This document shows, in pieces, positions 1 to 64,000 of a stretch of DNA of 64,000 nt (positions are counted from its first letter, which is position 1; each line of letters starts with the position of its first letter). The stretch is from NCBI GenBank assembly GCA_020148045.1, contig JAHCRG010000004.1, positions 64,576 to 128,575 of the forward strand. Direction: 5' to 3'. The stretch is from Patescibacteria group bacterium (GTDB lineage: Bacteria; Patescibacteriota; Minisyncoccia; Minisyncoccales; GWA2-38-27). A program made the position numbers and the translations under genes. The notes beneath the pieces are model-generated. The model worked only from the letters and a program-made list of their open reading frames with translations, was not told the origin of the DNA and did not search any database.

Positions 1-878
1 TTTTTATTTTCAGGAACGTTGATTTTATCCATGAAGGTCTTAATCATCGCTAAAACAGCTTTTATTCCAGCATTTCTGATGTTTTTATGATACTCGATTC
101 TTAAAAGGTATGAGCCTAAAAGTATGCCTATATCAAATGCAGGGTCTCCAAGATGAGCTTCTTCTAAATCGCAAGTTCCAACTTTTGGACCCTCAACTAA
201 AATATTACGAGGATGATAATCGCCGTGAACTAATACTTTATTAATTTTCATGCTTTCTTTTACAAGTTCTGTCTGTGCCTCTTTAACCAATTTTTTTGAT
301 CGGGAATCAAGCTTGGAGTAAACTTCAAGACACTGATATTTCAATTTGATAAATTTTGTTTTCTTGTCTCCGGCCGTAGAACGCAATGGTTTAACTTTTC
401 CATAAGTGTTATTAACCAATTCAGCAGCAATCTCAGCCAGTTTTTTAGAAGCGTCTAAATTTATTTCTTTATCAATTACATTCTCAAATAAATTTGCTTT
501 GGGAGTCAGAACTTCAGAAAGGACTAAAACCATATTTCTCACATCATGGTAATAGATATGAGGGGCAATACCATAGCCGATAACTTTTTCAAAAATTCGC
601 AATGCTTTAGCTTCATAGATTTGCCTTTCGTCACTGAAAATGTGGTCAAAATCTATAGGGATTTCTATGTCTAAAACTATTAAATATTTTTTACTTCCTG
701 GAACTGCCTGTTTTATATAAAAAGGTGTCCCGTCAACAACTAAACGCAATACTTCAGAGACTAATCCACCTCCGGCATCTTTGAATCCCTCCAATTTCCC
801 CTTGCTGACAAAATCAAGGTGGGGGAATACATCTTTTTCAAGATAGGGAAGTATATTTTGTTTATTAAGCCTTTCCAT
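1..878 (-). CDS. APH/MtnK-like phosphotransferase (kinase); C-terminus runs off the left edge
   Basis: Own minus-strand translation from ATG at 878: MERLNKQNILPYLEKDVFPHLDFVSKGKLEGFK...KVLVHGDYHPRNILVEGPKV.GTCDLEEAHLGDPAFDIG. This gives an HGDxHxxN catalytic loop and a DxE...FDIG segment typical of the aminoglycoside/5-methylthioribose kinase fold. It is absent from the ORF track because it is open at the window edge. Confidence 0.7.
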   Translation of the reverse strand, partial: MERLNKQNILPYLEKDVFPHLDFVSKGKLEGFKDAGGGLVSEVLRLVVDGTPFYIKQAVPGSKKYLIVLDIEIPIDFDHIFSDERQIYEAKALRIFEKVIGYGIAPHIYYHDVRNMVLVLSEVLTPKANLFENVIDKEINLDASKKLAEIAAELVNNTYGKVKPLRSTAGDKKTKFIKLKYQCLEVYSKLDSRSKKLVKEAQTELVKESMKINKVLVHGDYHPRNILVEGPKVGTCDLEEAHLGDPAFDIGILLGSYLLRIEYHKNIRNAGIKAVLAMIKTFMDKINVPENK

Positions 879-904
879 AATTTTACATTATATTCTCTAA
901 AAAT

Positions 905-1900
905 TTATGCTGAAAGCGAATTTTCTACCGTAAGTTTTTGGATCTCTTTTTCCATATCAAAATATTCATCAATTTTCATCATGAAAGTACCTTGAGAACT
1001 TTCACCACCAATCAAGAATTCAACAACACCCATTATGTAATTCCGGAGCAACAAAAACCCCCTCAGTTTATTAATTTCTTGAGGCAAAAGTTTTCTTATG
1101 GAATTATAGTTCTGAATATAGCCATACAAATCATTTACATTTTTATTTTTTACGAATATATCCCAAAGAGCAAAAGCTAAACCAGTAACAATAGGGCCGT
1201 GAAATAAATCATCAAAGTCCAATATCCCTGATACCTTATTATCTTTTACTAAAATATTTGGTGCATGTATGTCTTTTTGGACAATTGCTATTGGTAACTC
1301 ACTAATATCAAGAGTAAAACTTTTTGCCCTTAGAATAAAATCTTTGACTTCCTTATTTTTGATTTTTGATACATCAATACTATTAACAGAAAGGAGATCA
1401 GTAAAGAGAAAATCCTTCACTTTTTTATTTGTGTCACAAAGCTTTAGAACAGGCGATAATTTGGATTCAAAACACGTTGCTAATTTATGCATTCTTGCTT
1501 GTAAATAAGAAAGTTCTTTTAATAAACTTGGTGAATAATAGGAAGGATGATTGCCTTCTATAAATTCCATTAAGATACTGCGCCATGTTTTATCTTTTAT
1601 TTTTGTATGCGAGATAAAATAATTATCAACAGTACAAATAATTTTAGGCACAGGAATTTTATTTGCTATCAAGAAATTTATATATTCAACCTCTAAACGA
1701 ATTTCATCTTCAGTTCTTCTTCTTTGGCGATATACACGCATTGCATATTTTTTCTCTTTAGTGGTAATTATAAATGTTGTATTTTCTACTCCACTCGGAT
1801 CAACTTTAAAATCAAATTCTAAAATACCATAATTAGCCAAAATTTTGGCTAAATTTTCTCTTGAGGGTTTAATATGGTTTTGTGATCCTAATTTAGGCAT
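905..1900 (-). CDS. phosphotransferase-family kinase (APH / homoserine kinase type II-like)
   Basis: 331-aa ORF. IVQKDIHAPNILVKDNKVSGILDFDDLFHG gives the catalytic loop plus DFD metal-binding motif of the APH/eukaryotic-like kinase fold. It lies in tandem with the partial paralogue at 1-878. Confidence 0.7.
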   Translation of the reverse strand: MPKLGSQNHIKPSRENLAKILANYGILEFDFKVDPSGVENTTFIITTKEKKYAMRVYRQRRRTEDEIRLEVEYINFLIANKIPVPKIICTVDNYFISHTKIKDKTWRSILMEFIEGNHPSYYSPSLLKELSYLQARMHKLATCFESKLSPVLKLCDTNKKVKDFLFTDLLSVNSIDVSKIKNKEVKDFILRAKSFTLDISELPIAIVQKDIHAPNILVKDNKVSGILDFDDLFHGPIVTGLAFALWDIFVKNKNVNDLYGYIQNYNSIRKLLPQEINKLRGFLLLRNYIMGVVEFLIGGESSQGTFMMKIDEYFDMEKEIQKLTVENSLSA

Positions 1901-1996
1901 TTTAAAAATAAGAATACTAAAAAGTCCTGGTCCCTAATTTACTTTTATTATATAATACAAATTTTTAAAGAATTTTAAAAGGGGGTTCTAAGTATT

Positions 1997-2722
1997 TTAG
2001 AATGAACCCCCTATTAATTTAGGCTCTTTTTCCAAATGAGGAACTTGGCCAATTGAGACAATATCCCAACCCTTCGCACTCAGCTCAATCTGACTTATTG
2101 AGGTATAGGCTAATTTTCCTGTGAGAGTAGTAATATCAGAAAGGTCATCTTTAATAATAGTCAGATTTTTTCTTCTTTTGTTTTTCTGCTGGATAAGCCA
2201 GAGTGTTAAGGTAATAGTAAGACGGTGAGAAAATACAATATTTACTGGAGTTGTGGATTCTTCAAAGTATTTCAATCCTTGTTCAATTAGCAGAAGATGG
2301 TTATTCAGCTTTTGTAGGATTTTAGAGCAGAGCTCTTCTTTGTTCAACCAAAGCTTTACCGGATGAATCCTTTTTTGTCTTGCTTCTTCAACGATTGCCA
2401 GTGCTTCGGCTTTTTTGTTTATCCAGGGAACTTCAGTAAAATATTCTAACACCGAAAGATGTTCGGCAAGGCCTTTACTTATAATCCTCGCCATATCCTT
2501 CGCTCTCTTGAGTGGACTGGTATGGATTTTGAAAGGTCTTCTTTTCAAGATTCGAGGAAGATTCGCTTTCAAATAAACCAAGAGAAGTTTAACCATTTCC
2601 ATTCCTTGTTTGTCAATTGGGACATAAGTTTCTATGTCTTTTTCTTCTTGTTCCGCTTTTCTTAAGAGCCCATCGGTCCATCTGACAGATGGATGCCTCA
2701 CAAACAGAACAGTCTTTTCCAT
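1997..2722 (-). CDS. histidine phosphatase (phosphoglycerate mutase-like) family protein
   Basis: N-terminal VLFVRHPS (RHG-like), TSPLKRAKDMA (SPLxRAxxTA motif) and a later FSHRLTI (catalytic His segment). A consensus promoter lies upstream. Confidence 0.55.
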   Translation of the reverse strand: MEKTVLFVRHPSVRWTDGLLRKAEQEEKDIETYVPIDKQGMEMVKLLLVYLKANLPRILKRRPFKIHTSPLKRAKDMARIISKGLAEHLSVLEYFTEVPWINKKAEALAIVEEARQKRIHPVKLWLNKEELCSKILQKLNNHLLLIEQGLKYFEESTTPVNIVFSHRLTITLTLWLIQQKNKRRKNLTIIKDDLSDITTLTGKLAYTSISQIELSAKGWDIVSIGQVPHLEKEPKLIGGSF

Positions 2723-2777
2723 GGTTCTACCCTTTCATTCATTTTTCAGTTTTAAAAATGTTCTAAACTATATTTGT

Positions 2778-2806
2778 ATTATATCATTTTGTATAAAAAA
2801 TGTCAA
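2778..2806 (-). promoter_or_regulatory. sigma70-type promoter, perfect TTGACA-17-TATAAT
   Basis: Minus strand reads TTGACA (2801-2806), a 17-nt spacer, then TATAAT (2778-2783), about 55 nt upstream of the ATG at 2722. Confidence 0.7.
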
Positions 2807-2957
2807 GCTTTTAACAGGCGTTTTAATCTATCCTTGAAATTCCCCCAAAACAGGGCTAAAAATCCCCATCGCTAGGTAGTTTTTTATCGCCAAAGAGGTG
2901 ATTTTTTGATATAATAAAATTATAAAGGTCGCTGTTTTATCTAATTTTAATAAAATT

Positions 2958-3116
2958 ATGAAAGCTCTTTCTTGGATTGCTCTTATTATTTCAGTCATAG
3001 TAGTAATAAATGAATTGTTTTGGATTGGAAAAAGTGAGCTCGCCTGGGTTTTAATAGCTTTAGGTGCCTCAGTTGTTTTGCTTGCTGTTCAACAGATTGC
3101 TAGCAAAAAAGCATAA
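2958..3116 (+). CDS. small membrane protein (52 aa), hypothetical
   Basis: Own translation: MKALSWIALIISVIVVINELFWIGKSELAWVLIALGASVVLLAVQQIASKKA, with two hydrophobic helices. It falls below the ORF-track size cutoff. Confidence 0.35.
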   Translation: MKALSWIALIISVIVVINELFWIGKSELAWVLIALGASVVLLAVQQIASKKA

Positions 3117-3233
3117 TTTTTTATCAAAGATTTAATTAGATTACTGTTTTTGAGCCGAAATCGGCATCGGTTTGATTTTTAATTTTTAAGTAATCAAAAA
3201 AGCCCAGCGCTAGGCGATTTTTATTTTTCAAGT

Positions 3234-3262
3234 TTGACGGATTTGAATAATAAGCGTATACT
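3234..3262 (+). promoter_or_regulatory. sigma70-type promoter TTGACG-17-TATACT
   Basis: TTGACG at 3234-3239, a 17-nt spacer, TATACT at 3257-3262, about 50 nt upstream of the ATG at 3312. Confidence 0.55.
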
Positions 3263-3311
3263 CTAAGTAGCATTTTCCAAATAGAACAATTAAAATTGGA
3301 AAGGATAAAAT

Positions 3312-3617
3312 ATGAAATACAATAAACTTGTCAGAGACAAAATCCCTGAAATTATAAAACAGAAAGGGGATGTTCCAATAACTCATATTGCTGGGGATGA
3401 GGAGTATTGGCAAAAGCTAAAAGAAAAACTCCAAGAGGAGGCCAATGAATTTTTAAAAGAGAGCAGCGAAGAAGAATTAGCTGACATCTTGGAGATTATT
3501 TATGCTATTTGCGACTTTAAGAAAATTGATAAAGAAAAATTAGAATCTTTAAGAAAAAAGAAAGCTGAGAGAAGAGGCGGATTCAAAGACAGGATAATTC
3601 TTGATGAAACAAAGTAG
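3312..3617 (+). CDS. MazG-like nucleoside triphosphate pyrophosphohydrolase (PRA-PH-like, about 100 aa)
   Basis: MKYNKLVRDKIPEII... N-terminus and EExxE/acidic helices (LQEEANEF, EELADILE) are typical of small all-alpha MazG-type NTP-PPases. Confidence 0.65.
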   Translation: MKYNKLVRDKIPEIIKQKGDVPITHIAGDEEYWQKLKEKLQEEANEFLKESSEEELADILEIIYAICDFKKIDKEKLESLRKKKAERRGGFKDRIILDETK

Positions 3618-3732
3618 TAATTTCCAAAGCCGCAAACTGGATATTTTTTCTGCCCCCGATACAATCAATATGCCAATTAGTTTTACCTTATTGGGCTTTT
3701 TTCTTTTAAATTAAGTATGCTATAATGGAAAA

Positions 3733-3930
3733 ATGAAACCGTTAAATGTTTTAGGGTTAATAGTTTTTTTTATCGGAATTTTTATCTTAATTGGGTTTGG
3801 ATTGTATAAGTTTTTTGAAAACACGGAAATTCCATTTATAGTAAGGTGGGGGATTATTGCAATAATATTGGGAGTAATTATTATTCTAATATCTCTTATT
3901 AGAGAAAGAATAAAAGAAAAAAAATTATGA
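3733..3930 (+). CDS. small two-helix membrane protein, hypothetical
   Basis: 65 aa with two long hydrophobic stretches. The stop overlaps the start of the ybjQ-like gene (ATGA junction), which suggests translational coupling. Confidence 0.5.
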   Translation: MKPLNVLGLIVFFIGIFILIGFGLYKFFENTEIPFIVRWGIIAIILGVIIILISLIRERIKEKKL

Positions 3931-4244
3931 TACTTACAACTTCAGATAAAATTCCGGGAAAAGAAATCAAAGAAACTTTAGGTTTAGTTCGGGGTAATAC
4001 CATCAGAGCCAAACATATTGGTAAAGATATTTTGGCTGGTTTAAGAAATATAGTAGGTGGAGAAATTAAAGAATACACGGAAGCATTAGATGAGGCAAGA
4101 AAATCAGCAGTTGAAAGAATGGTTGTGGAGGCAGAAAAATTAGAAGCAGATGCAATTGTTTGTGTCCGATTTACTACCTCTCAAGTTATGAGCGGAGCAG
4201 CTGAACTTTTGGTTTACGGAACAGCAGTAAGATTAGTTAAGTAG
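3927..4244 (+). CDS. ybjQ: YbjQ/UPF0145 family protein (heavy-metal-binding-domain-like)
   Basis: MILTTSDKIPGKEIKETLGLVRGNTIRAKHIGKDILAGLRNIVGGEIKEYTE...AIVCVRF...YGTAV matches the YbjQ family pattern along its whole length. Confidence 0.8.
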   Translation: MILTTSDKIPGKEIKETLGLVRGNTIRAKHIGKDILAGLRNIVGGEIKEYTEALDEARKSAVERMVVEAEKLEADAIVCVRFTTSQVMSGAAELLVYGTAVRLVK

Positions 4245-4291
4245 GTTTTAGTTAGTAAAAAAAGTATCTCATTTTTGGTAAAATAGAATAT

Positions 4292-4777
4292 ATGCTAAAG
4301 ATTAAAAAATCATTTAAAACTGGTTTAAGTTTTGGCTTAACTTCTGGAATAATTACTACGCTTGGTTTAATGGTTGGACTACATTCAGGTACTCACTCAA
4401 GGCTTGTGGTTATAGGGGGGATATTAATAATAGCAATAGCCGATAGCCTTTCAGATGCTTTAGGTATTCACATCTCTGAAGAGTCAGAAAGCGAGCATTC
4501 CTCAAAAGAGATATGGGAATCAACAATTTCTACTTTTTTATCTAAGTTAATTTTCGCCTTAACATTTATTATTCCAATTTTGCTTTTTGAGTTTCCAATA
4601 GCGATTTTAGTAAGTGTAATTTGGGGATTATTTGTCCTAAGTATTCTTAGTTTTTACCTTGCTAAAGAGCAAAATATAAAGCCCCAGAAAGCAATCGCAG
4701 AGCATTTGTTTATCGCATTGGTAGTTATAGTTATAACCCATTATCTCGGCGACTGGATATCAACAACATTTGGTTAA
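4292..4777 (+). CDS. VIT1/CCC1-like small membrane protein (tentative)
   Basis: 161 aa with four or five TM helices. It has a Gly-rich first helix (GLSFGLTSGIITTLGLMVG) and an acidic loop (SEESESEHS). The family call rests on pattern memory only. Confidence 0.4.
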   Translation: MLKIKKSFKTGLSFGLTSGIITTLGLMVGLHSGTHSRLVVIGGILIIAIADSLSDALGIHISEESESEHSSKEIWESTISTFLSKLIFALTFIIPILLFEFPIAILVSVIWGLFVLSILSFYLAKEQNIKPQKAIAEHLFIALVVIVITHYLGDWISTTFG

Positions 4778-4781
4778 GCTA

Positions 4782-4810
4782 TTGATAATTTTTTTTAGAT
4801 ATGTTAAGAT
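4782..4810 (+). promoter_or_regulatory. sigma70-type promoter TTGATA-17-TAAGAT with TGn extended -10
   Basis: TTGATA at 4782-4787, a 17-nt spacer ending in TGT, TAAGAT at 4805-4810. It would drive the ORF-free tandem-repeat unit. Confidence 0.5.
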
Positions 4811-4850
4811 AAAAAATTCCAAATTACGTCGGGAAAAGAGAGTCCCTGAT

Positions 4851-5018
4851 GGCAGAAGGGGAGAAACAAGGTAAGATGAAACTAACATCCTGTTGTTAAG
4901 TTTTACTTTAGTGCCTAAGGCGTCTTCCTTCTGGGGCAGAAGGGGAGAAATAAGGTAAGACGAAACTAACATCCTGTTGTTAAGTTTTACTTTAGTGCCT
5001 AAGGCGCCTTCCTTCTGG
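4851..5018 (+). repeat. tandem direct repeat, 2 x 84 nt, 81/84 identical
   Basis: Copy 1 spans 4851-4934 and copy 2 spans 4935-5018. The only differences are three C/T transitions (repeat positions 17, 27 and 73). Confidence 0.95.
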
Positions 5019-5106
5019 GAAACTCGTTGTTTTCTAACTTTCATACTCTCTTTTCTCAATTTATTGTTCTTTGTACCCAAGTGGGCTGTAATAGCCCCTA
5101 ATACGG

Positions 5107-5139
5107 AGTCCTTAAGGCAAACCCTTAAGGACTTTTTTT
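5107..5139 (+). terminator. intrinsic terminator
   Basis: AGTCCTTAAGG (5107-5117), loop caaac, CCTTAAGGACT (5123-5133), then T6. Confidence 0.8.
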
Positions 5140-5140
5140 G

Positions 5141-5167
5141 TTGACATAATTAGAAATATTGTATAAT
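5141..5167 (+). promoter_or_regulatory. possible promoter TTGACA-15-TATAAT (short spacer)
   Basis: TTGACA at 5141-5146 and TATAAT at 5162-5167, preceded by TG. The 15-nt spacer is sub-optimal, so this is uncertain. Confidence 0.35.
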
Positions 5168-5226
5168 CTGTTAGATTAGAACGTTCTTTTAAAATATGGA
5201 AAGATTATTTAGGAAAGGATATAAAG

Positions 5227-6063
5227 ATGAATCCGATTAGATTAACCAAAGAGGTGACTATTAAAGGCCCTAATTTATGGGGATTAAAAGCTAAGCTTAC
5301 ATTTTCTCCATTAAATTCAAGATATGGCTGGGTGTGGCAAAGTAATAGGTTATTTTTTATCTCAATAAATCCTTCAATTGTTGATGACAAAGCATGGGGA
5401 ACAAGGCTTTATTTTCAAGGTAAAAAACTGCAGATTTTTGAACACATAGGTGTTTTACACTGGTTTGGACTTTGTGGGCTTTCTATTAGATCTAGTTCTT
5501 GGCCACCATATTATGGACGTTCATTGGAGTTCTGGCAAGCAATAAAGCCGTATTGTGAAGAAGATACTTCCAAAGAAATTAATTGGTACACTCTAAGGAA
5601 ACCAGTTCGCTGGACTTATCCTAAACCAAGAAACAATCAAATAGCTTTTACAGAAATCCGTCCAAACACTAAAAAAGAGCTTAAAATAGAAGTAACCTGT
5701 AACTATTCAGGTATGGGTGCTTGGACAGAGTATTTTTCTTTTCCAGATGATAAAGAACTTGAACAATTATGCGCTGTCTATAATCAGGGCTGGCCTCCAA
5801 TTTTGTATTATCTTTTAAAGGTACCCCCATTTTTTGGATGGCCTCATCATAAAACTGCCATATGGGTTCAGGAAAGAGGGAAAGGGTTAACAACCTTAAG
5901 GCAGTTTATAAAACATCGGGCAGCTGATTTGCTTGGAACATTGAGTTTGCTTTGCCGAAATGATGGTCTGTTATCTGCTAATGTTACTTCGGTTTGCTCC
6001 GGCCACAAGGCTGATATTGAGGCAGTGCTTCAAGCAAATGAATTGCTTTATCAGCTTGAATAA
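5227..6063 (+). CDS. divergent LpxC-family (UDP-3-O-acyl-GlcNAc deacetylase-like) metallo-deacetylase homologue
   Basis: By-eye alignment to E. coli LpxC gives three matches. IFEHIGVLHWFGLCGLSI pairs with TVEHLNAALAGLGIDNIVI (E78/H79). FIKHRAADLLGTLSL pairs with FVRHKMLDAIGDLFM (H238/D242). CSGHKADIEAVLQA pairs with KSGHALNNKLLQAVLA (H265). Confidence 0.6.
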   Translation: MNPIRLTKEVTIKGPNLWGLKAKLTFSPLNSRYGWVWQSNRLFFISINPSIVDDKAWGTRLYFQGKKLQIFEHIGVLHWFGLCGLSIRSSSWPPYYGRSLEFWQAIKPYCEEDTSKEINWYTLRKPVRWTYPKPRNNQIAFTEIRPNTKKELKIEVTCNYSGMGAWTEYFSFPDDKELEQLCAVYNQGWPPILYYLLKVPPFFGWPHHKTAIWVQERGKGLTTLRQFIKHRAADLLGTLSLLCRNDGLLSANVTSVCSGHKADIEAVLQANELLYQLE

Positions 6064-6093
6064 TAAAAGGGTGTTTTTCAGACACCCTCTTTT

Positions 6094-6996
6094 TTATATA
6101 GGATTAAAGTAATGATAACCTCTTTTGAATTCTTCAGCGCTCATTGGTTTTTTACCCTCTGGCTGAAGTTTTTTAATTACTAAATAATCTTTCCCGCATT
6201 TGAGGCAAAGTTTTTTAGGATCTTCTGATTCTGAAACATCAGCTTCTAAAATTTTCGCCCTAAGAATCTTGTTATCCTTTTTCCAAAATGTAAAGCTTCC
6301 TGGCCAGGGATAAAAGGCCCTAATCTGTTTCTCAATTTCGCCGGCTGATTTTGACCAGTCAATTTTTCCATCCTCTTTTTTTAGAACTTTGGTATAAGTT
6401 GCTTTAGGTTCGTCTTGAGCTTTTGCTTCAATCTCGCCATTTATCCATTTGGGCAGAGTTTTTACAAGGAACTTAGCTCCTTGTTTTGCAAGTGTGCTAT
6501 CTAGCTCTTTATGATTTATATCATCTGGTATTTTGTATTTAGTTTGAGCTATTATTGGGCCGTGGTCCATTTTTTCATCCATTAAAATTATTGTTACCCC
6601 CGTTTCTTTATCACCGTTTAGAATGGTTGTCTGTATTGGGGAAGCTCCTCTATATTTTGGCAGCAAAGAGGGATGAACATTTAGACAACCATATTTTGGC
6701 ATTTCTAAAGTTTCTTTTGGTAGAATCTGGCCATAGGCTGCTACAATGATTAAATCTGGCTTTATTTTTTTTACTTCTTCAGGTTGGTGAACTACAGGGA
6801 TATTATATTTTTTAGCAATTTTTTTCACAGGGGTTGGAGTAAGAGTTTGCTTTCTGCCAACTGGTTTATCTGGAGCTGTAATAATCAAACAGGGCTTGTA
6901 ATTATTTTTCACAAGTCCTTCTAAAATAATTGCTCCGAATCCCGGTGTTCCCAAGAAAACAATTTTAGGTTTTGTTGTTCTTTGTTCTTTGTTCAT
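6094..6996 (-). CDS. fmt: methionyl-tRNA formyltransferase
   Basis: KIVFLGTPGFG N-terminus and NVHPSLLPKYRGASPIQ (the SLLP motif); full-length Fmt architecture. Confidence 0.93.
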   Translation of the reverse strand: MNKEQRTTKPKIVFLGTPGFGAIILEGLVKNNYKPCLIITAPDKPVGRKQTLTPTPVKKIAKKYNIPVVHQPEEVKKIKPDLIIVAAYGQILPKETLEMPKYGCLNVHPSLLPKYRGASPIQTTILNGDKETGVTIILMDEKMDHGPIIAQTKYKIPDDINHKELDSTLAKQGAKFLVKTLPKWINGEIEAKAQDEPKATYTKVLKKEDGKIDWSKSAGEIEKQIRAFYPWPGSFTFWKKDNKILRAKILEADVSESEDPKKLCLKCGKDYLVIKKLQPEGKKPMSAEEFKRGYHYFNPI

Positions 6997-7003
6997 TGTT
7001 CAC

Positions 7004-7672
7004 TTACTTTATCGTTCGCCATTCAATATCAGATTCTTTTCCGGCGAATTCTAACCATTCGCCATATTCATCAATCACATACCATTTTCTTTTTGTCTGG
7101 CTCCAGACCATTGGCTCCCCTTGAAAAAATGGCTTTTTTACAACCTCTTTCGGCTTTAATCTATCTAACTCCAGCCATTTTTTAAATACGGTCTCTATGG
7201 CATAGTCCAAATCTCTTGATTTTGCCCATTTTGCAACCTTGTTAATTGCCTCTTTGGCGCTTTTTACCGAACCGGCTAATTCTAAGAGCTGTTTTGCTGG
7301 CTTGGTAAATCTGGAATAAATTATTTTTTTCTTTTTAGCATCTTTTTTAATTTCACCCAAGGTTAATCCTTTAGTCTGAAAGTAAAAAGTAACAATCTGG
7401 CGAATAGCTGTTTCTTCTGTCAGCTCTTTATAATATTTGATTTGCCCTTTTTTAATATATTCTTCAATCTTTTTGGCAATGCTCTTGCCTATGCCTTGAA
7501 TTTCTTCAAGTCCTTTTCTTCCTTTTTCTTTATAGATTCCAGAAATATCCTGTTTTAAATTTTCTAAAGCTCGGGCTGCTTTATGATAAGCACGTGGTTT
7601 AAAAGCAACCCCTTTTATATCTAAAAGTTTTTCTATTTCATAAAATATTTTAGCGATTTTTTTATTAGTCAT
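7004..7672 (-). CDS. helix-hairpin-helix protein resembling the N-terminal 8-kDa/HhH part of family X DNA polymerases, with no polymerase domain
   Basis: MTNKKIAKIFYEIEKLLDIKGVAFKPRAYHKAARALENL...EEIQGIGKSIAKKIEEYIKKG matches the PolX N-terminal pattern. The C-terminal roughly 120 aa are unrecognised. It overlaps the upstream gene by 4 nt. Confidence 0.5.
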   Translation of the reverse strand: MTNKKIAKIFYEIEKLLDIKGVAFKPRAYHKAARALENLKQDISGIYKEKGRKGLEEIQGIGKSIAKKIEEYIKKGQIKYYKELTEETAIRQIVTFYFQTKGLTLGEIKKDAKKKKIIYSRFTKPAKQLLELAGSVKSAKEAINKVAKWAKSRDLDYAIETVFKKWLELDRLKPKEVVKKPFFQGEPMVWSQTKRKWYVIDEYGEWLEFAGKESDIEWRTIK

Positions 7673-7947
7673 CTTAATATTTGTTTTATTCTTTGAGCTT
7701 CTGTTTCTACTACTTTTCCTTCATATTCTCCAGCATGGGCTGGACTTCCCTTATATACAGGTTTTTTCTGATCAAGATGCAAATTAAGAATTAGTTCGTC
7801 ATTATTTTCTTCAATATACAAATGAAATCTTGGATAGCCGCTTCTTCCCAAAGGTCTAACAAATTGATTTTCTTTCTGAAAAAGATAACCAATCTTTCTC
7901 ATTAAGTTTATTGTATTTTCTCCGGTATTTTTAATAGCAAATTTCAT
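7669..7947 (-). CDS. hypothetical protein (92 aa)
   Basis: First gene of the minus-strand 7947->6094 operon (4-nt overlap with the next gene). No family recognised. Confidence 0.5.
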   Translation of the reverse strand: MKFAIKNTGENTINLMRKIGYLFQKENQFVRPLGRSGYPRFHLYIEENNDELILNLHLDQKKPVYKGSPAHAGEYEGKVVETEAQRIKQILR

Positions 7948-7990
7948 ACTTTAATTTTAGCGTTTTTTATGATAAAATTCAATTGAAAAT

Positions 7991-8545
7991 ATGAAAAGGC
8001 GGAGAATTTTCATTGCTATAAACTTGCCAGAAGAGGTAAGAAAAAAACTGGCAGAATATCAAACGAAATGGCCGGAACTACCGATTAGATGGATAAAGCC
8101 CAAAGATATCCATATTACTTTAGTTTTCTTGGGTTATCTAACAGATGAGGAGCTTTTGGAAATTTGTAGAATAACAAAAGAAGTGGCATCAAGGCATACT
8201 TCTTTTAATATTAATTTAACCAAAGTTTGCTATGGTCCCACTGATAAGAAGCCGCCTCGGATGATTTGGGCAGTAGGGGAGAAGTCAGAGGAATTTATTT
8301 CTTTAAAAAATGATTTAGACAAATCCTTAGCAACTTCAGAGAATAGAGAATTTTCTCCTCACATTACTTTAGGAAGAATTAGAAAATGGGAATGGCAGAG
8401 AATTGAACCTGAAGAAAGACCAGTGGTTGAAGAAGAAATAAATTTGAGTTTTCCAGTGGGTTCAATTGAGGTAATGGAAAGCGTATTAAAAAGAACAGGA
8501 GCAGAGTATACGGTTTTAGAATCACATAATTTAGGTAAAACATGA
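7991..8545 (+). CDS. thpR: RNA 2',3'-cyclic phosphodiesterase (2H phosphoesterase, LigT/ThpR)
   Basis: Two HxT/S motifs, HITLVFLG and HITLGRI, at the spacing expected for the 2H family. Confidence 0.85.
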   Translation: MKRRRIFIAINLPEEVRKKLAEYQTKWPELPIRWIKPKDIHITLVFLGYLTDEELLEICRITKEVASRHTSFNINLTKVCYGPTDKKPPRMIWAVGEKSEEFISLKNDLDKSLATSENREFSPHITLGRIRKWEWQRIEPEERPVVEEEINLSFPVGSIEVMESVLKRTGAEYTVLESHNLGKT

Positions 8546-9822
8546 AAGTGCATTTTATCGGTATTGGCGGCATCGGAGTAAGTGCTCTTGCCCAGTATTA
8601 TTTGGCAAAGGGTCATAAAGTTTCTGGCTCTGATTTAGTTTCTTCAGAAATTACAGAATTTTTGGAGCAAAAAGGAGTTAAGCTCCTGCCTGCTGGCAGG
8701 CAGGTACCAAAAGATGTAGATTTAGTAATTTATAGTCCAGCAATAAAACTAAAAAAGAAAACCAAAAAATACAAAAGCTATCCTGAGGCCTTGGGCGAAT
8801 TAACAAAAAAGTATTTTACCATTGCTGTTTCTGGCACTCACGGCAAAAGCACAACCTGTGCAATGATTGCTTTGATTTTAATGAAAGCAGGATTTGATCC
8901 AACAGTAATTGTTGGCACTAAATTAAGAGAATTTAATGGAAGTAATTTTAGAATGGGCAAGGATAAATATCTAGTTATTGAGGCAGATGAATGGCAAGCT
9001 TCTTTTTTGAATTATTGGCCCAAAATTATTGTTTTAAATAATATTGAGAGAGAGCATTTAGATTATTACAAGGGCTTGGGGCATATTTTGCACACCTACA
9101 GAGAATATATTGAGCATTTACCAAAAGATGGAATTTTAATTGCCAACAGAGACGATAGAAACATCTTAAAATTACAATTTAAGGCTCGAAATTATAGCAT
9201 AAAACAAAAAGAAGCAAAAAAAATAAGCAAGATTTTAAAAGTTCCTGGTGAGCATAATATTTATAATGCTTTAGCCGCTTTGGCAGTGGCTCGGGCTTTG
9301 AAAATTCCAGATAAAATTTCATTTAAAGCATTATCAGGGTATAAAGGTGCTTGGCGGCGTTTTGAGATAAAAAGAGGAGAAATTGGCAATAAAAAGTTCA
9401 CAATTATTAGTGATTATGCTCACCATCCAACTGAAATTAAAGCTACTTTGGAGGCAGCCCGGGAGAAATTTCCGAGTAAAAAAATTTGGTGTATTTTCCA
9501 GCCCCATCAATATCAAAGAACTTTTTATTTATTTAATGATTTTATTAGAGTGTTTTCTGAGGCGTCAATAGACAAACTAATAATTACTGATATTTATGAT
9601 GTAGCTGGAAGGGAAAGGAAGAAAATAAAGAAAAAAATAAACTCAAGAAAGTTAATTAAGGAAATTAAAAAAGCCCAAGCAATATATTTACCAAAAGAAA
9701 GAATTAAAAACTATTTGAGAAGGAATTTAAGAGGTAGAGAAGTAGTAATAATTATGGGCGCAGGAGATATCTACAAGTTCGCAGAGGGGTTTTCCACAGG
9801 CCAGCTTGACATAGTAAAATGA
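8542..9822 (+). CDS. murC: UDP-N-acetylmuramate--L-alanine ligase
   Basis: MKVHFIGIGGIGVSALAQYYLAKGHKVSGSD N-terminus and GTHGKSTT P-loop; Mur ligase middle and C-terminal domains. Confidence 0.92.
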   Translation: MKVHFIGIGGIGVSALAQYYLAKGHKVSGSDLVSSEITEFLEQKGVKLLPAGRQVPKDVDLVIYSPAIKLKKKTKKYKSYPEALGELTKKYFTIAVSGTHGKSTTCAMIALILMKAGFDPTVIVGTKLREFNGSNFRMGKDKYLVIEADEWQASFLNYWPKIIVLNNIEREHLDYYKGLGHILHTYREYIEHLPKDGILIANRDDRNILKLQFKARNYSIKQKEAKKISKILKVPGEHNIYNALAALAVARALKIPDKISFKALSGYKGAWRRFEIKRGEIGNKKFTIISDYAHHPTEIKATLEAAREKFPSKKIWCIFQPHQYQRTFYLFNDFIRVFSEASIDKLIITDIYDVAGRERKKIKKKINSRKLIKEIKKAQAIYLPKERIKNYLRRNLRGREVVIIMGAGDIYKFAEGFSTGQLDIVK

Positions 9823-9888
9823 AAAAGAGAAAATAGAGATAGAAGGTAAGGTCGAGTATAAAAAATATTAATTAAGTTAATAAGAATT

Positions 9889-10029
9889 ATGAGTACACTT
9901 ATTTGGATAATTATAGCAATTGTGGTGGTAGGAATAATAATTTATCTTCTAAAAGATAAGATTTTTAAGAAGAAAGAAGGGGGAGGTCCTACTCCACCAC
10001 CAGCAGCGCCGGGAGGACCAACAATGTAA
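9889..10029 (+). CDS. small membrane-anchored peptide (46 aa), hypothetical
   Basis: Own translation: MSTLIWIIIAIVVVGIIIYLLKDKIFKKKEGGGPTPPPAAPGGPTM. A terminator follows. Confidence 0.35.
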   Translation: MSTLIWIIIAIVVVGIIIYLLKDKIFKKKEGGGPTPPPAAPGGPTM

Positions 10030-10040
10030 AGTTTGATATA

Positions 10041-10076
10041 AAAAAAGAGTGCGGTAGTTAAACTATCGCACTTTTC
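10041..10076. terminator. bidirectional intrinsic terminator
   Basis: An A-tract, AGTGCGGTAG...CTATCGCACT hairpin and T-tract, placed between the convergent small ORF and csrA. Confidence 0.7.
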
Positions 10077-10089
10077 TTGCTTTGCTTCT

Positions 10090-10287
10090 TCACGTTTTTT
10101 TTGGGCTTGGCTCTTTTTCCCGTTGAATGGCGTCGTATATTTCTCTTCGATGCACAGGAATCTTCTTTGGGGCAGTGATTCCTAAACGAACCTTATCGCC
10201 CCGAACATCAACTATCATAACCTCAACAACGTCATCGCCTTCGCCAATCATAATTGATTCATCCCTTTGTCTCGATAACACCAACAT
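10090..10287 (-). CDS. csrA: carbon storage regulator CsrA (RNA-binding translational regulator)
   Basis: MLVLSRQRDESIMIGE...VRLGITAPKKIPVHRREIY matches the CsrA/RsmA signature across the full length. Confidence 0.9.
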   Translation of the reverse strand: MLVLSRQRDESIMIGEGDDVVEVMIVDVRGDKVRLGITAPKKIPVHRREIYDAIQREKEPSPKKT

Positions 10288-10344
10288 TTTTTGACTCCTT
10301 TTCAGATTACTCCAATTTAATTGTTAATACTAAACACTGCTTTA

Positions 10345-10373
10345 AATATAGCAAGGTTATAAATATTTGTCAA
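10345..10373 (-). promoter_or_regulatory. sigma70-type promoter TTGACA-17-TATATT (csrA)
   Basis: Minus strand: TTGACA at 10368-10373, a 17-nt spacer, TATATT at 10345-10350. Confidence 0.65.
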
Positions 10374-10447
10374 GCTTTTTCAAAAAAAATAGCGCGAAGG
10401 ATGTTTGTCTTTCGCGCCTTGCTTTTCGGTTGTTTTTGAAGGGAGGG

Positions 10448-10855
10448 TTAGAAGCCGTAAATTGGCTTGAGTTCCGCCTCGGTTGGCAGATGGTCGTAAA
10501 ACTCACCGTTCGGGCCTCTATAACCAATACCGTCTTTTTTCATCAGCACCTGCGAAATAGAATCATTGCTGTTTCTAATGTTGACCGGAACGATGCTCAT
10601 TTCCTGACGGAGCCTTCCCACTTCGGCCCGAGCTTGTCGCTTATCTTGCTCAGTGCCAATTATGTAACCAGTGGTACCACCAACAGCAGCACCGATCAAC
10701 GTCGATTTGGTATCACCACCGGCTATTTGGCCAATACCAGCTCCAGCAAGAGAACCAAGTAGAGCCCCGGTCTGTCCGCCGCTCTCACATCCTCCGAAGA
10801 CCAGCATCCCGCTAATCAAAACAACCATTACACCAATAAACATTTTTCCTTTCAT
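10448..10855 (-). CDS. glycine-zipper lipoprotein
   Basis: Signal peptide plus lipobox-like VFGGC. Gly-zipper tract GALLGSLAGAGIGQIAGG...GAAVGGTTGYIIG. GC-rich relative to the flanks. Confidence 0.7.
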   Translation of the reverse strand: MKGKMFIGVMVVLISGMLVFGGCESGGQTGALLGSLAGAGIGQIAGGDTKSTLIGAAVGGTTGYIIGTEQDKRQARAEVGRLRQEMSIVPVNIRNSNDSISQVLMKKDGIGYRGPNGEFYDHLPTEAELKPIYGF

Positions 10856-10935
10856 TTCCAGTTCCTTTCGTTTTAACCCTTATTTCATTGTTAAAAAATT
10901 ACTATATTAGGTTCTATCATATCTATAAATTTTTG

Positions 10936-11217
10936 TCAAGTTCCCATTCTATCCCCCAAAAAAATAAGACAGGCATTCTCCAAAGCTACATGGTGGCGTG
11001 CCATTAACTTAAATCTTGGCTTATGAAGTAATTTTTTCTTTATTTTTCTTTCATTAGGCTGGCATTCAAACATAGCAATATTATTTTTTGCTACTCCTCG
11101 CTGAGCGATTTCTTCTCTTACGGCTTTTTTGCTGCTTCCTACAACAACTTTGCAATTTTTAGTTACTGCTCCAAAAAACTTTTCTCCTCCATTACTATTA
11201 AATTTTGAACTAGCCAT
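10936..11217 (-). CDS. hypothetical protein (93 aa), orphan
   Basis: It has its own promoter (11272-11300) and a GGAGGA Shine-Dalgarno 7 nt upstream of the ATG. No family recognised. Confidence 0.55.
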   Translation of the reverse strand: MASSKFNSNGGEKFFGAVTKNCKVVVGSSKKAVREEIAQRGVAKNNIAMFECQPNERKIKKKLLHKPRFKLMARHHVALENACLIFLGDRMGT

Positions 11218-11271
11218 AGTGATTCCTCCAAAATTGATATTAATATTTTGTTAAAGAGCAACAATTTCCCC

Positions 11272-11300
11272 ATTTTAGTAAAATTAAAACTTCGTGTCAA
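11272..11300 (-). promoter_or_regulatory. sigma70-type promoter TTGACA-17-TAAAAT
   Basis: Minus strand: TTGACA at 11295-11300, a 17-nt spacer, TAAAAT at 11272-11277. Confidence 0.6.
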
Positions 11301-11306
11301 CCCCAA

Positions 11307-11387
11307 ATAAAAAAGGCAGAATATTAATAATTATTTCTGCCTTTTTAGGAGATAAAAGAAGGGTGGAAATTATTTCCACCCTTTTGG
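11307..11387 (-). terminator. two tandem intrinsic terminator hairpins
   Basis: AGGCAGAA...TTCTGCCT (11314-11342) and AAGGGTGGAAAT.ATTTCCACCCTT (11359-11383). Each is flanked by A and T runs, downstream of the beta-helix gene stop. Confidence 0.75.
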
Positions 11388-11435
11388 AACAAACTCCTGT
11401 GAGCTCATCTAAGTCGGGTTTGCCGGTGGCCAGCA

Positions 11436-12419
11436 TTATTCAAAGAGCACTTTCGGATGGACTCCGTGGCCGCGGTTATTCGCATCATCGCCCAGATTTC
11501 GAGAGATTGTATTGTTGCCCTCCTCCACCACTCTGTCGTCCGGGTACAAAGAGATTGCTGTCCCTATCACGCCGCGGACGTCGTTGAATCCAACCTTGTT
11601 ATTTGTGATGTCAGCCACGGGTGGATCTTGATCGAGTCCAAGGTCCGACAGCGCAATGCCTTCAGCAGGGTGGTTACGAGGATTGTTGCTGGATATGGCA
11701 ACCTTGTTCTTCAGGATGCTGTTTCCAATGATTGGTCCGGCGGGGCGGCCGGAGCGACGGTCAGACATCAAGCAGATGCCCGCCACGGTGTAGCCGGCCT
11801 CCGGATACGGCGGTAGCTGGCTGTATCTGTAAATTTCGTCCGGGGGAACTACAACCTGCCCTGTAACCTTGTTGTGGGCCACGAGATTGTTATTTGCTGT
11901 TGCTCCCTCAAAGTCCCGAGTGCCGATAAAAATTCCGAGCCCTCCACCGCTTGAGGTTCGCAATCCGTTGATGACGTTGTGACTGATATCCCATCTACTG
12001 CCGTTCCAGTTGGTTATGGCCTGCACGGCGCTTGACATAGTACAATGGTCGACAGTAACATCATCGGTACCCCGGCTGTAAATAGGTAGACCCACTGTCA
12101 CAAATGACAAGTGGCTGATTGTCGCACCATTGCCGGCACCGCCCCAGAATAAGAACCCAGTTATAAAGCGGGAATACGTAGGCCCGCTGTTTATCACAGC
12201 ACCGCCTTCACCCTTGATTTCAACGGCTTTTGTAACTGTTGCTCCAGCGTGGTTGCCGGGACCAACGAGAATGGTATGACCATCTAAAACGTTGGGCGAA
12301 TCGATAGCATCCTGAATCGTGTTAAAGTCGCCCGGGACATTCCAAGTTACAGCCTGTGTTACGCCACTGGCTACCAAAATTATTCCCACTACTGCACAAA
12401 TTGTTAGTAAACGTTTCAT
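11436..12419 (-). CDS. secreted right-handed parallel beta-helix (pectate-lyase-fold / PbH1-repeat) protein
   Basis: The likely start is MKRLLTICAVVGIILVASGVTQA (signal peptide) at 12419, preceded by AGGAGA. Repetitive G/N/T-rich beta-helix-like segments are present (GGGLGIFIG, NNLVAHNKVTG, NSILKNKV). About 50% GC (53% in a hand-counted 60-nt sample). Confidence 0.6.
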   Translation of the reverse strand: MKRLLTICAVVGIILVASGVTQAVTWNVPGDFNTIQDAIDSPNVLDGHTILVGPGNHAGATVTKAVEIKGEGGAVINSGPTYSRFITGFLFWGGAGNGATISHLSFVTVGLPIYSRGTDDVTVDHCTMSSAVQAITNWNGSRWDISHNVINGLRTSSGGGLGIFIGTRDFEGATANNNLVAHNKVTGQVVVPPDEIYRYSQLPPYPEAGYTVAGICLMSDRRSGRPAGPIIGNSILKNKVAISSNNPRNHPAEGIALSDLGLDQDPPVADITNNKVGFNDVRGVIGTAISLYPDDRVVEEGNNTISRNLGDDANNRGHGVHPKVLFE

Positions 12420-12634
12420 TTTTGTTTCTCCTGTTAAATTGGTTAACTTTCTGTTCTCATACCTCATTTTCACCGCGGACCGCCCGCAGCTAACAATACT
12501 TAAATAGTTTTTCCAATCCGTTGGGTCAGAATCAGTCCGTTTGATTAACTACAACATTTTTCCATCAGCATCTCCTTTCTCGAAGCGACCGGTTTGATAT
12601 TTAGTTATCAAAGACCATATATTTACGATGTAAT

Positions 12635-12663
12635 ATTTTACCAACTTTATAGAAACTTGTCAA
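12635..12663 (-). promoter_or_regulatory. sigma70-type promoter TTGACA-17-TAAAAT
   Basis: Minus strand: TTGACA at 12658-12663 and TAAAAT at 12635-12640. This implies a 5' leader of about 200 nt for the beta-helix gene. Confidence 0.55.
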
Positions 12664-12709
12664 GAGCTCTTGCTGGTTTTTTTATTTTCTATTTAAGGTG
12701 TTTTCAAAT

Positions 12710-14137
12710 ATGGAAAAGTTGTATATAATGGATTTAATGGACAGAGTTCTTAATACAGAGACAACTAAATATCTTAGCAAGAGCGTTAAGGTTTCTGGAT
12801 GGGTGGATTCCATAAGGTCGCATGGGAAGATTATTTTTATTGACCTTCGGGATAGAAGTGGGATTTTGCAATTGGTCTTTACGCCCCAAAACGAAAAGAT
12901 CTATAAATTAGTAAAGGAGGTTCGGCCGGAATGGGTGATAGAGGTGATGGGAAAGGTTTCAAAAAGACCTCCAAAAATGGTAAATCCCAAAATTGAGACC
13001 GGGAAGATAGAAGTTTTAGTAGATAATTTGGAGATTTTATCTAAGGCAAAAACTTTGCCTTTTTCTATTGAGGGAAATGGCTATGAAATAAATGAGGAAA
13101 AAAGAATGAAATACCGTTATTTGGATTTGAGAAGGGAAAGGATGAAAAAGAATTTAAAGGAGCGCCAAAAAGTTATTCAGTTTATGCGAGATTTTCTTCA
13201 GAAAGAAGGCTTTATTGAAGTGGAAACTCCGATTTTAACCAAGTCAACTCCTGAAGGTGCCAGGGACTTTATAGTTCCTTCCCGGCTGCAACCAGGAAGG
13301 TTTTATGCCTTGCCTCAAGCGCCCCAACAGTATAAACAGCTGTTGCAAGTCGCGGGCATTGAAAAATATTTTCAGATTGCCCGTTGCCTCCGCGACGAAG
13401 ACCCTCGAGCTGACCGTCAAGCTGAGCATACTCAATTAGATATAGAAATGTCTTTTATAGAACGGGAAGATGTAATGAGTTTGACAGAGAGATTGTTTAT
13501 TGAGCTTATTAAAAAATTATATCCTGAAAAGAAAATCCAAAAAATTCCTTTTCCAAAAATTACTTATCAAAAAGCAATAGAAAAGCATGGCACCGATCGG
13601 CCGGATTTACGGAAAGATAAAAATAATCCTGACCTTTTAGCTTTTTGCTGGATAATTGATTTTCCATTTTTTGAGAAAGATAAAAAAGGTGGCTGGACTT
13701 TTACCCACAATCCTTTTTCAGCTCCAAAACCGGAATTTATGGAGGACTTGCTCAATAAAAGAAATATAAAGAATATTTTAACTACTCAATATGATATTGT
13801 AGCCAATGGTTGGGAATTAGGAGGCGGTAGTATAAGGAATCATAAGCCCGAGGCGCTTGAAGCAGTATTTGAGATAATTGGCTACAAGAAAAAGGAAATC
13901 AAAGAGAAATTTGGTCATATGTTAAGAGCTTTTGAATATGGAGTCCCGCCTCATGGAGGGATTGCTCCGGGACTTGATAGATTTTTAGCTGTTTTGTTTG
14001 GAGAGCCAAATATCAGAGAAGTTATTGCTTTTCCCAAAACCGGCGATAGTCGTGATTTAATGATGGACGCCCCTTCAGAAGTGACTGAAGAGCAATTAAA
14101 AGAATTAGGAATTAAGATAATAAAAAAAAGGAAATGA
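12710..14137 (+). CDS. aspS: aspartyl-tRNA synthetase, bacterial type but lacking the GAD insertion domain
   Basis: FYALPQAPQQYKQLL, RCLRDEDPRADRQAEHTQLDIEMSF (motif 2) and GIAPGLDRFLAVL (motif 3). The ORF track starts at GTG 12698 and the first ATG is at 12710. The sequence jumps from DRPDLR directly to CWIIDFPFFE. Confidence 0.9.
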   Translation: MEKLYIMDLMDRVLNTETTKYLSKSVKVSGWVDSIRSHGKIIFIDLRDRSGILQLVFTPQNEKIYKLVKEVRPEWVIEVMGKVSKRPPKMVNPKIETGKIEVLVDNLEILSKAKTLPFSIEGNGYEINEEKRMKYRYLDLRRERMKKNLKERQKVIQFMRDFLQKEGFIEVETPILTKSTPEGARDFIVPSRLQPGRFYALPQAPQQYKQLLQVAGIEKYFQIARCLRDEDPRADRQAEHTQLDIEMSFIEREDVMSLTERLFIELIKKLYPEKKIQKIPFPKITYQKAIEKHGTDRPDLRKDKNNPDLLAFCWIIDFPFFEKDKKGGWTFTHNPFSAPKPEFMEDLLNKRNIKNILTTQYDIVANGWELGGGSIRNHKPEALEAVFEIIGYKKKEIKEKFGHMLRAFEYGVPPHGGIAPGLDRFLAVLFGEPNIREVIAFPKTGDSRDLMMDAPSEVTEEQLKELGIKIIKKRK

Positions 14138-15111
14138 GAAAAAAGATTTTTTTAATTTCATTATTAGTGAGTTTGCCTTTTTGGTGGGGGATAAATATTT
14201 TGGCAGAAAATTTAGAAGATTTTTGGTTTCAGCAAGAAATAGTTAAAAATCCAGAAATATTGACTGCAGCGATAAATCAAAAAATTCTGGAAAAGAAAAT
14301 AAAGAGATTGGAATTGGAAAAGCTGCAGGAAGAACGTTTAGAAAATTTAGAAATTGAAGCGAGAGCTGTGATTTCAGTTGAAGTTGGCAGTAATGACAAG
14401 GAAAAAATTTTATTTGAAAAAAACTCTCAAAAACCCCTAGCTGTCGCTTCTCTAACTAAACTAATGACAGCTTTAATAGTTTTTGACCTTGATGAAACCT
14501 ACAGTCCTTCCCAAATTATCACGATAACCAAAGAGGCAGTTGAGCAAGAAGGCAGCTCTAAATATGGTGATTTAGAAGTAGGGGAGAATTTATCAGTTGA
14601 AGCTCTGCTTTATATTATGTTGATTGAGTCAAGCAATGATGCTGCTTTTGCCTTATCCCAGCTAATTGGACAAGAGGGGTTTGTTGATTTAATGAATCTT
14701 TATGCTGAAAATTTAGGGCTTGAAAAAACTTATTTTGTTAATCCAACTGGTCTTGAGCCGGATGATTTGGGAGAGCCAATGAATCTTTCTACTGCCAGAG
14801 ACCTTGTTAAATTCTCAAAGTTTATATTAGAAAATTATCCTCAGATTTTTGGGATTACGCTTAGACAGTCTTATGAGGTTCTGAAACCAGATGGTTCTGT
14901 TCATCATTTTATTCCTCAAAATACTAATGAGCTTTTAGGAGAAATTCCAGAGATAATCGGAGGAAAAACCGGCTGGGGCGTTGAAGCCGGCGGCTGTCTA
15001 CTTTTAGTTTTAGATAATCCTAATAGTAATAAATATTATATTAATATTGTTTTAGGCGCCAAAGACCGTTTTGCCGAAATGCGGAAATTAATTAATCCAA
15101 TAATGCAATAA
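14134..15111 (+). CDS. D-alanyl-D-alanine carboxypeptidase (S11 serine peptidase, low-MW PBP)
   Basis: SLTK (SxxK), SSN (SxN) and KTG motifs in the correct order. N-terminal membrane anchor. ATGA overlap with aspS. Confidence 0.85.
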   Translation: MRKKIFLISLLVSLPFWWGINILAENLEDFWFQQEIVKNPEILTAAINQKILEKKIKRLELEKLQEERLENLEIEARAVISVEVGSNDKEKILFEKNSQKPLAVASLTKLMTALIVFDLDETYSPSQIITITKEAVEQEGSSKYGDLEVGENLSVEALLYIMLIESSNDAAFALSQLIGQEGFVDLMNLYAENLGLEKTYFVNPTGLEPDDLGEPMNLSTARDLVKFSKFILENYPQIFGITLRQSYEVLKPDGSVHHFIPQNTNELLGEIPEIIGGKTGWGVEAGGCLLLVLDNPNSNKYYINIVLGAKDRFAEMRKLINPIMQ

Positions 15112-16169
15112 TGCCTGAAATTACCATCAATGTTATTAAAATTTTTACTTTGGGAGCAGCTGCTTTTATTTTAGCTTTTTGGTTAACCCCGATTCTTACT
15201 CATTTTTTATATAAACACAAACTTTGGAGGAAAGAAATTAGAAGAAAATCAATAGACAATAAAGAGCTTTTTTTCTTTAAGAAATTTCATTCTGAAAAAG
15301 AAGTTCATGTTCCAAGATTTGGAGGACTGCTTATCTGGATAAGTGTTTTAGTTTTAGCTGTTCTTTTTTTCTTGCTGGCCAAAACAGATATCTGGTGGTT
15401 TAAAAAGCTGAATTTCTTAAGTAGGTCCCAAACCTGGCTGCCTCTTTTTGCTTTGATTGCAGCTTCTTTTGTAGGACTTACAGATGATGTTCTTCAAGTG
15501 TTAAAGAAAGGTAAGTATATTGGAGGCGGCTTAAGGTTGAAATACCGATTAATTTTAGTTGTTCTGATTGGCTTAATTGGTGCTTACTGGTTTTATTATA
15601 AATTGGGATATAGTACTATCCATATTCCTGGGAACGGTGACTTTTTTATAGGAATATGGTATATTCCTCTTTTTGTTTTAGTGATGCTGGCAACTTACAG
15701 CGGGGGAGTAATTGATGGTTTAGACGGTTTGGCTGGAGGAGCTTTTGCTGTAATTTTCGCTGCCTTTGGAGGAATTGCTTTATTTAATGGTCAGATTGAT
15801 TTAGCTGCTTTTTGTGCCGTGGTTGCCGGAGCAATTTTAGCTTTTTTATGGTTTAATATTCCGCCTGCCAGATTCTATATGGGAGAGACCGGAATGTTAG
15901 GCCTTTGCTGTACTTTAACAGTAGTTGCTTTTTTAACTGACTCTGTTTTGGTTCTGCCAGTAATTGGCTTTTTGTTAGTTATTGAATCTGGTTCTGTAAT
16001 TCTTCAGCTTCTTTCCAAGAAGTTTTGTCAGAAAAAAGTTTTTCTGGCAGCTCCTATTCATCATCATTTTGAAGCAAAGGGCTGGCCTCATTACAAAATC
16101 ACAATGCGTTTCTGGGTAATAGGCGTTGTAATGGCAATAATTGGTGTTGCAATAAGATTATTAGGTTAA
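15111..16169 (+). CDS. mraY: phospho-N-acetylmuramoyl-pentapeptide transferase
   Basis: Polytopic membrane protein with the DDVL, GVIDGLDGLAGG and APIHHHFE motifs of MraY. Confidence 0.93.
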   Translation: MPEITINVIKIFTLGAAAFILAFWLTPILTHFLYKHKLWRKEIRRKSIDNKELFFFKKFHSEKEVHVPRFGGLLIWISVLVLAVLFFLLAKTDIWWFKKLNFLSRSQTWLPLFALIAASFVGLTDDVLQVLKKGKYIGGGLRLKYRLILVVLIGLIGAYWFYYKLGYSTIHIPGNGDFFIGIWYIPLFVLVMLATYSGGVIDGLDGLAGGAFAVIFAAFGGIALFNGQIDLAAFCAVVAGAILAFLWFNIPPARFYMGETGMLGLCCTLTVVAFLTDSVLVLPVIGFLLVIESGSVILQLLSKKFCQKKVFLAAPIHHHFEAKGWPHYKITMRFWVIGVVMAIIGVAIRLLG

Positions 16170-16188
16170 CTATGTTGTTAACAAGATC

Positions 16189-16217
16189 TTGACAAACTTT
16201 TTGATATTTATTATATT
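16189..16217 (+). promoter_or_regulatory. sigma70-type promoter TTGACA-17-TATATT
   Basis: TTGACA at 16189-16194 and TATATT at 16212-16217. This leaves a leader of about 200 nt before the ATG at 16427. Confidence 0.6.
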
Positions 16218-16426
16218 TACTTATCAGAATCAGATAGGAGGTTTGTCTAATTTTAGGCAAAGATCTGATTTTCGATAGCTCTTTTTATAGCTTAATAAAG
16301 AGAAAGCCCTTCTCCAACTAAATAAGGAGAGAACAAAGAGAAAGGAGTTGAGTTTGAGTTAATGTATAAATGTATATAGGAAATGTTCGAATGAATGAAG
16401 AATTTTTTTAGAAAGGAGATAGAATA

Positions 16427-17152
16427 ATGAGACGCATTAGCATTAGTATTTTGGCAGTTCTTTCACTTTTTGGACTTCAGTCCTGCACCTCTCTGGAGAA
16501 TTTCACTACAAGTGAGAACTTAAGACCTGGATTAAACCTGAATATTATCAATGACTTTAATCGTTCTTACTCAAAAGTGTCACAGGCTCTCCCCGAAAAC
16601 TGGGAACTAGGATATCAGCCGCCAGGTGGTAGCATGAGGACTGATAGGGATAATGATGGCTATTTTTGGGACTTAGGATTCGGTCTTGAACCAAAATTGA
16701 CAACTGCCAGTGATTGGGAGTTTGGGTTGCCAGTCTTTTATAGCTTTACCTGCCTTGGGAGTGGCGATGATTTCACCATAGACAAAGTAGTTGCTGAGAC
16801 CACATTAGATTGGTGGGATAACGTTCCTGTATTTGAAGTAAATCTTAGAAAAACAAGTCCGGCTATTGGTATCTCGGTTCGAAAGGACCATTGGAAATTT
16901 CAATGTGCTTTCCAGGAGTACAAGCTTTTCACAGAAGATTTTAAAGGTGTTGATGTTGTGGGAGGAAAAAATTATGCCAAGGCCATTGGAAAAAGAGATA
17001 TTGACAGTGGTTGGGGTCAACGCTTTGATGTATCCTACCTTTTTTATGAAACAGAAGATAAAGGAGGATGGAGCATAGGCGGATATTATGAAAGAAACGG
17101 CAGTGAGGTTTGGCTTGCAGGAATTAGCTTAAAATATACCTTTGGTCTATAG
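16427..17152 (+). CDS. putative lipoprotein, aromatic-rich, hypothetical
   Basis: Signal peptide with LQSC lipobox-like site. Rich in W/Y/F/G with alternating-pattern segments. Strong AGGAGA Shine-Dalgarno. Confidence 0.55.
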   Translation: MRRISISILAVLSLFGLQSCTSLENFTTSENLRPGLNLNIINDFNRSYSKVSQALPENWELGYQPPGGSMRTDRDNDGYFWDLGFGLEPKLTTASDWEFGLPVFYSFTCLGSGDDFTIDKVVAETTLDWWDNVPVFEVNLRKTSPAIGISVRKDHWKFQCAFQEYKLFTEDFKGVDVVGGKNYAKAIGKRDIDSGWGQRFDVSYLFYETEDKGGWSIGGYYERNGSEVWLAGISLKYTFGL

Positions 17153-17187
17153 GAGATTGAGCAAAACAAAAAGGGACAAATTTTATT

Positions 17188-17832
17188 TTACTTTTGCCCC
17201 TTTTTTAATTTGTTGATTTCTTTAATTGTTTTCAGGATTGCTTGGATAATTTTTTTCCGAGATTTTCCCTTTTCTCCCTTTTTTGTTTTTTTAAACATTT
17301 CTTCTATTTCTCTCTGTAGGGGAGGTGAGGAATAAATGAACGGTAGTTTACGAAGCTCATCTATTTTTTCCGAAGAGGGTTCCATTGCTTTAAAGAGTTG
17401 CAAGGCTTTTATTCTTGATGATTCGTTTACTTTTTCCCTCATAATTCTCATTAGGGCTTCTTCGGCTTCGTCTTTTCTAATATGCCCTTCCTGGATTATT
17501 TTTTCAATTACTTGCCAGGCTTTCTCTATGCTGTATTCTCCTTGGTATTTAATTACATCTACCAGGTCATCTATGGTAGCCAGCCCAAAACACCTTTGCC
17601 AAAACTCATCTTCTATTGGTTCTGCTTCTATTTCCTTAAACAGGGTTCCAATAGAATCAAGTATTTCATAAAAATCATTGAAGTTAAGGTCATCTCTCTT
17701 CAGAAATTCTCTTATATTATCGATTAATTGCTCCCAAAGTGATTCCAACCTCTTTTTGTGTCTTTTCATACCTTTTAATCTTATCCAGGCTCTAAAGCCT
17801 TTAATCATCTTTAATTTTTTAAGATTTTTCAT
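17188..17832 (-). CDS. hypothetical protein (214 aa), Lys/Glu-rich, helical
   Basis: ORF with an AGGAGA Shine-Dalgarno, convergent with the lipoprotein gene. No family recognised. Confidence 0.5.
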   Translation of the reverse strand: MKNLKKLKMIKGFRAWIRLKGMKRHKKRLESLWEQLIDNIREFLKRDDLNFNDFYEILDSIGTLFKEIEAEPIEDEFWQRCFGLATIDDLVDVIKYQGEYSIEKAWQVIEKIIQEGHIRKDEAEEALMRIMREKVNESSRIKALQLFKAMEPSSEKIDELRKLPFIYSSPPLQREIEEMFKKTKKGEKGKSRKKIIQAILKTIKEINKLKKGQK

Positions 17833-18012
17833 TCTATATCTCCTAACAGTATTGTAAGTTTTAAAGAGCTAATTACTACTAAAACCTTAAAACTTATTTT
17901 AAAATTTGTCAAATATTTTTTGATTTAGCTTAAAAATTTTGATATCATTGATTAATGATAGGTCCTTTCGATTCCGTGGCTGGGATAGAGTGGATGCCCT
18001 GTTTTAATTTTT

Positions 18013-19281
18013 ATGAAAAAAATATTTAAAAATAAAAAGGTGACTGTGATGGGATTGGGATTGCTTGGTGGAGGAGTAGGAGTAGCTAAATTTTTTTGTC
18101 AGCAAGGAACAGAGGTTTTAGTGACAGATTTAAAGACAAAAAAAGAATTAAAAGAATCTATTCAGAAACTTAAAGGATTGCCCATAAAATATATTCTTGG
18201 TAAACATAGACAAGAGGATTTTATTAATACTAATTTGGTTATTAAAAATCCTGGCGTACTAAGAGATTCCTTTTATCTTAAAATTGCCAAAAAACATAAA
18301 ATCCCTATAAAGAATGATGTCAGTATATTTTTTGATTTATGTCCGGCTCCAATTATTGGAGTTACTGGTACCAAGGGGAAATCAACTGTTGCTACCCTTA
18401 TATATCTGCTTCTAAAGAAAAAATATCCGAATACAATTTTAGCAGGCAATATCGGAGTTTCACCCCTGGAGATTTTGTCAAAGATAACCAAAAAGAGCAA
18501 AGTTGTTTTAGAGCTTTCCAGTTTTGGGCTTGAGGATTTGAAAAAGAGCCCAAAAGTTGCTGTTATTACTACTATTTTCCCAGACCATTTGAATAGGTAT
18601 AAGAATTTTAGGAAGTATGTTGCAGCTAAAAAGTCAATTTTTAAATATCAAAAGAAAAATGATATTTTGGTTTTAAATTATAATAATCCTGAGACGAGGA
18701 AATTATCTAAAGAAGCTCATTCTAAAGTTTTATTTTTCAGGAATTCCAATATTTCAGCTGCTATTGCTGTTGCTAAACTATTCAAAATTCCTAAAAAAGA
18801 TATTAAAAAAGTTCTTTCTAACTTTAAAGGTGTTCCTAACAGGCAAGAACTAATTGCTACAAAAAAAGGAGTGAAATATATTAACGATACCACCGCCACC
18901 ACCCCTCAATCGGTAATATTAGCAATTAGAACTTTTAAACAGAGATTTCCTAATTCAGGAATTATTCTTATTGCTGGTGGTTTGGATAAAAATTTGAATT
19001 ATAAAAATTTAGCAAAGGAAATTAAAAGGAACGTAAATGCTTTAATTTTATTACCAGGTACAGCTTCTAAGAAAATTAAAAAAGGATTGGAAAAATTTGA
19101 TAAAATTTACCTTGTTAAATCAATGAGAGGAGCAGTAAAAAAAGCGGTAAGTTTAGCTCAAAAAGGTGATATTGTTTTGCTTTCTCCGGGAGCAGCGAGT
19201 TTTAATTTGTTCAAAAATGAATTTGACAGAGGAGAACAATATAAAAAGAATGTCAAAATCCTAATTTCCAATGACAAATGA
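18013..19281 (+). CDS. murD: UDP-N-acetylmuramoylalanine--D-glutamate ligase
   Basis: N-terminal Rossmann GLGLLGGGVG and GVTGTKGKSTV P-loop. Position upstream of ftsW-murG. Confidence 0.9.
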   Translation: MKKIFKNKKVTVMGLGLLGGGVGVAKFFCQQGTEVLVTDLKTKKELKESIQKLKGLPIKYILGKHRQEDFINTNLVIKNPGVLRDSFYLKIAKKHKIPIKNDVSIFFDLCPAPIIGVTGTKGKSTVATLIYLLLKKKYPNTILAGNIGVSPLEILSKITKKSKVVLELSSFGLEDLKKSPKVAVITTIFPDHLNRYKNFRKYVAAKKSIFKYQKKNDILVLNYNNPETRKLSKEAHSKVLFFRNSNISAAIAVAKLFKIPKKDIKKVLSNFKGVPNRQELIATKKGVKYINDTTATTPQSVILAIRTFKQRFPNSGIILIAGGLDKNLNYKNLAKEIKRNVNALILLPGTASKKIKKGLEKFDKIYLVKSMRGAVKKAVSLAQKGDIVLLSPGAASFNLFKNEFDRGEQYKKNVKILISNDK

Positions 19282-20399
19282 AAATAAAAAAACATCATTT
19301 TGATTATATCTTAGCCATTGTGGTGGCCATTTTAGTAATTTTGGGGATTTTAGTTTTGGCTAGTGTTTCCGCTACTTTTTCTCAGGAAAAATTTGGTCGC
19401 ACAACTTATTATCTTTTTCATCAAATGATTTATGGATTAGCTCTTGGAATTGTATTAGGATTTATTGCTTTTAAGATAAAATTATCAATTTTAAAGAAAT
19501 GGGCCTGGCTCTTTATTCTAATAAATCTAATCTTTATGGTTTTGGTTTTTATCCCGGGATTGGGTATTGTTGCTGGTGGAGCGCCTCGCTGGATGAATTT
19601 GGGCTTTGTTTCTTTTCAGCCTTCTGAGTTTTTAAAGCTTACTTTTATTTTTTATCTTTCTGCTTGGCTGGCCAGTCGAACTAAAAAGAAATCATTTAAA
19701 AAAACTAAAAAAGAGCTGAAATTTACTCTAATTCCTTTTCTTATAATTGTAGGAATTATTACTATTCTTTTAACCAAGCAATCGGATATTAGCACCTTAG
19801 GGATAATCATTTTAGTTGCCGCCTTAATGTATTTTTCAGCAAGCACTCCTTTATGGCATAGTATTTTGATAATTTTAATCAGCTTAGGGGGCTTTTTAGC
19901 TTTGGTAAAAATTGCTCCTTACAGGATGATGAGATTCCGGGTTCTTTTAGGATTAGTAAAAGACCCAATGGGAATGGGCTATCAAATAAAACAAGCTTTG
20001 ATTGCTATTGGCTCAGGAGGAATTTTAGGATTGGGTCTGGGGATGTCTAGTCAACAATTTGGATTCATTCCCCAAACAATGTCAGATTCAATCTTTGCCA
20101 TATTTGCCGAAGAAACAGGTTTTATCGGCTCTTTAATTTTGATTTTTCTTTTTTTAGTTTTGTTTTGGCGAGGATTTAGGATTTCCAAAAGATCTCCGGA
20201 TAAATTTTCTCAACTTTTTGCTATAGGCATAAGTTCTTGGATTTGCATTCAGGCCTTTATTAATATAGGGGCGATGATTGGCATTTTGCCATTAACCGGT
20301 ATCCCTTTGCCTTTTATTAGTTACGGCGGTTCCCATCTGGTTGCTGAATTGATAGGTATAGGGATACTGCTTAATATTTCAAAAGCGAGAAGAAAATGA
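19278..20399 (+). CDS. ftsW: SEDS-family lipid II flippase/peptidoglycan polymerase FtsW
   Basis: About 10 TM helices with the FQPSEFLK and GIPLPFISYGGS motifs. ATGA overlap with murD. Confidence 0.9.
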   Translation: MKIKKHHFDYILAIVVAILVILGILVLASVSATFSQEKFGRTTYYLFHQMIYGLALGIVLGFIAFKIKLSILKKWAWLFILINLIFMVLVFIPGLGIVAGGAPRWMNLGFVSFQPSEFLKLTFIFYLSAWLASRTKKKSFKKTKKELKFTLIPFLIIVGIITILLTKQSDISTLGIIILVAALMYFSASTPLWHSILIILISLGGFLALVKIAPYRMMRFRVLLGLVKDPMGMGYQIKQALIAIGSGGILGLGLGMSSQQFGFIPQTMSDSIFAIFAEETGFIGSLILIFLFLVLFWRGFRISKRSPDKFSQLFAIGISSWICIQAFINIGAMIGILPLTGIPLPFISYGGSHLVAELIGIGILLNISKARRK

Positions 20400-20414
20400 T
20401 AGAATAATATAAAT

Positions 20415-21530
20415 ATGAAAATTTTATTTACCGGCGGAGGAACTGCTGGTCATATTTTTCCAATAATTGCTATTGTCAGGGAAATAAGAGAAAAATATCC
20501 TCACGGAGGTTTTGAATTTTATTATGTTGGTCCAAAAGATAAATTTGCGGCCAATCTTCTTTCCAAAGAAGAAATTGAAGTAAAGAGAATTTTAGCTGGA
20601 AAAATTAGAAGATATTTTTCTTTCAAGAATATTATTGATATCTTTAAATTTCCGATTGGATTTCTTCAGGCTTTTTATCACATTTTTGTCATTTCCCCAG
20701 ATGTTATTTTCAGTAAAGGAGGGTATGGATCAATAGCTACTTCTATTTCTGGTCGGATTTTGATGGTTCCAATCTTTTTACATGAATCAGATATTTCACC
20801 CGGTTTGGCTAACAGAATAGTAAGCAAGTTTGCTTTAGAGATTTTTATCTCTTTTCCTATCCAGAAGACAGAATACTTTCCAGCCAAGAAAATGCTTTCA
20901 GTTGGCAATCCTGTAAGAAAAGAGATTTTAGATGGTTCTAAAAAAGAAGCTAAAAAATTATTGAAATTAACGGGAGAAAAACCAGTAATTCTAATTTTGG
21001 GTGGTTCTCAGGGTGCTCAAAGAATAAATAATAAAATATTGTCAATCTTGCCTAATGTTTTAAAAGATTATGAAATAATTCATCAAACAGGCAGGAGAAA
21101 CTTTGAGCAGGTAAGAAAGGAAGCAGAAATTGTGATAACTAAGGAGTTAAAAAAATATTATCATCCTTTTCCCTTTTTGAATGAAGAGGAACTGTCTCAC
21201 GCCTATCAGGCAGCTGATTTAATTATTAGCAGGGCAGGAGCGGGAACTATTTTTGAGATTGCCGCTGTGGAAAGGCCAAGCATTTTAGTTCCCTTACCAG
21301 AGTCAGCTCAAAATCACCAAGTAAAAAATGCTTATACTTTTGCCGAAAATGGTGCTACCTTGATAATAGAAGAGGCAAATTTCACACCGCATTTTGTTTT
21401 AGAAAGAATAAAATATTTATTTTCTCAACCTCAAAAATTAAAAGAAATGGCAGAAAGAGCAAAAGAATTTTCCCGACCAGAAGCGACCAGAATAATCGCC
21501 GAGTATATCGTAACCTATTTAAGTCAGTAA
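20415..21530 (+). CDS. murG: UDP-GlcNAc:lipid I N-acetylglucosaminyltransferase
   Basis: FTGGGTAGHIFP N-terminus, GGSQGA and RAGAGTIFE motifs. Confidence 0.92.
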   Translation: MKILFTGGGTAGHIFPIIAIVREIREKYPHGGFEFYYVGPKDKFAANLLSKEEIEVKRILAGKIRRYFSFKNIIDIFKFPIGFLQAFYHIFVISPDVIFSKGGYGSIATSISGRILMVPIFLHESDISPGLANRIVSKFALEIFISFPIQKTEYFPAKKMLSVGNPVRKEILDGSKKEAKKLLKLTGEKPVILILGGSQGAQRINNKILSILPNVLKDYEIIHQTGRRNFEQVRKEAEIVITKELKKYYHPFPFLNEEELSHAYQAADLIISRAGAGTIFEIAAVERPSILVPLPESAQNHQVKNAYTFAENGATLIIEEANFTPHFVLERIKYLFSQPQKLKEMAERAKEFSRPEATRIIAEYIVTYLSQ

Positions 21531-21536
21531 GCAATA

Positions 21537-21598
21537 ATAAGAACCTGACTTCGTCAGAACCTTGATTCGTTATTGTATAAACATAAAATCTTGAATTA
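21537..21598 (+). repeat. copy A of a conserved intergenic module (hairpin + TTGATT-16-TAAAAT block)
   Basis: It shares ATAAGAACCT, a [stem]TTC[stem] hairpin, AGAACCTTGATTCG and 22/31 of the following positions with 49561-49626. The hairpin stems differ but stay complementary (CTGAC/GTCAG here, CTCGCC/GGCGAG there). Confidence 0.85.
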
Positions 21599-21612
21599 AG
21601 AAAATAGAGAAT

Positions 21613-21646
21613 AACTACCGAGAGCGGTTCTTGGTAGTTTTCTTTT
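21613..21646 (+). terminator. intrinsic terminator downstream of module copy A
   Basis: AACTACC...GGTAGTT stem followed by TTTCTTTT. Confidence 0.65.
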
Positions 21647-21679
21647 GACTTGAAAAATAATATTGGGTAAAATAAAGTA

Positions 21680-23137
21680 ATGGCGACGATTGATGAGATT
21701 CGGAAAAATAGGATAAAAAAACTTAAGGCGATTGAAAGTGCTGGGGTTTTGGCTTATCCCGGGAAGACCAAAAAGAGCCATACTTGCGAGCAGGCGCTTG
21801 AGGAATTTGGTAAGCTTTCCCGAGCGAAAAAAGAAATAGTTTTAGCAGGCAGGATTATTTCTTTAAGGGAGCACGGCGGTCTTGTTTTTTGTCATATTGA
21901 AGATGGCTCTGGCAAGATTCAAATATTATTTAAAAAAGATAGATTAGGAGAAAAAAATTATGAGTTTTTCTTGAATAATTTTGATATCGGAGATTTTATT
22001 GAAGTCAGAGGAACTTTATTTAAAACAAAAAAAGGCGAAAAGACGCTTGAGGCAGCTGATTATAAGATTTTAGCTAAATCCCTTTTGCCTCTGCCAGAAA
22101 AATGGCATGGTTTAAAAGATGTTGAAGAAAGATATCGTAAAAGATATTTGGACTTAGTTTTTAATAAAAAAGTTAAAGAGAAATTTAAACTTCGTTCAAA
22201 GATTATTAAAGAGATAAGGGAATTTTTAGAAAAACAAGGATTTCTGCAGGTGGAAACTCCGATTTTACAACCAATTTATGGGGGAGCAAAAGCCAGACCA
22301 TTTAAAACTTATCTAAATGCTTTAGATCTTGATTTATATCTAAGAATTTCTCCTGAACTTTATTTAAAACGGCTTTTAATCGGTGGATTTGAAAAGGTCT
22401 ATGAAATCGGAAAATGTTTTAGAAACGAGGGAATAGATAAAGCCCATAATCCCGACTTCACAATGCTGGAGTTTTACTGGGCATATACTGATTACAAGGA
22501 ATTGATGAAATTTACCGAGAAAATGTTTTCTACTTTGATTAAGAATTTGTTTGGCAGCTTAAAGATTAAATATGAAGGAAAGGAAATAGATTTTAAACCG
22601 CCTTGGCCCAGAGTTGAGTTTGACCAGCTTATCAAAAAGTATACTAAAATTAATTTGGATGAGATTCATCTTCAAGCTCTTAAAAAAGAAGCTAAAAAAT
22701 TAGGAATTGAACCAAAAGGAGGGAAGGCCGAGATTGCTGATGATATTTATAAAAAAATCTGTCGTTCTAAAATCTGGCAGCCCTGTTTTGTAATTCACCA
22801 TCCTGCAGGCGCTTTTCCTTTGGCAAAGTCGCTTCATAAAAATCCTACAAAAACTGCAAATTTTCAATTAGTAATAGCTGATATTGAATTGATTAATGCT
22901 TTTTCTGAGCTTAATGATTCTACAGAACAAAAGAAAAGATTTGAAGAGCAGGAAAAGATTTTTAAAGCTGGTTTTGAAGAAGCCCAGAGAATGGATGAGG
23001 ACTTTATTGAGGCATTAGAGTATGGTATGCCTCCAGCTGCTGGTTTTGGGATGGGAATTGACCGTCTTACAGCTTTGCTAACAGATTCCCATGCCCTTAG
23101 AGAAGTAATTTTGTTTCCTACGATGCGTCCAAAATAA
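21680..23137 (+). CDS. lysS: lysyl-tRNA synthetase, class II
   Basis: OB-fold N-terminus, FRNEGIDKAHNPDFTMLE (motif 2) and GFGMGIDRLTALL (motif 3). Confidence 0.93.
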   Translation: MATIDEIRKNRIKKLKAIESAGVLAYPGKTKKSHTCEQALEEFGKLSRAKKEIVLAGRIISLREHGGLVFCHIEDGSGKIQILFKKDRLGEKNYEFFLNNFDIGDFIEVRGTLFKTKKGEKTLEAADYKILAKSLLPLPEKWHGLKDVEERYRKRYLDLVFNKKVKEKFKLRSKIIKEIREFLEKQGFLQVETPILQPIYGGAKARPFKTYLNALDLDLYLRISPELYLKRLLIGGFEKVYEIGKCFRNEGIDKAHNPDFTMLEFYWAYTDYKELMKFTEKMFSTLIKNLFGSLKIKYEGKEIDFKPPWPRVEFDQLIKKYTKINLDEIHLQALKKEAKKLGIEPKGGKAEIADDIYKKICRSKIWQPCFVIHHPAGAFPLAKSLHKNPTKTANFQLVIADIELINAFSELNDSTEQKKRFEEQEKIFKAGFEEAQRMDEDFIEALEYGMPPAAGFGMGIDRLTALLTDSHALREVILFPTMRPK

Positions 23138-23153
23138 TTCAGCTCCAAAATAT

Positions 23154-24416
23154 ATGCTAGATATTAAGTTTATCAGAGAAAATCCAGAAAAAGTTAAAGA
23201 GGCCTGTAAAAATAAACAGGTTAAGATTGATGTTGGCCGGCTTTTAAAGATTGACAAAGAAAAAAGAGGAATCCAAACAGAGTTAGAAAAAATCTTTGCC
23301 CAAAAAAACAAAGCCAGCAAAGAAATTAGTAAAGCAAAAGATAAAAAAGAAAAGCAAAAGATTATTTCAGAAATGCAGAAAATAGATAAAAAGGGCGATA
23401 AATTAAAAGAGAGTTTGAAAAAGATTGATAAAGAGTTTGAGATATTGATGTATCAAGTTCCAAATATACCTTTAGATGATGTGCCAGTTGGTAAAGACGA
23501 AAAGGATAATGTTGTGATACGGAAAGTGGGGAAGAAAACAAAATTCAATTTTAAGCCCAAAGATTATTTAGAAATTGCTGAAAAGTATGATCTGATTGAT
23601 GTAAAAAGGGCAGCAAAAGTATCTGGAACTCGCTTTGGTTATTTAAAAAATGAAGCAGCTTTACTTGAATTTGCTTTGATAAATTTTACTTTTGAAAACT
23701 TAATAAAAAAAGGTTTTATTCCAGTTGTTCCTCCAGTAATGATGAAATCAGAGAAGATAAGAGGAATGGGATATTTAGAGCAAGCTGATATAGAAGAAGC
23801 ATATTATCTTCCCAAAGACGATTTATTTTTAGCAGGTACTGCTGAACAACCAATTGGGACGATGCATGCAGATGAAATTTTTGAAGAAAAAAATCTTCCA
23901 AAAAGATATCTTGCTTTTTCTTCTTGTTTTCGCAGAGAAGCTGGTTCCTATGGAAAAGATACCAAGGGAATATTGAGAGTTCATCAATTTGATAAAATGG
24001 AGATGTTCAGTTTTTGTAAACCTGAGAATTCAATAAAAGAATATAAATTTCTTTTAGAAATAGAAGAAAAACTAATACAGCTTTTAAAAATTCCTTACCG
24101 AGTCCTACAAATTTGCACAGGAGACTTGGCAAGACCATCAGCCGCTACTTATGATATTGAAGTTTGGATTCCCTCCCAAAATCGTTATCGAGAAACACAC
24201 TCCACCTCAAGTTGCACTGACTTTCAGGCCAGGAGATTAAATATTAGATATCGGGATAAAAATAATAAATTGAAGTTTGTTCATACTTTAAATGGCACTG
24301 CTTTTGCAATAGGAAGAACATTAATTGCTATTATTGAGAATTACCAGCAAAAAGATGGAAGTATAAGAGTGCCTGAGGTTCTTCAAAAATATGTAGGATT
24401 TAAGGTCATAAAATAA
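23154..24416 (+). CDS. serS: seryl-tRNA synthetase
   Basis: MLDIKFIRENPE coiled-coil arm, FRREAGSYGKDTKGILRVHQF (motif 2) and TLNGTAFAIGRTLIAIIENYQ (motif 3). Confidence 0.93.
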   Translation: MLDIKFIRENPEKVKEACKNKQVKIDVGRLLKIDKEKRGIQTELEKIFAQKNKASKEISKAKDKKEKQKIISEMQKIDKKGDKLKESLKKIDKEFEILMYQVPNIPLDDVPVGKDEKDNVVIRKVGKKTKFNFKPKDYLEIAEKYDLIDVKRAAKVSGTRFGYLKNEAALLEFALINFTFENLIKKGFIPVVPPVMMKSEKIRGMGYLEQADIEEAYYLPKDDLFLAGTAEQPIGTMHADEIFEEKNLPKRYLAFSSCFRREAGSYGKDTKGILRVHQFDKMEMFSFCKPENSIKEYKFLLEIEEKLIQLLKIPYRVLQICTGDLARPSAATYDIEVWIPSQNRYRETHSTSSCTDFQARRLNIRYRDKNNKLKFVHTLNGTAFAIGRTLIAIIENYQQKDGSIRVPEVLQKYVGFKVIK

Positions 24417-25148
24417 ATGACAATAAAGGGGTTAAAAATTAATTACAAAACTTTAGGAGAGGGAAAACCTCTCTTAATTTTACATGGCTGGGGTTCAAGA
24501 AGTGATAACTGGCAAAGAGTAGGGGAGTTATTAGCTCAAAAAGGAATAAAAGTCATTATTCCTGATTTGCCTGGTTTTGGAAGAAGCCAGAAACCTTCAA
24601 TAGCTTGGGGCTTGGATGAGTATTGTGAGTTTCTGCAAGAACTGGTAGAGTTTTTAAATTTAGAAAGATTTTACCTTTTAGGTCATTCTTTTGGAGGTGC
24701 TTTGGCAGTAAAATATAGTTTGAAATTTCCAGAAAAAATAGAAAAATTGTTTTTAGTAAACGCTGCCTGTTTTAGAAGAAAGACGCCTAAAAAAAGATTT
24801 CTCTATATCCTTTCTAAAATTTTCCCATCTTGTTTTTTGTCTTCTTCTTTATTAAGGCGAGCTTTTTATAGATTCATTGTTAAAAGCGATTACCCGTCTG
24901 TTAATGGTTTAATGAAAGAAATCTATTTGAAAATAATAAAGCAAGATCTTTCAGATATTCTGTCTCAAGTTCAAGTTTCAACAACAATCATTTGGGGAGA
25001 AAAAGATAATATTACACCAATAAAAGATGCTCATTTAATTAATAAAAAAATTAAAGATTCAAAATTAGAAATCATTTCCAATGTTAATCACGATCTTAAT
25101 TTAAAAAACCCAGAAGAATTATCCAAAACAATAATTAAAAATCTATGA
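24417..25148 (+). CDS. alpha/beta-fold hydrolase
   Basis: LILHGWGS oxyanion region, GHSFGG nucleophile elbow and a C-terminal His (NHDLN). Confidence 0.8.
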   Translation: MTIKGLKINYKTLGEGKPLLILHGWGSRSDNWQRVGELLAQKGIKVIIPDLPGFGRSQKPSIAWGLDEYCEFLQELVEFLNLERFYLLGHSFGGALAVKYSLKFPEKIEKLFLVNAACFRRKTPKKRFLYILSKIFPSCFLSSSLLRRAFYRFIVKSDYPSVNGLMKEIYLKIIKQDLSDILSQVQVSTTIIWGEKDNITPIKDAHLINKKIKDSKLEIISNVNHDLNLKNPEELSKTIIKNL

Positions 25149-26692
25149 TTTTTTATCTTTTTCTTATTTCTTGGTTTGTCAGCAAAAGCAAGATTGCCTT
25201 ATTTTATATTTACCTTTGGCAAATAAAAGAGTACCGTGTTAGGCGTTTTTTAGACCATTTCCAAACAGCAAAAGGGAGAAAGCTTGTTTTTAGTAAATTA
25301 AACTTTGCAAAACTTTTTCTAATCATTATTTTTCCTTTTAGTGGTGTATTATTTTTTTATTTGCTTTTTATTCTATACTTATTGGAATCTCTGAAAGCCC
25401 TTTTAGATATTTTCCAAAAGAGATTAAAGAGACCTGTTTTAACTAAAAAAACAGTTGTCTTGATTTCTTCTGCTGTTTTTTTGGAGCTTATTTTTCTTCT
25501 TTTTATATTTCTAAATACTGAAACTATTTTTTGGTTTTCTTTCGGGATTTTGATTTTTGATATATTAACCCCTTTAATTTTTTCTTTACTTGTTCTTACT
25601 TTTCAACCCCTTACTGTTTTGTTGAGGAACCGGATTATTGAAAAAGCTAAGAAAAAAAGAGAGCAATTCAGCAATCTTTTAGTTATTGGTATTACTGGAA
25701 GTTATGGGAAAACATCAACTAAAGAATTTTTAGCAACGGTCCTTTCTAAAAGGTTTAATGTTCTAAAAACCAAGGAACATCAGAATTCAGAAATCGGGAT
25801 TTCTAGATGTATTTTAAATGAACTGAAACCTGAACACAAAGTTTTTATTGTAGAAATGGGAGCTTATGGCAGAGGAGGGATTAAGTTATTGTGCGATATT
25901 GCCAAACCAAAAATTGGCATTTTAACCGGTATAAATGAACAGCATTTAGCCCTTTTTGGTTCTCAAGAAAATATTATTAAAACAAAATATGAATTGATTG
26001 AGAATTTGCCTTCAAATGGAATGGCAATTTTTAATGGCAATAATAAATATTGCTCAGAACTTTACGGGAAAACTAATATTTCTTTAAAGAAAATAACAAA
26101 CTATGATATTTGGGCAGAGGATATTCAGGTTGAAAGAGAATTTATTTTATTTAGAGCTCGCTCCAAGGATGGTGATTTTGCTAATTTCAGAGTAAATTTA
26201 TTAGGGAGACAAAATATAGGAAATATTTTATTAGCTGCTTGTTGCGCCAAAGAACTAGGAATGACTTTAGAAGAGATTTCAAGAGCTTGCCTAAAAATTA
26301 AACCAGGACAAGGAGCAATGAAGTTTTTGAAAAAAAATGGCTTGGTCGTTCTTGATGCTTCTTATTCTGCGAATCCAGTTGGCGTAATTGGTGATTTAAA
26401 TTATTTGAAAATTTATCCTGGCAAAAAAGTAATTGTTATGCCCTGTTTGATTGAATTAGGAAAAGCATCAAAACAAGCCCATAAAAGAATTGGCAGAAAA
26501 ATTGGTGAAGTTTGCGATTTGGCAATAATTACAACTAAAGAGAGGTTTAAAGAAATAAAACAAGAAAATAAAAACATCTTATTAATTGAAAATCCAAAAA
26601 ATATTGTTGTTAAATTAAAGGAATTTTGCAAAGATGGGGATGTAATTCTTTTAGAGGGCAGGGTGCCAAAGGAAGTCGTTGATTTATTGTAA
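25145..26692 (+). CDS. murF: MurF-like Mur ligase fused to an N-terminal polytopic membrane domain
   Basis: Residues 1 to about 165 are hydrophobic helices (about 5 TM). GITGSYGKTSTKEFL P-loop and Mur ligase central and C-terminal domains follow. ATGA overlap with the upstream hydrolase gene. Confidence 0.75.
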   Translation: MIFYLFLISWFVSKSKIALFYIYLWQIKEYRVRRFLDHFQTAKGRKLVFSKLNFAKLFLIIIFPFSGVLFFYLLFILYLLESLKALLDIFQKRLKRPVLTKKTVVLISSAVFLELIFLLFIFLNTETIFWFSFGILIFDILTPLIFSLLVLTFQPLTVLLRNRIIEKAKKKREQFSNLLVIGITGSYGKTSTKEFLATVLSKRFNVLKTKEHQNSEIGISRCILNELKPEHKVFIVEMGAYGRGGIKLLCDIAKPKIGILTGINEQHLALFGSQENIIKTKYELIENLPSNGMAIFNGNNKYCSELYGKTNISLKKITNYDIWAEDIQVEREFILFRARSKDGDFANFRVNLLGRQNIGNILLAACCAKELGMTLEEISRACLKIKPGQGAMKFLKKNGLVVLDASYSANPVGVIGDLNYLKIYPGKKVIVMPCLIELGKASKQAHKRIGRKIGEVCDLAIITTKERFKEIKQENKNILLIENPKNIVVKLKEFCKDGDVILLEGRVPKEVVDLL

Positions 26693-26693
26693 T

Positions 26694-26799
26694 AAAAAAG
26701 CGTCAAATTTCTTTAAAATCTGACGCCTGCGGCCCCATAGAAGCGAGAGTAAGGTGTGGGGGCCATGGTGATATTAGGAAGGGATCCTCCGTTTTCTAT
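26694..26799 (-). ncRNA. candidate small RNA (about 105 nt), unclassified
   Basis: It lies between a perfect minus-strand TTGACA-17-TATAAT promoter and a GCGTCA...TGACGC hairpin that has a U6 tract only on the minus strand. It contains a GGCCCC...GGGGCC helix and a GGAGG.CTTCC hairpin, and has no ORF. Confidence 0.4.
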
Positions 26800-26805
26800 A
26801 ATTAG

Positions 26806-26834
26806 ATTATATCATAATGTTTAAAATTTGTCAA
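26806..26834 (-). promoter_or_regulatory. sigma70-type promoter, perfect TTGACA-17-TATAAT (minus strand)
   Basis: Minus strand: TTGACA at 26829-26834, a 17-nt spacer, TATAAT at 26806-26811. It overlaps the first codons of the plus-strand gene at 26817. Confidence 0.55.
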
Positions 26835-28094
26835 TACTTTAAGCCAATTTCCATATCTTTGTCGCCGAATACTGAAAAAGATGATATTTGGTTGGCTTTG
26901 AAATTGGTTTTTCAATGCTGGAAGTGGAAAAAAGGTAAAGCGATTGAAGAGCTGGAGAATCAATTTAAACAATACTTAGGCGTGAAATATGCTTTTGCTT
27001 TTAATAGTGGAAGAACTTCTTTAATGGCTATTTTGAAAGTGCTTGATTTGGAGCCGAGAAGTGAAGTTTTGCTTCAAGCATTTACTTGCAATGCTGCTGT
27101 AAATCCAGTTATTTGGTCAGGATTAGAACCAGTTTATGTTGATTGTGACGAAGATAATTTTAATATTGATATAGAAGATTTAAAAAGAAAAATCACTCCA
27201 AAGAGTAAAGTGCTGATGGTTCAACATACTTTTGGTCTGCCAGCTGAAATGGTTAAGATTTTAGAGCTCGCAAAACAAAATAATTTAATCTTAATTGAAG
27301 ATTGCGCTCATTCTTTAGGAGCTGAGCATTATAACCAAAAAATTGGAACTTTTGGCAAAGCTGCCTTTTTCAGCTTTTCCCGGGATAAGGTAATTTCTTC
27401 TGTTTATGGCGGTATGGTAGTAACCAATGATGATAATTTAGCTAAAGGAATTAAAGAATTTCAAGAGGAAACTGGTTATCCTTCCCGTTTTTGGATTTTC
27501 CAACAACTCTTACACCCAATTTTAATGAATTTTTTAATTTTACCGACTTATAAAATTTTATTGGGGAAGATTATTTTAATTTTATGCCAGTGGTTTCGTA
27601 TTTTATCAAAAGCTGTCCATTGGAAAGAAAAACGAGGCAAAAAACCTTCTTATTTTCCAAAAAGAATGCCCAATGCTTTGGCTTTGCTTGCCTTAAATCA
27701 ATTTAAAAAATTAGAGAAATTTCACGATCATCGTCGGAAGCTGGCTGCTTTTTATTATAATGAATTAAAAATTAGTTCTTTTGAAGTGCCAAAGACCTTG
27801 TCTTCAAAATCCTTAGATTTTGGAGGAAGAAAACATAGTTTTTTGCGTTTTACCATAAAACATCCGGCAGCTCATAAAATAATTGAAAAGGCCTGGCAGA
27901 GAAACATTTTAATAGGGGATTGGTACACAACTCCAATTGCTCCTGCCGATACAAAGTTAAATAAGGTAAAGTATAAAATAGGTAGTTGTCCTAAAGCAGA
28001 AAAATTAGCCAAGCAAACCTTAAATCTACCCACCCACATTAACATTTCTCAGAAACACGCCCAGAAAATAACAGATTTTTTGAAGAGATACTAA
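26817..28094 (+). CDS. DegT/DnrJ/EryC1/StrS-family PLP-dependent aminotransferase
   Basis: NSGRTSLMAIL, EDCAHSLGAE and FSFSRDKVISS (PLP-lysine segment). An unusual hydrophobic insertion of about 45 aa is present (FWIFQQLLHPILMNFLILPTYKILLGKIILILCQWF). Confidence 0.8.
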   Translation: MFKICQYFKPISISLSPNTEKDDIWLALKLVFQCWKWKKGKAIEELENQFKQYLGVKYAFAFNSGRTSLMAILKVLDLEPRSEVLLQAFTCNAAVNPVIWSGLEPVYVDCDEDNFNIDIEDLKRKITPKSKVLMVQHTFGLPAEMVKILELAKQNNLILIEDCAHSLGAEHYNQKIGTFGKAAFFSFSRDKVISSVYGGMVVTNDDNLAKGIKEFQEETGYPSRFWIFQQLLHPILMNFLILPTYKILLGKIILILCQWFRILSKAVHWKEKRGKKPSYFPKRMPNALALLALNQFKKLEKFHDHRRKLAAFYYNELKISSFEVPKTLSSKSLDFGGRKHSFLRFTIKHPAAHKIIEKAWQRNILIGDWYTTPIAPADTKLNKVKYKIGSCPKAEKLAKQTLNLPTHINISQKHAQKITDFLKRY

Positions 28095-28277
28095 ACAACT
28101 TATTAGGAGTTCGAGCCCTGTCCCATGTAGCCTCCGAAAAATTCCGCTATTTTTAAGCGGGATTTTTGTTTAACCCAGAGTAGGATTAGAACTTTCGGGA
28201 AATATTTGGTAAAATAAAAGAGGATTGTGTTGTGGAAAACTTAATTTGATATACTAAAATAAGGTGATATAATAAAT

Positions 28278-28580
28278 ATGATGGCAGGTAATAAAAAGAT
28301 ATTATTAATTATTGTGATTCTGGCCTTATTGGCTGTGGGTGCTTTTTATTTTTTTCAAAAACTGAAATATCCTGAAATTACCATTGAGCCTTTGGCAAAA
28401 GAAGAGGAAAAGGAAGAGGAAAAGGAAGAGAAAAAAGAAGAGGAAAAAGAAGAGGCAAAAACTTTTGGTGAAAAAATTTATGAAATGATTCAAAACCCGG
28501 CAGGAAAAATTCCCCAAACCAATCCCTTTAAGGCCAAAACCAATCCTTTTGAAGGATTAAAAATAAATCCTTTTGAGTAA
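28278..28580 (+). CDS. membrane-anchored small protein with E/K low-complexity tract
   Basis: N-terminal TM helix, then EEEKEEEKEEKKEEEKEE, then repeated NPF motifs (TNPFKAKTNPFEGLKINPFE). Confidence 0.55.
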   Translation: MMAGNKKILLIIVILALLAVGAFYFFQKLKYPEITIEPLAKEEEKEEEKEEKKEEEKEEAKTFGEKIYEMIQNPAGKIPQTNPFKAKTNPFEGLKINPFE

Positions 28581-28590
28581 ATATTAATTT

Positions 28591-29631
28591 ATGCGAAAAA
28601 TATTTTTATTAATTATCTTTATTCTCGGATTGTTAGTAGGGGTTTTTGTTTTTGCTCAAATTACTTATCCGATTAAGGAATTGGGGAATTGCCAGAATGA
28701 AGCTGAATGCAAGACCTATTGTGACAAATGGGAAAACATTGAAGAGTGTGTATCTTTTGCTGAAGCCCACAACTTGTTGTCACCAGAAGAATTAGCCGAA
28801 GCTAAAAAAATAATAAAGGCCTTGGCTGAAGGGGCGGTGCCGCCCGGCGGATGTTCAAGCCCGACTCAATGCAAGGCCTATTGCGAAGAGCCGAGTCTAA
28901 TAGAAGAGTGTATAACTTTTGCCGAGAAAGCCGGAATTATACCTCCATCCGAGGCGGAAGAAGCGAGGCTGGTGAGAAAGGCTTTGCTGGCTGGAATTCC
29001 ATTGCCGGGAAACTGCGGAACTAAAAAAAATTGTGATGCTTATTGCTCAAAGCCAGCCCATACAAAAGAATGCATTCAGTTTACAAGAAGGGCGGGTTTA
29101 ATTTCTGCGGAGGAAGCAGCTCAAGCAGAAAAAGTAATGCCCTTGATGGCAAAAGGAGAGAGTCCTGGCGACTGCAAATCAAAAGAAGAGTGCGAAACCT
29201 ATTGTGCTGATGAGAGCCACACAGAAGAATGCGTTTCATTTATTCTGAAAGCAGGGCTGATAACCGAGGAAGAAGCAAAAATATTGCGAAGGACCGGGGG
29301 CACAGGTCCGGGTGACTGCAAATCAAAAATAGAGTGTGACGCCTTTTGTAATAATTCTGCTAATCAGGAAACTTGTCTTGACTTTGCTCTTCAATATGAT
29401 TTGATGCCTCAAGAAGAAATTCAAAAAATAAGAGAGGGGGCGGGTGAGATAAGAAAAGGGTTAGAGATGGCTACCCCTGAACTTCTGGAATGTTTAAACT
29501 CAAGTGTTGGGCCAGAGGTTGTGGATAAAATTCGTTCGGGGAATTTTATGCCAACTCCTCTAATCGGAGACCAGATTAAAACTTGCTTTGATAAGTATAT
29601 GACCCCTCCGCCAGGGATGCCACCAGAATAA
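28591..29631 (+). CDS. secreted cysteine-rich repeat protein (5 x about 50-aa four-Cys repeats)
   Basis: Signal peptide, then five repeats of GxC-x5-C-x3-C-x9/10-C-x2-F...(L/I)(I/L)xxEEA. Examples: GNCQNEAECKTYCDKWENIEECVSFAE and GDCKSKEECETYCADESHTEECVSFIL. Confidence 0.7.
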   Translation: MRKIFLLIIFILGLLVGVFVFAQITYPIKELGNCQNEAECKTYCDKWENIEECVSFAEAHNLLSPEELAEAKKIIKALAEGAVPPGGCSSPTQCKAYCEEPSLIEECITFAEKAGIIPPSEAEEARLVRKALLAGIPLPGNCGTKKNCDAYCSKPAHTKECIQFTRRAGLISAEEAAQAEKVMPLMAKGESPGDCKSKEECETYCADESHTEECVSFILKAGLITEEEAKILRRTGGTGPGDCKSKIECDAFCNNSANQETCLDFALQYDLMPQEEIQKIREGAGEIRKGLEMATPELLECLNSSVGPEVVDKIRSGNFMPTPLIGDQIKTCFDKYMTPPPGMPPE

Positions 29632-29661
29632 TTCAAATCATAAATAGATTTTAATTGAAAG

Positions 29662-29688
29662 AAAAAATCGCCATCTGGGCGATTTTTT
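29662..29688. terminator. intrinsic terminator of the AAAAATCGCC/GGCGATTTTTT family
   Basis: AAAAAATCGCC atctg GGCGATTTTTT. Near-identical arms recur at 38216-38243 and 39610-39635. Confidence 0.75.
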
Positions 29689-29706
29689 GGTAGAATGAAA
29701 TAAAAT

Positions 29707-30912
29707 ATGAGAGTTACTGAATTTTATATTGCATTTTTTTTGGTTTTTGTGATCCTAACAGCTGGGATGGTTTTGATTTTTTCTTCTGTTTTTAATCCTT
29801 CAGGTTTTGAGACAGAGATTGTTGAAGAAGAAGTTGTTTCTCAAAACCCAGGGATTTCTTCAGAGCCCGAGACAGATTCTGGGATTGATATTGAGATAAT
29901 AAAAGCTATCTATTTAACTAGTTGGTCAGCCAGTAAAAAGAAAATGATTGATTATCTAATTGATATTGCAAAAACCACGGAAATTAATGCTGTGGTAATT
30001 GATATTAAAGATTTTTCCGGCTATGTAGGTTATGATACAGATGTAGCAGAAGTGGAGAAATATGGGGCTGAACAAATAAGGATTAAGAATATTGAGTCGT
30101 TGATTCAGGAGCTACATAAAGAAGAAATTTATGTAATTGCCAGGATTACTGTTTTTCAAGACCCTGTCTTGGCAAGGGCAAGACCAGATTTAGCAGTTCA
30201 TAGTAAAGCAAAATTGTCTTCCCCAGATTCATCTATTTTATCTCTTGCTTCTTTGTGGCTCGATGATATGAGATTGGCTTGGATTGATCCTGCTGCGAAA
30301 GAATCTTGGGATTATAATATTGCTATTGCAAAAGATGCTGTTAATCATGGCTTTGATGAATTAAATTTTGATTATGTCCGTTTCCCCTCAGATGGTGATT
30401 TAAAAGATATGAGTTTTCCATTTTGGGACGGGAAGCTTCCAAAACGTCTAATTATTAGAGAATTTTTTAAACATCTTCGTCAAGAACTTCCTGATGCAAA
30501 AATCTCAATTGACCTTTTTGGTCTTTCTACTGTTAGCTATAATGATTTAGGCATAGGGCAAATAATTGAAGATGCATTTGAATATTCTGATTATGTCTGT
30601 CCAATGGTTTATCCCTCTCATTATGCAGATGGCTTTATAGGCTATCAAAATCCAGCTGAATATCCTTATGAAGTGGTAAAATATTCTATGGAAGGTGCTT
30701 TGAGGAAGTTGATGTTTTACAAACAATCACAAGAAACAAATGTTCAATTGCGTCCTTGGCTCCAGGATTTTGATTTAGGAGCTACTTATGACGCTGAAAT
30801 GGTAAAGGCTCAGATTAAAGCTGTTTATGATGCATTAGGAGAAGATTTTAAAGGCTTTATGTTGTGGAATTCCTGGAATTATTATACAAAAGGGGCCTTG
30901 GAACCCGAATAA
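29707..30912 (+). CDS. membrane-anchored putative glycoside-hydrolase-like TIM-barrel protein (COG1306/DUF4015-like, tentative)
   Basis: N-terminal TM helix. IKAIYLTSWSA...INAVVIDIKD...FDELNFDYVRFPSDG pattern recalled from the GH-like family; not verified. Confidence 0.4.
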   Translation: MRVTEFYIAFFLVFVILTAGMVLIFSSVFNPSGFETEIVEEEVVSQNPGISSEPETDSGIDIEIIKAIYLTSWSASKKKMIDYLIDIAKTTEINAVVIDIKDFSGYVGYDTDVAEVEKYGAEQIRIKNIESLIQELHKEEIYVIARITVFQDPVLARARPDLAVHSKAKLSSPDSSILSLASLWLDDMRLAWIDPAAKESWDYNIAIAKDAVNHGFDELNFDYVRFPSDGDLKDMSFPFWDGKLPKRLIIREFFKHLRQELPDAKISIDLFGLSTVSYNDLGIGQIIEDAFEYSDYVCPMVYPSHYADGFIGYQNPAEYPYEVVKYSMEGALRKLMFYKQSQETNVQLRPWLQDFDLGATYDAEMVKAQIKAVYDALGEDFKGFMLWNSWNYYTKGALEPE

Positions 30913-30914
30913 TT

Positions 30915-31967
30915 ATGAATTTAAAAGAAATAAATAATAAAGAAAATTGGGAAAGTTTTTTATTAAGATGTAAAGAGAAAACTTTTTTAGATTCTTGGAA
31001 TTGGGGAGAATTTCAGAAGAGAGAAGGTAATAAGATTTGGCGATTGGGAATATATGATAATGAACAGCGAACAATGAACAGCGAACAATTAATTGGTGTT
31101 GCTTTGGTTATAAAAGTAAAAGCTAAAAGAGGAACGTTTTTGTTTGTCCCTCACGGGCCAGTCACAGAACCAAAAATTGAAATTCAAAAATTAGGAATTT
31201 TAGAAACTTTAACTAATAAATTGAAAGAAATTGCTAAACAGGAAAAAGCGCATTTTATTAGAATTGCTTCGATTTGGGAAAAAAGCAAACAAAATAGTGA
31301 TTTTTTTGAACACTTAGGATTTATGCCAGCTCCTATTCATATTCATCCCGAAGCAACATGGGAATTAGATATTAAGCCGTCAGAACAAGAACTTTTGATG
31401 AATATGAGGAAGACCGCTCGTTATTTAATTCGTCAGGCTCAAAAAAATGCAGACATTGAAATAGTAAAGACGCAAAATATTGAGGACTTGAAAAAGTTTA
31501 ATGAAATTTATTACTCCACAGCAATACGCCATAAGTTTGTGCCTTTTTCTTTAAAATATATTCAGAATCAATTTTCCTCTTTTTTGCCAGATGATCAGAT
31601 TTTGATCTTTTTAGGAAAATACAAGAATGAAGTTGTTTCTTCAGCTATTATTCTTTTTTGGCAAAATATCGGGTTTTATCATCATGGAGCTTCTTTATCA
31701 AAGTACAATAAAATTCCAGTTTCATATCTTTTGCAATGGGAGGCGATAAAAGAAGCTAAAAAACGAGAATGCCAGAGATATAATTTCTGGGGTATTGCCC
31801 CTGATGATAATAAAAACCATCCCTGGGCCGGTTTAAGCCTGTTTAAGAAGGGTTTCGGAGGCTATAGAAAGGATTATGTTCAAACTCAGGATTTGCCTCT
31901 TTCAAAGGTGTATGCTTTAATAACGCGTCCATTTGAAAAAATAAGGAAAATCAAGCGCAGGCTATAG
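30915..31967 (+). CDS. FemAB-family aminoacyl-tRNA-dependent peptidoglycan interpeptide-bridge transferase (FemX-like)
   Basis: FLDSWNWGEFQK, RKTARYLIRQAQK and FYHHGAS motifs typical of FemX/FemAB. The ATG at 30915 is preferred over the longer track ORF (30864). Confidence 0.8.
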   Translation: MNLKEINNKENWESFLLRCKEKTFLDSWNWGEFQKREGNKIWRLGIYDNEQRTMNSEQLIGVALVIKVKAKRGTFLFVPHGPVTEPKIEIQKLGILETLTNKLKEIAKQEKAHFIRIASIWEKSKQNSDFFEHLGFMPAPIHIHPEATWELDIKPSEQELLMNMRKTARYLIRQAQKNADIEIVKTQNIEDLKKFNEIYYSTAIRHKFVPFSLKYIQNQFSSFLPDDQILIFLGKYKNEVVSSAIILFWQNIGFYHHGASLSKYNKIPVSYLLQWEAIKEAKKRECQRYNFWGIAPDDNKNHPWAGLSLFKKGFGGYRKDYVQTQDLPLSKVYALITRPFEKIRKIKRRL

Positions 31968-32044
31968 TTCTTTAAATAAAAAAGCCTTAGCTTAACAACT
32001 AACCAAGGCTTTAATTCTTTTCCAGTGTGTTTGGCCTTTTCTTC

Positions 32045-32143
32045 TTAGTAGCCTTTTAGCATAAGTATAAATGCTGCGGCTAAGGCCAAAATGGCTAATA
32101 TGCCAATAACTGGATAATAGTTTCCTATCGGCGTACGGCTCAT
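32045..32143 (-). CDS. micro-protein (32 aa), single TM helix, hypothetical
   Basis: Own translation: MSRTPIGNYYPVIGILAILALAAAFILMLKGY. AAGGAGA Shine-Dalgarno 7 nt upstream, its own promoter (32219-32247), and a terminator hairpin at about 31985-32015. Confidence 0.5.
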   Translation of the reverse strand: MSRTPIGNYYPVIGILAILALAAAFILMLKGY

Positions 32144-32218
32144 AATAACTCTCCTTAATAAAGTTATTAAAATGATCTAAGAAGTCCTAAATCCTAACTG
32201 CGGATTCACACTATTTTT

Positions 32219-32247
32219 AATGTAGCATATTAATTTAAATTTGTCAA
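32219..32247 (-). promoter_or_regulatory. sigma70-type promoter TTGACA-17-TACATT
   Basis: Minus strand: TTGACA at 32242-32247 and TACATT at 32219-32224. Confidence 0.55.
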
Positions 32248-32262
32248 TATTTTTGAAGATCC

Positions 32263-33114
32263 ATGAAATATAAATACAAAAAATCATATCGGACTAGAAA
32301 GAAAAGGTCTGTTTTTAATGTCTTTAAGAATAAGTTTTTTTGGCTAGGTCTCTTATTTTTTATTATCTTATCAGGTTTAACCTATCTTTTTATCTTTTCT
32401 TCTGTTTTTCAGATAAAAGAAATTAAAATTTCAGGAAATATAAAAGTATCATTTGAAGAGCTTAGAAACAATATCGCTGGGCAAGTTGATAAAAGGATAA
32501 TTTTTTTTAATACAAAAAGTATTTTTCTGGCCAATTTGAAGGAGATAAATAAAATGCTTTTAGAAAAATTTCCTCAGATTGCGAAAGTAGATTTAGATAG
32601 AGAATTTCCAAGTAGTTTATTAGCTCAGATTGAAGAAAGGAAACCAGTGGCTGTTTTTTGTTTTACCCACCCAAGTTTTGAGGAACAAAATTTGGGCGGG
32701 CAAGAAGATTACTTTTTCATTGACAAAGAGGGAATAATTTTTGAAAAGGTTTCTGTGATAGACCCACAAATACTAAAAATAAAAAAATCCACATTAGTTG
32801 TAGATTTAAAGTTAGGGAAAGAAATTATTGGAAAGGAGCAATTAGACCAGATTTTAAAAATTAATTCTAAATTAAAAGATGATTTAAAGATTCCAATTGA
32901 AGGGATTTTAACGATATCTAAAAAGAGAATAAATGCTAAAACTTCAGAGGGCTGGGAGATTTATTTTAACCCGGAAAGAGATTTAGAATGGCAATTGACT
33001 GAACTTAGTATTCTTTTAAAAGAAAGAATTCCTCCTGAAAAAAGGAGAAATATTGAATACATTGATCTAAGGTTTGAAAAAATTTATATTTATCCTGAAA
33101 CTTATTTGCAGTAG
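32263..33114 (+). CDS. ftsQ: cell division protein FtsQ/DivIB (POTRA domain)
   Basis: N-terminal basic tail plus TM helix, then a POTRA-like FQIKEIKISGNIKVSFEEL. Confidence 0.75.
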   Translation: MKYKYKKSYRTRKKRSVFNVFKNKFFWLGLLFFIILSGLTYLFIFSSVFQIKEIKISGNIKVSFEELRNNIAGQVDKRIIFFNTKSIFLANLKEINKMLLEKFPQIAKVDLDREFPSSLLAQIEERKPVAVFCFTHPSFEEQNLGGQEDYFFIDKEGIIFEKVSVIDPQILKIKKSTLVVDLKLGKEIIGKEQLDQILKINSKLKDDLKIPIEGILTISKKRINAKTSEGWEIYFNPERDLEWQLTELSILLKERIPPEKRRNIEYIDLRFEKIYIYPETYLQ

Positions 33115-33142
33115 TAAAAGAAAAACAGCAATGATATTGGTT

Positions 33143-34621
33143 TTACGGTTGGACATTATGAAGTGGGATAATTACTGTCTTTTCATCTATTTTAATCTTA
33201 TTTATTTCTTCTGGCAATATATAGGTAGCCCTAATTTTGCCAAACTTTGTTCTTTCAATAAACATTGAGGTCTGGCTGGGCATTGGAATACCGTCTGGAT
33301 AGGGGACAGGCACTCCTGATTGATTTACAATTACATACTTTTGAACATCATCTGGTAGAGAGTTTAGATAATTTCCAATTTCAACATAGTTCTTGGAAAA
33401 GGCAGCTTCTACTTCAGTTTTTTCAGCCCATTGGCAAAAATATTTATCAAACTGGGCATAAGCAATACTTAAGAAAAGAATAAATATGCATAGATAAAGG
33501 GCAATAAGTTGATTTTTTGTTTTGAAAAACTTCTTTGTTTTCTTGAATAACCAGAGAGCTCCCAGGGCTGCGAAGATATATGCTACTGGGATTACTCCAA
33601 TAACCCGAAGAGCATGGGGAATACTTTCTGAAGATAGAAATCCTGGCAAAAGCATTATAGCTCCCCAAGAGATTAAGAAGCAAAAAGGGAAAAACTTAGA
33701 ATCCTTAATCCAACTATAAAGAGAATAAATAAGGCCAATTAGGAAAAATATGCCAATAGGCCAGAGAAGTTGAGGAGAACCGGCAAAGTTATGACGCCAA
33801 TTCACATCTCCGTAAAAAATAAACATTTGAAGATGAAGAATTATTGATTTTCCTAATTCATAAAAAGGTCTTTCTGCAGTAAGAATTGATACTCCAGCTG
33901 CCCGACCAAAGAAATCACCAGGATTTAGAAGAAAATAGATGCCTATTGGAAGGGCAACGACAAAGATGGAGAGTAGAAAGTAGAAAGCAGAAAGTAGAAA
34001 GGGTTTTCTGCTTTTGACCTTTGATTTTTCTGGAAGCCACCTGAAGATTAAAATTAGGGCTAGTAGCAAGACAACAAATCTATAGGAAATATAGGTGTAG
34101 AAACCGAGACCGAAAAAGATACCAGAAATTACAAAGAATAAAATCTTTTTTTGCCGGAATCCCCTAAATAGAAAATAAAAGCCAAAGACCAAAACAAAAG
34201 GAACTAAGATTGCTCTAAAACCAATTCTTGAGAAATTAATATGCCAAAAAGAAATAGCTGAGAAGAAAGAAGATAGCAAAGCAATATTACGAGAGAACAT
34301 TTCTTTAGCTAACAAGTATATTCCTAATACAGTTAGGATTCCAAAGGTTGCTGGGACAATTTTTATTGCCCAGATGCTTGGTCCAAAGATTAAGAAAGAA
34401 AGGGATATTAACCAAATAAAAAGGCCTTCTCGGCCATTGTTTTCAGGATAGAATATTTTGAATTTTCCTTGTTGGAGAATATCCAAGGCTTCATTCCCAT
34501 TTATTGCTTCATCAGGATAAAGCCCTGGTGGAATTGAGTCCAACTGCCACAACCTAAAAAACCCAGCAATTACTAAAATACCCAACAAAATTATTATAGT
34601 TTTCCTCTCTTTTATCCACAT
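33143..34621 (-). CDS. GT-C fold glycosyltransferase (family 39/83, ArnT/PMT-like)
   Basis: Polytopic (more than 10 TM) with a first-loop YPDEAINGNEA acidic motif, typical of undecaprenyl/dolichyl-phosphate-sugar transferases. Confidence 0.75.
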   Translation of the reverse strand: MWIKERKTIIILLGILVIAGFFRLWQLDSIPPGLYPDEAINGNEALDILQQGKFKIFYPENNGREGLFIWLISLSFLIFGPSIWAIKIVPATFGILTVLGIYLLAKEMFSRNIALLSSFFSAISFWHINFSRIGFRAILVPFVLVFGFYFLFRGFRQKKILFFVISGIFFGLGFYTYISYRFVVLLLALILIFRWLPEKSKVKSRKPFLLSAFYFLLSIFVVALPIGIYFLLNPGDFFGRAAGVSILTAERPFYELGKSIILHLQMFIFYGDVNWRHNFAGSPQLLWPIGIFFLIGLIYSLYSWIKDSKFFPFCFLISWGAIMLLPGFLSSESIPHALRVIGVIPVAYIFAALGALWLFKKTKKFFKTKNQLIALYLCIFILFLSIAYAQFDKYFCQWAEKTEVEAAFSKNYVEIGNYLNSLPDDVQKYVIVNQSGVPVPYPDGIPMPSQTSMFIERTKFGKIRATYILPEEINKIKIDEKTVIIPLHNVQP

Positions 34622-34663
34622 TAAACCATTTTACCATATTTTAAAAAAGTGAGGAATTGGTTC

Positions 34664-34691
34664 TTGACTTTTGGGTCTAATTTTCTATAAT
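34664..34691 (+). promoter_or_regulatory. sigma70-type promoter TTGACT-16-TATAAT (grpE-dnaK-dnaJ)
   Basis: TTGACT at 34664-34669 and TATAAT at 34686-34691. No CIRCE inverted repeat seen. Confidence 0.6.
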
Positions 34692-34702
34692 AATCTTATA
34701 AA

Positions 34703-35149
34703 ATGAAGGGAGAGAAGTTAAAAAAACAATTAGAAGAATGTTTAGAAAATTGGAAAAGGGAAAGGGCAGCTTTTTTGAATTATAAGAAAGAGGAAGCAGA
34801 AAGAGTGGGTGAGTTTGTGAAATTTGCTAATCAGGAATTGATATTGAAAATTTTGCCAATTTTAGATAATATATATATTGCTGAGAAAAAACTCCCCCGA
34901 GAACTTAAAGGAAATCTCTGGGTTCAAGGTTTTTTAAAGACAAAAACTCAGATTTTGGATTTTTTAAAGAAAGAAAGAGTTGAAGAAATAAAATGTTTGG
35001 GAGAGAAATTTGACCCAAGTTTCCAAGAGGCAGTTGGAGAGATTAAAAAACCGGGCTCAGAACCAGGAATTGTTATTGAAGAAATCAAAAAAGGTTATAC
35101 TCTTCACGGCCGGGTCCTCCGCCCCGCCAAAGTAAAAATAGCAAAATAA
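34703..35149 (+). CDS. grpE: nucleotide exchange factor GrpE
   Basis: ILPILDN...FDPSFQEAVG...GYTLHGRVLRPAKV pattern; position upstream of dnaK. Confidence 0.88.
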   Translation: MKGEKLKKQLEECLENWKRERAAFLNYKKEEAERVGEFVKFANQELILKILPILDNIYIAEKKLPRELKGNLWVQGFLKTKTQILDFLKKERVEEIKCLGEKFDPSFQEAVGEIKKPGSEPGIVIEEIKKGYTLHGRVLRPAKVKIAK

Positions 35150-35150
35150 T

Positions 35151-37043
35151 ATGCCAAAAATTTTAGGTATTGATTTAGGTACAACTTTTTCAGCTACCGC
35201 TATAATGGAAAGCGGTGAGCCAAAGATTATTGAGAATAAAGAAGGGGGAAGAACTACTCCCTCGGTTGTTGCTTTGACTAAAAACGGAGAAAGATTAATT
35301 GGGATTACAGCCAGGCGTCAGCAAATTACCAACCCAAAAAATACTGTCTTTTCCATTAAAAGATTAGTTGGTCGGAGATTTTCTGACTCAGAAGTTCAAA
35401 AAGACAAGAAGCTTTTGCCGTATGAAATTAGAGAATCAAATGATGGGGGAGTGGAAGTAAAGATGGGAGATAAATGGCACAAGCCAGCTGAAATTTCAGC
35501 AATGATTTTACAGAAGTTAAAGCAGGATGTTGAGGAAAAGATAGGGGAAAAGATTACTGATGCTGTAATCACTTGTCCTGCTTATTTTGATGATTCTCAG
35601 AGAAAAGCAACAAAGGTTGCTGGAGAGATTGCTGGCTTGAATGTTAAATTAGTAATTAACGAGCCAACAGCTGCTGCCTTATCTTATGGCCTAACTAAAA
35701 CAAAAGGACAGCAAATTTTAGTTTATGACTTTGGCGGAGGAACTTTTGACGTTTCAACTTTAGACGTTCGCAAAGACCCTGATACTGTTGAAGTAATTGG
35801 CGTAGGAGGAGATACTCATTTGGGCGGAGATGATTTTGACCAGAAAGTAATGAATTGGATAATTGATGAGTTTAAAAAAGACCAGGGAATTGACTTATCA
35901 AAAGACCAATTGGCTTTGCAGAGGATTAAAGAAGTAGCCGAAAAAGCAAAAATTGAATTATCAACAACTTTAGAAACGGAAATTAATCTTCCCTTTGTTA
36001 CTTCAGATTCTTCGGGTCCAAAGCATCTTTATTTAAAACTTTCTCGGGCCCAGCTTGAGAATTTGGTAAAGGAATATGTTAACAAATCAATTGATTTGGT
36101 TAAAGAAACTTTGAAGGGAGCCAAGCTTGAGCCAAAAGATATTGAAGAGATAGTTTTGGTTGGCGGCCAGACAAGAATGCCAGCTATTCAAGAAGCAATT
36201 AAAAAACTTTTTGGTAAAGAAGCTAATAAATCAATTAATCCTGATGAAGTAGTAGCAGTTGGAGCTGCTATTGAAGGGGCAGATTTGGGAAAAGAGACAA
36301 AAGAAATTCTTTTGTTAGACGCTACTCCTCTTTCTTTGGGAATTGAAACCTTGGGAGGAGTTAATACTATTTTAATTCCTAAAAATACTATTTACCCGAC
36401 TGCTAAAACCCAGATTTTCTCAACAGCAGCTGACAGTCAAACTTCTGTGGAAGTTCATGTTTTACAAGGAGAAAGACCAATGGCGCAAGATAACAAAACC
36501 CTGGGAAGATTTATGTTAGATGGGATTCCTCCATCTCCAAGAGGAGTTCCCCAAATTGAAGTTAGCTTTGATATTGATAGTAATGGAATTTTAAATGTTT
36601 CAGCTAAAGATAAGGCAACTAATAAGGAGCAGTCAATTAGGATTGAGGGTTCAATAGGAATGTCAAAAGAAGAAATTGAAAAGATGAAAAAAGAAGCAGA
36701 GCTTCATACAGAGGAAGATAAGAAAAAGAAAGAACTAATTGAAGCCCGGAATCTTGCCGATAGTTTAATTTATACTTGGGAGAAAACAGTTAGAGATGCT
36801 GGAGATAAGATAGACAAGGGCTTGAAAAAGGAAATAGAAGAGAAGGTAGAGGCGTTGAAAAAAGTCAAAGATAGTGATAATATAGAGGAGATAAAAAATA
36901 AAACCACAGAACTTTCTCAGACAATTCAGAAGGCAGGAGCCGAGGTTTATAAAGTAGCTCAAGAAGCGCAAAAGAAAGAAAAGCCAAAGGAAGGAGACAA
37001 AGGAAAAGACGCTGAAGAAGGAGAATTTAAAGAAAAAAAATAA
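35151..37043 (+). CDS. dnaK: molecular chaperone DnaK (Hsp70)
   Basis: [19 protein letters not shown] and [10 protein letters not shown] signatures over the full length. Confidence 0.97.
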
Positions 37044-37046
37044 ACT

Positions 37047-38135
37047 ATGAAGGATTACTACAAAATCTTAGGCATTTCACGTGATGCTTCGTCGGAAGAA
37101 ATTAAAAGAGCTTTTCATAAATTAGCTCATAAACATCACCCTCATAAAGGCGGAGATGAGAAAAAATTTAAAGAGATAAACGAAGCATATCAGATTTTGT
37201 CTAATAAGGAAAAGAAATCGCAGTATGATAGATTTGGTCAAGTTTTTGAAGGCGGAGGGCCAGGCCCAGGGTTTAATTTTACCTGGGCTTGGGGAAAATC
37301 TCCGGGACAAGGCCCTGATTTAGAATTTGATTTTGAAGATTTAGGCGAGATGTTTGAGGATTTTTTTGGTTTCGGAGGCCGGCGAGCACAAAGAAAGGAC
37401 TACAAAAAAGGCAAAGACATTAAAATTGACATTGAGATTCCTTTAGAAGAAACTTTAAAAGGTTCAACCAAAGAGATTACTTTATACAAGCAGATTTTGT
37501 GTTCTCGTTGTCAGGGCAAAGGAGCTGAACCCGGCACCTCTTTGAATGAATGTTTTTTTTGTCGGGGAACAGGAGAGGTTCAGCAAGTAAAAAGAACTTT
37601 TTTAGGTTCATTTACTCGTTGGACTGTTTGTCCTGAATGCGGTGGCGAAGGCCAGAGACCAGAAAAACCTTGTAATGTTTGTAAAGGAGAAGGGAGGATT
37701 AAAGGAGAGGAAGATATTAAGATTTTTATTCCGGCTGGAGTTGATTCAAATCAAATAATTAAAGTTGCCGGAAAAGGAGAGGCCGGAAAAAAAGGAGGAA
37801 AACCAGGAGATTTATATCTGAGAATTTTAGTAAAAGAACACCCGGTTTTTCGAAGAAAGGGAGATGATTTACTTATTTCCCAGCCAATTTCTTTTTCTCA
37901 AGCAACTTTAGGTGATGAAATTGAAGTAGCAACCTTAGAAGGAACTAAAATTTTGCTTAAAATTCCTTCAGGTTCAGAGTCGGGCAAGATCCTGCGGATT
38001 TCTGGAAAAGGCATTCCTCGCTTTTCAGGATACGGCAGAGGAAACTTGTATGTTCAATTGATTGTCAAAACACCAAAACGCTTGACAAAAACCCAAAAAG
38101 AATTATTAAAGAAACTAAAAGAACAAGGTTTGTAA
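37047..38135 (+). CDS. dnaJ: co-chaperone DnaJ (Hsp40, type I)
   Basis: J domain with HPH(K) in place of HPD (KHHPHKGG), a G/F region and four CxxCxGxG zinc-finger repeats. Confidence 0.93.
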   Translation: MKDYYKILGISRDASSEEIKRAFHKLAHKHHPHKGGDEKKFKEINEAYQILSNKEKKSQYDRFGQVFEGGGPGPGFNFTWAWGKSPGQGPDLEFDFEDLGEMFEDFFGFGGRRAQRKDYKKGKDIKIDIEIPLEETLKGSTKEITLYKQILCSRCQGKGAEPGTSLNECFFCRGTGEVQQVKRTFLGSFTRWTVCPECGGEGQRPEKPCNVCKGEGRIKGEEDIKIFIPAGVDSNQIIKVAGKGEAGKKGGKPGDLYLRILVKEHPVFRRKGDDLLISQPISFSQATLGDEIEVATLEGTKILLKIPSGSESGKILRISGKGIPRFSGYGRGNLYVQLIVKTPKRLTKTQKELLKKLKEQGL

Positions 38136-38140
38136 TTTAC

Positions 38141-38211
38141 GCCCCCATAGCTTAGTGGTAAAGCAACGGCCTTTTAAGCCGCTGACGAGGGTTCGATTCC
38201 TTCTGGGGGTA
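38141..38211 (+). tRNA. tRNA-Lys (anticodon UUU)
   Basis: Manual cloverleaf: acceptor GCCCCCA/TGGGGGT, D arm GCTT-AGTGGTA-AAGC, anticodon loop CTTTTAA, T arm GAGGG-TTCGATT-CCTTC. No encoded CCA. The 1-72 pair is G-U. Confidence 0.85.
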
Positions 38212-38215
38212 CATA

Positions 38216-38243
38216 TAAAAAATCGCCAAAAGGGCGATTTTTT
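38216..38243. terminator. intrinsic terminator of the AAAAATCGCC/GGCGATTTTTT family
   Basis: AAAAAATCGCC aaaag GGCGATTTTTT. Confidence 0.75.
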
Positions 38244-38258
38244 GCTATAGTAGGATAT

Positions 38259-39020
38259 ATGGGAAAAGTATATTTTAAAAATTCGAAAGGAAATAATCTT
38301 TGCGGGATATTATCAAACCCGACATTAGATAAAGAAAAACCAATTATAATCCTTTGTCATGGATTTAGCACCAGCAAAGATAGCCGAACATATAAGAAGC
38401 TAGAGGAGATGTTGAATAATCATCAAATATCAACTTTTCGCTTTGACTTTTTTGGTCACGGAGAAAGTGAAGGAAAATTTGAAGACATAACAATTTCAGA
38501 AGCTGTTGACGACGTTCTGAATGCGATCTCTTTTTTGAAAAAACAAGGTTATTCAAAAATTGGACTTATTGGTTCCAGTTTTGGCGGCATAAGTAGTATA
38601 ATGGCAGCGTCAAAAACGAAGGATTTGTTCGTTCTCGCCCTGAAATCTCCCGTTTCAAATTATAAAGAAAAAGAAATGGCAACTAAAGCAGAAAAACAAC
38701 TGAAAGAATGGAGAGAAAAAGGATATACCTACTATATAAGTGGAGATGGTAGAAAACTTAAATTGAATTATACTTTCTTTGAGGATTTTGAAAGTAATAA
38801 TGGATATGAAGCTGCCAGAAAAATCAAAATACCAACTTTAATCGTGCATGGAGATAAAGACGAATCTGTTCCGATTGAACAAAGTAGAAAGACGGCAAAT
38901 TTAATTCAGGATTGTAAGTTAGAAATTATTGAGGGAGCAGACCATAGATATTCTAATTCCGAGGATTTCGAAAAGATGTTAAATTTAATTTCTAGTTTTG
39001 TTATTAAAAACTCGGAATAG
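38259..39020 (+). CDS. alpha/beta hydrolase (dienelactone hydrolase / S9-like)
   Basis: ILCHGF, GSSFGG nucleophile elbow, a late D (GDKDESV) and H (ADHRY). Confidence 0.8.
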   Translation: MGKVYFKNSKGNNLCGILSNPTLDKEKPIIILCHGFSTSKDSRTYKKLEEMLNNHQISTFRFDFFGHGESEGKFEDITISEAVDDVLNAISFLKKQGYSKIGLIGSSFGGISSIMAASKTKDLFVLALKSPVSNYKEKEMATKAEKQLKEWREKGYTYYISGDGRKLKLNYTFFEDFESNNGYEAARKIKIPTLIVHGDKDESVPIEQSRKTANLIQDCKLEIIEGADHRYSNSEDFEKMLNLISSFVIKNSE

Positions 39021-39038
39021 GTGATAATTTTTAAATTT

Positions 39039-39611
39039 ATGAATAACATAGAGATTGAAATTCAAGTAAAAATTGAAAATAGCAAACCACTAATAGAGTT
39101 CTTAGAAAAGAATGCTGATTTTCGGTCAGAAAAACATCAAATAGATGAGTATTTTTCTCCGGCTCATCGTAATTTCATCGGGGTTCGCCCAGTAAAAGAA
39201 TGGCTAAGGTTAAGAGATTCGGACGGTCAGTATTTCATAAACTATAAGAATTGGTATTTTGTTGAAGATGGTAAAGGGCACTATTGTGATGAACACGAAA
39301 CAAAAACGGAAGATTTAGCTCAAATTAAAAAAATATTAGAAGCTCTTAACTTTAAATCTATTGTAAAAGTTGATAAGTTAAGGAAAACTTGGATATATAA
39401 AAATTATGAAATTGCTATGGATTCGGTAAAGGGACTCGGAGATTTTGTGGAAATTGAATACATTGGTAAAGAGGAGAAAGTTGACCCTAAGAAAATCACC
39501 GAAGAAATGGTAGCTTTCCTTAAAGACATGGGATGTGGGAAGATAAAAAGCTATATGGGTTATCCATTTCAATTACTATTTCCAGAAGAAGTAAAATACG
39601 AGGAACAATAA
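39039..39611 (+). CDS. CYTH-domain protein (CyaB-type class IV adenylyl cyclase / triphosphate tunnel metalloenzyme)
   Basis: N-terminal IEIEIQVKI (the ExExK signature) and RLR...; size about 190 aa. The track ORF starts at GTG 39021 and the ATG is at 39039. Confidence 0.75.
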   Translation: MNNIEIEIQVKIENSKPLIEFLEKNADFRSEKHQIDEYFSPAHRNFIGVRPVKEWLRLRDSDGQYFINYKNWYFVEDGKGHYCDEHETKTEDLAQIKKILEALNFKSIVKVDKLRKTWIYKNYEIAMDSVKGLGDFVEIEYIGKEEKVDPKKITEEMVAFLKDMGCGKIKSYMGYPFQLLFPEEVKYEEQ

Positions 39612-39635
39612 AAATCGCCAAAGGGGCGATTTTTT
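39610..39635. terminator. intrinsic terminator of the AAAAATCGCC/GGCGATTTTTT family
   Basis: AAAAATCGCC aaagg GGCGATTTTTT. Confidence 0.75.
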
Positions 39636-39649
39636 GATAGAATTAAAAT

Positions 39650-40288
39650 ATGCTTAAAATCCCTTTTGTTAAAAATCCAAATGGTCAATGTATGCAAGCC
39701 AATATGTTAATGGCTTTACGTTATTTTTTTCCTGATAAGAAATTCAGCTTTGCCCAGATTAATAAAAAGATGCGTCGCAAAAGAGGAAAATGGGCTTTCC
39801 CGGCTCAAGCTGTAGTAGTTTTAAAAAATTTTGGATTGAAGGCCAAAGCTTATTCTAGTAAAGATATTCCTATAAAGCGAGAGGAGATAATAACTTGTTT
39901 TAAAAGAGCTTTTGGCAAAGATTATAATACAGTAATTAAAAACATTGATCTTGATACAGTAGAGCATTTCCGCAAAAGAGCAAAAAAACAAAGAGCTTTT
40001 GAAGTTCGGAAAAGTTCGATGAAGGATTTTAAAGAATATCTTAAGAAAGGTTACATTATTGTTCCTTGTGTGGATTGGAATATTCTTCATAATAAAAAAG
40101 GACCGTTTGAGGGTCATTTTGTTACAATTATCAATATAGATAAGAACAATGTTTGGATTCACGACCCAAATGATGGACCTAATATAAGACATTCAGGGGA
40201 GTTATTTAATAAAGCCTATACAGTTAGGGCAATAGATGATGACGTCTTGATTGTATTTGGAAAATTAAGAAGTAATCCAAAAGTTTGA
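39650..40288 (+). CDS. papain-like cysteine peptidase, C39-like family
   Basis: NPNGQCMQANMLMALRYF (Q...C nucleophile context) and GHFVTIINIDKNNVWIHDPND (His, Asp). Confidence 0.6.
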   Translation: MLKIPFVKNPNGQCMQANMLMALRYFFPDKKFSFAQINKKMRRKRGKWAFPAQAVVVLKNFGLKAKAYSSKDIPIKREEIITCFKRAFGKDYNTVIKNIDLDTVEHFRKRAKKQRAFEVRKSSMKDFKEYLKKGYIIVPCVDWNILHNKKGPFEGHFVTIINIDKNNVWIHDPNDGPNIRHSGELFNKAYTVRAIDDDVLIVFGKLRSNPKV

Positions 40289-40410
40289 TACTTTTGTTTT
40301 TTTAAAGTTGAAACTTTTGGTAGTAAGGGTAGAATGGAGTATATGAAACTCATATTTTTAGGTGTGGGAGAGGCGTTTGAGGAGTTTATATTATAAATTT
40401 TATTTCTATT

Positions 40411-40839
40411 ATGGCTTGTTGTAGTATATGGGAAAAATTTGATGAAAAGAATAATCTAATTAAGGAATATAAACATTGGAAGCTTTTGGTAAGAAAAGAA
40501 CAGCTTAAATTGGGTAGTTGCGTTGCTATTACTAAACGTCATATGGCATCTTTTTCTGAGATTACGGATGAAGAAATGAAAGAATATGCCAAAGTGGTTC
40601 GCGATATTGAGAAAGCTTTGAAGAAAAGTTTCCAATATGATGTTATACATCATCTTCTGATAATGTTTTTTGATAAACATACTCATTTTCACATTATCCC
40701 TCGTTATAGAAAACCTCGAAACTTTGCTGGTATAGAATGGATAGATAATTTTCATCCAGATCCTTTAATTCAAAAACGCGAACATGTTTCTCAGGAAACT
40801 CTTAATCAGATTAAAGAAGAAATTAAAAATAATATATAA
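40411..40839 (+). CDS. HIT (histidine triad) family nucleotide hydrolase/transferase
   Basis: HTHFHIIPR histidine-triad motif near the C-terminal third; size 142 aa. Confidence 0.75.
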   Translation: MACCSIWEKFDEKNNLIKEYKHWKLLVRKEQLKLGSCVAITKRHMASFSEITDEEMKEYAKVVRDIEKALKKSFQYDVIHHLLIMFFDKHTHFHIIPRYRKPRNFAGIEWIDNFHPDPLIQKREHVSQETLNQIKEEIKNNI

Positions 40840-40858
40840 TCACTGTTAAGAATAAAAT

Positions 40859-41302
40859 ATGAATAATATAAATAAAAAGCCAACAGCCGGGACTGGCGTG
40901 ATAATTCTTAAAGACAATAAGGTTTTGCTTGGGAAGAGAAACGAGGATCCTGAAAAGGCTGATAGTTTGCTTCATGGAGAGGGAACCTGGACATTGCCAG
41001 GAGGAAAGCTTGATTTCAGAGAAGATATACTGAATTGTGCGTGGAGAGAAACATATGAGGAAACAGGCATAAAAATAAATAAGGGGAAGCTGAAATTAAT
41101 AAGCGTAACAAATGATGTGGTAGAAGATGCTCACTTTGTTACGATTGGTTTTGTTTGTGATGATTTTGAGGGGGAAGCTAGGGTTATGGAGCCAGATATC
41201 ACTGAATGGCAATGGTTTGAATTAGATAATTTACCACGTCCTATGTTTTTCCCAAGTGAGAAGATGATAAAAAATTTTATTAATAAAGAAAACAAGTTTT
41301 AA
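40859..41302 (+). CDS. NUDIX hydrolase
   Basis: Nudix box GGKLDFREDILNCAWRETYEETGI (Gx5Ex7REUxEExGU). Confidence 0.88.
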   Translation: MNNINKKPTAGTGVIILKDNKVLLGKRNEDPEKADSLLHGEGTWTLPGGKLDFREDILNCAWRETYEETGIKINKGKLKLISVTNDVVEDAHFVTIGFVCDDFEGEARVMEPDITEWQWFELDNLPRPMFFPSEKMIKNFINKENKF

Positions 41303-41442
41303 CATTTCTAAACCTTTGACGTCCAAAAATCCCGAGCTTTGCTCGGGATTTTTTCTATTGAAAAATTTTGGGAAATGGGGTAATATAATAGATAGTTAGT
41401 TTTGCTCTTTGAAATTTTGAAGAAATTTTGAAAGGAATAGAA

Positions 41443-42195
41443 ATGAAAAAGATAGACAGCAGAAAAGACAAAATTCTTATTGTATTAGCAGTATATACAA
41501 TAGGTACTCTTCTTGGAGTATTGGTACTTTTTTTAAGAATAATTAGAGTAATTAGAGTTTTGAACTGGGATCGTTTTCCAAAATATCACCGAAACCTAGA
41601 ATTATTTAAACATGGACTAATTGTAGTTTCTAATCATCCTTCTTTGTTAGAACCGTTATTAGTCTCAGCTTTATTTTTTGGCCAATATATAACTCATCCG
41701 TTTAAGCTTTCTCCTTGGAATATTGCTGAGGTAAGAAATTACAAAAAATGGTATTGGCAATGGGCAAGCACTCGAATAATTTGGGTTGATAGAAAAAATT
41801 CAGAAAAAGCCAAGCAAACTTTTATTAAGGTAAAAAATACTGTTAATTCGGGAGGACTTGTTGTTATTTTTCCAGAAGGAGGAAGGACATTCAAAAGAGA
41901 AAAATTATATAGCAGAACAGGCAATAAACAAATTGCAATTCTGCAGGAAGGAATTGGTTTATTGATTAGAAAAACAGATGCTCCAGTTCTTTTTATTTGG
42001 GTAGAAGGGAGCGATGAATTTTTCCCAAATACAATCTGGATTGAAGGAAAGAGAAATAAATTCCCATTTCCAAGATTTTGGAAAAAGATAACTATAAAAA
42101 TAGGACAGATTGTAAGGTTTGAAAAAGTAAGTAAAGAAGAAATTACTCAACAAGTTGCAGCTCATCTTTTGAAATTAGCAGATGAAGAAGAGTAG
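41443..42195 (+). CDS. lysophospholipid acyltransferase (PlsC/LPLAT family)
   Basis: N-terminal TM helix, VSNHPSLLEP (an Hx4[D/E] block) and FPEGGRT block. The track ORF starts at TTG 41428. Confidence 0.75.
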   Translation: MKKIDSRKDKILIVLAVYTIGTLLGVLVLFLRIIRVIRVLNWDRFPKYHRNLELFKHGLIVVSNHPSLLEPLLVSALFFGQYITHPFKLSPWNIAEVRNYKKWYWQWASTRIIWVDRKNSEKAKQTFIKVKNTVNSGGLVVIFPEGGRTFKREKLYSRTGNKQIAILQEGIGLLIRKTDAPVLFIWVEGSDEFFPNTIWIEGKRNKFPFPRFWKKITIKIGQIVRFEKVSKEEITQQVAAHLLKLADEEE

Positions 42196-42225
42196 TATTT
42201 GTATTGAAAAAAAATACTACTCTTC
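42187..42225 (+). other. 14-bp perfect hairpin spanning the acyltransferase stop codon, 7 nt before tRNA-Ala
   Basis: GAAGAGTAGTATTT (42187-42200) pairs with AAATACTACTCTTC (42212-42225). No U-tract follows. Confidence 0.6.
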
Positions 42226-42232
42226 ATCCTTC

Positions 42233-42305
42233 GGGCCCATGGCGCAGTTGGTAGCGCGCCTCGATGGCATCGAGGAGGTCGCGAGTTCGAATCTCGCTGG
42301 GTCCA
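42233..42305 (+). tRNA. tRNA-Ala (anticodon GGC)
   Basis: Manual cloverleaf: GGGCCCA/TGGGTCC acceptor with the G3:U70 identity pair, anticodon loop ATGGCAT, T arm GCGAG-TTCGAAT-CTCGC. Confidence 0.9.
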
Positions 42306-42372
42306 CAGGTTAGTATACTAGACAGGTTATACATTATTGCCATAAGGGCAAATTTTTTTGTAGAATAAATAT

Positions 42373-43830
42373 ATGAAGTGGGAATTTATTTATAAAGAAA
42401 GACAGGCTAATTTATTTCCTTTCTATGTATTTGCTAAGCCTTGGGGTACGTTGATAAGGCCTATTTTTGGTAAGAATTTGAAACCTATATTACTAATCTT
42501 TTCTGAAAAAGGAATAGAATATTTTGTTAATCAAGAAGCTTTTCATAAACTTGGTAAGATGGCTTATATTTTATTTCTGAGAGATAAGTTTTATAACAAC
42601 ATGACTAGGAAAGTAGATGAATATGGAAGGAAAATAACTAAAACAGCTGAATTAATTGAAAGACAGAACCTTTCAAAAATTAGTGAAAAGCAACTTATAA
42701 AATATTTTAAAAGAATTAATAAAGAAATGCTTTATATAGATAAGTGGGGTCAACTTTTAAGCTTAACAGAATACGGGTCTAATAATTATACTACGGAGGG
42801 ATTAATGAAAGAAATTGAGAAGAAAGTTAAGAAAAAGAAAATAGATCAAACATCTGTTCAAGTTTCTAGATTATTATCAAACCCTATTAGATCTTCTTAT
42901 TTCAGAAAAGAAAGCTTAGACTTTTTAAGAATAGCTGTAAAGATATTAAAGAATAATTTAAGCCTAAATTCTCCTGAAATAAAAAAAGAAATTAATCAAC
43001 ATACAAGGAATTTCTGTTGGATTAATTTTGGTTATGTTGGCCCTGCTTTAATTTCTGAAGACTTTAGAAAAGAACTAAAAGAATTGATAATAAAAAAGAA
43101 CCTAGAAGATATATATCAAAAAAAGAAGAACGAGTTAAATGTGATAAAAAAAGATCAGGAAAAAGTAGAAGAAGAACTAAAGTTAAATAAATTAATAAGA
43201 AAAAGATTCTTTATAGTAAGAGATCAGACATATTATAAAGAGTACCGCAAAGAAGTTCTTTTTCACGGCTTTTATGCTTGTGAATTAATCCAAAAAGAAC
43301 TAGCAAAAAGATGGAAGGTTCCTCTTATAGCCTTTAGATATATATTGCCATATGAGTATAAGAAAGAGGAAGTAGAAAAGCTATATAGTCAAAGAAAAGA
43401 TCTTTGTGTTTATTATTTAGACAAAGATAAAGAGTTTGTCCTTACTGGTGATGAAGCAAAAGAGAAGATTAGTAAACTAGAAAGAGAAGAAAAAAGATTA
43501 GAAGGAATTAAAGAGTTAAAGGGTAATGCAGCTTTTCTTGGGAAAGCTAAAGGAACCGTTAGAATAGTGATGGGAGAAGGACATTTACACAAAGTGAAAA
43601 AAGGAGATGTTTTAGTTTCTTTTTCTACTAATCCGCAAATGATTGTGGCCATGAAGAAATCAGCTGCAATAGTAACAGAACAGGGTGGTATTACTTCACA
43701 TGCCGCTATTGTTTCTAGAGAACTACATATACCCTGTATAGTAGGTGTAAAGAATGCTACAAAAGCTTTTAAAGACGGAGATTTAGTGGAAGTAGATGCT
43801 AATAATGGAATAATTAGGAAAGTAAAATAG
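42373..43830 (+). CDS. protein with a C-terminal PEP-utilising-enzyme mobile (swivelling phosphohistidine) domain and an unrecognised N-terminal region
   Basis: C-terminal GGITSHAAIVSRELHIPCIVG is the phosphohistidine swivel-domain signature of PEP synthase / PPDK / rifampin phosphotransferase. The first roughly 380 aa match nothing I recognise. Confidence 0.6.
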   Translation: MKWEFIYKERQANLFPFYVFAKPWGTLIRPIFGKNLKPILLIFSEKGIEYFVNQEAFHKLGKMAYILFLRDKFYNNMTRKVDEYGRKITKTAELIERQNLSKISEKQLIKYFKRINKEMLYIDKWGQLLSLTEYGSNNYTTEGLMKEIEKKVKKKKIDQTSVQVSRLLSNPIRSSYFRKESLDFLRIAVKILKNNLSLNSPEIKKEINQHTRNFCWINFGYVGPALISEDFRKELKELIIKKNLEDIYQKKKNELNVIKKDQEKVEEELKLNKLIRKRFFIVRDQTYYKEYRKEVLFHGFYACELIQKELAKRWKVPLIAFRYILPYEYKKEEVEKLYSQRKDLCVYYLDKDKEFVLTGDEAKEKISKLEREEKRLEGIKELKGNAAFLGKAKGTVRIVMGEGHLHKVKKGDVLVSFSTNPQMIVAMKKSAAIVTEQGGITSHAAIVSRELHIPCIVGVKNATKAFKDGDLVEVDANNGIIRKVK

Positions 43831-43900
43831 CTACTTTTAACCCTTGAAACATCTTTAATTCTTGGATAATTTGGTTCCAACTGAATCTCACGAAGTCCAC

Positions 43901-43938
43901 AAAAAAAGAGATTGGTTCCCCCAATCTCTTTTTTTTTG
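43901..43938. terminator. intrinsic terminator
   Basis: A7 + GAGATTGG ttcccc CCAATCTC + T9. Confidence 0.8.
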
Positions 43939-44009
43939 TTGCGCTTGGAACAAATTTTTGCTATAAAAGACCTAAGGGTCTTACATATATAAAAATATAA
44001 AAAGATAAT

Positions 44010-45209
44010 ATGTCATTATTTAAGAAAATTCTTTTGGTTGTAATTGTTTTTGCTGTTTTTGGTGCCGGATTTTTGGTTGGAAAGAACACAGTTATTTGTC
44101 CAATCTGCCCTCCAGAAGACCTTGATTTTTCTCTTTTCTGGGAGGCCTGGCATAAAATTCAGGAAGAATATGTTAACCCGGAAGATATTAATATTCAAGA
44201 GTTAATTTATGGAGCGATCTCTGGAATGGTAAAATCTTTAGGAGACCCTTATACTGTCTTTTTTAATCCTGAAGATACTAAAACATTTTTAGAGGATGTA
44301 AGCGGCAGTTTTGAGGGAGTGGGCATGGAAATCGGTATAAGAGAAGGGCAACTTCAGGTTATTGCTCCTTTGGAAGGAACGCCAGCTCAAAAGGCCGGCC
44401 TTCGGCCAGGTGATAGAATTATAAAAATAGATGATACTTTAACTATGGATATTACTATTGAGGAAGCAGTAACTCTAATTCGGGGGCCAAAAGGAACAGA
44501 GGTAACCTTAACTATCTTTCGGGATGAATGGGAAACCTCAGAGGAAATTATCATCAAAAGAGCAGTTATTAAAGTTCCTTCTTTGAAATGGGAGTTACTC
44601 GCCTCAGCAGGCGAAGCTGACGGGGAGGAAGAAGAGATTGCCTATATTAAACTCTATCATTTCTCTGGAAAATCTGACCGTGATTTTAGAGAAATGGCAG
44701 CTGAAATCTTAAAAAGCCCAGCTGAAAAGATAATTTTAGATTTGAGAAGTAATCCCGGAGGTTATTTGGAAAGAGCTCAAGATATTGCTGGCTGGTTTTT
44801 AGAAAAGGGCCAAGTTGTGGTTATTGAAGATTTTGGCACCGAAAAAGAGCAAGAGGTTTACAAGGCTAAGGGCAATTCCAAGTTTTCAGATTATCCAGTG
44901 GTGATTTTAATCAATCAGGGATCTGCTTCTGCCTCTGAGATTTTAGCTTCGGCTCTTCGGGATAATCGGGGTATAAAAATAATCGGGGAAGCCTCTTTTG
45001 GAAAAGGTTCGGTCCAGAAATTAGAAGAACTAAGAGATGGCTCTAGTTTAAAAATTACAGTAGCAAACTGGTTAACACCTAAGGGCAATCTTATTACCAA
45101 TAAAGGCTTAGAACCAGATATTAAAGTAGAGATGACAGAAGAGGACTATCAAGAGGAGCGGGATCCTCAACTTGGGAAAGCTCTTGAGATAATTGGAGAA
45201 ATAGAGTAG
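44010..45209 (+). CDS. ctpA: carboxy-terminal processing protease (S41, PDZ-containing)
   Basis: N-terminal anchor, PDZ segment (GLRPGDRIIKID) and GSASASEILASALRDN catalytic Ser region. Confidence 0.88.
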   Translation: MSLFKKILLVVIVFAVFGAGFLVGKNTVICPICPPEDLDFSLFWEAWHKIQEEYVNPEDINIQELIYGAISGMVKSLGDPYTVFFNPEDTKTFLEDVSGSFEGVGMEIGIREGQLQVIAPLEGTPAQKAGLRPGDRIIKIDDTLTMDITIEEAVTLIRGPKGTEVTLTIFRDEWETSEEIIIKRAVIKVPSLKWELLASAGEADGEEEEIAYIKLYHFSGKSDRDFREMAAEILKSPAEKIILDLRSNPGGYLERAQDIAGWFLEKGQVVVIEDFGTEKEQEVYKAKGNSKFSDYPVVILINQGSASASEILASALRDNRGIKIIGEASFGKGSVQKLEELRDGSSLKITVANWLTPKGNLITNKGLEPDIKVEMTEEDYQEERDPQLGKALEIIGEIE

Positions 45210-45220
45210 AATAAAGTAAT

Positions 45221-45670
45221 ATGCGAATAATTCTTCTTCAAGATGTAGAAAACATAGGAAAGAAATATGAAATCAAGGACATTAAAGATGGCTATGCCAG
45301 GAATTTTTTAATTCCCAAGGGTTTAGCTAAAATGGCAACAAAAGAAGCTTTAAAATGGTTAGAAGAACAAAAAGAAATTGAGGAAAAGAGGGCTGGAGAA
45401 GAGTTAAGGGAAATTCAAAAATTAGCTTCGGAGATTGATGGAGTAGAGGTAATAATCCCGATTAAAGTTGGTGAAGACGGACAATTATTTGAGAGAATAC
45501 CCACCCAAAAAATTTCTGAAAAGTTAAAAGAATTAGGATTTGAAGTTAAAAAAAGCCAAATTGATTTGGCTGAACCTCTTGGAGAGCTTGGTGAATTTCC
45601 AATAAAAGTTAAATTTGAACACAATTTAGAGTCGGAGATAAGAGTAATTATTACAGAAGAAAAACGATAA
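45221..45670 (+). CDS. rplI: 50S ribosomal protein L9
   Basis: MRIILLQDVENIGKKYEIKDIKDGYARNFLIPKGLA N-terminal domain. Confidence 0.92.
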   Translation: MRIILLQDVENIGKKYEIKDIKDGYARNFLIPKGLAKMATKEALKWLEEQKEIEEKRAGEELREIQKLASEIDGVEVIIPIKVGEDGQLFERIPTQKISEKLKELGFEVKKSQIDLAEPLGELGEFPIKVKFEHNLESEIRVIITEEKR

Positions 45671-47298
45671 TGGCTAAGTTTATCTTTGTTGCCGGTGGCG
45701 TAATGTCTGGCATTGGAAAGGGGATAGCAGTATCTTCAATTGGAAGAATTTTAAAAAGCAAAGGATTTAAAGTAACGGCGATTAAAATTGACCCTTATAT
45801 TAATGTTGATGCCGGAACTATGAATCCCATTGAGCATGGAGAGGTTTTTGTAACCGATGATGGGATTGAGTGCGACCAAGATGTAGGAAATTACGAAAGA
45901 TTTTTGGACGAAGACATCTATACAGATAATTATATGACTACGGGCAGGGTTTATCAGGCAGTAATAAATCGGGAAAGGAATTTAGGGTATGGCGGCAGAT
46001 GCGTAGAAGTAGTTCCTGATATTCCTAATGAAGTAATTTCAAGAATTAAACGAGTGGGGGAAAAAACTAAAGCTAATTTTATATTAATTGAAATCGGGGG
46101 GACAGTAGGGGAATATCAAAACATGCTTTTTTTAGAAGCAGCCAGAATGCTCAAACTAAGCCATTCTAAAGATGTGCTTTTTATTTTGGTTAGTTATTTA
46201 CCCATTCCCGAGAAAATCGGCGAAATGAAAACTAAACCAACCCAGTATGCTGTTAGAACCTTAAATTCAGCCGGTATTCAACCAAATATAATTCTGGCCC
46301 GTTCGACAGTTCCCTTGGATGAAATCAGAAAAAGAAAAATATCAATTTTCTGTAACGTTGCTCCTCAAGATGTTATCTCTGCTCCAGACATTGAAACAAT
46401 CTATGAAGTCCCTCTTAATTTTGAAAAAGAAAATTTAGGCAATCAAATTTTAAAAAAATTGGGATTGGCGCCGAGAAGAAAAAAAGACCTGAAAGATTGG
46501 GAGGCGTTGGTCAAAACAATAAAGAATGCCTCAAAAACAGTTAAGATTGGTATAGTTGGGAAATATTTTGAGACGGGTAGGTTCACTTTGATGGATTCTT
46601 ATATCTCAGTAATTGAAGCAGTAAAGCATGCTGCTTATTTTTTTAAAAGAAGGCCCAAAATCTTCTGGTTGTCAGCAGGAGAATACGAGAAAAATCCTAA
46701 CCAACTGAAAGAATTAAAGAAATACGATGGCATAATTGTTCCCGGTGGATTTGGAGATAGGGGAATAGAAGGCAAGATAAAAGCAATTGAATTCTGCAGA
46801 AAAAATAAAATCCCTTTTTTGGGACTTTGTTTAGGAATGCAATTATCAGTAATTGAATTTGCTCGAAATGTTTGTGGTTTAAAAAAAGCAAATTCAACCG
46901 AATTCGCAACGAGGACGGGCGTTGATAGTGTAATTGACGTTATGCCTGAACAAAAAGCTCTTTTGAAAGAAAAAAAATATGGAGGAACAATGAGATTAGG
47001 AGCTTATAACTGTAAAATAACGCCAGATACCATTAGCTTTAAGGCCTACAAGACCCAAATGATATCTGAACGTCATCGCCATCGCTATGAGCTAAACAAT
47101 GATTATAGAAAGGTTTTGGAAGAAAATGGATTAATAATGGCAGGAATCAATCCTGAAAAAGATTTAGTAGAGATTATTGAAGTTAAAAATCATCCTTTTT
47201 TTGTAGCCAGTCAGTTTCACCCGGAATTTAAATCAAGACCCTTAAGGCCTCATCCGCTTTTTAGAGAATTTGTCAGAGCGAGCATAAAAAGGAGTTAA
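45670..47298 (+). CDS. pyrG: CTP synthase
   Basis: [19 protein letters not shown]-terminus and GLCLGMQ glutaminase Cys; full length. Confidence 0.95.
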
Positions 47299-47579
47299 GT
47301 TTCTTTTTGTTCCACGTTTACAACTTTGGCTGTTCGTTGAGAACTATCAAAACGTCTGATTCGTTTTGTTTTAAACTTAACAACTCCTGCTTTTTTCGCA
47401 TAAAGGGTGTCATCAGCCCCTTTTCTGACATTTTTTCCAGGGCAAAACTTTGTTCCCCGTTGACGAACAATTATCATTCCCGCCTTAGCTTTTTGTCCTT
47501 CAAAAAGTTTAACCCCAAGATACTTTGGTCTGGAATCTCTTCCTAATTTTGTTGCTCCTTTTGCTTTTGTCTTAGCCAT
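47295..47579 (-). CDS. rpmA: 50S ribosomal protein L27
   Basis: [12 protein letters not shown]...[14 protein letters not shown] signature. It is monocistronic, with no adjacent rplU. Confidence 0.92.
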
Positions 47580-47587
47580 ATTTGTTT

Positions 47588-47616
47588 ATGTTAGCAAAAT
47601 TTCTCAAACTTATCAA
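47588..47616 (-). promoter_or_regulatory. sigma70-type promoter TTGATA-17-TAACAT (rpmA)
   Basis: Minus strand: TTGATA at 47611-47616 and TAACAT at 47588-47593. Confidence 0.5.
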
Positions 47617-47724
47617 GCATTATCAGGCAGATATTATATTATTTATTACTGTTATTTTAGTTTCTTTACTATCTTTTGCCGCAGGATATATAATAAAAAA
47701 TTTCTAATTTCTAATTTCTAAAAT

Positions 47725-48651
47725 ATGCAAGTAGCAATTATTGGAGCAGGGATTTCGGGTCTCTATTTAGCTTGGAAACTTTCTGGAAAAGGGCATGATG
47801 TTACTGTTTTTGAGAAAAAAGGAAAGGTTGGAAATGAAGTTTGTTCAGGCCTTTTTTCTAAAAGAATTTTAGAATTTATACCTGAGAGTCATAAGCTGAT
47901 ACAAAACAGAATAAGTCATGTTATTCTGCATTTTTCTAAAAAAACGGTAAAAGTAGAATTTTCTAAAAATTTTTTTGTAATAAGCCATTTTGAATTAGAT
48001 AAATTAGTAGCTGATTTAGCTCAAAAATCAGGAGCTAAAATTATTTTAGATCATAATGTTTCTTCCTTGCCTGAAGGATTTGATAAAATAATTGGCTGCG
48101 ATGGAGCTAATTCCTTTATGAGGAAAAGTTTGAATCTTCCGGAGCCTACATATCGATTAGGAATATTGGGGTTTATAAGAAGACCTTATTCTATAAATTA
48201 TGTAGAAACCTGGCCTTGCAAAAATGGTTTTATTTGGAAAATTCCCAGAGGTAAAGAGATAGAATACGGAATTCTTGCCAAACCAAAAGAAGCTAAGCTA
48301 ATTTTTGATGAATTTTTGAAGAAAAAAAATATTATTCTTGAAAGAGCGAAATCAAAAATAGTTCCTCAGGGTCTTATAATGCCATCAAGTCTTTTAATAA
48401 CTCTTTGTGGAGACGCTACTGGTTTAACTAAACCTTGGTCAGGTGGGGGAGTGATTTGGGGGCTGACTGGAGCTGAAATTCTTTTAAAAACTTTTCCTGA
48501 TTTTCTAAAATACAAAAGAGCAATGAGAAGATTCTTTATCCCCAAAATCATTTTTTCTAAAACAGCAGTTAAATTAGTTTATTTTTTGGGATACAGAACT
48601 CCTTGGCTTCTTCCAAAAAAAGCCAGAATGGAATCTGACTTTCTATTGTAA
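47725..48651 (+). CDS. FAD-dependent oxidoreductase (geranylgeranyl reductase-like family)
   Basis: VAIIGAGISGLYLAWKL dinucleotide-binding motif and CDGANSFMR segment. Confidence 0.7.
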   Translation: MQVAIIGAGISGLYLAWKLSGKGHDVTVFEKKGKVGNEVCSGLFSKRILEFIPESHKLIQNRISHVILHFSKKTVKVEFSKNFFVISHFELDKLVADLAQKSGAKIILDHNVSSLPEGFDKIIGCDGANSFMRKSLNLPEPTYRLGILGFIRRPYSINYVETWPCKNGFIWKIPRGKEIEYGILAKPKEAKLIFDEFLKKKNIILERAKSKIVPQGLIMPSSLLITLCGDATGLTKPWSGGGVIWGLTGAEILLKTFPDFLKYKRAMRRFFIPKIIFSKTAVKLVYFLGYRTPWLLPKKARMESDFLL

Positions 48652-48665
48652 ATATTCGTATGCAT

Positions 48666-48773
48666 AAAAAAAGGAAGGGTAGAAGTTTTCGCTCTTTGCA
48701 GGAGAAGTTTTTGGAGGAAATGGCGAGAGGACTTCTAGTAGAATTCCCTTCCTTTCTACGCGTAAATGCGTAG
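48666..48773. other. ORF-free structured segment: long-range helix plus second hairpin (possible minus-strand terminator or sRNA)
   Basis: GGAAGGGTAGAAG (48673-48685) pairs with CTTCTA..CCCTTCC (48732-48752). An A7 run at 48666-48672 gives U7 on the minus strand. A second hairpin is CTACGC gtaaat GCGTAG (48756-48773). Confidence 0.4.
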
Positions 48774-48799
48774 TGTGAAGACATTTACGAAGTTTTAGC

Positions 48800-48828
48800 T
48801 TGAAAACGATCTAGTTCTATTTTATAAT
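48800..48828 (+). promoter_or_regulatory. sigma70-type promoter TTGAAA-17-TATAAT (uppS)
   Basis: TTGAAA at 48800-48805 and TATAAT at 48823-48828. Confidence 0.55.
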
Positions 48829-48862
48829 AATAAAAAATAATAAACAATGTCAATATTTATTA

Positions 48863-49564
48863 ATGAAAAAACAAATATTTAAAATACCTACTCATTTAGG
48901 AATCATTATTGACGGAAACCGGAGGTGGGCCAAAAAAAGAGGCCTACCTTCTTTTGAAGGTCACCGCAGAGGATTAGATAGGGTCAATAAGATAGGGGAG
49001 TGGTGCAGAAAGCGAGGGGTAAAAATTTTAACTCTTTATACTTTTTCTACTGAAAATTGGAATAGGTCTAAAAAAGAAATAAGTTATTTAATGAAACTTC
49101 TCGGCGAAGCTTTGAATAGAAAGAATGTAAAAGAGTTGCATCAAAAAAAGATAAAATTACAAGTAATTGGCCAGAAAGAAAGGTTGCCTCGATTCCTTCA
49201 ACAGAGAATAAAAAAAGCAGAAGGATTAACTCAAAACAACAAAGAGGGGATTTTGAATTTAGCTATTTCTTATGGGGGGAGACCAGAAATTGTTCAAGCT
49301 GTTAAAAACATTATAGAAAAGAAAGTTCTTGCCAGTAAAATTACCGAAGATTTAATCGATAAAAACCTCTGGACAGCAGATTTGCCTGAGCCAGATTTAA
49401 TTATTCGAACCGGTGGAGCACAACGACTATCTAATTTTTTAACCTGGCAATCTATTTATTCTGAACTTTATTTCACCAAAAAACACTGGCCCGAATTCAC
49501 CGAGAAAGATTTAGACGAAGCCCTTTTAGATTATAGTCGCCGCCAAAGAAGATTCGGAAGATAA
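48863..49564 (+). CDS. uppS: undecaprenyl-diphosphate synthase (cis-prenyltransferase)
   Basis: HLGIIIDGNRRWA, FSTENWNR, RTGGAQRLSNFLTWQ and RRFG motifs. Confidence 0.93.
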   Translation: MKKQIFKIPTHLGIIIDGNRRWAKKRGLPSFEGHRRGLDRVNKIGEWCRKRGVKILTLYTFSTENWNRSKKEISYLMKLLGEALNRKNVKELHQKKIKLQVIGQKERLPRFLQQRIKKAEGLTQNNKEGILNLAISYGGRPEIVQAVKNIIEKKVLASKITEDLIDKNLWTADLPEPDLIIRTGGAQRLSNFLTWQSIYSELYFTKKHWPEFTEKDLDEALLDYSRRQRRFGR

Positions 49565-49626
49565 GAACCTCGCCTTCGGCGAGAACCTTGATTCGCTAAG
49601 GTATGAATATATATTCTTAAATTAAA
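49561..49626 (+). repeat. copy B of the conserved intergenic module (hairpin + TTGATT-16-TATATT block)
   Basis: See 21537-21598. It begins at the uppS stop codon, with hairpin CTCGCC ttc GGCGAG. Confidence 0.85.
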
Positions 49627-49642
49627 ATATTGTGTGACAGAA

Positions 49643-49675
49643 GAATCCGAACTCCGTTCGGATTCTTTGTTTTTC
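49643..49675 (+). terminator. intrinsic terminator downstream of module copy B
   Basis: GAATCCGAAC tcc GTTCGGATTC (10 bp) followed by TTTGTTTTT. Confidence 0.8.
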
Positions 49676-49696
49676 TTGGGGTGTTAATAAATCCCC

Positions 49697-49724
49697 TTGA
49701 CAACAGTTTTGGTTGATATATCAT
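49697..49724 (+). promoter_or_regulatory. sigma70-type promoter TTGACA-16-TATCAT
   Basis: TTGACA at 49697-49702 and TATCAT at 49719-49724. Confidence 0.5.
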
Positions 49725-49857
49725 ATTTACAATATTTAAAAAAGGTTGTTATTTTCTTTTTATTAATATAAATTCGGATGGGCGCCCGCCTGCCAGTCGC
49801 TACCGCTCCAGGCGATTGCGGTCAGGCATTCGTAGTGCGCTATTCGTATGCAATAAA

Positions 49858-50010
49858 ATGTCGCAGAAAATACCAAACCTTCTTTATTCAAATGAATATA
49901 ATGAATTAAATGAAATAGATGGGTGGGATGAAGAGGATGAAGAAGCCAAAACAGTTGGGGTAGAGGAAGAAGATAAAGAAGAACTTGAGTATGACGAAGA
50001 AGAAGATTAA
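49858..50010 (+). CDS. hyper-acidic small protein (50 aa), hypothetical
   Basis: MSQKIPNLLYSNEYNELNEIDGWDEEDEEAKTVGVEEEDKEELEYDEEED. The ATG at 49858 is preferred over the TTG at 49816. No clear Shine-Dalgarno. A terminator follows directly. Confidence 0.45.
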   Translation: MSQKIPNLLYSNEYNELNEIDGWDEEDEEAKTVGVEEEDKEELEYDEEED

Positions 50011-50036
50011 AAAAACGCCTTCTCGGCGTTTTTTTA
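50010..50036. terminator. intrinsic terminator
   Basis: A6 + CGCC ttctc GGCG + T7. Confidence 0.75.
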
Positions 50037-50051
50037 ATTGGCTTTAATCTT

Positions 50052-50079
50052 TTGACAAATCCGCAAAATATGCTAACAT
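50052..50079 (+). promoter_or_regulatory. sigma70-type promoter TTGACA-16-TAACAT
   Basis: TTGACA at 50052-50057 and TAACAT at 50074-50079. It is 23/29 identical to the promoter at 51442-51469. Confidence 0.55.
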
Positions 50080-50080
50080 T

Positions 50081-50118
50081 CAGTTATAGTTCTTTGTAAC
50101 AGTTATAGCTCTTTGTAA
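50081..50118 (+). promoter_or_regulatory. tandem 19-nt direct repeat containing two boxA-like elements (or an operator)
   Basis: CAGTTATAGTTCTTTGTAA / CAGTTATAGCTCTTTGTAA (18/19 identical), starting at about the predicted TSS. The cores GTTCTTTGTAA and GCTCTTTGTAA resemble the NusB/NusE boxA (E. coli GCTCTTTAACAA). Confidence 0.5.
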
Positions 50119-50141
50119 ATTTTGATGAGAGGAGAAGAAAA

Positions 50142-50399
50142 ATGTTAAAGATTGCAGGAATCGTAACAGCAGGTATAGTATTTTTATTAATGGTTGGGCA
50201 CGCAATATATTGGACAATAAAAAGGGAATGGTCATCGGCCTCTTTTAGTAAATACTACTGGTGTCTGATAATAGGATTGAGCAGTGTTGCCGCTGTAATT
50301 TCTATTGTAACCGCTATCCGGAAAGAAACTCCTATTTGGATTCCGGTTCTGTTGTGTATTGTTATTTTCATAATAGTTAAACAGTGGAGAAAAACTTAA
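50142..50399 (+). CDS. small membrane protein (85 aa, 3 TM), hypothetical
   Basis: GAGAGGAGAAG Shine-Dalgarno and three hydrophobic helices. First gene of a two-gene unit with the guaA-like gene. Confidence 0.55.
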   Translation: MLKIAGIVTAGIVFLLMVGHAIYWTIKREWSSASFSKYYWCLIIGLSSVAAVISIVTAIRKETPIWIPVLLCIVIFIIVKQWRKT

Positions 50400-50427
50400 A
50401 AAGAAAATAAAAGAAAGGAGCAAAATA

Positions 50428-51393
50428 ATGGAGATTAAAGAATTAAAAACAACAGATTTAGATCCTGAGAAATTTATCGCTGAGAAAGAGAAAGAAATTT
50501 CTTCAGGCGTTGGAGATGAAATGGCTATCAATGCTTTGTCTGGTGGTGTGGATTCTTCAACTGTAACGATGTTGGGTCACAGGGCCCTGGGGGATAAGCT
50601 CAGAACATGTTTTATTGACAATGGATTGATGAGAGAAAATGAGCCGCAAGAGGTTGTTTCATTGTTTGGAAAATTAGGGGTTAAGGTAGTAGTCGTTGAC
50701 GCTCACGAAAAATTCTTTCAGGCCCTAAAAGGGATAACAGACCCTGAAGAAAAAAGAGAGGCAGTTCGTCGAACATTCTATAAAGATGTTTTTGGGGAGC
50801 TTGTCAAAGAAAGCGGGGCAAAGTGTCTCTTACAGGGGACTATTTTTACTGATATTGAAGAGACAGTTGCTGGAATAAAGAGACAGCACAATATCTTTGA
50901 GCAATTAGGTATTGATCCTAAGGAAGCTTTTGGCTACCAAATTATAGAGCCCTTACGGCAACTTCGGAAAGACGGAGTGAGAATAGTAGCCGAATCTTTG
51001 GGATTGCCTGAATCAGTGTATAACAAAATGCCGTTCCCAGGACCGGGTTTAGCTACCAGAGTAATCGGAGAAGTAACCCTTGAAAAGATAAAAATCGTAA
51101 GGAAGGCAACTGCGATTACTGAACAAGAATTAGCGCTGACTGGTGCCTTTCAATATATGGCAATTTTGCATCAAGACAGAGTTACCGGTATCCGAGACGG
51201 AAAAAGAGAGTTCGGGCTACAAATTGAAATCAGATGTTGGAATAGTATTGATGCCACAGTAGCTGGACCAACGAAAGTCCCTGATAGGGCTCTTGAAAAT
51301 TTAGTTAACAGGATAATAAACGAAATTCCTGAGGTTGTGAGCATTACTTACAACATAACTCCCAAGCCCCCTTCAACAATGGAAGCTATTTAA
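50428..51393 (+). CDS. guaA: GMP synthase ATP-pyrophosphatase subunit (stand-alone GuaA subunit B type, no glutaminase domain)
   Basis: PP-loop ALSGGVDSS, GMP-synthase C-terminal dimerisation region and a ...ITPKPPSTMEAI terminus (compare KPPATIEWE). AGGAG Shine-Dalgarno. Confidence 0.8.
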   Translation: MEIKELKTTDLDPEKFIAEKEKEISSGVGDEMAINALSGGVDSSTVTMLGHRALGDKLRTCFIDNGLMRENEPQEVVSLFGKLGVKVVVVDAHEKFFQALKGITDPEEKREAVRRTFYKDVFGELVKESGAKCLLQGTIFTDIEETVAGIKRQHNIFEQLGIDPKEAFGYQIIEPLRQLRKDGVRIVAESLGLPESVYNKMPFPGPGLATRVIGEVTLEKIKIVRKATAITEQELALTGAFQYMAILHQDRVTGIRDGKREFGLQIEIRCWNSIDATVAGPTKVPDRALENLVNRIINEIPEVVSITYNITPKPPSTMEAI

Positions 51394-51402
51394 ATTCTTT
51401 TT

Positions 51403-51443
51403 AAAAAAAACAAAGACCCGAGTTTTCTTGGGTCTTTTTTTTT
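51403..51443. terminator. intrinsic terminator
   Basis: A8 + AAGACCC gagttttct TGGGTCTT + T9. Confidence 0.8.
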
Positions 51444-51469
51444 GACGAACCAGCAAAATGTGATAATAT
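51442..51469 (+). promoter_or_regulatory. sigma70-type promoter TTGACG-16-TAATAT
   Basis: TTGACG at 51442-51447 and TAATAT at 51464-51469. Paralogous in sequence to 50052-50079. Confidence 0.5.
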
Positions 51470-51510
51470 TTAAATATTAACGTTCTTTAAGTTTTTAAAA
51501 GGAGACAAAA

Positions 51511-51816
51511 ATGAAGGCACTGGATTTTGATAAACTTTATGAGATTTTAAGAAGCAAAAGGGTAATTGCCGGCTCTAAATATAACTATGAAGCACATCTT
51601 TTGATAGATAGAATTAATCAAATTCGAGAAGACCTGGAAGATTCACGAAGAGAAGGGGAGATAAAAGAATTAACCCCAGAGGGAATAGGAAGATTTATAA
51701 CAGAGAACGAAAATTTAAAAGAACAGATTCGGAATATTACCAGGAAAGAAGGATTAAGAACCAAAGTCATAGAATTAGCGATAGACGAGGTGATAGAACG
51801 GGCAACGAAAAATTAA
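51511..51816 (+). CDS. hypothetical protein (101 aa), helical
   Basis: AAGGAGA Shine-Dalgarno, with its own promoter and terminator. No family recognised. Confidence 0.55.
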   Translation: MKALDFDKLYEILRSKRVIAGSKYNYEAHLLIDRINQIREDLEDSRREGEIKELTPEGIGRFITENENLKEQIRNITRKEGLRTKVIELAIDEVIERATKN

Positions 51817-51850
51817 AAAGCTCAGTACAAAAATCTATTGAGCTTTTTTA
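51815..51850. terminator. intrinsic terminator
   Basis: A5 + AGCTCA...TGAGCT + T6. Confidence 0.7.
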
Positions 51851-51880
51851 TTGTGCGACGTTTTTATGAAATCACGTTGC

Positions 51881-51909
51881 TTGACAAATTTAGATAATTG
51901 ATATATACT
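51881..51909 (+). promoter_or_regulatory. sigma70-type promoter TTGACA-17-TATACT
   Basis: TTGACA at 51881-51886 and TATACT at 51904-51909. Confidence 0.6.
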
Positions 51910-51979
51910 ATTAATAGTACAATTAAATTTGGGAGGGGATGAAGTAAAAAATGATATTATGCCGAAAGGAGAGTATAAA

Positions 51980-52372
51980 ATGAAAGTCAAAGATATTATA
52001 GCCGAAATAGCGCAGTGTTCAGAATATCGCCAGTTGGTTGAATTGGTTGAATTCTGTGAACTAGTGCGCGATGATCCTGACCTGAGAATGGCAGACATTT
52101 GGGAAGATATTTATGAATTACTTTATGTCTTAGAGGAAACAATATATACACGAAGGAAAGCTTTTCTGGAGAAACTTACTCGCAGTTACCGATCCAAGAA
52201 TGCAGCAGAAAACAAAATCTATTTCGGGGGAATGCAAAACGTACAAGCTGCAAGAGATGCATTCGTCAGACAGGTCAAAGAACAAATGCCTGTCTATATC
52301 CAGCTAATGGACTTAATAGAGGCCCAAACTCGGGCCGAAAAACAGAAAGAAACTGCCATTGCTGCTGGCTAA
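51980..52372 (+). CDS. hypothetical protein (130 aa), acidic, helical
   Basis: The ATG at 51980 follows an AAAGGAGAG Shine-Dalgarno. The track ORF starts earlier at TTG 51929. No family recognised. Confidence 0.55.
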   Translation: MKVKDIIAEIAQCSEYRQLVELVEFCELVRDDPDLRMADIWEDIYELLYVLEETIYTRRKAFLEKLTRSYRSKNAAENKIYFGGMQNVQAARDAFVRQVKEQMPVYIQLMDLIEAQTRAEKQKETAIAAG

Positions 52373-52401
52373 TACATCTTCCGGAAAACAAAAAATCTCC
52401 T

Positions 52402-52435
52402 AAAAAAACCTGGGATTTGCTGCTCAGGTTTTTTA
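52402..52435. terminator. bidirectional intrinsic terminator between convergent genes
   Basis: A7 + AACCTGGG atttgctg CTCAGGTT + T6. It overlaps the recombinase stop codon. Confidence 0.7.
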
Positions 52436-53392
52436 TTCTTTCAAGTTTTTCCCACCATGGAATTTACGATGAATATCGCGTAATCGTTTATTAGTAATAT
52501 GGGTATAAATCTGGGTACTAGTAATACTTCTATGGCCAAGAAATTCCTGAATGGTTCTAAGATCAACTCCCTGGGATAGAAGATCGGTTGCCATACTATG
52601 CCTAAGGGTATGAGGTGTGGTGAATATTGGAATGCCAGCTAAGATTGCATACTTTTTAGCAATTCTTTCCACAGAACGAGGTGTTAGGCGAGCTTCTGCA
52701 TCTTTTCTAGCTCTATAATGAATAAATAGAGCTTTTTCTTTGTCCTTGCGAGTTTCCAAATATTTCTTAAGCCAAGATAAAGCCCTTTCTGAGAAATAAA
52801 CAGTTCTAGGATAACCCCCTTTGCCAATTATACTAAGCTCATAATCTTTCTTATCCTTTATGTTTATAAACTGCTCACAATTCAAGGCCACTAATTCAGC
52901 TATTCTAAGCCCAGTAGAAAATAATGCCTCTAGAATAGTTCTATCCCGCAAGCCAATAGTTTTTTTAGTGTCAGGTGCTAGTAGAAGTTTCTCAATTTGT
53001 TCTAAATTAAGAAACTTTATATTTTCTTCCTTTCTAGCGTCTTTTGGAAGCCTTATCTTATCCGATGGGAGTGAAGCCACGTCTCTGGCTGAAAAATAGC
53101 TTAGAAGGGCTCTCAGAGCGATTAAATAGTAGTTCTGGGTAGTTTTCTTTAAAGATTTACCTGTTTTAGGGTTTATATTGCGTGATAAAAAAAGCCGGTA
53201 TTTCCAGATGTCATCTGAACTTAATTGATGAGGTTTTATATTTTCTTTATGGTTTTTCTTTAACCAAAAACTAAATTTATTTAAATACATCTGGTAATTC
53301 TTTTGAGTATTATCTGATAAGCCTTCTTCCACTTCACAATAATCTAAAAAATCAGGAATATGCTTAATTATAGGTATATTTGATTTTTCCAT
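52433..53392 (-). CDS. tyrosine site-specific recombinase (XerC/XerD/phage-integrase family)
   Basis: N-terminal SAM-like core-binding domain. C-terminal GLRIAEL...(R), HTLRHSMATDLL (HxxR) and GHRSITSTQIYTH (catalytic Y). Confidence 0.9.
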   Translation of the reverse strand: MEKSNIPIIKHIPDFLDYCEVEEGLSDNTQKNYQMYLNKFSFWLKKNHKENIKPHQLSSDDIWKYRLFLSRNINPKTGKSLKKTTQNYYLIALRALLSYFSARDVASLPSDKIRLPKDARKEENIKFLNLEQIEKLLLAPDTKKTIGLRDRTILEALFSTGLRIAELVALNCEQFINIKDKKDYELSIIGKGGYPRTVYFSERALSWLKKYLETRKDKEKALFIHYRARKDAEARLTPRSVERIAKKYAILAGIPIFTTPHTLRHSMATDLLSQGVDLRTIQEFLGHRSITSTQIYTHITNKRLRDIHRKFHGGKNLKE

Positions 53393-53571
53393 ATTTTTGA
53401 CTTATTCTAGGGGAGCCCTCTTAATTGGCGCTTTACCATTATTGTCCGACATTCCCTATGTTCATACTAACGCTCTTCCCTAACCCCTGTCAAGTGGAAA
53501 AATCACAATAAAAAAGGACTCATGAAGAGCCCTGTTTTTTATAATAAATTGCAGTATCTTATAGGCCAAGT

Positions 53572-53979
53572 TTACTTAATTAAATCTTTAAAGCGTTGCC
53601 AGAGGGATTTGCCAACTTTTGGTATTTCTTGTTTCATTTCTTGTTTTTCTTTTTCAAATTCTTCCTGAATTTCTGGTTTTCTTCTTTCGACCTCTCTTCC
53701 TAAAAGAGAATAAATTTTTTGCCAAATAATTCGAAGCCAAGAAAAAATGTAAGATCGCAAGAAACTTCTAAACCAACCCAACATTCTTCCCCATACTACC
53801 AAAGCTTCTTGCCAAGGTTTTTTTAATGCTTGAGGAAAACCGATTAAAATCCTCTCCCCTAATGTTTTTGCTTCTTCAAAGGTCTCTGGCGCTTTTGGAG
53901 CAATTTCCTGGGCTGAAGAATAAGGAATGGCAGTAAATAGTAAAAAAGAGATTATTGAAAAAGTAAATAAATATTTCAT
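53572..53979 (-). CDS. secreted/membrane-associated hypothetical protein (135 aa)
   Basis: Signal peptide MKYLFTFSIISFLLFTAIPYSSAQE and an amphipathic W/R-rich middle region. No family recognised. Confidence 0.5.
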   Translation of the reverse strand: MKYLFTFSIISFLLFTAIPYSSAQEIAPKAPETFEEAKTLGERILIGFPQALKKPWQEALVVWGRMLGWFRSFLRSYIFSWLRIIWQKIYSLLGREVERRKPEIQEEFEKEKQEMKQEIPKVGKSLWQRFKDLIK

Positions 53980-53999
53980 AATTATATCAATATAGTTTG

Positions 54000-55553
54000 T
54001 TATAATAATTCCTTTGCCTTTTTTAGACGTTTTAGGGTTTTTTCTTTTCCTAAGATTTCGGCGATTTCAAAAGGACCGGCTGAGGTCTCTTTACCAGTTA
54101 GAGCCACTCTTAAGGGCCATAAAACCTTTCCTCTATCCCCTACTTTTTCTGCTTCAAGCATTAAAACATTTTCTAAAGTTTTTTTGTCCCAATCCCGCTC
54201 TTTTATTTCAGACAATATATTTACTAATTTGTCAAGAACGTCCTTAATTTCTTCATCGCTCATATCTTTCCATTTAAGAAGCTTTTTATCATAATCTAAT
54301 TTATCCTTAAAAAAGAAATCAGTTAATTCAGTGATTTCTGAAAGTTTTTTTAATCTCTCCTGATAAATAGCAACAATTTTTTTAAGGTAATCAAAATTTA
54401 TTTCTTCCTTTGTCTCAATAATTTTATAGGCCTGGGTAATACTTATTCCGCCATAAGCAGGCGGATACTGTTCTGACTTAAAAACTGGCTCTATTAATCC
54501 TTCCTGGATTAAATAAGGGATACATGATTCTGTTAATTTTTCTGGAGATTTTTGGCGGATGTAAAAGCCGTTTAGAAAATCTAATCTTTTAATATTGAAA
54601 ACTGCTCCTCCTTTTTGAACTCTGGTAATTGAAAATTCTTTAATTAAGGAAGCCATTGAAAAAATTTCCCTTTCAGTTCCTGGATTCCAACCTAAGAAAG
54701 CTAAAAAATTAATCAAGGTTTCAGGCAAATAACCTTCTTTTCTATATTCTCCCATAGATACTGCTTTATGCCGTTTGCTTAATTTGCTTTTATCCGGGCC
54801 TAAAATTAAAGGTAAATGCCCAAATTCTGGTTGGGGAAAGCCAAGAGCTTCCTGTAAAAGAATCTGTTTTGGAGTGTTGGGCAAAAGGTCTTCCCCTCTA
54901 ATTACATGGCTGATTTTCATTTCAAAATCATCTACTACCACAGCAAAATTATACAAAGGAGTAGTTAAATCTTTGGCAATTGATATGTCGCCTATTAAAC
55001 TAGCGTCAAATTCTACTTTTCCCCGAATCATATCATTAAATGACACTTTTTTTACCGAGATTTTAAATCTAACGACAGATTGCTGTCCTTCGGCTAATTT
55101 CTTTTTAACTTCTTCTGAGGAAAGTTTGGAACATTTTCCATTATAACGAGGAGGCAATCCCCTACTCATTTGTTCCTGCCTTTTCGCTTCTAATTCTTCT
55201 TCTGAACAAAAACAATAATAGGCCTTCTCCTCTTTTAACAATTTCTCTAAATACTTTGCGTAAATATTTCCTCTCTCGCTTTGTCTATAAGGTCCTTCAT
55301 CCCAGTCAATTCCCAGCCACTTTAAATTTTCAATGATATCTTTTTCAAATTTAGGGTCAGACCTTTCAACATTAGTATCCTCAATTCTTAAGATAAAACT
55401 CCCTTGATTTTTTTTAGCAAAAAGATAATTAAAAAGGGCAGTTCTGGCACTGCCAATGTGAAGAAAACCAGTTGGGGAAGGGGCAAATCTTGTTCGAACT
55501 TCCCCTGGTTTAATAAATTTAAATTTGTCACCTGGGTTGTTGACAATTGCCAT
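54000..55553 (-). CDS. gltX: glutamyl-tRNA synthetase
   Basis: RFAPSPTGFLHIGSARTA (HIGH) and KLSKRH (KMSKS); full-length class I GluRS. Confidence 0.93.
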   Translation of the reverse strand: MAIVNNPGDKFKFIKPGEVRTRFAPSPTGFLHIGSARTALFNYLFAKKNQGSFILRIEDTNVERSDPKFEKDIIENLKWLGIDWDEGPYRQSERGNIYAKYLEKLLKEEKAYYCFCSEEELEAKRQEQMSRGLPPRYNGKCSKLSSEEVKKKLAEGQQSVVRFKISVKKVSFNDMIRGKVEFDASLIGDISIAKDLTTPLYNFAVVVDDFEMKISHVIRGEDLLPNTPKQILLQEALGFPQPEFGHLPLILGPDKSKLSKRHKAVSMGEYRKEGYLPETLINFLAFLGWNPGTEREIFSMASLIKEFSITRVQKGGAVFNIKRLDFLNGFYIRQKSPEKLTESCIPYLIQEGLIEPVFKSEQYPPAYGGISITQAYKIIETKEEINFDYLKKIVAIYQERLKKLSEITELTDFFFKDKLDYDKKLLKWKDMSDEEIKDVLDKLVNILSEIKERDWDKKTLENVLMLEAEKVGDRGKVLWPLRVALTGKETSAGPFEIAEILGKEKTLKRLKKAKELL

Positions 55554-55648
55554 ATTTTAAGTATTGTAGATGCTCTACATAATTGTGTGTTCAGTCAAAG
55601 AAGAAAAATAAATTTTTCTTCTTTTTCTTCACTTGCAATTATAGCACA

Positions 55649-57583
55649 TTATTTACTGAAATACCATTTCAATATTTCTTTTGCAACTGGTAAAGCAACT
55701 GCCTGAACGTCTTTAACGTTTTCAACCATAATTGTTAGCACGATTTGTGGGTCATCGTAGGGGGCGAAAACAGTTATCCAGTTGTGGTAATAGCTAGGTC
55801 TTGGGGTTTGGGCAGTTCCAGTTTTGGCAGCTGCTGAAACTGGTAAAGAATTTAATAAAACAGATGAGGCATAAGGGCTGTTTTCTCCGGTTACTGCTCT
55901 TCTCATTCCTTGTCTAACAATCTCAAGGTTTTCTGGATTAATGAAATCCTCTTTTAAAATCTCGGATTTAATTTCTTCAATTAGATTTTTCTCGCTATCC
56001 ACAATCTCCTTAACAACTTTGGGCTTATAAAGTGTCCCCCCATTAGCTATAGCTGCAAAAGCATTAGCTACCTGAAGTGGAGTAACTTTAATGTCACCTT
56101 GACCGATAGAAAGATTATAAGTATCACCATCCCACCAAGGCTCTTTTTTAACCTCTTTTTTCCACTCAGGAAAAGGAATTAATCCTTTAACTTCTCCAGA
56201 AAGGTCAATTTCGGTTTTATCCCCCCAGCCAAAAAGCTCAAGATATTTTTTAATTCTTGAAGGACCTAATCCTTCCTGGTCTTTATAGCCTCCCCCAACT
56301 GTGTAAAAATAGACATTACAAGATTCAGCAATTGCTTTTCTCATATCAGTCCACCCGTGTATTCTCCAGTCTTGTTTTACTGTAGTAACTTCTGGCTCAT
56401 ATCTATGAGGAATAGCAATTCCTCCCTTACAGTTTATTTTTTTTGAAGGCGATATTATTTCCTCTTCTAAGGCAGCTGAAGCAACCAGGGGCTTGATAGT
56501 GGAACCTGTCGGATATAAACCTGAAACTGCAAGGTTAAAAAGAGGTTCTCGGGGGTCTGCCAGAAGATTCGAAAGAGCTTCCTGGTCAGCTCCTTTGCTG
56601 AACAAATTATTATTATAACTGGGAATGCTGACTAAAGCTAATACTCCTCCGGTTTTTGGATTCAAAGCCACTCCCACTGCTTTTTCAGCTCCAATATCTT
56701 TAAGAATTCTTTTTAGCTCTTCTTCAATTTTTTTCTCTAATTCAGAATCTAACCATAAAATTAAGCTCTTTCCAGATTCTGGCAAAGAAATTATTTCTTT
56801 TGATAATAAGTTCCCGTAAACATCTCTCTCAATTCTGGTCTTCCCTGGATTTTTTCTCAGAGTCTCTTCATATGACTTTTCAAGACCGTCTCTGCCAACA
56901 TAGTCAAAAACTGAATAAATCCCAGGGTTTTTCTCTAATTCTTTTGCGCTTATTTTCCCGGTATAACCAATCAAATGGGCAAAACTTAAATCTTCTATAT
57001 AATACCTAATTGAATTTCGCTCAATTCGAAAACCAGAAAGTTCAGCAATCTTTGTCTCAAGTAAAATCAAGGTTTGGTGGTCAAGGTCTTTTGAAATTAG
57101 AACTTCTCGGTTTTGTTCTTCATTAATTTTCTTTTCCAAATCCTCAAGATTTTCCTCAACAATTTCAGAGACCTCTTTTAAAACCTTTATTTTTTCAAAA
57201 TCTGAAGAAGGAAGTTTTCTTTTATCTAAGATTAAATCAAAACTTGGTTTATTGAAAACTAACTGCTCACCTTTGCTGTCGTAAATTACTCCCCGAGCTG
57301 CTCTAATTGAATGAATTATGAATTTATTTTCATTAGCCAAAGCTGAAAATTTTTTATTCTCCAAGACCTGAAATTGAAAAGTTTTAACGAAAAGAATAAA
57401 AAGTAGAACTACAGCAAAAATTAAAAACCCTTTAAGGATTTTTTTTGAAAGAGGAACTTCAAATTTTTTTTCTGAAATGCCAAGCTCTGCTTCTTTCTTC
57501 TGGGCAAGAGAATCCAGGAACACTTCTTGTGGTTCAATGTCCTTTTTGTTTTTAACTTTTTTCAATAAATGGAATCCGAACAT
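55649..57583 (-). CDS. mrdA: penicillin-binding protein 2 (class B transpeptidase)
   Basis: N-terminal TM helix, STIKP (SxxK), SCN (SxN) and KTGTA. Downstream of mreC-mreD. Confidence 0.88.
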   Translation of the reverse strand: MFGFHLLKKVKNKKDIEPQEVFLDSLAQKKEAELGISEKKFEVPLSKKILKGFLIFAVVLLFILFVKTFQFQVLENKKFSALANENKFIIHSIRAARGVIYDSKGEQLVFNKPSFDLILDKRKLPSSDFEKIKVLKEVSEIVEENLEDLEKKINEEQNREVLISKDLDHQTLILLETKIAELSGFRIERNSIRYYIEDLSFAHLIGYTGKISAKELEKNPGIYSVFDYVGRDGLEKSYEETLRKNPGKTRIERDVYGNLLSKEIISLPESGKSLILWLDSELEKKIEEELKRILKDIGAEKAVGVALNPKTGGVLALVSIPSYNNNLFSKGADQEALSNLLADPREPLFNLAVSGLYPTGSTIKPLVASAALEEEIISPSKKINCKGGIAIPHRYEPEVTTVKQDWRIHGWTDMRKAIAESCNVYFYTVGGGYKDQEGLGPSRIKKYLELFGWGDKTEIDLSGEVKGLIPFPEWKKEVKKEPWWDGDTYNLSIGQGDIKVTPLQVANAFAAIANGGTLYKPKVVKEIVDSEKNLIEEIKSEILKEDFINPENLEIVRQGMRRAVTGENSPYASSVLLNSLPVSAAAKTGTAQTPRPSYYHNWITVFAPYDDPQIVLTIMVENVKDVQAVALPVAKEILKWYFSK

Positions 57584-57863
57584 ATCTTTTGAAAACTAAT
57601 TTTAGGAAAATCGCCAAGGCAAATGAGATTAAAATATAAAAACCAATAAAACGATTAGAGAATATATCTAAAAAGAGTCCTCCGATGAAAGCAGCATATA
57701 AACCAAAATAATTTTTTGATTTTTCAAAAAGATTCCAAAGAACCACTGAAATTAAAACAAGATTTGGGACAATCCCTAATATATTAAAATGAACCAAAAA
57801 ACTGGTCTGGATTAAAACTAAAAAATAGAAAACAATTATTGAAATTAAAATTTTCTTAAACAT
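57552..57863 (-). CDS. mreD: rod-shape-determining protein MreD (by position and topology)
   Basis: 103-aa polytopic membrane protein between mreC and PBP2. It overlaps both neighbours. Confidence 0.55.
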   Translation of the reverse strand: MFKKILISIIVFYFLVLIQTSFLVHFNILGIVPNLVLISVVLWNLFEKSKNYFGLYAAFIGGLFLDIFSNRFIGFYILISFALAIFLKLVFKRYVRIPFIEKS

Positions 57864-58687
57864 TAAAATTCTAAAATAATAAAAAGGGTTTCTGTTTGTG
57901 AGATATCAAAAAATGGTTCAATTTCTGCTTGTTGAAAAGGCTCAACATCGCTTTTTTTGATTCCTTTGATTTTACCAACCAAAAGTCCTTTTGGAAAAAT
58001 TCCTCCGAGAGCGCTGGTTACAACAATATCTCCTTGAGAGAGATTCTCTTCACGAGGGATAAGGTCAAATAAAATTCTAAAATCCTCCTGCCCTTTTACA
58101 ACTCCAGAAATATCTTTTTCCTCTTTTTGGATTTTACCATTAAAAGAGCTTTCTTCGTTTGAAATAAGTATCACTTTTGAGAAATTTTTATAAATTTCAC
58201 CGATTTTTCCTACTAGAACTTTTTGTTGAGTAATTACTGGCATATTTTTTGAAATACCATCTTCAGACCCCTTATCAATTAAAATAAAATCTTGGGAAAT
58301 ATCTTTGCTAATAATTTGAGTTAAAGCCAATTTAAACTCTTTTTGAAGCCCGATTTCTAATGCTTGTCTTAAAGTTTCATTTTCTTTTTTTAACTTTTGC
58401 AAAGTAATAATCTGAGAAATTAATTCTTGATTTTCAAGTCTAAGTTCATCTAATTCTTGTTTTAATATTTTTACTCGCACAATGCCTTCCAAAAAATCAG
58501 ATGTTCTCTCCCCTGCTTTCCAAAGAACTTTCTGAATTGGCGCAGAAATATCATAAAAAAAACTTCTCACATCTCTCTGAAAAAAATTCAATAAAAAAAC
58601 AAGCAAAACTACCACAACAACCGCCATCAAAACCTTGTTTTTCTTAAGAGAGAATTTCATATTATGTTCCATTTTACCCCAAACCAA
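57863..58687 (-). CDS. mreC: rod-shape-determining protein MreC
   Basis: N-terminal anchor, coiled coil (LENQELISQIITLQKLKKENETLRQAL) and beta-barrel domain with SALGGIFPKGLLVGKI. The true start is probably internal (ATG at 58672 or 58660). Confidence 0.85.
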   Translation of the reverse strand: MVWGKMEHNMKFSLKKNKVLMAVVVVVLLVFLLNFFQRDVRSFFYDISAPIQKVLWKAGERTSDFLEGIVRVKILKQELDELRLENQELISQIITLQKLKKENETLRQALEIGLQKEFKLALTQIISKDISQDFILIDKGSEDGISKNMPVITQQKVLVGKIGEIYKNFSKVILISNEESSFNGKIQKEEKDISGVVKGQEDFRILFDLIPREENLSQGDIVVTSALGGIFPKGLLVGKIKGIKKSDVEPFQQAEIEPFFDISQTETLFIILEF

Positions 58688-58690
58688 CCC

Positions 58691-58721
58691 AAAATAAAAG
58701 GGGTAGAATCCATTCTACCCC
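58691..58721 (-). terminator. intrinsic terminator of the 23S-5S transcription unit
   Basis: Minus strand: GGGGTAGAAT gg ATTCTACCCC followed by TTTTATTTT. Confidence 0.8.
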
Positions 58722-58787
58722 TCCCGACAAAAACAAGAATCTTTGCTTAAGTTGCGTTATAGATACAGAAAGAGCTTAATATTATGA

Positions 58788-58907
58788 CCACTATAAGAGA
58801 GCTACCTACTTTCGCCCAAAAGGACTATCATCGGCCTTGGGAGATTTCACTTCTGTGTTCGAAATGGGAACAGGTGGAGCACTCCTAGTATAGCCCCCTT
58901 ATAGTAG
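58788..58907 (-). rRNA. rrf: 5S ribosomal RNA
   Basis: Minus strand contains CCACCTGTTCCCATTTCGAACACAGAAGTGAAATCTCCCAAGGCCGATGATAGT (5S loop B/C and helix IV consensus). The 12-bp helix I is CTATAAGGGGGC/GCTCTCTTATAG. Ends are +/- 5 nt. Confidence 0.93.
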
Positions 58908-58922
58908 CCACAATGCTAAATA

Positions 58923-58947
58923 GTTACGATTATTAATTGTTAGCCAA
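58923..58947 (-). repeat. 3' arm of the 25-bp perfect 23S processing stem
   Basis: GTTACGATTATTAATTGTTAGCCAA (plus strand) is the exact reverse complement of 62647-62671. This suggests an RNase III-type stem enclosing the 23S gene. Confidence 0.85.
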
Positions 58948-59070
58948 TCTGAAGGTAAAAATTAAATATGATTTATTAGTACTGCTCAGCTCAAGGCATT
59001 ACTGCCCTTATACTTGCAGCCTATCAACCTCGTCATCTTCGAGGAATCTATGAATCCTAATCTTGTGGTG

Positions 59071-59103
<33 letters not shown>

Positions 59104-59232
59104 CTTCCCGACATAGCTACCCAGCGATGCTCTTGGCAGAACAGCTGGTAGACCAGAGGTCAGTTCAGTCCGGTCCTCTCGTACTAGGACCAAATCCACT
59201 CAAGATTCGACGCCTGCGGTAGATAGGGACCA

Positions 59233-59267
<35 letters not shown>

Positions 59268-59916
59268 ACGCTTTAATTGGCGAACAGCCAAACCCTTGGG
59301 AGCGGTTCCACCCCCAGGATGCGTTGAGCCGACATCGAGGTCTCGAACAGGGCCGTTGATATGGACTCGCGGGCCCTACTAAGCTGTTATCCCCGGGGTA
59401 ACTTTTGGCTGATGATCTTCGGATTTTCTATAAAAATCCGTCGGTTCACTAAGTTCTGGTTTCCCAACTGCGCGGTATATCCACCTTGCAGTAAAGCCGG
59501 CTTTTGGCTTTGCCCGATCACTCCGATTTCCATCCGGAGCTAGCCGACCTTTAAACGCCTCCATTACCTTTTAGGAGGCAAGTGCCCCACTTAAACTGTC
59601 CGTTAGAAACTGTATCCCGCTGAGCGGGGTTAGAATTAAGATTTTGAAAGAAAGGTGTTTCATTGACGACTCTACTCTGCCCGAAAGCAGAGCTTCAAAG
59701 TCTCCCTTCTACGCTACGCATCCAAAACCAAAACTCAATATCTAACTACAGTAAAGCTCCCGGGGTCTTTCCGTCTAGCCGCAGGTAACCGGCATCTTTA
59801 CCGGTATTGCATTTTCACCGAGCTGCTCCTGGAGACAGTTCCCTAGTCGTGAAGCCTTTCATGCGGGCCGTAACTTACACGGCAAGAGACTACGCTACCT
59901 TTGGACGGTTATAGTT

Positions 59917-60621
59917 CATCTGTCTCCTTATATCGCTATAAAGTATGGACCATATCTTCACCCTTCACTTTTAGCTAAAAATGAAGGGGCTTGGCGTATG
60001 GCCTCTGAGGATTCTTTTAGTAAGAGTTAAGAATTTGCTTTTTGGAATATTTTCTTTTTCGACCTACAACAATTAAATCTCTTAATTTTAAGATTTCTTT
60101 CATGCCATCTCTTTCTAAATGTCTCTTTTGATTAATTATCTTAACAATTTTACAGAAAATTTCAAAAACTTTTTTCTTATTTTTTGATAAAAAAGAATAA
60201 TTTTTGAAAAAAGGAATTATAATTTCTGTAAGATCTTTTAGTCTTCTTACTTCGAAATAACATATCCCATCTTTTCGATAACGAATTGTCCCACAATTTA
60301 AGACATTCTTAAATATTTTAGGAACAGTATCATCTTTTTGAGATATATTAAACGATAAACTGACTTTCCATCCGTATTTATAATCATCCCATCTATTTAT
60401 TATTGAGACATTAAAACTTCCTTCTCCATCAGCAAATCCACTTAAATAATATCTTGTGCTCTTACTAAAAGTCTTTCCTGCTGATTGACCGCAATTGAAC
60501 ATTTTCACTGTCATTAATTTATTATACAAATTAACGGCGAGTAGTTCAATATACCCGGTGTTCCCAGCATATAGCCAAGTTTTTTCTTAGAAATTATTTT
60601 CTAAGAGCGGCAACTTTCTTA
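59917..60621 (-). mobile_element. group I intron in the 23S helix-69 loop, carrying a LAGLIDADG ORF
   Basis: The exon junction restores GGCGGU|AACUAUAACCGUCC (E. coli GGCCGUAACUAUAACGGUCC). P1 is exon GCGGU paired with intron GCCGC, with a U.G wobble at the splice site. P2 is UCUUAGAAA auaa UUUCUAAGA. P3 is CUUGGC/GCCAAG. P7 is GGCCAUA/UAUGG(U)CC inside an S-like GAAGAUAUGGUCC. P8 is a long hairpin. P9 has a GCGA loop. The terminal nucleotide is G. Confidence 0.85.
60017..60514 (-). CDS. LAGLIDADG homing endonuclease (single-motif, homodimer type)
   Basis: YLSGFADGEGSFNVSI LAGLIDADG motif. About 165 aa from the ATG at 60514 (the track ORF starts at TTG 60529). It lies inside the intron in the same orientation as the rRNA. 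Confidence 0.88.
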   Translation of the reverse strand: MTVKMFNCGQSAGKTFSKSTRYYLSGFADGEGSFNVSIINRWDDYKYGWKVSLSFNISQKDDTVPKIFKNVLNCGTIRYRKDGICYFEVRRLKDLTEIIIPFFKNYSFLSKNKKKVFEIFCKIVKIINQKRHLERDGMKEILKLRDLIVVGRKRKYSKKQILNSY

Positions 60622-62024
60622 CCGCCGACGTTCACTGGCGCTTCGCTCACTCAGCCCACACCGAAGCGCGGACTGGCGAGGTTAACGTTCCAGCACTGGT
60701 CAGGCCTCAACCCCTATACATCCTCTTACGAGTTAAGCAGGGATTTGTGTTTTTGATAAACAGTCGCCAGGGTTCTTTCGCTGCGGCCCCGCCTAGGGCG
60801 GGGCAGTCCATATTGCGAACTTACGGACGCTTTTTTGCCGAGTTCCTTCAGGAGCTTTCACTCGTTCACCTTGGTGCTCTTACACCCGCCTACCTGTGTC
60901 GGTTTACGGTACGGGCCCTTCATCTTTTTAAATTTCTTTAAGGTTTTTCTGGGAAATCTGCTCAATGGAGTTCACTCGCCCGAAGACGAGCTTCCCGTCA
61001 ATCCTTGAAAATTCTTAGATTGACGACGAGAATCCAATAACTCGCTTCATCTACTAGATTCCGTCACCTTATTGAAAAAGGTAAAGGGGGGCCGGAATAT
61101 TAACCGGCTGTCCATCTCCCGAGACCTTTCGGTCGAGGGATTAGGCCCGCCTAACCCTTGGATGATTGCCATTGCCAAGGAAACCTTAGGCTTTCGGTGT
61201 GCGGGGCTTTCACCCGCATTGCGGTTACTTATGCCAACATTCTCACTCCTTAGCGCTCCACCAAACTTTACAGTTTGACTTCACAGCACTAAAGACGCTC
61301 CCCTACCCCAAACACATAACAAGTTATGTGCTTGGTCTTATCTTCGGTACCAAGCTTAAGCCCCGTAAATTTTCGGCGCAAAACTCCTTAGCTAGTAAGC
61401 TGTTACGCACTTTTTAAAGGATAGCTGCTTCTGAGCTAACCTCCTAGCTATCAGAGGAATTTTACTTCCTTTAAAACACTTAGCTCGGTTTAGGGACCTT
61501 AGATGAAGATTTGGGCTGTTTCCCTTTTGACTATGGAGCTTAGCCCCCACAGTCTAACTGCCGACATTCAAAGATTGGTATTCGGAGTTTGGTTGGAGAA
61601 TCTAGGTAAAACCCACGAAACCCCATCCAGTGCTCTACCTCCAATCTCTACAAATCGACGCTAGCCCTAAAGCTATTTCGGGGAGAACCAGCTATTACCA
61701 AGCTCGATTAGCTTTTCACTCCTTACCACAGCTCATCCCAGAGTATTGCACGGCTCACGGGTTCGGGCCTCCCCCTGCTTTTCAGCGGGGTTCACCCTGG
61801 CTATGGCAAGCTCGCTTGGCTTCGGGTCCCGAGTACTTTCTGAAACGCGCTTTTAACACTTGGTTTCCCTGAGCCTTCGCGGCGGAACCGCTTAGACAAA
61901 GAAAGTGCTCGGACTCGTTGGCTCATTCTTCAATAGGCACGCCATTACCCACGATAAAATCGGGGCTCTGACTCCTTGTGGACAAGATGGTTTCAGGTTC
62001 TATTTCACCGCCCTCACCGGGCTG

Positions 62025-62059
<35 letters not shown>

Positions 62060-62646
62060 TGGGGATATCAAAGTATTTAGCCTTGGCCAATTAGTTTGGC
62101 CTGCTTCCCACAGGATTCTCATTTCCCGTGGTACTCAAGTAAGATAGCAAGGAGCATAAAGTGATTTTCAAATACGGGACTATTACCCTCTATGGTGCCC
62201 CTTTCCAGGGTGCTTCTCTTAACCAAACTTTATCTAAATATTCTCCCTCGGTAAGCATTCCTATGCACCAGGAATACTCCCGACACTACCTCCTTACAAC
62301 CACCGCTCGTGCGTAAAGCATGAACGATTTTGGGCTCTTCCCTGTTCGCTCGCCGCTACTAAGGGAATAAAAAGTTTTTCTCTTTTCCTCCGCTTACTGA
62401 GATGTTTCACTTCAGCGGGTTTAGCTGCCCAGTCATTCGACCGGGCCGATTTTGCTTATCGCAAAATCAGGTTTCCCCATTCGGAAATCCCCGGATCAAA
62501 GGTTGCTAAACACCTCCCCGAGGCTTATCGCAGTCACGCCACGTCCTTCATCGCCTCGATATCCCAAGGCATCCACCATCTGCCCTTAAAATACAATTTT
62601 TACCTTTAACTCACCCTCACATCCGCCATGGGCGGGTAATGATGAG

Positions 62647-62671
62647 TTGGCTAACAATTAATAATCGTAAC
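62647..62671 (-). repeat. 5' arm of the 25-bp perfect 23S processing stem
   Basis: TTGGCTAACAATTAATAATCGTAAC (plus strand) is the reverse complement of 58923-58947. Confidence 0.85.
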
Positions 62672-62682
62672 TGATATTTAAT

Positions 62683-62694
62683 TTTCAAAGAACT
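62683..62694 (-). promoter_or_regulatory. boxA-like antitermination element in the 23S leader
   Basis: Minus strand GTTCTTTGAAAA(TTA) compared with E. coli rrn boxA GCTCTTTAACAA(TTT). It is preceded by a CCGCTT ccaa AGCGG hairpin (boxB-like position). Confidence 0.45.
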
Positions 62695-62815
62695 CTCCGT
62701 TAAAACAAAAACCGCTTTGGAAGCGGATTTATCAAAGTGTATTCAAAAATCCAGAATCTAACCGCTTCCTTTATTTTTACCCATAATTGTCTTTATATTC
62801 TTCATATCTTTTTTA

Positions 62816-62843
62816 ATTGTAGCAAATCAAAAGCCCCTGTCAA
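62816..62843 (-). promoter_or_regulatory. sigma70-type promoter TTGACA-16-TACAAT for the 23S-5S unit
   Basis: Minus strand: TTGACA at 62838-62843 and TACAAT at 62816-62821, about 210 nt upstream of the mature 23S 5' end. Confidence 0.6.
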
Positions 62844-62852
62844 GAGGGGCTT
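62831..62852 (-). terminator. 8-bp GC-rich hairpin downstream of the TM-helix-repeat gene, overlapping the 23S -35 box
   Basis: AAGCCCCT cttgac AGGGGCTT on the minus strand. The U-tract is weak (TT), so terminator function is uncertain. Confidence 0.4.
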
Positions 62853-62911
62853 TCTTAAAACATAAAACTCCAGCTAAAATAGCCTTTCTCTTCCAGAAAT
62901 AATTTAAAATA

Positions 62912-63595
62912 TTACCTTCTAAGTTTATCTCTTAAACCTTGAAGAATTTCAGTTGCCACATCTTTTCCTCCCAAGCCAAAAGCAAGACCAATTGCCAGAA
63001 CAATCATTACTACAATTCCTCGGAATAAATCCGCCATAAAGGTCTCTCCAATCCCAAGTTGAGACAAAATGATCAAAATTGCGAAAACCCAAATTGACCA
63101 TCTTACAATTGCTCCGACCAATTGTCCATAGCCTATTTTCGCTCCCTCTACCGTTGCTCGAACTACTTTCTCTAAAATATCAGCGATAATTACCGCTACC
63201 ACGAAAATAAAGGCAGCAACAACCACATTTGGCAGGAAAGGCAGTACTTTCTGTGTTAAGAAAATAGTTAATTGGTTAAATCCTAAAATTTCTACTGCAG
63301 CTGCCAAGAAAACAATCAATAAAACCCATTTAATAATAGCTCCGATAAAAGCTGAAGCATCTACTTTAATCTCTGCCTTTTCTAAAGCTGTTTTCCAGCC
63401 TCCTCTTTCGAAAATTCGATTAAACTTTATTCTCTTTAAAATTTCAGCTATTAGTCTTCCGACCGCAATAGAAATAAGCCAACCAATCAGAAAAACAATA
63501 ATTGCTCCGATAAGATTTGGGATAAAATCAATAAATCCCTGCCAAAGGTTTTTCAGGGCAATAATAGTTGTGTCAAGCCAACCTGTTATTATCAT
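62912..63595 (-). CDS. membrane protein with conserved-TM-helix repeats (MscS-N-terminal-like)
   Basis: 227 aa and about 6 TM helices. It has repeated IPNLIGAIIVFLIGWLI / GAIVRWSIWVFAILIILSQLGI type helices resembling the 'conserved TM helix' repeat family. Confidence 0.5.
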   Translation of the reverse strand: MIITGWLDTTIIALKNLWQGFIDFIPNLIGAIIVFLIGWLISIAVGRLIAEILKRIKFNRIFERGGWKTALEKAEIKVDASAFIGAIIKWVLLIVFLAAAVEILGFNQLTIFLTQKVLPFLPNVVVAAFIFVVAVIIADILEKVVRATVEGAKIGYGQLVGAIVRWSIWVFAILIILSQLGIGETFMADLFRGIVVMIVLAIGLAFGLGGKDVATEILQGLRDKLRR

Positions 63596-63693
63596 ATTAT
63601 TTTACTTTTATTTGAATTTATATCCTAATCGACCTTTGATTATTGTGTTATTGTAACACATCAAAAAAACCCTGTCCTGTGGAAAACTTTTTG

Positions 63694-63766
63694 TGGACCC
63701 GAGCGGATTCGGACCGCTGACCTCCGCATTGCAAATGCGATGCTCTTCCAGCTGAGCTACGGGCCC
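63694..63766 (-). tRNA. tRNA-Ala (anticodon UGC)
   Basis: Manual cloverleaf from the minus strand: GGGCCCG...CGGGTCCA acceptor with G3:U70, anticodon loop TTTGCAA, T arm AGCGG-TCCGAAT-CCGCT. Confidence 0.9.
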
Positions 63767-63771
63767 AAATG

Positions 63772-63845
63772 TGGGCGTGCGAGGACTCGAACCTCGGACC
63801 TCCTCATTATCAGTGAGACGCTCTAACCAGCTGAGCTACACGCCC
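63772..63845 (-). tRNA. tRNA-Ile (anticodon GAU)
   Basis: Manual cloverleaf: GGGCGTG...CACGCCCA acceptor, D arm GCTC-AGCTGGTTA-GAGC, anticodon loop CTGATAA, T arm CGAGG-TTCGAGT-CCTCG. It lies 5 nt upstream of tRNA-Ala(UGC). Confidence 0.9.
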
Positions 63846-64000
63846 TTATTTTAGGATTTTAGCAAAAAATAAAAGGCCTGTAAAGACCTTCTATCCAAAT
63901 TCAGTTTCTTAGAGTTGTCCCGGATCGAAATTTTAGGTTCTCGATCAACACCTCAGAATTAAAGAGAGAATTCTCGCTCTTCAATTCCAATCGACACTAA

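Follow-up and report, generated by a model that had tools for sequence, protein, structure and literature searches.

A candidate stand-alone structured small RNA gene with a lineage-specific arm duplication in a Patescibacteria genome

Results

Organization of the locus

We analysed a 64-kb stretch of Patescibacteria DNA (hereafter, the window), in which the gene order around the locus under study is VIT1 (Fe/Mn transporter), a promoter-to-terminator RNA unit and an LpxC-like gene; all features of this unit given below lie on the + strand. The promoter of the RNA gene, which had been proposed as TTGATA-17-(TGt)TAAGAT at 4782–4810 in the first-pass annotation, was recovered at this position by promoter scan and consists of a −35 box, TTGATA (4782–4787), a 17-nt spacer, an extended −10 TG (4802–4803) and a −10 box, TAAGAT (4805–4810). 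By eye, we also noticed a Fur-box-like GATAAT in this promoter, but it is not palindromic and was discarded. Profile matches, the fold z-score and the GC content together predict an sRNA transcript of approximately 325 nt in the region 4811–5139, for which we place the transcription start site at about 4816–4818 and the 3′ end in the U-tract. At 40.5 %, the GC content of the RNA element exceeds that of the window (35.2 %) and that of the next spacer (23 %).

Two copies of an 84-nt repeat form the centre of the unit, and both are predicted to fold into arms of the same kind, designated P2. Arm 1 (copy 1, 4851–4934) includes a helix (4853–4863/4924–4933), an inserted hairpin of approximately 40 nt (about 4868–4911) and an apical hairpin (4911–4923), while arm 2 (copy 2, 4935–5018), which differs from copy 1 by three transitions, has the corresponding helix at 4937–4947/5008–5017, the inserted hairpin at about 4952–4995 and the apical hairpin at 4995–5007. 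Both arms are enclosed by helix P1, in which the purine-rich 5′ strand GUCGGGAAAAGAGAGU (4828–4843) pairs with the pyrimidine-rich 3′ strand ACUCUCUUUUCUCAAU (5045–5060), as seen from an inverted repeat and from the RNAalifold consensus. The perfect part of this inverted repeat, 11 nt at 4833–4843/5045–5055, flanks the entire tandem repeat and extends to the 16-bp helix; it was not mentioned in the first-pass annotation.

Downstream of the arms, RNAalifold places a small hairpin, P2b (GGAAAC-UCGUU-GUUUUC, 5018–5034). After the 3′ strand of P1 come a U/C-rich unpaired linker, UUAUUGUUCUUUGUACCC (5061–5079), the P3 hairpin (AG-GGGCUG-UAA-UAGCCC-CU, 5080–5099) followed by a conserved CCCCUAA, and an intrinsic terminator (5105–5139) detected by terminator scan. 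A terminator with an 11-bp stem and U6 had been annotated at 5107–5139; its presence was confirmed, but the stem is of 13 bp (5105–5135), with a CAAAC loop, and the run is of seven T residues (5133–5139). The sequence TTGACA-15-TATAAT (5141–5167), the separate promoter of the LpxC-like gene, lies outside the RNA and bounds the unit on its 3′ side.

Conservation and distribution of the RNA element

Profile searches with nhmmer detected the same promoter-to-terminator block in L008-10, L019 and L087 (E values of 1e-63 to 1e-75), and all pairs of the four metagenomic lineages, including the window, showed 81–92 % identity. Conservation sets in at about the −35 box and ceases with the U-tract of the terminator in three gene contexts, namely, VIT1, RNA and LpxC-like gene in the window; VIT1, RNA and convergent fmt, with no LpxC-like gene, in L019 and L087; and a gene remnant, RNA and LpxC-like gene in L008-10. 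The promoter is kept in L008, L019 and L087 (with TAAAAT as the −10 box in L087), and the terminator is kept in every homologue; in L019 and L087 its loop is different and longer, and some G-C pairs have become G.U. This comparison establishes the boundaries of the gene and its conservation across gene contexts, and it bears out what the first-pass annotation had offered as a fallback, an independent sRNA of ~330 nt. The predicted length of the sRNA ranges from approximately 205 nt in the shortest homologues to approximately 325 nt in the window.

The RNA proved to be more conserved than the neutral sites of neighbouring genes. Between the window and L008, it was 85–86 % identical, compared with 39–64 % at the fourfold degenerate sites of the flanking genes; between the window and L019, it was 86–88 % identical, compared with 74 % at those of fmt. 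In the most distant pair, the flanking genes were near saturation at synonymous sites. The presence of the element is nevertheless patchy: at least five related lineages lack the RNA at this locus, and L088/L089 have lost it by deletion next to a VIT1 protein that is identical, indicating that it is dispensable or accessory.

These data make it quite improbable that the element is non-functional DNA, that is, a decaying remnant or neutral spacer riding with the VIT1 island, in which the repeat is an inconsequential slippage product. Such a reading would accommodate the patchy distribution and the deletion in L088/L089, as well as the confinement of the repeat to one genome and a covariation signal that is without statistical significance among four lineages. 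However, identity of 85 % persists between genomes whose flanking genes are synonymously saturated, the conserved block is sharply bounded and coincides with the promoter and terminator signals, substitutions preferentially preserve pairing, and the neighbouring spacer has 23 % GC against 40 % for the element.

A cis-acting role, in which the element serves as a 3′UTR and terminator module of the VIT1 mRNA for its stability or processing, is improbable as well. In the window, L019 and L087, the RNA comes immediately after the VIT1 stop codon, without an intervening terminator, and L008 keeps an upstream remnant of the same gene island. However, both the RNA and its promoter are kept in L008-10 though VIT1 is gone, and the −35 and −10 boxes are conserved, the former being the point at which similarity sets in. 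Moreover, VIT1 is 97 % identical among genomes in which the RNA differs by 12–19 %, so that gene and RNA evolve separately, and L088 has kept VIT1 but has no RNA.

The element matched no known RNA family. Searches of the window region, L087 and L008 against Rfam 15, at gathering thresholds and at a permissive E<=10, gave only chance-level matches far below gathering scores, in agreement with the first-pass annotation, which had not recognized the class. ARAGORN detected no tRNA or tmRNA in the region, and diverged 6S, SRP, tmRNA and RNase P RNAs were rejected as none of their covariance models matched even at E<=10; the ends of the RNA are, in addition, not paired to each other, unlike those of 6S RNA. 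In JGI metagenomes, the exact P3-hairpin pattern gave four chance matches, none homologous, but this pattern was too strict, because L019 and L087 differ within it, and would have missed L087 itself. Exact patterns against GTDB representative genomes gave no match for the 5′ pattern and one chance match (Prevotella) for the 3′ pattern. In IMG/VR, all 65 matches to a 16-nt pattern were chance matches rejected by the nhmmer profile, and the inserted hairpin had no match; blastn against phage and plasmid collections likewise gave none. In the literature, we found no described regulatory sRNA of Patescibacteria/CPR bacteria comparable to this one. The sRNA thus appears to be previously undescribed and narrowly distributed, being found in a few Patescibacteria.

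Secondary structure and transcribed strand

The minimum free energy z-score of the window RNA was −5.6 on the + strand and −2.6 on the − strand, and that of L008 was −4.1. The consensus fold contains 65 pairs, with 98.4 % of cells paired, compared with 46–64 % when the partners were slid, and three of its pairs show compensatory double changes, compared with 0–1 in the slid controls. Shuffle controls for covariation (five rows, four lineages) were not significant, since 103 of 500 and 244 of 500 shuffles reached the observed values. With four lineages only and these shuffle controls, the structure is compatible with the data but not proven by them.

Among the individual helices, P1 contributes 16 bp to the RNAalifold consensus (96 % of cells paired); one U-A/C-G pair in it is compensatory, and A-U is replaced by G.U at several positions. 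P2b has one compensatory G-C/A-U pair but is not universal, because a 12-nt deletion in L019 takes away its 3′ half. In L087, P3 (GGGCCGUAACGGCCC) shows a compensatory U-A to C-G change plus a G.U to G-C change. The U/C-rich linker is single-stranded in every fold, with 13 of its 22 alignment columns invariant. Overall, paired columns were invariant in 85 % of cases and unpaired columns in 64 %, and the most invariant parts of the RNA were both strands of helix P2 (20 of 21 columns) rather than an evident unpaired seed; of the columns of the purine-rich bulge, 5 of 7 were invariant. The near-invariance of the P2 helix would suit a module that binds a protein or another partner no less than it suits a base-pairing sRNA.

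Many of the G.U pairs are valid on the + strand only. Constant and variable G.U pairs, together with the promoter and the U-tract, identify the + strand as the transcribed strand.

Coding potential

Comparison of the four homologues revealed no ORF conserved on either strand except one short U-rich frame, in line with the earlier remark that the unit contains no Shine-Dalgarno-led ORF. A 106-aa minus-strand ORF running across both repeats (84 nt being 28 codons) was present only in the window, had no Pfam match and was broken in all three homologues; we rejected it.

The short frame (5027–5101 in the window) raises the question of whether the transcript is an mRNA that encodes a short hydrophobic peptide (22–26 aa; LFxxFHTLFSRFIALC...) such as a type I toxin, the translation of which P1 would lock. 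The frame is open in the same register in all four homologues, two of three indel events within it are multiples of three, and the RNA is long and tightly folded, like toxin mRNAs. However, an open frame is expected here from the U/C-rich composition; 13 of 15 variable codon columns alter the amino acid, among them non-conservative C/R, V/E and S/G changes that fall where the P3 stem has compensatory substitutions. The start codon is UUG, or else an AUG that the window and L019 lack; no Shine-Dalgarno sequence lies at a proper distance, the C-terminus is frameshifted in L008, and no antisense partner is evident. We therefore regard the peptide reading as very improbable, and the comparison supports an RNA gene without a conserved protein-coding frame.

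Reality and origin of the tandem repeat

The tandem repeat was detected by three approaches. TRF reported one array at 4851–5019 (period 84, 2.0 copies, 96 % matches, score 317), and no other repeat in the window comes near it in strength; a second repeat search aligned 4851–4934 with 4935–5018 at 96 %; and a 34-nt core pattern matched solely in the two copies, with a chance expectation of 0. The 84-nt repeat of the first-pass annotation is thus real. No second copy of the RNA, the arm or the inserted hairpin was found elsewhere in the window, and the CU-rich strand motif showed no enrichment across it.

On reading the sequence, we located the differences between the copies at 4867/4951 (C/T), 4877/4961 (T/C) and 4923/5007 (T/C). 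Each unit folds as a three-way junction (z-scores of −2.7 and −3.7), and two of the three transitions sit in stems, where both swap G.U and G-C with pairing kept. The third transition had been described as such a switch in the long CAGAAGG/CCUUCUG helix; the switch is correct, but it takes place in the closing pair of the apical hairpin, GUGCC-UAA-GGCG(U/C). The copy-to-copy junction reads CCUUCUGG|GGCAGAAGG (also written ...CCTTCTGG|GGCAGAAGG...), and the duplication has GG microhomology at its endpoints, with 3.6 % divergence between the copies.

An assembly artefact had been named beforehand as a possible source of the repeat. A Logan assembly made independently from the same sample, L001, agrees with the window at every base and begins exactly at 4977, the start of the first 31-mer that contains the copy-2-specific base 5007. 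Logan assembles with k=31, and a de Bruijn assembler is unable to invent unit-to-unit junction k-mers. The break at 4977 is what a true tandem repeat should produce at a de Bruijn branch that does not reconverge, and an artefact appears unlikely.

The P2 arm consists of one 44-nt unit in L008 and L087, one 85-nt unit in L019, which includes the inserted hairpin of approximately 40 nt, and two units in the window alone; copy 1 is homologous to the single units of the three other lineages. The repeat is thus a head-to-tail duplication of one arm of the sRNA gene, seen only in the window genome. Uniqueness to this genome had been put forward as an observation that would speak against the original proposal: it applies to the repeat but not to the RNA gene. 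The series documents the history of the arm, which is evolutionarily plastic: a 44-nt form gained an AU-rich hairpin of approximately 40 nt in its bulge (L019 and the window) and was later duplicated (the window).

Relationship to the LpxC-like gene

The first-pass annotation had interpreted the locus as a tandem-aptamer riboswitch, in which two 84-nt aptamers sense a ligand and govern read-through of the terminator into the LpxC-like gene. The layout of the window taken alone is suggestive, with a promoter, a structured repeat, a strong terminator and a gene 88 nt downstream, and the three-way-junction fold of each unit would suit an aptamer. However, the two-unit arrangement is confined to the window, single units being found in L008, L087 and L019, and the proposed ‘aptamer’ is not conserved, because L008 and L087 also lack the hairpin of approximately 40 nt. 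No co-oriented gene follows the RNA in L019 and L087, where fmt is convergent, and the promoter of the LpxC-like gene intervenes between the terminator and that gene in the window. This TTGACA-15-TATAAT had been noted merely as a weaker promoter-like sequence, but its hexamers do not vary across all seven LpxC-like loci examined, whether the RNA precedes them or not. The LpxC-like gene keeps a conserved promoter and 5′UTR of its own both where the RNA is present and where it is missing, and it occurs without the RNA in at least five relatives, as seen in L003-7, L011, L013 and L014.

Since the RNA occurs without the LpxC-like gene, and the LpxC-like gene without the RNA and with its own promoter and 5′UTR, a role as leader or riboswitch for that gene is ruled out. 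There was also no Rfam match to an aptamer model. The suggested competition between CCUAAGG and the terminator appears weak. The motif is CCUAAGU in L019, a bulge is required for it to pair with the terminator arm, and no alternative pairing to the terminator appears in the minimum free energy or consensus folds. We consider the riboswitch reading refuted for practical purposes.

The protein encoded downstream of the RNA matches only LpxC in Pfam. A type III toxin–antitoxin system (ToxI/ToxN) was rejected on this ground and because the RNA and the LpxC-like gene occur independently.

Discussion

The region 4782–5139 is probably a functional stand-alone gene for a structured sRNA with a lineage-specific arm duplication. 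Transcription of the + strand would start from its own extended −10 promoter and stop at its own intrinsic terminator. The core fold proposed for the four lineages would begin with a short 5′ leader and the 16-bp purine/pyrimidine P1 helix, which closes a junction, and continue into the P2 arm, the core of which would comprise CAGAAGGGGAG/CUUCCUUCUG, a bulge rich in purines and a small hairpin at its apex. After P2, an optional P2b, the U/C-rich single-stranded linker, P3 and the terminator would complete the molecule. In the course of evolution, the P2 arm was enlarged by the inserted hairpin and later duplicated.

We infer that the sRNA acts in trans as a regulator. On prior grounds, we regard base pairing as its likeliest mode of action, at somewhat less than even chances. 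Candidate contacts would be its unpaired, conserved C-rich segments AUUCCA (leader), YCCUG (junction) and CCCCUAA (before the terminator), which could pair with G-rich ribosome-binding regions, and the P2 arm would then be a structural or partner-binding module. As no terminator stands between VIT1 and the RNA, genomes with VIT1 could, in addition, produce the sRNA at the 3′ end of the VIT1 transcript. Duplex prediction with the conserved segments against 63 translation-initiation regions of the 64-kb window gave nothing above background except a spurious antisense ORF.

Alternatively, the same stand-alone RNA may bind a protein or other macromolecule as a sponge or scaffold, with P2 as the module and the duplication doubling the sites, as in RNAs of the CsrB/RsmZ type. 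We hold this to be unlikely, and the tests made here do not separate it from a base-pairing sRNA. The near-invariance of the P2 helix strands and bulge goes beyond what structure alone needs, the arm tolerates both a hairpin insertion in its bulge and its whole duplication, and both stem substitutions between the copies preserve pairing. However, sequence inspection revealed no recognizable repeated loop motif of the ANGGA type, the arm is single in three of the four lineages, and none of the genes linked to the RNA is a candidate partner. A bolder version, to which we attach rather little probability, is a new modular class of regulatory RNA, in which the P2 arm binds a protein or the translation apparatus and a sponge or decoy has been caught gaining repeats. 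One strand of the arm is Shine-Dalgarno-like (AGAAGGGGAG) and the other anti-Shine-Dalgarno-like (CACCUUCCUUCU), and arm size and copy number would have been remodelled between close lineages, from bare, through hairpin-bearing, to duplicated.

RsaE/RoxS of Firmicutes are trans-encoded small regulatory RNAs with C-rich unpaired motifs. The same is described for 6C of Actinobacteria (PMC6486639). Like these RNAs, the sRNA considered here has a stand-alone gene bounded by a sigma-70-type promoter and an intrinsic terminator, is non-coding, forms several hairpins, displays conserved unpaired C-rich stretches in an AT-rich genome and has a narrow phylogenetic range. It differs from them in having no sequence or covariance-model similarity, in its greater length (205–330 nt), in that its most conserved parts are helical, and in its host, an uncultivated Patescibacteria lineage; its C-rich seeds are only candidates.

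With CsrB/RsmZ and ToxI, the sRNA shares a repeated structured unit within a promoter-to-terminator non-coding transcript and a unit number that varies among relatives. Unlike both, it has only one or two units, of 44–85 nt rather than about 36 nt; unlike CsrB/RsmZ, it has no GGA loop motifs; and unlike ToxI, it is not followed by a ToxN-like endoribonuclease gene, the LpxC-like gene being widespread without the RNA. Analogies to TIGR arrays (PMC12045711), retrons, ToxI and CRISPR-like arrays were rejected because the units are near-identical, without spacers and without an associated protein gene.

The resemblance to the glycine and NAD+-I tandem riboswitches, two adjacent similar folds before a terminator, is limited to the window genome. 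Unlike in those systems, the tandem form is not conserved, unit length ranges between 44 and 85 nt, no regulated gene lies downstream in two of the four lineages, the downstream gene, where present, has a separate promoter, and no covariance model matches. The lesson is that a promoter–repeat–terminator layout should not be named a tandem riboswitch without homologues.

Patescibacteria/CPR bacteria have tiny genomes and are mostly unculturable. The locus offers a cleanly bounded, conserved and structured candidate RNA gene with a readable arm series (44 nt, then the hairpin of approximately 40 nt, then duplication), and is a concrete candidate for metatranscriptomic confirmation and covariance model building, its practical weight being modest given the narrow distribution.

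Finally, sRNAs of the DapZ/MicL type are Type I 3′UTR-derived sRNAs with an internal promoter. The present sRNA resembles them in that it adjoins the 3′ end of a coding gene (VIT1) with no terminator between, has its own promoter and shares the mRNA terminator. Unlike in DapZ/MicL, its promoter lies after the stop codon, not within the ORF, and the RNA survives the loss of VIT1 in L008.

Authenticity of the tandem repeat and its flanking signals

TRF analysis of the window detected a single long-period array at 4851–5019 (period 84, 2.0 copies, 96% matches, score 317), and a repeat search resolved it into two + strand copies, 4851–4934 and 4935–5018, which differ by three transitions (4867/4951, 4877/4961 and 4923/5007). 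In a pattern scan, matches to the 34-nt core were confined to these two copies, with a chance expectation of 0. A consensus scan placed a + strand promoter (TTGATA, 17 nt, TG-n-TAAGAT) at 4782–4810 and a + strand terminator with a 13-bp stem (5105–5135) followed by a U-run, and a perfect 11-nt inverted repeat (4833–4843/5045–5055) brackets the array. The repeat, promoter and terminator described in the first-pass annotation were thus all recovered.

That annotation had also considered an assembly artefact. The ENA scaffold ZHAO22-1_SAMN13740702 scaffold_26 carries the same sequence as the window, and a contig from the independent Logan assembly of SRR10836662 is identical to it, with its first base exactly at 4977, the start of the first 31-mer reaching the copy-2-specific base 5007. 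With k=31, which we take to be the Logan setting, such a break is expected for a true tandem repeat, as the two exits never re-converge in the graph. The tandem repeat is not an obvious artefact.

Homologues and gene contexts

We compared contigs carrying relatives of the LpxC-like protein or close relatives of VIT1. An nhmmer profile detected the RNA (window 4782–5139, +) in three further lineages: L008/L009/L010, whose LpxC-like protein is 71% identical to that of the window; L019, whose VIT1 is 96% identical; and L087, from a marine sediment sample. In every homologue, the similarity block spans the −35 box to the terminator U-tract. Insensitive pattern searches across JGI metagenomes, GTDB representatives, IMG/VR, and phage and plasmid collections gave no further copies.

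In the window, the RNA lies between a VIT1-family transporter gene (4292–4777) and a gene weakly matching the LpxC family (5227–6063). In L019 and L087, VIT1 and the RNA are followed by a convergent fmt, whose 3′ end faces the RNA, and the LpxC-like gene is absent. In L008, the RNA is preceded by what is left of a 65-aa gene present in the window and followed by the LpxC-like gene. This apparent truncated remnant (L008 1376–1435, MKPLNVLGLIIFSAVRLVK*) of the 65-aa membrane-protein gene (window 3733–3930) suggests that the 65aa–YbjQ–VIT1 block was deleted there and the RNA gene retained. Upstream of the LpxC-like gene, no RNA was found in L003–L007, L011, L013 or L014. At all seven LpxC-like loci compared (window, L003, L007, L008, L011, L013 and L014), the TTGACA-15-TATAAT promoter is invariant and the 5′UTR of ~55 nt is well conserved (window 5141–5226). 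The occurrence of each element without the other, together with this separate promoter and 5′UTR, shows that the RNA forms its own transcription unit and is not the leader of the LpxC-like gene.

In L088 and L089, the profile matched a degraded 3′ remnant: beside VIT1 the RNA gene is almost wholly deleted, leaving a decayed linker, P3 and terminator (790–880 in both), after which comes another gene. L088 and L087 have identical VIT1 proteins. The RNA is thus dispensable in some strains. In L019, the convergent fmt ORF (1975–2859, −), as called, enters the RNA terminator hairpin (about 1966–2001), which may end both transcripts.

Constraint, folding and coding potential

RNA identity was 81–92% across all homologue pairs. 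Between the window and L008, it was 85–86%, and 4-fold sites were 39% (fmt) and 64% (LpxC-like) identical; between the window and L019, it was 86–88%, and fmt 4-fold sites were 74% identical. The GC content is 40.5% in the RNA, versus 35.2% in the window and 23% in the adjacent spacer. Folding z-scores were −5.6 (+ strand) and −2.6 (− strand) for the window and −4.1 for L008.

The RNAalifold consensus comprised eight helices: P1 (16 bp), a 2-bp element, the P2 stem, the inserted-hairpin core, the P2 apical hairpin, P2b, P3 and the terminator. On this consensus, 98.4% of cells were paired, compared with 46–64% when partners were slid. Compensatory double changes occurred at three pairs (P1 U-A/C-G, P2b G-C/A-U and P3 U-A/C-G; 0–1 in slid controls), and 10 of the 13 variable pairs were never broken. 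Invariant columns made up 85% of paired and 64% of unpaired positions. Covariation did not reach significance against shuffle controls with only four lineages, and the predicted structure is therefore graded as supported but not proven. The G.U pairs, promoter and U-tract fix transcription to the + strand.

A 106-aa minus-strand ORF over both copies was present in the window alone, had no Pfam match and was rejected. In all four homologues, a short U-rich + strand ORF of 24 codons (window 5027–5101, LFSNFHTLFSQFIVLCTQVGCNSP) stayed open in one common register. Of its three indels, two were in-frame; the frame was shifted in L008, 13 of the 15 codon columns that vary changed the amino acid, and a proper ribosome-binding site was lacking. 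Judging from sequence, we treat the element as non-coding.

History of the P2 arm

In the alignment of homologues (five rows, four lineages), the unit corresponding to the repeat is 44 nt in L008 and L087 (GGCAGAAGGGGAGAAAUGAG-GUGMCUAAGGCAC-CUUCCUUCUGA), 85 nt in L019, where an AU-rich hairpin of ~40 nt is inserted in the bulge, and 2×84 nt in the window alone. The inserted hairpin had no other occurrence within the window or in IMG/VR. Among the lineages sampled, the tandem architecture is thus confined to that of the window. The duplication endpoints share a GG, the copies have diverged by 3.6%, and two stem-located differences exchange G.U and G-C.

Both strands of the P2 helix (window 4853–4863/5007–5017, with equivalents in L087 and L008) are nearly invariant. 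One is SD-like (AGAAGGGGAG); the other, CACCUUCCUUCU, resembles the 16S anti-SD tail, which we take to be CACCUCCUUUCU, the host 16S gene lying outside the window.

Relation to known RNAs and possible function

With the window region and with two shorter homologues, Rfam 15 gave no match at gathering thresholds and nothing beyond chance-level matches at E≤10; ARAGORN detected nothing in the RNA region. The defining features examined of a tandem riboswitch, ToxI-type array, type I toxin mRNA or housekeeping RNA were lacking, antiterminator pairing and ligand binding aside. The leading proposal of the first-pass annotation, a tandem-aptamer riboswitch for the LpxC-like gene, does not hold for a tandem found in the window alone and an RNA that is not that gene's leader; its fallback, an independent sRNA of ~330 nt, is borne out by a −35-to-U-tract unit conserved in differing gene contexts.

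The RNA is a new, narrowly distributed bacterial sRNA gene: it stands alone as a transcription unit, is conserved, probably structured and non-coding, and has a P2 arm that is plastic between lineages. It comes closest to two kinds of sRNA: Hfq-independent ones that stand alone and carry C-rich motifs, and those of the 3′UTR type that have their own promoter. We infer that it acts as a trans-acting regulator, whose conserved unpaired C-rich segments (AUUCCA, YCCUG and CCCCUAA) would base-pair with G-rich ribosome-binding regions. In the main alternative, the sequence-invariant P2 arm would bind a protein or other partner, and the duplication would double the sites. Base-pairing is favoured on prior grounds; target prediction within the 64 kb was uninformative. 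Its linkage to YbjQ/VIT1 hints that the RNA may take part in metal homeostasis.

Neighbouring genes and the 23S rRNA gene

VIT1 shows 97% nucleotide identity (89–95% at 4-fold sites) among the window (4292–4777), L019 (1247–1732) and L087 (559–1044); beside it, the RNA is 81–88% and fmt 89% (74% at 4-fold sites) identical. Archaea and other phyla have VIT1 homologues at about 75% amino acid identity. These patterns suggest that VIT1 was recently exchanged horizontally, the boundary lying sharply at its stop codon. The LpxC-like protein family is very small (22 clusters in a 5.8-billion-cluster database), and the gene occurs in a host group that probably lacks LPS.

The 23S rRNA gene (58957–62599, −) is 3643 nt, against a 2925-nt model, and an ORF inside it (60017–60529, −) matches the LAGLIDADG_1 homing endonuclease (E 2e-20). 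Introns in the 23S gene are often seen in CPR bacteria, and the extra sequence is presumably an intron.
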